Source of the DNA: Candidatus Helarchaeota ASGARD archaeon Hel_GB_B
Lineage (GTDB): Archaea > Asgardarchaeota > Lokiarchaeia > Helarchaeales > HEL-GB-B
DNA length: 15,072 nucleotides
Assembly (NCBI GenBank): GCA_005191425.1
Contig: SUPR01000083.1
Span: 1-15,072, forward strand
Reading direction: 5' to 3'
The number at the start of each line of letters is the position of its first letter. Within the stretch, counting starts at the first letter, position 1. Below are positions 1 through 15,072 of this stretch, piece by piece. Below the pieces are notes generated by a model. The model saw only the letters and a list, made by a program, of their open reading frames with translations, was not told the DNA's origin and made no database searches. The translations under genes were made by a program, and so were the position numbers.

Positions 1-113
1 CCTAAGTGTCTAAAAAAGTAAAATCAACAGACTAATAAATATCATTAATCAATATAATTATAGATATTAATTTTTAGAGTGTATTTAGGTTATCATTAAT
101 TTTACTAATTCAA

Positions 114-1700
114 GTGATTAAGTGGTCAAATTCAATGGTCGATGATAAAATTGTTGATTTTTTCTTAGAAAATGGGTTTGTAATTACGCCTGAAACATTG
201 ATTTATTTGAGAAATGAAAATTCAAAAAATAGAGAGAACCTTATAAAGAGCGCAATCTATCGCGCCAAATCACTTGCTGAAAGACCATTAGTCATTACCA
301 AGGAGTTCCTACTTGAACAGACAGATAGAAATTTACAAACAAAAAAAAGTTTGGAGGTATCTCAAGCCCAACAAATAAGGGAAAATAAAAAGGACGAAGT
401 AAAAGATAGACATCTTAGCAGTAAAAAGGTATCAAAATTTAAAGCTAAAGATGTGGAACCAATAATTGAAATAATGATCGACCCAACTGGGAACTTAATT
501 GGGACAGGAGAAATCAATAATGTCCATAAGTATTTTCTTGATCGATTTATGGCACTACAAAATTTACTTCAAAAACGGCCAGATTCTAAAGGGGCTATAA
601 CTATTGACCAAGTTTTTAATTATACGGACAAGGTTAAAGTAATTGGGATGGTAAAAGACAAAAAAGAAAGTGAAGATAAAGTAAATAAAGGGATATATAA
701 TTATTCTATTGAATTAGAGGATTTACATGGGACTATCCGAGTTTTTATACCAGGTTCAGTTGAAAATTTAAGTATTATCGGTAGTTGCATAATGCTGGAC
801 CAAGTTATTTGTGTTGAAGGAGTATTAAAAAACGGTCAAATTATTGCAGAAAACATTTATTTCCCGGACATCCCGGAAAAACAACATTTTAGTGGGATTT
901 CGGACCCAATATGTGCGGCTTTAATTTCAGACCTTCATTTTGGAAGTAAGAAATTTATGGCTGATAATTTTATTAATTTTATTGAATGGTTACAAGGTAA
1001 AGTTGGATCAGAAAAACAGAGGGAATTAGCCCGTAGAGTTAAATATGTCTTGATAGCTGGAGATTTAATTGATGGTGTGGGGGTTTATCCAGAACATGAA
1101 AAGAATTTATCTATTGTTGACATTAAAGGGCAATATGAACTTGCGGCCGAATATTTAAGTCAAATTCCGGAACATATTAGTATTATAATAATTCCAGGTG
1201 GTGCACATGACGCAGTACGGAAAGCATTACCTCAAGAAGCGATTCCAAGGTCATATGCAAGACCATTATATGACTTAGAAAATACAATTATGCTAGGAAA
1301 TCCATCATTTTTTAAGGTACATGGTATGAAGACATTAATGTACCACGGAGAAGGAATTGACGACATAGTCCTATCAATACCTAAAATGAGTTATTCTACA
1401 AATGAATTAGCAATGATCGAATTATTAAAATCAAGACATTTAGCACCAATATACGGGAAAAAAGTGGGGATTTCGCCCGAACCATATGACTGGCTGGTCA
1501 TAAGAGATGTCCCAGATTTATTTCTCTGCGGACACACTCATGTGACAAGGACAGCGAAATATAAAGGAGTTAATTTAATAAATTGTGGGACTTTTCAAGC
1601 TGAAACAGAATATCAACAGAGTTTAGGGATAAAGCCGACCCCAGGAATAGTCCCAATAATAGATATATCAAATTATTCAATTAAATTAAAGAAGTTTTAA
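114..1700 (+). CDS. polB: DNA polymerase D small subunit DP1 (calcineurin-like phosphoesterase / proofreading exonuclease subunit)
   Basis: N-terminal KIVDFFLENGFVITPE region, OB-fold region (VKVIGMVKDKK...IELEDLHGTIRV), phosphoesterase motifs SDLHFGS, AGDLIDG, PGGAHD (atypical), YHGEG and GHTH, and C-terminal NCGTFQAETEYQ...PTPG. The ORF track starts at GTG 114; ATG 135 is an alternative start. Confidence 0.95.
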   Translation: MIKWSNSMVDDKIVDFFLENGFVITPETLIYLRNENSKNRENLIKSAIYRAKSLAERPLVITKEFLLEQTDRNLQTKKSLEVSQAQQIRENKKDEVKDRHLSSKKVSKFKAKDVEPIIEIMIDPTGNLIGTGEINNVHKYFLDRFMALQNLLQKRPDSKGAITIDQVFNYTDKVKVIGMVKDKKESEDKVNKGIYNYSIELEDLHGTIRVFIPGSVENLSIIGSCIMLDQVICVEGVLKNGQIIAENIYFPDIPEKQHFSGISDPICAALISDLHFGSKKFMADNFINFIEWLQGKVGSEKQRELARRVKYVLIAGDLIDGVGVYPEHEKNLSIVDIKGQYELAAEYLSQIPEHISIIIIPGGAHDAVRKALPQEAIPRSYARPLYDLENTIMLGNPSFFKVHGMKTLMYHGEGIDDIVLSIPKMSYSTNELAMIELLKSRHLAPIYGKKVGISPEPYDWLVIRDVPDLFLCGHTHVTRTAKYKGVNLINCGTFQAETEYQQSLGIKPTPGIVPIIDISNYSIKLKKF

Positions 1701-1701
1701 T

Positions 1702-3069
1702 TTACAGCGCTACTAGAATGTATAAATCATTTACGTTCGTCCCAGTATAGCCTGTAAATATTAATCCATCACCAATTTTCTTAAAAAAATTATATGAATC
1801 ATTATTTATTAAGAATTTATTAATATCTAAACTTGAAATTTTTGCCTTTTCAGCAATGGACGAATCGGCAATAGCCCCAGCTGCGTCAGAATTCCCATCA
1901 ATACCATCAGTCCCAATTGCGCCAATAATTATACCTTCATTTTCTATTTTTCTAATCGCAGACAAAATTAATTCTTGGTTCCGGCCACCTTTTCCCCTAC
2001 CTTTCAATGTTACTGTCGTTTCACCACCACCAATAAGCACAATTGGTCTTTTATTTAGAGATAGTTCATTTATTAAATTTATACCGACTTGGGACGCTTC
2101 GCCTTCAATTGAAGAGGAAATTCTTTTACATGGAATTCCGTACTTTTTTGCATAATTTAAGGCGGATTCACATGCTATGTTTAAATTTCCTAAAACATAA
2201 TTTTTTACGTTTTTAAAAATGAGGTCACTTTTCTTTGGGGTTTCCAATGCCTTTCCATCAAGCCCATCCTTTATAAAATTTAAAATTGATTTGGGGAGTT
2301 TATTTTCTAGATTGTATTTTTTAATTATATTCATTGCTTCAAAAAATGTGCTCTCGTCCGGTACTGATGGGCCAGAGGCTATTATATCAAGAGGGTCATT
2401 TAATACGTCAGAAATAATAAGAGTAATAAACATTGCCTTGTTTTTCATGACTAGTTGACCACCTTTAACTTTGGAGCAATGCTTACGGAGAACATTTATT
2501 TCATTAATAGGCATACCAGCCCCTAAAAGTATCTTGTTCATAATTTTTAAGTCATTTATTGTAATACCATTTGCTGGAAGTGGCATTAACGCAGACCCAC
2601 CACCAGATATTAAACAGAAAATAAGGTCGTCGCTTTTAGCCTTTTCGACAATTTCCAACATTTTTAATACTCCGTTCATCCCTTCTTTTGTCGGAATTGG
2701 GTGGCCAGTTTCTATAAATTTAATTTTTTTATCTGTTAAATCATTGGTCTGAGAGCCCCTTGGAATATTGATTACCCCAGCATTAATTCTATCATTTAAA
2801 ATATCCAGAAGCCCTAATGCCATTTCTTTACTTGCTTTTCCGCCACCTATTAAATAAATGTTGGAGACCTTATTCAAATCTATATTAATATAATTATTAC
2901 CAATAATTAGCGTTTGGTCTTTAATAATAATATTTTTTTTAATTAAATTTCTTGGTAAAACAGATTTAATGGCTTCCTCCATTGTTTTTAGTACTAATTC
3001 TCTTCCCTTTTTATTTTTCAATGTTCCACCATTAGATATCAGTTTTTCTAAATTTTTAATTAGTTTCAA
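1702..3069 (-). CDS. gck: Glycerate 2-kinase (MOFRL / DUF4147 family)
   Basis: Motifs GGGKAS, ETGHP, LISGGGSAL, RKHCSKVKGGQL, ISDV, IASGP, GGETTV, GGRNQE, GTDGIDG and TGTNVND. TTG start. Confidence 0.93.
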   Translation of the reverse strand: MKLIKNLEKLISNGGTLKNKKGRELVLKTMEEAIKSVLPRNLIKKNIIIKDQTLIIGNNYINIDLNKVSNIYLIGGGKASKEMALGLLDILNDRINAGVINIPRGSQTNDLTDKKIKFIETGHPIPTKEGMNGVLKMLEIVEKAKSDDLIFCLISGGGSALMPLPANGITINDLKIMNKILLGAGMPINEINVLRKHCSKVKGGQLVMKNKAMFITLIISDVLNDPLDIIASGPSVPDESTFFEAMNIIKKYNLENKLPKSILNFIKDGLDGKALETPKKSDLIFKNVKNYVLGNLNIACESALNYAKKYGIPCKRISSSIEGEASQVGINLINELSLNKRPIVLIGGGETTVTLKGRGKGGRNQELILSAIRKIENEGIIIGAIGTDGIDGNSDAAGAIADSSIAEKAKISSLDINKFLINNDSYNFFKKIGDGLIFTGYTGTNVNDLYILVAL

Positions 3070-3217
3070 TCTTATATCGCCATTCTAAATAGTATTATCA
3101 AACTTCAATAACCTTAAAATTTTCAATTAATTAATTTAATTTAAACAATCATTTAAAATATATAATGTCAAATAAAAAATAGAACAATCAAATAAAAAAA
3201 TTTTAAAGGAATATTCT

Positions 3218-4159
3218 ATGGATATAAGAATTATAGAGACTTTAGCAACAATAGGGATCTTTGGATTAGGTATTTTGTTAATTTTTTTAATTTGGAATTA
3301 TTTATCATGGTATTCGTTAATAATTGTCGTCCCAATAATTATTATTTTAGAAATCTATATCTTAAACAAAATTGATGATTATCATGTCATTAAAAAGAAG
3401 ACCAAGCTAATACAATTGGGAGTTATATCTCAAGAAGAACGAGAAATCAGAAAACCAGTTATTGATGAATTTGAAAATTATAAAAGCAAAGTAAATCAGT
3501 CAATTAAGAATTTAAACAATATATTAATAGATATGGACGATGTATATAATGAGGCTCTTTTTTTAATTGAAGATGGAGAAATTTTTAATGCAAGAAAAAA
3601 GTTCAAGACAATGCTAGCAAGAGCAAATAAGGATATTGAACAAGAAGATATAAAAGTAATTTCATTAACGAATAAGGCACTTGAAACAGCGAACCCAACA
3701 TTAAATATGTCAATAAAGAATTATAAGGAACTTTGGGACAAAACAAGAATTGATATACTTAAAAAAATCAAGGATATTGCAGATAAATTTAAAATTCGGT
3801 CTGAATTAGAATCACAAATTAAAAAGATTTTTAAATTTGAGATAGATAATAACCGACCAGTTAGTGAGAATGACCTTGATACATTAGAACTTCCACTTGA
3901 CCAATATAGAAGGTTATTACGAATTATAGAAAAACCTGTGAAAATTGATATCAAAAAAATGGACCAAAACGAAAAACAACGAATGGGCGAAATCTCAAAA
4001 AAGGTAATATCAGTCTGTATGAAAAATGGAATAACTCCAAATTTGGCATATCTTTTTTATGCATTACAAATAGACTTAAAGACGTCAAAAGAAATTTTAA
4101 GTTATTTGAAAAATATTGGAATGATTGATGTAATATTTTACCACATTGTACCAAAATAA
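3218..4159 (+). CDS. Hypothetical membrane-anchored protein: two N-terminal TM helices, a helical/coiled region and a possible C-terminal winged HTH
   Basis: 313-aa ORF with ATG start and AAAGGA upstream. Hydrophobic stretches at about aa 9-29 and 31-49. No family recognised. Confidence 0.75.
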   Translation: MDIRIIETLATIGIFGLGILLIFLIWNYLSWYSLIIVVPIIIILEIYILNKIDDYHVIKKKTKLIQLGVISQEEREIRKPVIDEFENYKSKVNQSIKNLNNILIDMDDVYNEALFLIEDGEIFNARKKFKTMLARANKDIEQEDIKVISLTNKALETANPTLNMSIKNYKELWDKTRIDILKKIKDIADKFKIRSELESQIKKIFKFEIDNNRPVSENDLDTLELPLDQYRRLLRIIEKPVKIDIKKMDQNEKQRMGEISKKVISVCMKNGITPNLAYLFYALQIDLKTSKEILSYLKNIGMIDVIFYHIVPK

Positions 4160-4224
4160 TTTAATAAAATTTAAAAACGATTAATTGATTTAGATAATAA
4201 AAAATGCCGGGATAGCCAAGCGGT

Positions 4225-4251
4225 ATTAGGTATTATTATATCTAAAGTTAA
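4225..4251 (+). other. tRNA-Ser intron 1 (27 nt, position 20/21, relaxed BHB)
   Basis: 8-bp inner hairpin TTAGGTAT/ATATCTAA, bulges GT^A and AA^A, central helix AGCG/AGTT (one G-A mismatch, one G-U). Removal gives the normal D-arm GCCAAGCGGTACGGC. The spliced product cannot distinguish this from a 1-nt shift (21/22); BHB geometry favours 20/21. Confidence 0.8.
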
Positions 4252-4284
4252 ACGGCGACAGGCTCGAGACCTGTTGGTCATCTG

Positions 4285-4314
4285 TCAAAATATCATTAGA
4301 TATTATTGGATGAA
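4285..4314 (+). other. tRNA-Ser intron 2 (30 nt, inside the variable arm)
   Basis: Perfect 4-bp central helix CATC/GATG, bulges TG^T and AA^A, inner hairpin AATATC-ATTA-GATATT. Removal restores a 4-bp variable stem GGTC/GACC. Confidence 0.85.
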
Positions 4315-4351
4315 ACCTCATGAGTTCGAATCTCATTCCCGGCGTCATCCA

Positions 4352-4365
4352 TTCTTTTTATTTTT
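4352..4365 (+). terminator. Probable oligo(T) terminator of tRNA-Ser
   Basis: TTCTTTTTATTTTT starts 8 nt after the discriminator base, as is typical of archaeal terminators. Confidence 0.5.
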
Positions 4366-4540
4366 AAATTATTTAAGACAAATTTAATTTTTTAATTATT
4401 ATAAAATTGAGTTTGAAGTTTATTAACCGCAATATAGCTGTTCATGTTGTTAGAATGGAAATAATTTTGCTCGTGTTAATAAAATCTGTTTTTTTGAAAC
4501 AAATTTAATAATAAATTAGTCTATATATAAAGGAATAATT

Positions 4541-5413
4541 ATGAAGACGAAAAATATTGATGATATGACAGAAGAATTTCGGAATAAATTCCAGATAATT
4601 GGAAGAGAAAAAGAGATACGGCAGGCGATTCTTGCAAGATTGGCTGGAAAACATATATTAATTGAAGGAGAAGTTGGAGTTGGAAAAACAACATTATCTA
4701 AAGCTCTTGCTAATTTTTTTGACCAAAATTTTTATCGTATTGATGGAGATGAACGATTTACAGAAGCAAAATTAGTAGGACATTTTGATCCTCCACTGGT
4801 CTTAAAAGATGGATATACACCAAATAGCTTTTTTGATGGGCCTTTAACAAGTGCCATGAAAAATGGTGGGATTTTGTTTATTAATGAATTAAATCGATTA
4901 CCTGAAAGGACGCAAAATGTATTATTATCTTCTTTAGATGAAGGAATATTACATATACCAAAATTGGGGCAAATAATTGCAAAAGAGGGCTTTACAGTCA
5001 TTGCAACACAAAACCCAAGTGAGCATGTAGGCGTTGGACTCTTGGGTGAGGCTTTAAAAGACCGGTTTGTGTGGATTAAATTGGACTATCAGTCATTTAG
5101 AGAAGAAGTTGAAATAACCAAATTAAAAACTAATTTTGATCAACAAGATGTTTTAGAAAAAGCAGTCAAAATAGTACGGATGACAAGAGAAAGTCCACAA
5201 TTACGAAGAGGATCATCAGTCAGAGGCGCAATTGACATTGTTTCTATTTTAAAAAACATATTAAACGGGGGTAAGATTAGTTCTTCAGATTGGAATGAAG
5301 TTGCTATAATGAGTTTGGCTCCAAAGGTTGATTTGGAAGATGGTATAGAGTTACCCATTGAGTCAATTATCAGTAATATCGTTTCTCGAGTTATAAATTC
5401 TGAAAACCCTTGA
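4541..5413 (+). CDS. MoxR-like AAA+ ATPase (AAA_5 type)
   Basis: Walker A GEVGVGKT, variant Walker B ILFINE followed by LNR, sensor-1 region ATQNP, ALKDRF, and C-terminal SSVRGAID. Directly upstream of a vWA gene. Confidence 0.9.
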   Translation: MKTKNIDDMTEEFRNKFQIIGREKEIRQAILARLAGKHILIEGEVGVGKTTLSKALANFFDQNFYRIDGDERFTEAKLVGHFDPPLVLKDGYTPNSFFDGPLTSAMKNGGILFINELNRLPERTQNVLLSSLDEGILHIPKLGQIIAKEGFTVIATQNPSEHVGVGLLGEALKDRFVWIKLDYQSFREEVEITKLKTNFDQQDVLEKAVKIVRMTRESPQLRRGSSVRGAIDIVSILKNILNGGKISSSDWNEVAIMSLAPKVDLEDGIELPIESIISNIVSRVINSENP

Positions 5414-6507
5414 ATTTGGATGAGTTAGGTAATGTGCCTAATGACAATTTTTTAGTTGACGAACGAATACGTCTTATGGGTGAGTTTCCGTTAAAAAAAA
5501 TAATTGAAGCCGAAATTAAGAGAAAATGGAATAATGCAGATCAATTTGAAAAACTTCTTAAAGAAGCTGCATTGAATAGAGATGAACTTAGGAGATTAAC
5601 AGATGTAGCTATAAAATATCAAAATAAAGCAGCATTAGAAGGATTTGCACATATAAATAGAATGGTGGTAGCTGAAGCTCTTCAAACAGATGAAGCAGTA
5701 AAATTATTAGATAGGAGGTCTACTAATGAAGAGTCAAATGCACCAGAAATTTTTTTCTTGATCAGAAATTATCTTGAGCCAAAATTTAAAAAACTTTATA
5801 GAAGGTTAGCCAGGTCTTCAATATTACACTTGTCCCTGAAAATTGCTGCTAAATGGCTAAAAGGAGAAATCCCGAAAAAGGTACAATACGACCACGGACT
5901 TGAATTTGACCTAGAAGATACCCTTGAAATATTCTTAGAAAAAGGCTTTAATATTACTTACGAAGATATCGTGGGAATTTTCAGGGAGAAAAAACGGAAA
6001 ATAGGACTTGTAATTATTGACACAAGTGGAAGTATGCATTATGAAAAAATTATCAATGCAGCTCTAACAGCAAGCGTTTTAGCTTATACAATGCGCGAAG
6101 ATGAATATAGTATAATAACCTTTAATACTCAAGCAAAAACTCTTACAGGTTTTAATGATAAAAAAAATACTGAAGAAATCATTGACCAAATACTTGAATC
6201 AGAAGCTATTGGTTATACGAATATAACTGCAGCTCTTAAATTGGGCTTAAAGGAGCTTTTAAAGTTAAAAAGACGCGAAAAATGGGCGATTTTAATAACA
6301 GATGGGAATTATAATAAGGGAGGAGATCCCCGAAAATGGGCATTAAAATATCCAAAATTACATGTAATTGCAATCCCAAGCCGTAAAGAGAAGTGGGGTC
6401 TAAGAATTTGTGAGGATTTGGCTAGAAAAGGGAGAGGTAGGTTTATTAAAGTATCTAAATATTCAGATATTCCAAGAATACTTGCTAAAATGTTGAGAGA
6501 TATTTAG
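5410..6507 (+). CDS. von Willebrand factor A (vWA) domain protein, partner of the MoxR ATPase
   Basis: Complete MIDAS: IIDTSGSM, GYTNI and LITDG. DLEDTLE-type pre-vWA segment. TTG start overlaps the MoxR stop (TTGA). The exact start is uncertain. Confidence 0.88.
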   Translation: MNLDELGNVPNDNFLVDERIRLMGEFPLKKIIEAEIKRKWNNADQFEKLLKEAALNRDELRRLTDVAIKYQNKAALEGFAHINRMVVAEALQTDEAVKLLDRRSTNEESNAPEIFFLIRNYLEPKFKKLYRRLARSSILHLSLKIAAKWLKGEIPKKVQYDHGLEFDLEDTLEIFLEKGFNITYEDIVGIFREKKRKIGLVIIDTSGSMHYEKIINAALTASVLAYTMREDEYSIITFNTQAKTLTGFNDKKNTEEIIDQILESEAIGYTNITAALKLGLKELLKLKRREKWAILITDGNYNKGGDPRKWALKYPKLHVIAIPSRKEKWGLRICEDLARKGRGRFIKVSKYSDIPRILAKMLRDI

Positions 6508-6525
6508 AAAGAAAACATATTAGAG

Positions 6526-6541
6526 AAAGAAAAATTAAAAA
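6526..6541 (-). terminator. Probable oligo(T) terminator of tRNA-Leu
   Basis: The minus strand reads TTTTTAATTTTTCTTT beginning 2 nt after the discriminator. Confidence 0.5.
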
Positions 6542-6556
6542 GTGCGGGGAGTGGGA

Positions 6557-6572
6557 TTTTCGGATTTTCTCT
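6557..6572 (-). other. tRNA-Leu intron 3 (16 nt, T-loop position 59/60)
   Basis: Central helix TTCG/CGAA (4/4 pairs), bulges AA^A and AA^T, outer helix is the T-stem. Removal gives TTCGAAT. Confidence 0.88.
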
Positions 6573-6589
6573 TTCGAACCCACGCAGGC

Positions 6590-6612
6590 TAGCGCTATGA
6601 TTTGATTCATAT
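6590..6612 (-). other. tRNA-Leu intron 2 (23 nt, variable arm)
   Basis: Central helix GCGT/GCGC, bulges AG^A and TA^G, inner helix TATGA/TCATA. Removal gives GGC-GTAG-GCC. Confidence 0.88.
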
Positions 6613-6626
6613 CTACGCCACTGGGT

Positions 6627-6660
6627 ATCTCAAACCAATTATATGCACTATAATAGGGAG
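6627..6660 (-). other. tRNA-Leu intron 1 (34 nt, canonical position 37/38)
   Basis: C32-A35 (CTCA) pairs perfectly with intron TGAG, bulges GG^C and AT^A, inner hairpin ATTATA/TATAAT. Confidence 0.92.
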
Positions 6661-6720
6661 CCTGAGCCCAGTTCCTTTGGCCAACTCGGACATCCCCGCT
6701 TTTTTTATTGCTCTTTTATG

Positions 6721-6728
6721 CATTTAAA
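6721..6728 (-). promoter_or_regulatory. Possible TATA box for tRNA-Leu
   Basis: TTTAAATG lies at -29 to -22 relative to the mature 5' end. The AT-rich background limits specificity. Confidence 0.35.
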
Positions 6729-6736
6729 CAAAAGCA

Positions 6737-8524
6737 TTAGGTTCTTTTAAACTTTTTTTCAATCTCATTTTTTGAAAAAGAAATAATTGTCGGTCTTCCA
6801 TGACAACAACTAAATGGATTTTGGCAAAAACTGAGTTCTTTCACCAAATTTATCGCTCTTTCATCTGATAAAACAGTATTTGCTTTTATAGCACCTTTAC
6901 ATGACAACAAATTTACAATTTTATTTCTTAAATCTTTTAAAGATAATTTTCCTTTAATATGGATAAGTTCGTCCAATAAATCTTTAATTTCGTCCATTGT
7001 TAATATTTTTTTAAAGATGATAGGGATTCCTTTAACTATAAAAGTTGTCCCCCCAAAATGTGAGATTTCAAACCCATAATCAGATAATAATGGAATTATT
7101 TTTTTAATATCGATTAATTCACCAGGTAATAAATCGATTTTAATAGGTGAAATTAATTTTTGAGTTCTAATTGGTTTAGAGCTATTTGCTTTTAATAATT
7201 GCTCTAATCTAATTCGCTCATGAGCGGCATGCTGGTCAATTAAATAAAAGTTTTCTTCATCTGAGAAAAGTAAATATGTTTTAAATAGTTGTCCAATATA
7301 TTCCATTGGAGGTAATTTTTTTGTTTTATCGGGTTTTGATATAAGATCGGGTTTTTGCTTATAATTACCTGTTATTTTGACATTATCTACTAATAACTTT
7401 TGTTTTTTCTGGTGCTTTAAAGTTGGAATAGTATTTTTATCAGTGTGTCGAATATTCTTTTTAAATTCACTTAATTCCAACTTATTTACAGGTTCTAATT
7501 TAATTTCTCTTACTTGTTTAATATTATCAAGTACATTTTTTACTGCAATTTGAACTACATCATAAATATCATCTTCATTAATAAACCGAACTTCCTTTTT
7601 TGTGGGGTGGATATTTACATCTACAAGTTTTGGATCAATAATTATATTTAAAATGGTAATTGGATATTTATTTCGCATCAATAAAGTCCTGTAAGCGTCA
7701 AGAATTGCATTCATTATTATTGGATTTTTGATCACTCTATTATTGACAATTATTGTGATATAATATTTACTTGCCCTAATTTCTTGTAAATTAGAGGTAT
7801 ATCCGGTAATTTTAATCCAGTCATTTTGAAAATCAATTTTTAACATATTTTTTGCAACGTCAACTCCGTAGCGCCTAGCGATGTTATCTAATAGTTTACC
7901 GGTACCTGGTAAATTTAGAATTTCTCGTCCATTATGAGTTAGCTTAAATGATATTGCAGGGTTTGCAAATGCAATTAACGAGACAGTTTCAATTATGTGT
8001 CCCAATTCAGTATTAAGAGATTTCAAATATTTTTTTCGGACAGGTACATTGTAGAACAGATTTTTTACACTTATGGAAGTACCTTCAGGACATCCAATTT
8101 CAGAAATCTTTAAAATTTTTCCACCGTTGATAGTTATTAAAGTACCCGTGGTAGAATTTTTAGTCCTTGTTTTCAGCTCAATGTTGGAGACGACTGCAAT
8201 ACTGGCGAGTGCCTCTCCTCTAAAGCCAAAAGTTCTTACCATCATTAAGTCATCAAAACTTCTAATTTTACTTGTAGAGTGGCTCTCAAAAGCTAGTTGA
8301 GCATTTTTTTTACTCATACCGTGTCCATTATCAATTACAGTAATTTCTTTAAGCCCGCCATCTAAAATTATAATTTCGATTTTTGTGGCTTTTGCATCTA
8401 TCGAATTTTCTATCAATTCTTTAACCACAGAAGCGGGTCGTTCTATTACTTCACCTGCAGCTATTTGGTTTATTAATTTTTCATCTAAAATTTTAATTTC
8501 TGGCTCTAAAACAGCATCGACCAT
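6737..8524 (-). CDS. mutL: DNA mismatch repair endonuclease MutL
   Basis: QIAAGEVIERPASVVKELIENSIDA, DNGHGM, TFGFRGEALASI, VDVNIHPTKKEVRF, endonuclease motif DQHAAHERIRLE, SCK, and CCHGRP. Confidence 0.98.
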   Translation of the reverse strand: MVDAVLEPEIKILDEKLINQIAAGEVIERPASVVKELIENSIDAKATKIEIIILDGGLKEITVIDNGHGMSKKNAQLAFESHSTSKIRSFDDLMMVRTFGFRGEALASIAVVSNIELKTRTKNSTTGTLITINGGKILKISEIGCPEGTSISVKNLFYNVPVRKKYLKSLNTELGHIIETVSLIAFANPAISFKLTHNGREILNLPGTGKLLDNIARRYGVDVAKNMLKIDFQNDWIKITGYTSNLQEIRASKYYITIIVNNRVIKNPIIMNAILDAYRTLLMRNKYPITILNIIIDPKLVDVNIHPTKKEVRFINEDDIYDVVQIAVKNVLDNIKQVREIKLEPVNKLELSEFKKNIRHTDKNTIPTLKHQKKQKLLVDNVKITGNYKQKPDLISKPDKTKKLPPMEYIGQLFKTYLLFSDEENFYLIDQHAAHERIRLEQLLKANSSKPIRTQKLISPIKIDLLPGELIDIKKIIPLLSDYGFEISHFGGTTFIVKGIPIIFKKILTMDEIKDLLDELIHIKGKLSLKDLRNKIVNLLSCKGAIKANTVLSDERAINLVKELSFCQNPFSCCHGRPTIISFSKNEIEKKFKRT

Positions 8525-8530
8525 TAATAT

Positions 8531-11188
8531 CTACTCCCAGTTCTTAATCTTTTTCTGGAGTTCGAATAATTTATTTAAAGCGTTAATTGGGGACATATTA
8601 TGAATATCCAAGTTTTTTAAATCTTCAATAATTTCTTTTTCATATTTGTGATGTATTTCCTTTTTATCTTCAATTTTAGGAGTAAAGGTTAATTGGACTA
8701 TTTTTTTTCGTTTATTCTTTTTTGGGGTGAAATTGTTTTCAGTCTGAACAGTAATTTCATGCCCGCTTTCTAAGGACTCGAGTATTTCGGAAGCTCGCAT
8801 AATAACTTTATGAGGAAGTCCAGCTAACTTTGCTACTTCTATTCCGTAGGACTTATCGCAACCTCCAGGAGTAATTTGATAGAGAAAAATGATGTCGTTA
8901 TCTTTTCTCTTTACCAAAATATTATAATTTTTGATATTATCAAAATATTTAGTTAATTCATTTAATTGATGGTAATGAGTGGCGAACAATGTCCTAGCTC
9001 CAATAGTTTTTACAATATATTCTACTACTGCCCATGCAATACTCAGTCCATCAAATGTAGCGGTTCCCCTACCAATTTCATCCAGAATAATTAGACTGTT
9101 TTTTGTTGCATTATTCAAAATATTTGCGGTTTCGTTCATTTCGACTAAAAATGTCGATTGCTGTAATACTATATTGTCATATGCACCTACACGAACAAAA
9201 ATTTGGTCTACAATTCCAATTTCAGCTTTTTCAGCCGGAATAAAAGACCCCATTTGTGCCAATATAACAATTTGAGCAACTTGCCTTAAATAAGTAGATT
9301 TTCCAGCCATATTAGGGCCAGTTATAATTAATAATTGGTTCTGATTATCATCTATTAATACATCATTTGGAATGAATTTATTACCCAGTATAACATCGAG
9401 GACGGGGTGTCTACCATTTTTAATCCAAATTTTATATGAATTATTTACTTCTGGTTTAATATAATTATATAAAACTGCTACTTCAGCAAGAGAGGTATAA
9501 ATATCAATTTCGGAAATTAAATCTGAAATGGCTTGGATGGGTAGAATGTATTTTTTTATTTCCCCCAAAATCTTTAAAAATAGTTCATATTCAAGCTCAT
9601 TGACTTGTTCTTCAGCATTAAGTATTTTTTCCTCCCAAGATTTTAGTTCCTCAGTAAAAAATCGTTCTGAATTAACTAAAGTTTGTTTTTTAATATAATT
9701 TTTAGGTACCAAATGTAAATTTGGTTTGGTAACTTCTATAAAATATCCAAAAATTTTATTATATTTTACCTTGAGAGATTTTATTCCAGTCCTTATTCTT
9801 TCATTATTTTCCAATTTAATTAAAAAGTTTTTACCTTCGTCCTTTATTTTTATAAGTTCATCTAATTTACTGTTATATCCTCTCTTAATAATTCCACCAT
9901 CATGTAGGGTATTAGATGGGTCATCTTTTATAGATTTCCTGATTAATTCGGCGACCTCTAATACTTTTTCAATTAGGTCATTATTAAAAAAGTCCTTTAG
10001 TTCCTCAGTTTTTTCACTTAATATCTTATCAATTTCAGGGACTTTTTCAATTGAATTCCTTAAAGAAATTAAATCTTTGGCATTGGCAGATCCATGACTT
10101 ATTTTTCCTATAAGTCGTTCAATATCAGAGATTTCTTTTAAACACGTCCTAATATCTTGTCTTAATATTAAATCTTCTTTAAAAATTTCAATCATTAACT
10201 GTCTATATTTAATCATGTTAATATCTAGTAGAGGTTGTTTTAACCAACGTTTTAATTTTCTACTCCCCATTGGAGTTATTGTTTTATTTAAAATAGAGAG
10301 TAAAGTCCCCTCAGTAGTATCGTTCATTATGTTTCTAACTAGTTCTAAATTTCTTTGTGATGCAGCATCAATTACTAAAAAATCTTCCTGGTTATAAATA
10401 CTGAATTTCTTGATATTATTTTCTTTCAATTTTTGAATTTCTTGTAGATATAGAATAATAGCGCCAGCACTCTTGATTATTAACGGTTTATCTTCACACC
10501 CAAATCCGTGTAGGTTTAACAGACCAAAATGTTCCAAAAGAGCATTTCTTGCATTTTCTAGATCAAATATATAATCTTCTCGTGGATATATAGTCATTGA
10601 AGTATATTTTTTTAATTTATTTATTAATTCTTCATCTTTATTTATCGATTGAGGGAGGATACATTCTGTAGGATTAAAACGGACTATTTCGGATATCAAT
10701 TTTCCAATCGAGTCCTCTTCTGTATCGCCTTTTACCATTGTACCAAAAAATTCACCAGTTGAAACATCTACAAAAGCCAATCCGAACACTAATTTAGACC
10801 GTGTTATTGCTATTAGATAGTTATTCTCTTGGTCGTCTAGCATCATTAGGTCAGTTATTGTGCCAGGTGTGATCACTTTAGTGACTTCTCTTTGCACTAC
10901 TGGGCCGGATTTTTTACTTGCATCTTCTATTTGGTCACAAATAGCTACTTTGTGCCCATTATCGATCAACATTTTTATATATTTATTAACACTATGATAA
11001 GGCACACCGCTCATTGGTACCTTTAAACTCCCATAATCTTTAGCTGTCAGTACAATCTTGCAACTTTCTGCTAATATTTTTGCATCTTCGTTATAACATT
11101 CATAAAAATCGCCGACTCTAAATAATAATACTGAGTCGTTGTATTCCTTCTTAATAGCTTCATATTGTCTTAACATTGGAGTACTCAT
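8531..11188 (-). CDS. mutS: DNA mismatch repair protein MutS (MutS1)
   Basis: TPMLRQY N-terminus, mismatch-binding GDFYE, REVTKVITPGT, Walker A GPNMAGKST, Walker B ILDEIGRGT, FATHY, SYGIEVAKLAG. The start is placed at ATG 11188 (MSTPM), matching the conserved MutS N-terminus, rather than 11245 from the ORF track. Confidence 0.98.
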   Translation of the reverse strand: MSTPMLRQYEAIKKEYNDSVLLFRVGDFYECYNEDAKILAESCKIVLTAKDYGSLKVPMSGVPYHSVNKYIKMLIDNGHKVAICDQIEDASKKSGPVVQREVTKVITPGTITDLMMLDDQENNYLIAITRSKLVFGLAFVDVSTGEFFGTMVKGDTEEDSIGKLISEIVRFNPTECILPQSINKDEELINKLKKYTSMTIYPREDYIFDLENARNALLEHFGLLNLHGFGCEDKPLIIKSAGAIILYLQEIQKLKENNIKKFSIYNQEDFLVIDAASQRNLELVRNIMNDTTEGTLLSILNKTITPMGSRKLKRWLKQPLLDINMIKYRQLMIEIFKEDLILRQDIRTCLKEISDIERLIGKISHGSANAKDLISLRNSIEKVPEIDKILSEKTEELKDFFNNDLIEKVLEVAELIRKSIKDDPSNTLHDGGIIKRGYNSKLDELIKIKDEGKNFLIKLENNERIRTGIKSLKVKYNKIFGYFIEVTKPNLHLVPKNYIKKQTLVNSERFFTEELKSWEEKILNAEEQVNELEYELFLKILGEIKKYILPIQAISDLISEIDIYTSLAEVAVLYNYIKPEVNNSYKIWIKNGRHPVLDVILGNKFIPNDVLIDDNQNQLLIITGPNMAGKSTYLRQVAQIVILAQMGSFIPAEKAEIGIVDQIFVRVGAYDNIVLQQSTFLVEMNETANILNNATKNSLIILDEIGRGTATFDGLSIAWAVVEYIVKTIGARTLFATHYHQLNELTKYFDNIKNYNILVKRKDNDIIFLYQITPGGCDKSYGIEVAKLAGLPHKVIMRASEILESLESGHEITVQTENNFTPKKNKRKKIVQLTFTPKIEDKKEIHHKYEKEIIEDLKNLDIHNMSPINALNKLFELQKKIKNWE

Positions 11189-11307
11189 AAAAAGTGCACT
11201 TTCATCAAAAATTAAGAGTAAATATCTAAATATGATTTTATACAAGTGTATTAAATTATTTTCTTAAAATAAAAAAGTATAGACATTATGTCGAAAATTA
11301 AGATGTA

Positions 11308-12732
11308 TCAAGATTTAATATTTTCAACGATTTTTCTAACGATTTTTGTAGCAAGCTCTTTTAATGATAGACTTATATACCCGTTTATATAAAAGCTATC
11401 GAGTAATTCTTTATCTTCAACTCTAATTTTGCCATCAGGCATATTAACTACATCAATTTCTAAATCAACATATCGAATAGTATTTTGGTACATTTCAATA
11501 GGAGTATTTATATTATAATAAATGCCTTTTACTTCATTTTTTCTGTTAAAATATGTGGTTTTATAATAATATTCTCCTAATTTCATTTCGGTTTTTCCAT
11601 AATCTCCTTGTTCAATTGGTACTCGAAGTCCATCATAAATTTTATTTGTATTGCCCTTAAAATATCGCGTAATTGTAAAGCTATTTTCGTCTTCATTAAT
11701 TTCAGAGATTAGTCCAGGAGTTAAATGAAAAATACGTCCGTCTAACTTAACGTGGTCTATTGAAACTTTACCTTTTTTAAGTAAATTATTACTTAGGAAC
11801 TCTTCAAATACATTTTTAATGTTTTCTTTATTGTCAGCACTTCTTTTAAGTAATAATTCAGCGAAATCGACTAAATTTGAGAATTCGTTGCCCATCGATT
11901 TAATAAAATGATGTTTCGGGATTGTATCTAGAACAGTATCGCGTATTTCGTCTAATTTTTCTTTTGATGAATACGGAAATTCAATATAAAAGCCAGGTAA
12001 TCCTTTATAAAGGAGAATTTCCGCTTCATTATCTTTTTTATTTAATATATCCTCCAATATTTTATTTAATTCAATTAATTCTTCCTCTAATTCCTCTCTT
12101 TTCGCGTGTTCAGCACTTGTCCGCCACAGTATGTTCCAATTATCAGAAATTAAACTGAAATTTTTTGAAATTTCAAGTAATTCAGTCCTTTTATTAATAT
12201 CTAAGATTTTTCTTGAAATTCTTGGCATATTTGATTCGATTAAAATTATATGGTCTCCTGCTATTGTAATATTTGGTGATAATCTGGCTCTTATATAGCT
12301 AAAATTCGGGAATTTAACTGAAACTACTAAGGTATCCCCTACTTTATGTATATTATTGTCCAATACTCCTTGAAAATTTCCTTTTGGGAGATTAAACTCT
12401 AAAATAGCACTCCTTGTTTCATGATATACCTTAATCACTTTTCCTCTACAAATAGAATTCCAACCCGAATCAGATTCTCGGATGATAGAATCTTCGAATT
12501 CATTCCTTAAAATTTCTTTTACTATCTTCAGTCCTTTTTCTTTACCTAAAACGACCACTCCTTGCCGGTCATTTATATTATCAAATATCTCTATGTCCGG
12601 AACTTCATAATTTGATTCCAATTCAAAACGCGATTTTATTATATTAGTCGGATATGTTATCCGTAAATTATTTTCTAGCATTATTTTTGTTAATGCTGTG
12701 GAATATATTCCTCTAATCTTTACATTCAACAT
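11308..12732 (-). CDS. fau-1: Probable ribonuclease FAU-1 (RNase E/G-like N-terminal region plus C-terminal DUF402)
   Basis: Characteristic N-terminus VKIRGIYSTALTK, WRTSAE, and DUF402 motifs YYNINTPIE and YVDLEIDVV. Confidence 0.88.
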   Translation of the reverse strand: MLNVKIRGIYSTALTKIMLENNLRITYPTNIIKSRFELESNYEVPDIEIFDNINDRQGVVVLGKEKGLKIVKEILRNEFEDSIIRESDSGWNSICRGKVIKVYHETRSAILEFNLPKGNFQGVLDNNIHKVGDTLVVSVKFPNFSYIRARLSPNITIAGDHIILIESNMPRISRKILDINKRTELLEISKNFSLISDNWNILWRTSAEHAKREELEEELIELNKILEDILNKKDNEAEILLYKGLPGFYIEFPYSSKEKLDEIRDTVLDTIPKHHFIKSMGNEFSNLVDFAELLLKRSADNKENIKNVFEEFLSNNLLKKGKVSIDHVKLDGRIFHLTPGLISEINEDENSFTITRYFKGNTNKIYDGLRVPIEQGDYGKTEMKLGEYYYKTTYFNRKNEVKGIYYNINTPIEMYQNTIRYVDLEIDVVNMPDGKIRVEDKELLDSFYINGYISLSLKELATKIVRKIVENIKS

Positions 12733-12825
12733 ATTTAAACACTTTTTTATATTCTTTTTAATTATGATTAAATAAGATATTTAATATTGTTTTTAATTGT
12801 AATGTGGTTTATTTAGTGAATTTAT

Positions 12826-13197
12826 ATGTCTGAACCCAGTAAGAAATTGGACCAAAATAATATCAAAAGGATGGCAGAACTCCTTAAAGACGGAAATACT
12901 ATGCTGGATCTCATCTGTCCTAAGTGTGGGTCTCCTTTATTTAGATTAAAAAATCAAGATATTTATTGCGGCAATTGTCAGAGAAAAGTTGTATTACTTA
13001 AAGATGATCAAGAACTTGATACTTATAATAAGATGTCTCTATTGTCAGAGACCAATGATATCCTCTATTCTAAAGTTATGACAGTAACTAATTTAATAAA
13101 AAGTGAAACAGACCTTGATGAGCAATCTAGACTTATCAAATTACTTTATAATTACCTTTTAACTATTGAAAAATTGAACTCTATTAAAAAAATTTAA
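12826..13197 (+). CDS. UPF0148 / SSSCA1-family zinc-ribbon protein
   Basis: MAELLKDGNTMLDLICPKCGSPLF...IYCGNC with two CxxC motifs and a helical C-terminus. Confidence 0.88.
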   Translation: MSEPSKKLDQNNIKRMAELLKDGNTMLDLICPKCGSPLFRLKNQDIYCGNCQRKVVLLKDDQELDTYNKMSLLSETNDILYSKVMTVTNLIKSETDLDEQSRLIKLLYNYLLTIEKLNSIKKI

Positions 13198-13268
13198 ATT
13201 AGGTAGTATGTTTTATTAATTTCCATATCATTAAAATATGGGCCTAATTTTTATTGAAATAGATAATT

Positions 13269-14087
13269 ATGTCGTCTGTACTTGATCAGTTTAAATTATT
13301 TATTTTTGACCTTGATGGAGTGGTATATGAAGGAAAAAAGGTCATAAAAGGTGCTACCGATGTCCTAGCGGCATTAAACAAAAAGAATAAAATAATTTAC
13401 GCCCTTACAAACAATTCTACATTAACTAGAGAAATGTACCATGATAAACTCCTAAAAATTGGTATTAAATTAGATGTTGAAAATATTATGACCAGTGCAT
13501 ATGCTTCAGCATACTACCTCTCACAAAATTTTGGGAGCAACAAAAATGCCTATGTAATCGGTGAGGTCGGACTATTAGAAGAGCTGGAAAAAGTAGATAT
13601 TTTCCCCGTAAATAAATATAGTCAAAATGAATTACCTGAGACCGTAGATTTTGTTGTGGTCGGACTTGATAGGGAACTACATTATAATAAATTAGCTTTT
13701 GCTCTTAATTACATTTTGAAGGGCGCCATGTTTATTGCATCTAATGACGACCCAAATTTACCGTCTGATAATGGAATACTACCAGGTGCAGGGTCTATGG
13801 TGTCAGCTTTAACCACTTGCTCTGGAAAAAAGCCATATATTACTATCGGCAAACCAAACCCAATAACTATTAATCAAATCCTTAATAAAGAACAAGTTTC
13901 ACCGGGTAATACAGTAATTATTGGAGATAGATTTACTACAGACATTTCTGCCGGATTAAATGCAGGGATTAAAACAATTATGGTATTAACTGGTGCTGGA
14001 AAATCGGAATTAAATCTTGCATTGAACGCACCTCAAAAACCACATATGATTGTCGACTCAATTAATGATTTATTAAAAATTATTTAG
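13269..14087 (+). CDS. HAD-superfamily subfamily IIA (NagD-like) phosphatase
   Basis: Motif I FDLDGVVY, motif II TNNS, motif III IGKP, motif IV IGDRFTTDISAG. Confidence 0.93.
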   Translation: MSSVLDQFKLFIFDLDGVVYEGKKVIKGATDVLAALNKKNKIIYALTNNSTLTREMYHDKLLKIGIKLDVENIMTSAYASAYYLSQNFGSNKNAYVIGEVGLLEELEKVDIFPVNKYSQNELPETVDFVVVGLDRELHYNKLAFALNYILKGAMFIASNDDPNLPSDNGILPGAGSMVSALTTCSGKKPYITIGKPNPITINQILNKEQVSPGNTVIIGDRFTTDISAGLNAGIKTIMVLTGAGKSELNLALNAPQKPHMIVDSINDLLKII

Positions 14088-14255
14088 ACCATAAACTATT
14101 ATTTGGACGACCAAAACTTTATTTTAATTTCAAATTTTATTACTGGTTTTATAGTTTTAATTGACTAATTTTAATGTCCATGGTATTAATTTGTATTTTT
14201 TAATAACTCTTAGATAAAACAATATTTATTTTAAACCAATAACATTGAACTAATT

Positions 14256-15072
14256 ATGGAACTACCAAATATTCAGCATAAAATGAAGGATAAAAACTTT
14301 GTTAATAAGATTATTAAATACATAAAAATGAATTCGCATAATAGAGAAATCAAAATGACACATGTCTGCGGAACACATGAACAAGTAATAAATTCATCTG
14401 GAATCAGGTCTATTTTACCAAAAAATATTGGTTTAATTTCTGGGCCAGGTTGTCCAGTTTGTGTCTGCCCATCTCATGATATTGACGAAGCTATTTATTT
14501 AGCCCAAAAAGGTGTTACTATCACTACTTTTGGAGATATGATAAGAGTACCATCTACTACTTCGTCCCTTGAAAAAGAAAAAGCAAAAGGTGGGGATATA
14601 AGGACAGTTTATGGCCCTAATGAAGCTATTGAAATTGCTAAAGATAACCCAAACAAGGAAATAGTATTTTTTGCGGTTGGATTTGAAACAACAGCCCCAA
14701 GTATCGCTAGAGAAATTTTGGCAGGCCCACCACCAAATTTTAGTGTTTTATGTTCACTCCGTACTATTCCACCAGTTATGGAACTTCTACTTGGACTTGG
14801 AGACCTTGAAATTGATGGTTTTATTTGTCCTGGACATGTGGCTACAATCATTGGAATTAAGCCATTTGACCAATTTTCAAAAGCTTACCGTATGCCTACA
14901 ATTATTACCGGATTTGAACCTTTAGATATTTTGATATCTATCGCATACTTTATTAAACAATTAAACGATAAAGATTTTCACGCTGAAAATGAATATGATA
15001 GAGTAGTCAAGCCTGAGGGGAATGTAAAAGCTCAAAAAATGATGGAAGATGCATTTGATATAGTAATTAAAC
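14256..15072 (+). CDS. hypD: [NiFe]-hydrogenase maturation protein HypD (runs off the window end, 3' partial)
   Basis: Manual translation from ATG 14256 (MELPNIQHK...) is open to the window end and contains HVCGTHE, SGPGCPVC, TFGDMIRVP, AVGFETTAP, PGHVA, TGFEP and ENEYDRVV. Confidence 0.96.
   Translation, partial: MELPNIQHKMKDKNFVNKIIKYIKMNSHNREIKMTHVCGTHEQVINSSGIRSILPKNIGLISGPGCPVCVCPSHDIDEAIYLAQKGVTITTFGDMIRVPSTTSSLEKEKAKGGDIRTVYGPNEAIEIAKDNPNKEIVFFAVGFETTAPSIAREILAGPPPNFSVLCSLRTIPPVMELLLGLGDLEIDGFICPGHVATIIGIKPFDQFSKAYRMPTIITGFEPLDILISIAYFIKQLNDKDFHAENEYDRVVKPEGNVKAQKMMEDAFDIVIK

Follow-up and report, generated by a model that had tools for sequence, protein, structure and literature searches.

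The window, meaning the whole stretch of 15,072 nucleotides of DNA analysed here, carries a tRNA-Ser(CGA) gene at positions 4206-4344 of the plus strand. In the raw sequence the locus appears as three GC-rich blocks with two AT-rich inserts between them, and reading of the sequence together with scripted cutting resolves it into three exons and two introns (Table 1). The joined exons amount to 82 nt, which ARAGORN calls as tRNA-Ser(cga). An earlier note on this DNA had proposed the same arrangement, namely two non-canonical introns of 27 and 30 nt at these positions, an intact anticodon loop, and an 82-nt type II tRNA-Ser with G73 as the product. Direct reading and the scripted cut agree with the proposed introns, and the structure and the call that ARAGORN returns for the spliced product agree with the rest of the proposal.

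Table 1. Features of the tRNA-Ser(CGA) locus, in window positions
Feature	Position	Strand	Description
Exon 1	4206..4224	+	19 nt; acceptor 5' strand, U8 A9, D-stem 5' strand, D-loop to U20
Intron 1	4225..4251	+	27 nt; D-loop, 20/21
Exon 2	4252..4284	+	33 nt; A21, D-stem 3' strand, G26, whole anticodon arm, variable arm 5' part
Anticodon CGA	4265-4267	+	within exon 2
Intron 2	4285..4314	+	30 nt; inside 3' strand of variable-arm stem
Exon 3	4315..4344	+	30 nt; remaining variable arm, T-arm, acceptor 3' strand, discriminator G73
Two T5 tracts	4355..4365	+	just 3' of the gene; putative archaeal-type terminator
BHB1 (relaxed HBh')	central helix 4219-4222/4246-4249; bulges 4223-4225, 4250-4252; intron hairpin 4226-4233/4238-4245		motif at intron 1
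BHB2	central helix 4279-4282/4309-4312; bulges 4283-4285, 4313-4315; intron helices 4286-4288/4306-4308, 4289-4294/4299-4304		motif at intron 2

The spliced 82-mer has a perfect acceptor stem of 7 bp, a D-stem of 3 bp, an anticodon arm that reads ACAGG-CTCGAGA-CCTGT with the loop CTCGAGA uninterrupted, a variable region of 15 nt with a 4-bp stem (GGTC/GACC), and the T-loop TTCGAAT; the discriminator is G73, and the CCA end is not encoded. The serine anticodon, the long stemmed variable arm, G73, and the 3-bp D-stem identify the product as a class II tRNA-Ser, and its architecture agrees with that of Ser(GGA), Ser(UGA), and Ser(GCU) of the same genome. The cloverleaf is restored when the inserts are removed, as is expected of archaeal tRNA introns that depend on EndA and a bulge-helix-bulge (BHB) motif. 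The gene is neither split nor permuted, as its three exons follow one another in order on a single strand over 139 nt.

In its unspliced form the gene receives no call from ARAGORN and no match in Rfam at the gathering score, so the expectation that default finders would overlook it holds for both tools. A permissive Rfam scan of the unspliced gene yields only a partial tRNA match of 14.7 bits, which is meaningless. When introns in the anticodon loop are allowed, ARAGORN reports a tRNA-Asp with a 44-nt intron, which is a miscall of the unspliced serine locus and was rejected. Oligo-T also follows the gene on its 3' side in the same-genus ortholog described below. No promoter is claimed, because the upstream region is AT-rich throughout and its TATA-like block has no positional conservation in that ortholog. 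Other genes in the window include the DNA polymerase D small subunit (114-1700), neighbouring MutL and MutS genes of the bacterial type, each with its full set of domains (6737-11245, minus strand), and a FAU-1/RNase E/G-like gene (11308-12732).

Orthologous loci

A genome of the same genus (G001) carries an ortholog between the same two flanking genes, which share 63% and 75% amino-acid identity with their counterparts in the window. The two tRNA genes are 89% identical across the full 139 nt, and both introns lie at identical sites. Identity reaches 91% in the exons and 88% and 90% in the two introns, against 68-70%, with gaps, in the flanks; exon 1 differs by one indel in the D-loop and one substitution. 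Two of the changes are compensatory: an A-U pair of the anticodon stem is G-C in G001, and a C-G pair of the central helix of BHB1 is U-A. In the same helix, the GxA mismatch of the window gene becomes G-C, and the G001 helix is thus fully paired (4/4). Further changes affect one side only and keep the pairing, from G-U to G-C in the hairpin of intron 1 and from C-G to U-G in the central helix of BHB2. Across the window gene and G001, 98.9% of cells pair, compared with 35-40% when the partners are slid; because this covariation comes from two sequences, it is supportive and does not amount to statistical proof. With all stems intact, compensatory changes present, and conservation near 90% against that of the flanks, the gene does not look like a tRNA pseudogene.

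A second ortholog is found in another family of the same order (G006, L036:1501-1624), directly downstream of a homolog of the window ORF 3218-4159. Neither its D-loop (CAGTGGTA) nor its variable region of 15 nt has an insert at the sites occupied in the window gene, and the variable region has the length of that in the spliced window gene. The inserts of this ortholog are its own, with 18 nt at about 29/30 and 24 nt at 37/38. Its spliced product of 82 nt, called Ser(cga), is colinear with the window product without gaps and identical to it at 64 of the 82 positions. Since G006 lacks an insert at both sites, both junctions of the window gene and its 15-nt variable region are fixed without reference to a splicing motif. 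In all, three genomes from two families retain the locus, and every reconstruction is a Ser(CGA) of 82-83 nt.

These orthologs bear on the notion that GC-rich fragments assemble into a cloverleaf by chance and that no gene exists. Permissive motif searches do yield artefacts of this kind, such as a four-intron 'Ser(cga)' at C107:29598-29926 that was rejected since it lies inside a 234-aa ORF. The window locus, on the other hand, is intergenic and has syntenic orthologs, its exons are colinear with those of an ortholog free of inserts at both sites, all four of its stems are perfect, and its fold z-score is -4.0; chance resemblance is effectively refuted.

Splicing motifs and the register of intron 2

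At intron 1, the exon sequence AGCG and the intron sequence AGTT form the central helix through three of four pairs (A-U, G-U, and C-G) and the GxA mismatch already mentioned. The bulges are GT↓A and AA↓A (arrows mark the junctions), the intron helix has 8 bp, and an outer exon helix is absent. The motif scoring thus reproduces the earlier description of a relaxed D-loop motif with a G-A mismatch and no flanking outer pair. At intron 2, the central helix CATC/GATG has all four pairs, the bulges are TG↓T and AA↓A, and the adjacent intron helix of 3 bp (CAA/TTG) is followed by a hairpin of 6 bp. A BHB motif is accordingly present at each intron, with four of four central pairs at intron 2 and, at intron 1, three of four here and four of four in G001. 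When the junctions were held fixed, motifs of equal quality arose in 0.2-0.9% of dinucleotide-shuffled versions of intron 1 and in 0.1-0.3% of those of intron 2. In the ViennaRNA minimum-energy fold the 5' bulge of intron 2 is paired, not bulged; this fold, the mismatch and missing outer helix of intron 1, and the second register available to intron 2 all count against the splicing scheme favoured below.

A first BHB-guided solver, run with the junctions free, returned 617 splicing solutions for this single locus. This indicates that relaxed motifs alone cannot fix the junctions, and the orthologs were relied on instead; a 2026 preprint likewise warns that relaxed motifs are permissive (Goswami et al., 2026; bioRxiv 10.64898/2026.10.13.758758).

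The same gene could be cut 1 nt further out on each side of intron 2 (4284-4315, 32 nt), for a product of 80 nt with a variable region of 13 nt. This outer register corresponds to a stricter hBHBh' fold with the central helix TCAT/ATGA and the bulges CT↓G and AA↓C, it scores 4/2/4 here for central pairs, outer helix, and intron helix against 4/0/3 for the register of Table 1, and it was the one that the automated solver placed first. In G001, however, the first intron base is changed from T to G, which disrupts the intron helix next to the bulge in the outer register, and the outer exon helix is down to 1 bp, whereas the register of Table 1 retains four of four central pairs there together with an intron helix of 9 bp. 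The variable arm argues in the same direction, as the outer register leaves a variable stem of 2 bp where the tabulated one gives GGTC/GACC, and its 13-nt variable region departs from the uninterrupted 15 nt of G006, which the tabulated register matches. The outer register is therefore regarded as improbable, and the junctions of Table 1 are retained.

Matches to the two introns elsewhere in the genome, sought as signs of paralogs or transposition, are limited to AT-rich words of at most 15 nt. Intron 2 was also considered as a C/D-box guide RNA and rejected; it contains GGAUGA, which is near to a C box, but the D box is absent, the intron is 30 nt long, and the snoRNA match has E = 1.8.

tRNA genes and splicing enzymes of the genome

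The genome comprises 3.54 Mb in 182 contigs, with a GC content of 28% and a completeness of 93.7%, and the stretch is found in metagenomes from hydrothermal vents and from marine sediment. An open frame of 609 aa contains, at G000:C103:30835-31227 (+), a domain that resembles MCR-alpha but is divergent (36 bits), and that fits an alkyl-CoM reductase of the Helarchaeales type. In view of the habitat and the MCR-like gene, the host is taken as an Asgard archaeon, probably of the Helarchaeales.

Across the whole genome, ARAGORN reports 16 tRNAs, and Rfam 15 above its cut-off. A census made with the BHB-guided solver and checked with ARAGORN is partial, in that it covers 27 loci, a few of them with doubtful intron calls, and leaves 35 further loci outside. 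Within it, 19 of about 26 plausible recovered genes are interrupted, with introns in the D-arm of 8, at 59/60 in 8, and in the variable region of 4. In this partial census, then, most genes have introns, often non-canonical, in the manner of heavily interrupted Asgard tRNA genes. Introns in the variable arm also occur in tRNA-Leu(CAG) and Leu(TAG). The former lies in the window (6543-6699, minus strand) and has introns of 34 nt at 37/38, 23 nt in the variable arm, and 16 nt at 59/60; the solver rebuilds it as an 84-nt tRNA that ARAGORN calls Leu(cag), and the exon list given for it in the earlier note is workable on the minus strand only.

The genome has one copy each of Ser(GGA), Ser(UGA), and Ser(GCU). 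For tRNA-Ser(GGA) (G000:C99:30950-31051, plus strand), ARAGORN places a 9-nt intron that results in an odd variable arm, and a 17-nt intron at 37/38, with the anticodon stem CAGGC/GCCTG, is the better reading. As to Ser(CGA), the earlier note had held that a separate intron-free gene of this specificity, with the present copy silent, would speak against its proposal. The 93.7%-complete assembly was scanned for YU-CGA-R loops closed by a 5-bp stem, both with an insert further downstream and without one, and this locus alone had a T-arm behind its CGA anticodon arm.

This result touches on the suggestion that the gene is a decaying or silent copy, in which the inserts are junk that is never removed while UCG codons are read by tRNA-Ser(UGA) through wobble. 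TCG is indeed a minor codon, with 6.6% of serine codons and 4.2 per 1000 codons overall, and the BHB1 helix is imperfect in this genome. Decay, however, sits poorly with exons and introns that are both far better conserved than their flanks, with compensatory changes in a tRNA stem as well as in a helix of a splicing motif, and with a locus kept as Ser(CGA) in all three genomes, and with the scan having found no other candidate for this isoacceptor. A silent copy is thus very unlikely.

Asgard archaea possess an (alpha-beta)2 EndA whose L1 loop is responsible for broad specificity (Kaneta et al., 2018; PMC5829648). In the present genome, two EndA paralogs are encoded, at G000:C36:44408-44659 (-) and G000:C98:28593-28853 (-). 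The C36 protein, of 192 aa, finds its best match in the catalytic alpha chains of heterotetrameric crenarchaeal enzymes (3P1Z_B, E 2.5e-42); the alignment runs without gaps through the specific loop, and the residue opposite Lys44 of A. pernix, the lysine of the CSL/L1 loop, is conserved. The C98 protein, of 198 aa, has Ala where the aligned M. kandleri enzyme has its catalytic His, and therefore fits a structural beta subunit. A gene for the RtcB ligase is present as well, at G000:C105:31216-32520 (-). It lies about 2.3 kb from tRNA-Ser(UGA) (G000:C105:28839-28938, minus strand), which carries a 15-nt intron at 37/38; this proximity is probably coincidental. The host thus appears to have an RNA ligase and an endonuclease suited to relaxed motifs, with a substrate range extrapolated from the Asgard enzymes cited above (PMC5829648).

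Judged from sequence, 4206-4344 is very probably the single functional tRNA-Ser(CGA) gene of its genome, whose two introns are removed by the standard archaeal EndA/RtcB pathway. In this scheme, transcription would give a precursor body of 139 nt, in which each AT-rich intron would fold with the adjacent exon sequence to form a BHB motif. A heterotetrameric (alpha-beta)2 EndA, with the broad-specificity L1/CSL loop on its alpha subunit, would cut each 3-nt bulge between its second and third nucleotides, and RtcB would ligate the three exons into the 82-nt class II tRNA. CCA would be added later, and the mature tRNA-Ser(CGA) would then be charged.

Possible intron turnover and comparison with other archaea

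Six tRNA-Ser(CGA) genes come from the large neighbouring family in the class, and none of them has an insert in the D-loop or variable arm; they are intronless or have a 37/38 intron only. The pattern search had a gap limit of 52 nt, which recovers the family-f4 orthologs and places the window gene, with its gap of 54 nt, outside the limit. Taken with the inserts of G006, these genes raise the possibility, put forward tentatively, that within one order the set of intron positions at a single syntenic tRNA-Ser(CGA) locus has been wholly replaced. Helarchaeales may then be a further hot-spot of recent gain and loss of BHB introns beside the published Atabeyarchaeia and Jordiarchaeia, and closely spaced gain events of this sort might serve to trace the way in which these introns arrive. 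Turnover at one syntenic locus, in an order that the published papers do not name, is the sole point here that is new, and mildly so.

For annotation, the gene provides the otherwise missing UCG decoder of the genome. It is also a clear illustration of how default finders overlook a D-loop intron, in a gene whose two junctions are both fixed, independently of the splicing motif, by an ortholog uninterrupted at these sites. It further adds one dated data point on lineage-specific intron gain in Asgard tRNA genes, as the introns occur in one genus and were not seen when the locus was compared in a sister family. It opens no new question, and is a sound but ordinary find.

Asgard tRNA genes with several introns, including D-arm and variable-arm insertions missed by annotators, are already published (Valentin-Alvarado et al., 2024; Goswami et al., 2026). 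In Atabeyarchaeia and Freyarchaeia, 92-95% of tRNA genes are interrupted, often at non-canonical positions and often more than once per gene (Valentin-Alvarado et al., 2024; PMC11291895). Insertions in the variable arm of class II tRNAs are known to exist, inserts are found at BHB boundaries, and gains are repeated and lineage-specific; about 30% of such inserts, for the most part in the D-arm, escape tRNAscan-SE (Goswami et al., 2026). The window gene resembles the genes of both studies in its several AT-rich introns of about 20-30 nt at non-canonical sites, in its BHB or relaxed BHB boundaries, in the (alpha-beta)2 EndA background, and in positions that vary between related lineages. It differs in its source, as the published focus is on Atabeyarchaeia and Jordiarchaeia/Freyarchaeia, and both main texts name neither Lokiarchaeia nor Helarchaeales, whereas the window gene comes from a vent-sediment lineage with an MCR-like gene.

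Position 20/21 is a listed non-canonical site of archaeal tRNA introns (PMC4090602). The mechanism, the motif, and the 20/21 site are shared with Thermoproteales and other Crenarchaeota, as is the handling of relaxed HBh' motifs by an (alpha-beta)2 EndA with a CSL/L1 loop (Marck and Grosjean, 2003; Sugahara, 2008; reviewed in PMC4090602). Apart from the difference in phylum, related introns of Thermoproteales turn up in different tRNAs, which suggests transposition, whereas neither intron of the window gene has a paralog in its genome. The pair found here, 20/21 and the variable-arm stem without 37/38, is a particular combination and not a new principle. Compared with the other interrupted tRNA genes of the same genome, the introns are of the same kind and equally invisible to default finders, while the gene is of a different isoacceptor and has its introns at another pair of positions; in the case of Ser(CGA), moreover, an ortholog without inserts at these sites pins both junctions.

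Follow-up and report, generated by a model that had tools for sequence, protein, structure and literature searches.

Multi-intron tRNA genes have been described in Thermoproteales (Sugahara et al. 2008, as presented in PMC11291895 and bioRxiv 10.64898/2026.10.13.758758), hyperthermophilic Thermoproteota with GC-rich RNAs, in which related introns occur at different sites, as expected of transposition. Heavy multi-intron loads have also been published for soil-dwelling, non-thermophilic Asgard archaea (PMC11291895, 2024; Goswami et al. 2026, bioRxiv 10.64898/2026.10.13.758758). According to the Goswami preprint, 92-98% of the tRNA genes in its focal families are interrupted, with 2.0-2.4 introns per gene, its ‘elevated’ non-focal families have a median of 0.86 and reach up to 1.65-2.1, and its panel gives no sign of intron copying (bioRxiv 10.64898/2026.10.13.758758). 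The splicing endonuclease EndA of Aeropyrum pernix (alpha2-beta2; PDB 3P1Z and 3AJV) carries a specificity loop, with described roles for K44 and R46, that gives the enzyme a broad substrate range (Hirata et al. 2011, PMC3241643). An (alpha-beta)2 EndA with this loop has already been published for Asgard archaea, and an EndA with the L1 loop is compatible with a TACK or an Asgard host (PMC5829648).

Here, we analyse a 15,072-nt stretch of DNA (the window; contig SUPR01000083.1 of assembly GCA_005191425.1) from the Helarchaeota archaeon Hel_GB_B and find that both of its tRNA genes, for tRNA-Ser(CGA) and tRNA-Leu(CAG), are interrupted several times (Table 1). ARAGORN called no tRNA in the unspliced window, and Rfam gave none at the gathering threshold or at E <= 10. 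When the unspliced genes were submitted to ARAGORN alone, the Leu gene drew no call and the Ser gene a spurious Asp; with its intron option the program placed a tRNA-Asp, also spurious, at 4205-4346 of the window. Excision of all introns yielded tRNA-Ser(cga) and tRNA-Leu(cag) as canonical cloverleaves, with no damage in either to any of the four stems or to the conserved bases of the loops. Partial excision lost the call, except that the canonical 37/38 intron was tolerated; for tRNA-Leu(cag) the call requires that the variable-arm and T-loop introns both be removed. Four of the five introns have the full 4-bp central helix between 3-nt bulges of a bulge-helix-bulge (BHB) motif, the exception being the Ser D-loop intron. 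The first-pass annotation had described five inserts in two multi-intron tRNA genes at these coordinates, and this description holds, with tRNA-Leu on the minus strand; its count of two intron-bearing genes out of two also stands, given that an intron-aware search located no other tRNA gene on the contig.

Table 1. Positions of the two tRNA genes, their introns and flanking elements in the window (minus-strand gene parts are listed in the direction of transcription).
Feature	Position	Strand	Description
tRNA-Ser(CGA) gene	4206-4344	+	139 nt including discriminator G, 2 introns
tRNA-Ser(CGA) exons	4206-4224, 4252-4284, 4315-4344	+	
Ser intron 1	4225-4251	+	27 nt, D-loop (about 20/21)
Ser intron 2	4285-4314	+	30 nt, variable-arm loop
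TATA-box-like TTTAAAAA	4170-4177	+	29-36 nt upstream of tRNA-Ser; putative promoter, read from sequence
T-rich tract TTCTTTTTATTTTT	4352-4365	+	3' of tRNA-Ser; putative terminator, read from sequence
tRNA-Leu(CAG) gene	6699-6543	-	157 nt including discriminator A, 3 introns
tRNA-Leu(CAG) exons	6699-6661, 6626-6613, 6589-6573, 6556-6543	-	39, 14, 17, 14 nt
Leu intron 1	6660-6627	-	34 nt, canonical position 37/38
Leu intron 2	6612-6590	-	23 nt, variable arm, after TGGCGTAG
Leu intron 3	6572-6557	-	16 nt, T-loop position 59/60
TATA-box-like TTTAAAT	6722-6728	-	23-29 nt upstream of tRNA-Leu; putative promoter, read from sequence
T-rich tract TTTTTAATTTTT	6530-6541	-	3' of tRNA-Leu; putative terminator, read from sequence

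The mature tRNA-Ser(CGA) is an 82-nt class II tRNA with a long variable arm, an acceptor stem GCCGGGA/TCCCGGC, the anticodon loop CTCGAGA and the T arm ATGAG-TTCGAAT-CTCAT. Its first intron uses the D-stem as outer helix and has the bulges GTA and AAA, an inner hairpin of 8 bp and a central helix AGCG/AGTT that forms three of four pairs in Hel_GB_B; shifting the boundary by a single base (A|A) leaves the mature RNA unchanged. Excision produces the D-loop AAGCGGTAC, a near-match to that of the Ser(GGA) and Ser(TGA) paralogs. The second intron has a complete central helix (CATC/GATG, 4/4 pairs), the bulges TGT and AAA and a 9-bp inner hairpin with a single bulged A, and its removal leaves the variable arm T-GGTC-ATCT-GACC-TC. 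The ortholog in a genome of the same genus (G001) is 89% identical and keeps both introns. There, the central helix of intron 1 reads GATG/CATT and pairs fully (4/4), changed on both strands relative to Hel_GB_B, and a G.U pair of its hairpin has become G-C; in intron 2 the bulged A is deleted, which gives a perfect hairpin. Compensatory change is thus seen for both Ser introns, in a comparison with this single same-genus ortholog. ARAGORN also still calls Ser when either 22 nt (gene positions 27-48) or 24 nt (24-47) are taken out of the D-loop instead. The 22-nt version has a 4-bp helix and leaves an unusually long D-loop of 14 nt; we prefer gene positions 20-46 because of the compensatory changes in G001 and the normal length of the resulting D-loop.

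The mature tRNA-Leu(CAG) measures 84 nt, with an acceptor stem GCGGGGA/TCCCCGC and the D arm TCC-GAGTTGGCCAAA-GGA. All three of its introns have complete central helices: CTCA/TGAG in intron 1, for which the anticodon stem, reaching six pairs, is the outer helix and the 3' bulge is ATA; GCGT/GCGC, including one G.U wobble, in intron 2, with an inner helix of 5 bp; and TTCG/CGAA in intron 3, with the 5-bp T stem as outer helix and the 3' bulge AAA. The variable region left by excision of intron 2, TGGCGTAGGCCTGC, is identical in Leu(TAG) of G001 and of another genome, G005, and in Leu(GAG) of G001, and differs by one base from that of Hel_GB_B's own intron-free Leu(GAG). At least 10 further tRNA genes of Hel_GB_B carry an intron at 59/60, and paralogous Leu genes of relatives have the variable-arm and 59/60 intron positions in common. 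No Leu(CAG) ortholog was recovered from G001, and these introns therefore stand outside the covariation comparison. The TATA-box-like element of this gene lies in the 37-nt spacer after mutL.

Both genes score well above background in intron-aware cloverleaf scoring, with 83 for Ser(CGA) and 85 for Leu(CAG). As a chance control, the same routine was applied to acceptor-paired candidate regions across the whole genome (1026 regions), in which real tRNAs reached 70-87 and the top noise candidate 67. The intron-aware search located 35 tRNA genes, whereas ARAGORN and the Rfam model find 15-16. Of these 35, six are intron-free and 29 interrupted, 14 carrying at least two introns and five carrying three, and the architecture seen in the window recurs in 27 further genes; the genome-wide load that the first-pass annotation had proposed is therefore real. 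Introns concentrate in the D-arm, at 37/38, at 59/60 and in the variable region: among 37 well-resolved introns, 11 lie at 37/38 and 26 elsewhere, and 32 have the full 4-bp central helix. Their GC content (28%) is similar to that of the genome, against 60.5% for mature tRNAs and 75% for tRNA stems. The best similarity between introns scores 23 and the best shuffled control 22, which gives no evidence of intron copying between tRNA genes. An apparent suppressor tRNA on contig C36 (anticodon UUA) was rejected: it is Leu(CAA), whose anticodon arm holds two introns.

A full archaeal tRNA set comprises about 46 genes, and the census is incomplete, with about 11 expected anticodons lacking a located gene. 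These are the isoacceptors for Asn, His, Trp, Tyr, Gln-UUG, Glu-UUC, Gly-CCC and elongator Met, together with Pro-GGG/UGG, Thr-UGU and Arg-GCG/CCG. For these isoacceptors, a scan for 3' halves (anticodon arm plus T arm), 5'-half filters and a scan for T-loop introns returned nothing new, and a GC-island scan had too poor a specificity. A scan for intact T arms brought a single gain (C107:13221-13359), and exon BLAST added Leu(UAA). Two further leads, C18:8871-8894 and C137:11621-11635, were dropped because no matching 3' end lies within 340 nt. That the roughly 11 isoacceptors take forms undescribed for Asgard archaea (split, circularly permuted, or with introns in the acceptor or T stem), as opposed to being merely unassembled, strikes us as rather unlikely. 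The true intron load of Hel_GB_B is probably higher than the documented one, given that these genes stay hidden.

Two EndA paralogs are encoded, on contigs C36 (192 aa) and C98 (198 aa), and they are the only PF01974 matches in the genome; RtcB is encoded as well. The C36 protein is the catalytic alpha subunit and the C98 protein the beta-like one. The alpha subunit has A. pernix EndA as its best match among solved structures (E 2.5e-42). Its specificity loop, KPLGIRKPKSTDFDRPLELS, aligns without gaps to that of the A. pernix alpha subunit and places two positive residues, K48 and K50, at the positions of K44 and R46; the subunit also retains AVYEHGPGIDHAPF and, further along, VRKKF, and the His that PDB entry 3AJV mutates to Ala. 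The beta-like paralog has Ala at the position of the Methanocaldococcus jannaschii catalytic His, one residue of the Tyr/His/Lys triad. This second subunit is closest to the EndA of M. kandleri and M. jannaschii and not to A. pernix beta. The broad-specificity EndA that the first-pass annotation had predicted thus appears to be encoded, judging by the two-subunit type and the A. pernix-like loop.

We infer the following course of splicing, the order of intron removal and the substrate range of the enzyme included. The two BHB introns of the Ser(CGA) transcript and the three of Leu(CAG) would have to go before the tRNAs can fold. Each intron boundary would form a 4-bp helix between two 3-nt bulges, and an (alpha-beta)2 EndA would cleave each bulge between its second and third base. 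The alpha subunit would bring a specificity loop of the Crenarchaea/Asgard type, and because of this loop in the catalytic subunit the enzyme should accept introns outside 37/38; RtcB would then join the exons. The analysis shows the anatomy of the genes, their BHB geometry, the covariation with G001, the census across the genome and the enzyme genes including their key residues. On this basis both window genes are very probably functional tRNA genes whose BHB introns are removed by (alpha-beta)2 EndA and RtcB, as part of a genome-wide set.

The genome is a metagenome-assembled draft (93.7% complete, 182 contigs, 4.9% estimated contamination) with no 16S gene in the assembly. Two ESCRT-II EAP30 proteins above the Pfam cut-off and an MCR-alpha-like gene point to an Asgard host; a profilin match is weak. 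Of 40 genomes that belong to the same class or are more closely related, most give only 15-30 tRNAs with the standard model, so that hidden tRNAs are apparently class-wide and not particular to Hel_GB_B. Within the genome-wide set the two window genes are ordinary members, and they probably belong to a class-wide one as well. In standard pipelines this genome would appear short of more than half its tRNAs. Such annotation misses tRNAs, and inferences on codon usage, recoding or completeness drawn from it would therefore be wrong. The DNA of this stretch occurs in hydrothermal-vent and marine-sediment metagenomes, and none of the sequencing runs that contain it is recorded as RNA. M. jannaschii is AT-rich yet hyperthermophilic, and with tRNA stems of 75% GC and the hydrothermal-vent occurrence this makes low GC a weak argument for a non-hyperthermophilic host, as had been put forward in the first-pass annotation.

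The first-pass annotation had further proposed an independent intron expansion in a lineage that it took to be non-hyperthermophilic, which can be read as a case so far undocumented and apart from the groups known for such introns. The genome-wide load and the broad-specificity type of endonuclease fit such an expansion, and neither of the two Asgard tRNA-intron papers mentions Helarchaeales in its main text. We nevertheless regard it as improbable, since the genome carries Asgard markers, and the literature already documents comparable loads in Asgard archaea, including soil and non-thermophilic lineages (PMC11291895; bioRxiv 10.64898/2026.10.13.758758), and the enzyme type (PMC5829648). The first-pass annotation had itself stated that its proposal would fail if the pattern was on record for the lineage, as is the case for Asgard archaea. 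The deficit of standard tRNAs in most of the class genomes also argues against it, as does the sharing of the 59/60 and Leu variable-arm positions with other families of the order.

Hel_GB_B resembles the published Asgard cases in that most tRNA genes are interrupted, many by several introns, often at non-canonical positions and with BHB motifs; many tRNAs are missed by standard annotators, an (alpha-beta)2 EndA stands in the background, and, as in the Goswami panel, there is no sign of intron copying. It differs in lineage, its relatives falling into one class, with three families in the order, and in load, its 83% of located genes interrupted and approximately 1.4 introns per gene falling below the focal families and nearer the ‘elevated’ non-focal ones. 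With Thermoproteales it has in common up to three introns per gene in the D-arm, in the variable region, at 59/60 and at 37/38, as well as what its genes suggest to be a heterotetramer-type EndA with the Crenarchaea-specific loop. In contrast to theirs, its introns are AT-rich, with a genome-like composition and mutual similarity not above shuffled controls. Hence, this is a sound new example and not a new phenomenon, intron-laden Asgard tRNA genes having already been published, and it adds one more Asgard lineage, this one living in sediments of marine and hydrothermal origin. Intron presence varies within one genus and within one order, for example in the variable arm of Leu(GAG); such differences are raw material for the question of how introns arrive and pose no new question by themselves.

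The two genes could also be decaying pseudogenes or tRNA-like remnants with junk inserts, if working genes for Ser(CGA) and Leu(CAG) are elsewhere or dispensable. A draft in this many contigs leaves room for other copies, and the UGA and UAG isoacceptors might in theory decode UCG and CUG. However, each gene is the only one located for its anticodon in the genome, every insert sits at a precise BHB, and the spliced products retain every stem of the cloverleaf as well as the conserved bases of its loops. Together with the conserved Ser gene in G001, whose intron changes preserve structure, and the 27 other genes built in the same way, this makes decay very improbable and favours functional, spliced tRNA genes. 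Assembly or binning error, with the inserts lying in chimeric contigs, is conceivable for a metagenome-assembled genome with some estimated contamination, but it has next to no probability, given that 12 contigs, drawn from several assemblies in NCBI and ENA, encode an identical neighbouring protein and that contigs of four runs span the stretch, both tRNA regions included, at an identity of at least 99%.

A small number of ‘joints’ (4223>4321 and 6597>6673) also appear in the contigs of these four runs; they have short sides and unknown letters in between, most likely represent paralogous or foreign tRNA genes with common exon ends, and are given no weight here.

Neither tRNA gene of the window is visible to standard tools: ARAGORN returned zero tRNAs from the 15-kb window, and Rfam found none in the window at gathering scores, nor in 4100-6800 at E<=10. 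Direct reading of the window revealed two loci whose 7-nt ends pair and which contain identifiable tRNA elements. Their inserts were defined with two purpose-written programs, one that enumerates bulge-helix-bulge (BHB) motifs and a cloverleaf routine that allows for introns, and all exon and intron coordinates were rechecked against the sequence.

Features of the window and the inserts of its two tRNA genes
Feature	Position or site	Strand	Details
313-aa ORF	3218-4159	+	just upstream of tRNA-Ser; zero Pfam matches
tRNA-Ser(CGA)	4206-4344	+	acceptor GCCGGGA/TCCCGGC; anticodon loop CTCGAGA; T arm ATGAG-TTCGAAT-CTCAT
Ser(CGA) insert, 27 nt	D-loop		central helix AGCG/AGTT, 3/4 pairs; bulges GTA and AAA; inner hairpin 8 bp
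Ser(CGA) insert, 30 nt	variable-arm loop		central helix CATC/GATG; inner hairpin 9 bp
MoxR-type AAA+ ATPase (290 aa) and VWA-domain protein (365 aa)	4541-6507	+
tRNA-Leu(CAG)	6699-6543	-	acceptor GCGGGGA/TCCCCGC; class-II D arm; T stem GTGGG/CCCAC
Leu(CAG) insert, 34 nt	37/38		central helix CTCA/TGAG; outer helix = anticodon stem, 6 pairs with extension
Leu(CAG) insert, 23 nt	variable arm		central helix 4 bp including one G.U pair; inner helix 5 bp
Leu(CAG) insert, 16 nt	59/60		central helix TTCG/CGAA; outer helix = T stem
mutL (595 aa) and mutS (904 aa, five of five MutS domains)	6737-11245	-	full-length, bacterial-type

The five introns proposed by the first-pass annotation are confirmed by their BHB anatomy and by splicing in silico, and the two Ser introns also by an ortholog. 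Before splicing, ARAGORN makes no call for Leu and a spurious Asp call for Ser; with all inserts cut out it reports canonical cloverleaves for tRNA-Ser(cga) (82 nt) and tRNA-Leu(cag) (84 nt), and the Leu call is lost again if either the variable-arm or the T-loop insert is retained. The cloverleaf routine scored Ser(CGA) 83 and Leu(CAG) 85, compared with 70-87 for true tRNAs and 67 for the best noise in a control of 1026 acceptor-paired candidate regions across the genome. An assembly error is unlikely, given that several assemblies and runs carry the same DNA. Alternative excisions of the Ser D-loop intron are indistinguishable to ARAGORN, and the choice among them is decided by covariation in the same-genus relative G001, whose Ser(CGA) gene is 89% identical and keeps both inserts. 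There the D-loop central helix reads GATG/CATT, with both strands changed and 4/4 pairs, and the inner hairpin has G-C in place of a G.U pair; in the variable-arm intron a single bulged A is deleted, which leaves a perfect 9-bp hairpin. The 27-nt excision yields the D-loop AAGCGGTAC, resembling AAGCGGATTAC of the Ser(GGA)/(TGA) paralogs.

The genome-wide intron load that had been predicted is likewise supported by sequence evidence. The window is contig C166 of a 3.54-Mb genome (28% GC, 182 contigs, 93.7% complete), from which the Rfam tRNA model recovers just 15 genes above cut-off and 23 at E<=1, and in which intron-aware searching located 35: 33 scoring at least 70, one with acceptor GGGCTCG, and Leu(UAA) through exon homology. 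Manual curation corrected two calls of the routine, to Leu(CAA) on contig C36 (introns at 32/33, about 37/38-38/39 and 59/60) and Lys(CUU) on contig C98 (D-loop, 30/31 and about 38/39). Among the located genes 29 (83%) are interrupted, 14 by two or more introns and five by three (Leu-CAG, Leu-CAA, Leu-UAA, Pro-CGG and Lys-CUU), for a total of at least 48 introns or about 1.4 per gene; Thr-CGU, Cys, the second Asp-GUC, Ser-GCU, Ala-CGC and Leu-GAG are intron-free. The 37 well-resolved introns lie in the D-arm (11), at 37/38 (11), at 59/60 (10, one of them at 58/59) and in the variable region (5), and 32 have a complete 4-bp central helix. Introns have a mean length of 28 nt and, at 28% GC, match genome composition; they resemble one another no more than shuffled sequences do. 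Mature tRNAs have 60.5% GC. About 11 expected anticodons were missed across the whole genome by every intron-aware search, six extra search designs included, which is more than the 6% genome incompleteness explains (Asn, His, Trp, Tyr, Gln-UUG, Glu-UUC, Gly-CCC, elongator Met, Pro-GGG/UGG, Thr-UGU and Arg-GCG/CCG).

Several individual loci deserve mention. The gene with acceptor GGGCTCG/CGAGCCC (C107:13221-13359, minus strand) has an intact T arm and a D-loop intron of 37-39 nt; no 7-nt loop could be derived from the 33 nt within its anticodon arm CCCGC...GCGGG, and the gene is possibly an Arg(GCG/CCG) whose loop holds two introns. A second Cys(GCA)-like tRNA (C56:24600-24800, minus strand) with two inserts, a D-loop lacking GG and an odd T-loop, TGCGAAT, scores 65, below the tRNA threshold, and may represent either a pseudogene or a tRNA with a specialised role. 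The intron-free second tRNA-Asp(GUC) (C49:6464-6537, minus strand) has the acceptor GGGGGTG/CACTCCC, unlike that of the intron-containing, archaeal-looking Asp on C46, and may derive from a contaminant or mobile element; estimated contamination of the MAG is 4.9%. Within 2 kb at C165:693-2661, Gly-UCC, Gly-GCC, Val-GAC, Phe-GAA and Ala-GGC are all interrupted, and ARAGORN merges two of these genes into a false Ala with a '1632-nt intron'.

The genome also encodes a candidate enzyme for such introns. Pfam tRNA_int_endo matches two genes only. The 192-aa protein on C36 matches best the catalytic alpha subunit of the Aeropyrum pernix splicing endonuclease EndA (3P1Z_B, E 2.5e-42), aligns gap-free across the Crenarchaea-specific loop (L1), with K48 and K50 opposite A. 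pernix K44 and R46, and keeps the His that was mutated to Ala in PDB entry 3AJV. It is through this loop that the A. pernix enzyme can cut D-loop introns and relaxed ones, with K44 as the RNA-recognition residue (Hirata et al., PMC3241643). The 198-aa protein on C98 is nearest to EndA of M. kandleri and M. jannaschii and has Ala at the catalytic His position, as would be expected for a structural beta subunit. The pair fits an (alpha-beta)2 architecture carrying the L1 loop, and the broad-type endonuclease suggested earlier is supported at the sequence level, from which we infer both assembly and substrate range. An RtcB ligase is also encoded.

What does not hold, by the first-pass annotation's own test, is the proposal of an independent, undocumented expansion, because Asgard archaea with this pattern have been published. 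Asgard archaea were described as having an (alpha-beta)2 EndA that contains the L1 insert, and their incomplete tRNA sets were taken as a sign of unidentified disrupted genes (Kaneta et al. 2018, PMC5829648). In wetland-soil Atabeyarchaeia and Freyarchaeia, introns occur in 92-95% of tRNA genes, more than half of which have multiple introns, often at non-canonical sites (Valentin-Alvarado et al. 2024, PMC11291895). Across 90 Asgard genomes, the number of inserts per gene was 2.0-2.4 for two classes and 0.9-2.1 for other families, with repeated gains, BHB placement and a widespread two-subunit EndA (2026 preprint, bioRxiv 10.64898/2026.10.13.758758). The use of low GC as a sign of non-hyperthermophily is also weak: a hyperthermophile can have a low-GC genome, the stems of the mature tRNAs have 75% GC, and habitat labels include hydrothermal sediments. 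The DNA of the window was recovered in hydrothermal-vent and marine-sediment metagenomes of several studies. The temperature argument is in any case unnecessary, given that non-thermophilic Asgard archaea with such an intron load are published. Lineage-related genes in the genome comprise two EAP30 (ESCRT-II) proteins above the Pfam cut-off, a weak profilin match and one MCR-alpha-like gene.

Of the 40 genomes searched, all from this class or more closely related, most yield 15-30 genes with the standard tRNA model, and the few with 45-53 matches owe their count to dense compact-tRNA arrays on single contigs; hidden tRNAs are thus the norm for this class. Two relatives carry such arrays (G009:C54:19101-20390 and 25170-26270; G020:C80:11-13035), in which about 20 compact tRNA genes, apparently without introns, share a single contig, while their other tRNA genes are mostly unseen by the standard model. 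These arrays could be mobile-element or virus cargo, or contamination. Leu genes of relatives use the same variable-arm and 59/60 positions with variable occupancy: Leu(GAG) has the variable-arm intron in G001 but not in the genome under study, and Leu(UAG) of a further relative, G005, has the 59/60 intron only.

Among the protein-coding neighbours in the window, mutL and mutS immediately precede tRNA-Leu on its own strand, and the MoxR-type/VWA gene pair, with overlapping stop and start codons, is placed between the two tRNA genes.

Follow-up and report, generated by a model that had tools for sequence, protein, structure and literature searches.

A tRNA-Leu(CAG) gene with three predicted BHB-type introns in an Asgard archaeon

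The window (the whole 15,072-nucleotide stretch of DNA that was analysed) very probably holds, at 6543..6699 of its minus strand, a functional tRNA-Leu(CAG) gene of an Asgard archaeon, whose three introns would be removed by the splicing endonuclease EndA and whose exons would be joined by RtcB. The original prediction had proposed a tRNA-Leu(CAG) with three BHB-type introns and exons as short as 14 nt, and the cloverleaf, the splice motifs and the homologues all support it. Its coordinates, its segment lengths (39/34/14/23/17/16/14 nt, exons and introns alternating) and its intron share of 73 of the 157 nt were exact.

Gene layout, spliced product and controls

On the minus strand, position 1 of the tRNA corresponds to window position 6699 and the discriminator A73 to 6543, with no encoded CCA. 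According to the ARAGORN cloverleaf, exon 1 (39 nt, 6661..6699) supplies the 5′ strand of the acceptor stem, the D-arm, the 5′ strand of the anticodon stem and the loop through G37, including the anticodon CAG, and is followed at the canonical 37/38 site by intron 1 (34 nt, 6627..6660). Exon 2 (14 nt, 6613..6626) contributes A38, the 3′ strand of the anticodon stem and the first half of the variable arm, in the loop of which intron 2 (23 nt, 6590..6612) is located. The second half of the variable arm, the 5′ strand of the T-stem and T-loop positions 54-59 are provided by exon 3 (17 nt, 6573..6589), and intron 3 (16 nt, 6557..6572), at the 59/60 site, separates it from exon 4 (14 nt, 6543..6556), which comprises U60, the 3′ strands of the T-stem and acceptor stem, and A73.

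As had been predicted, joining of the exons yields an 84-nt molecule, which ARAGORN called as tRNA-Leu(CAG). The spliced product, as drawn, has stems of 7 bp (acceptor), 5 bp (anticodon) and 5 bp (T), together with a 7-nt T-loop (UUCGAAU) and a 7-nt anticodon loop (CUCAGGA) with U33 and G37. It also has the features of a class II tRNA-Leu, namely a long variable arm, A73, a Leu anticodon and a 3-bp D-stem with G13-A22. The A73 discriminator and the variable arm are identity elements for archaeal LeuRS. The unspliced locus yielded no ARAGORN call and no Rfam match, whether at gathering scores or at E values up to 10.

The tRNA is immediately preceded, on its own strand, by two mismatch-repair genes of bacterial type (window 6737-11245, minus strand), mutS (904 aa) and mutL (595 aa), and 37 nt separate the mutL stop from tRNA position 1. 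A TATA-like sequence, TTTAAATG, is found at 6721..6728 (minus strand), −29 to −22 from position 1, which is weak evidence in a genome of 28% GC; a simple motif count gave no sharp TATA positional signal upstream of the 33 tRNA genes of the genome, these regions being too AT-rich. Downstream, two T5 runs at 6530..6541 (minus strand) begin 2 nt past A73 and are a likely archaeal terminator. Queries of 701 nt and 241 nt from the locus retrieved no RNA runs containing the sequence.

We used an intron-aware parser that starts from a GC-rich acceptor-stem anchor, tests for the three other arms (T, anticodon and D) and jumps over BHB candidates, with ARAGORN serving for confirmation. The originally predicted solution ranked first of seven at this locus, with a structure score of 14 out of 15. 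The parser returned 34 loci in the real genome versus a single one in the reversed-genome decoy, the latter being a four-intron solution with weak motifs and a total score of 23, indicating that the Leu(CAG) gene is well beyond chance.

The host genome (3.54 Mb, 93.7% complete) is a metagenome-assembled draft with an estimated contamination of 4.9%, and the locus could in principle have arisen through faulty assembly or binning, for example as part of a chimeric contig or as foreign DNA. We regard this as scarcely credible, because the 157-nt gene is identical across six independent assemblies from NCBI, ENA and JGI, the entire stretch is contained within single long contigs in two metagenome runs from different studies, and the sister species has a matching gene order. 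Contigs from four DNA runs contained the full three-intron form only, with no intron-less allele; apparent spliced joints in these contigs belong to the Leu(UAG) paralog. A metagenome scan found no match to the exact intron-less exon 1-exon 2 junction, and in a gapped-pattern search for further Leu(CAG) genes carrying an insert at 37/38 the matches listed were all chance ones, in GC-rich DNA. The runs containing the sequence came from hydrothermal-vent and marine sediments.

Splice motifs and predicted processing

All three introns contain a 4-bp central helix, and in each both cut sites lie two nt 3′ of the helix strands. The original prediction had assigned every intron this helix together with two 3-nt bulges; the helix was recovered in 3 of 3 introns, but the two closed bulges were not, since only one bulge per intron is flanked by helices on both sides. 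None of the three introns has the strict hBHBh′ form, which requires helices of 2 bp or more on either side of both 3-nt bulges, and in the predicted folds the motifs are members of the accepted relaxed classes hBH or HBh′ rather than strict two-bulge BHBs.

Intron 1, with the central helix CUCA/UGAG, folds as an hBH motif that has a perfect outer helix and no inner helix beside the bulge. Its 3′ bulge, AU|A, is perfect (unpaired probability 1.0), and its 5′ site, GG|C, is without a closed bulge. For naked RNA at 37 °C, 96-98% of the predicted ensemble has this 5′ site paired (unpaired probability 0.02-0.17), through G-U, G-U and C-G pairs, and the open-bulge conformer lies approximately 6 kcal/mol above the minimum-energy fold. 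Intron 2 is of the HBh′ class, with a central helix, GCGU/GCGC, that includes one G-U pair, a clean 5′ bulge (AG|A), a 5-bp inner helix (UAUGA/UCAUA) and an outer helix of 1 bp. Intron 3, built on the central helix UUCG/CGAA with the bulges AA|A and AA|U, is an hBH-plus-loop motif that uses the 5-bp T-stem as its outer helix, and its 2-bp inner helix is left open in the fold. In the minimum-energy fold of the full precursor, all three central helices form together in non-overlapping stretches, which suggests that structure does not constrain the order of intron removal.

The genome encodes two EndA proteins, at positions 44408-44659 of contig C36 and 28593-28853 of contig C98 (both minus strand). 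The alpha subunit matches Aeropyrum pernix 3P1Z_B (E 2.5e-42) and has the catalytic motif and, in the broad-specificity loop, a lysine aligned to K44; the second, beta-like protein has lost the catalytic histidine. RtcB is represented by a 483-aa open frame with a PF01139 match of 568 bits. It has been reported that Asgard archaea have an (alpha-beta)2 EndA with an L1 loop, and that only this type and the epsilon2 type cut non-canonical introns (PMC5829648). Judged from its sequence, the host EndA matches the type predicted to be able to cut relaxed non-canonical motifs, that is, (alpha-beta)2 with the L1/CSL loop lysine.

We suggest that transcription would give a precursor of approximately 157 nt, in which EndA would cut all six sites, probably in no obligatory order. 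Until the three RtcB ligations, pairing in the acceptor, anticodon, variable-arm and T stems would keep the exon pieces of 14-17 nt together. Because intron helices tie up both the T-loop and the variable arm, these would adopt their mature shape only after splicing, and CCA, which is not encoded, would also be added afterwards. Among the 33 3′ flanks of tRNA genes in the genome, CCA is encoded after the discriminator in some, for example those of Leu(UAA), Leu(GAG), Ala(CGC) and Gly(GCC).

The paired 5′ site of intron 1 lends some weight to another reading, in which the gene is decaying or poorly processed: at least one intron, most likely that at 37/38, would be removed inefficiently, the gene would contribute little and tRNA-Leu(UAG) would read CUG. 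An enzyme could open the extra pairs at the 5′ site (two G-U, one C-G, one U-G), and hBH motifs are reported to be accepted by an (alpha-beta)2 EndA that carries the L1 loop (PMC5829648). Among the Leu codons, CUG is used least (3.3% of them), and the Leu(UAG) paralog, which is present, might cover it, so that selection on the Leu(CAG) gene could be weak; the sister species, moreover, does without the 37/38 intron. Compensatory changes relative to the sister-species ortholog nevertheless show selection on the cloverleaf, and in the exon stems ARAGORN finds no mismatch other than the usual G13-A22. Given also the identity of the gene in the six assemblies, we consider decay or poor processing improbable and favour a functional, fully spliced gene.

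Intron boundaries and history among Leu genes

In G001, the one further species of the genus, a syntenic Leu(CAG) gene is flanked on one side by MutL (61% identity) and on the other by a VWA protein (78% identity). Alignment of the two orthologs revealed an exact and unambiguous 34-nt gap at 37/38, with the other two introns at the same sites, and compensatory double changes at two anticodon-stem pairs and one acceptor pair. Further intron-less homologues were found by comparing Leu paralogs and orthologs across four genomes of the order: the Leu(UAG) gene of G005 has no variable-arm intron and carries exactly the predicted spliced arm, and the Leu(GAG) genes of both the host genome (G000) and G001 have no intron at 59/60. 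Every predicted junction therefore has a natural counterpart.

The variable-arm intron occupies the same site in six Leu genes (Leu(CAG) and five others), in which the central helix is kept. Its inner helix is 4-6 bp long and of differing sequence in five of the six; the G004 gene scores none in that register. The 59/60 intron likewise retains UUCG/CGAA in six Leu genes, with a variable inner helix. These two introns are old and common to Leu isoacceptors across the order. The paralogous tRNA-Leu(UAG) of the host genome (G000:C124:2237-2358, minus strand) shares the variable-arm and 59/60 intron sites but has no 37/38 intron; one A/G mismatch interrupts the central helix in its variable-arm intron, and the parser favoured another, non-homologous boundary for this gene.

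The 23-nt insert in the variable arm forms a conserved hairpin, with covariation in its stem across the Leu genes, a pattern that would also be seen if the insert were retained as an unusually long arm, leaving only two introns. The G005 Leu(UAG) arm, which lacks the insert, argues against retention, as does the spacing, since each of the six genes has the 4-bp helix and the AG|A bulge at the distance fixed for a BHB. Introns in the variable region are, in addition, present in class I tRNAs of the same genome, Gly(UCC) and Pro(CGG), and a 37-nt variable arm would fall outside known tRNA-Leu geometry. Retention is therefore highly unlikely, and we treat the insert as a third intron that would be spliced out.

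The 37/38 intron, in turn, is a difference between two species of one genus, and it is absent from every Leu paralog examined. The chances are about even that it is a very recent gain in a gene already bearing two old non-canonical introns. If so, comparing the two species would show, in Asgard archaea, the natural state of a gene before and after the gain of a tRNA intron, the 5′ site of the new insert still lacking a clean bulge. When the three introns were used as blastn-short queries against the genome, the matches listed were all for intron 1 and included no related copy of it; nothing among them thus suggests transposition of the kind reported for Thermoproteales. Beyond the genus, no tRNA neighbours MutL in G002-G006, a D-arm pattern gave only chance matches in those five genomes, and a class-wide pattern search of 161 genomes recovered Leu(CAG) in G000 and G001 only.

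Interrupted tRNA genes in the host genome and in other lineages

Our census of the host genome comprises 33 credible tRNA genes, of which 27 have introns (two or more in 14) and 6 have none. It leaves out one of the 34 parser loci, a four-intron Ser call on contig C154 whose total score of 25 is no better than the 23 of the decoy and which we treated as probably false. Introns at 37/38 and at 59/60 are equally frequent among the 33 genes (n = 11 each). At least four genes are solid three-intron cases, Glu(CUC), Leu(UAA), Pro(CGG) and Leu(CAG), and Pro(CGG) shares with Leu(CAG) the combination of anticodon loop, variable region and 59/60. Because introns hide most of the genes, the count from standard tools is only about 16 tRNAs for this 94%-complete genome. 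Leu(CAG) is among those missed, and no other Leu(CAG) gene was found in the genome; the main value of the result accordingly lies in annotation, as it recovers the sole gene found for a CUG-reading tRNA-Leu.

The original prediction had put three introns at about the known maximum for an archaeal tRNA. This argument for rarity does not hold, since published tables of Asgard tRNAs list, besides many three-intron genes including Leu isoacceptors, several genes with four (PMC11291895, Supplementary Data 4), and three-intron genes are ordinary in the host genome as well as known from Thermoproteales and other Asgard classes. In Thermoproteales, tRNA genes have up to three introns (PMC4033280, PMC8450103), the multi-intron genes of Pyrobaculum, Thermofilum and Caldivirga having been described by Sugahara et al. 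2007/2008, as cited in PMC4033280, PMC4090602 and PMC8450103. The present system resembles that of Thermoproteales in having up to three BHB-type introns per gene, canonical as well as non-canonical sites, relaxed hBH/HBh′ motifs, an (alpha-beta)2 EndA with the Crenarchaea-specific loop, and genes that standard tRNA finders miss. It differs in its host, which here is not a crenarchaeon but an AT-rich (28% GC) archaeon, assigned to Asgard from the PolD, the eukaryote-like actin (446 bits) and the two EAP30 proteins of ESCRT-II that its genome encodes.

Closer parallels come from Atabeyarchaeia and Freyarchaeia, in which 92-95% of tRNA genes contain introns and over half contain several (Valentin-Alvarado et al. 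2024, PMC11291895). These too are Asgard hosts with heavily interrupted tRNA genes, many of them with three introns, but they are wetland-soil lineages of other classes, and their Leu(CAG) genes have one or two introns. Outside the archaea, nuclear tRNA genes of Cyanidioschyzon merolae can likewise carry three BHB-dependent introns in one tRNA (PMC3728597, PMC9602550). There, however, the introns lie in the D, anticodon and T regions, cleavage is by the eukaryotic heterotetrameric Sen complex, some genes are also permuted, and the genes are unrelated by descent to the Leu(CAG) locus.

Since genes arranged in this way have been described in other archaea and are frequent in the host genome, we regard the locus as an annotation catch and not as a new type of gene; it changes neither the known number of introns per tRNA gene nor the known mode of splicing. 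It does show that an Asgard lineage from vent sediment belongs among the groups whose tRNA genes are heavily interrupted, and with the sister species it forms a clean presence/absence pair for the study of tRNA intron gain or loss.

Several other loci emerged from the same survey. A tRNA-Sec-like locus at G000:C9:14938-15122 (plus strand) was solved by the parser only with four introns, a count that is unreliable because the parser assumes a standard cloverleaf. Two intron-mode calls of ARAGORN, G000:C1:8017-8890 with a 783-nt intron and G000:C165:953-2662 with a 1632-nt intron, were rejected as artefacts, the latter because it spans several separately interrupted real tRNA genes (Ala, Val and Gly). 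The window itself contains a second hidden tRNA gene on the plus strand at 4206-4344. ARAGORN took it for a tRNA-Asp(GTC) containing a 44-nt intron, a miscall according to the parser, which reads it as tRNA-Ser(CGA) with two non-canonical introns, one in the D-stem/loop region and one in the variable arm, and none at 37/38.
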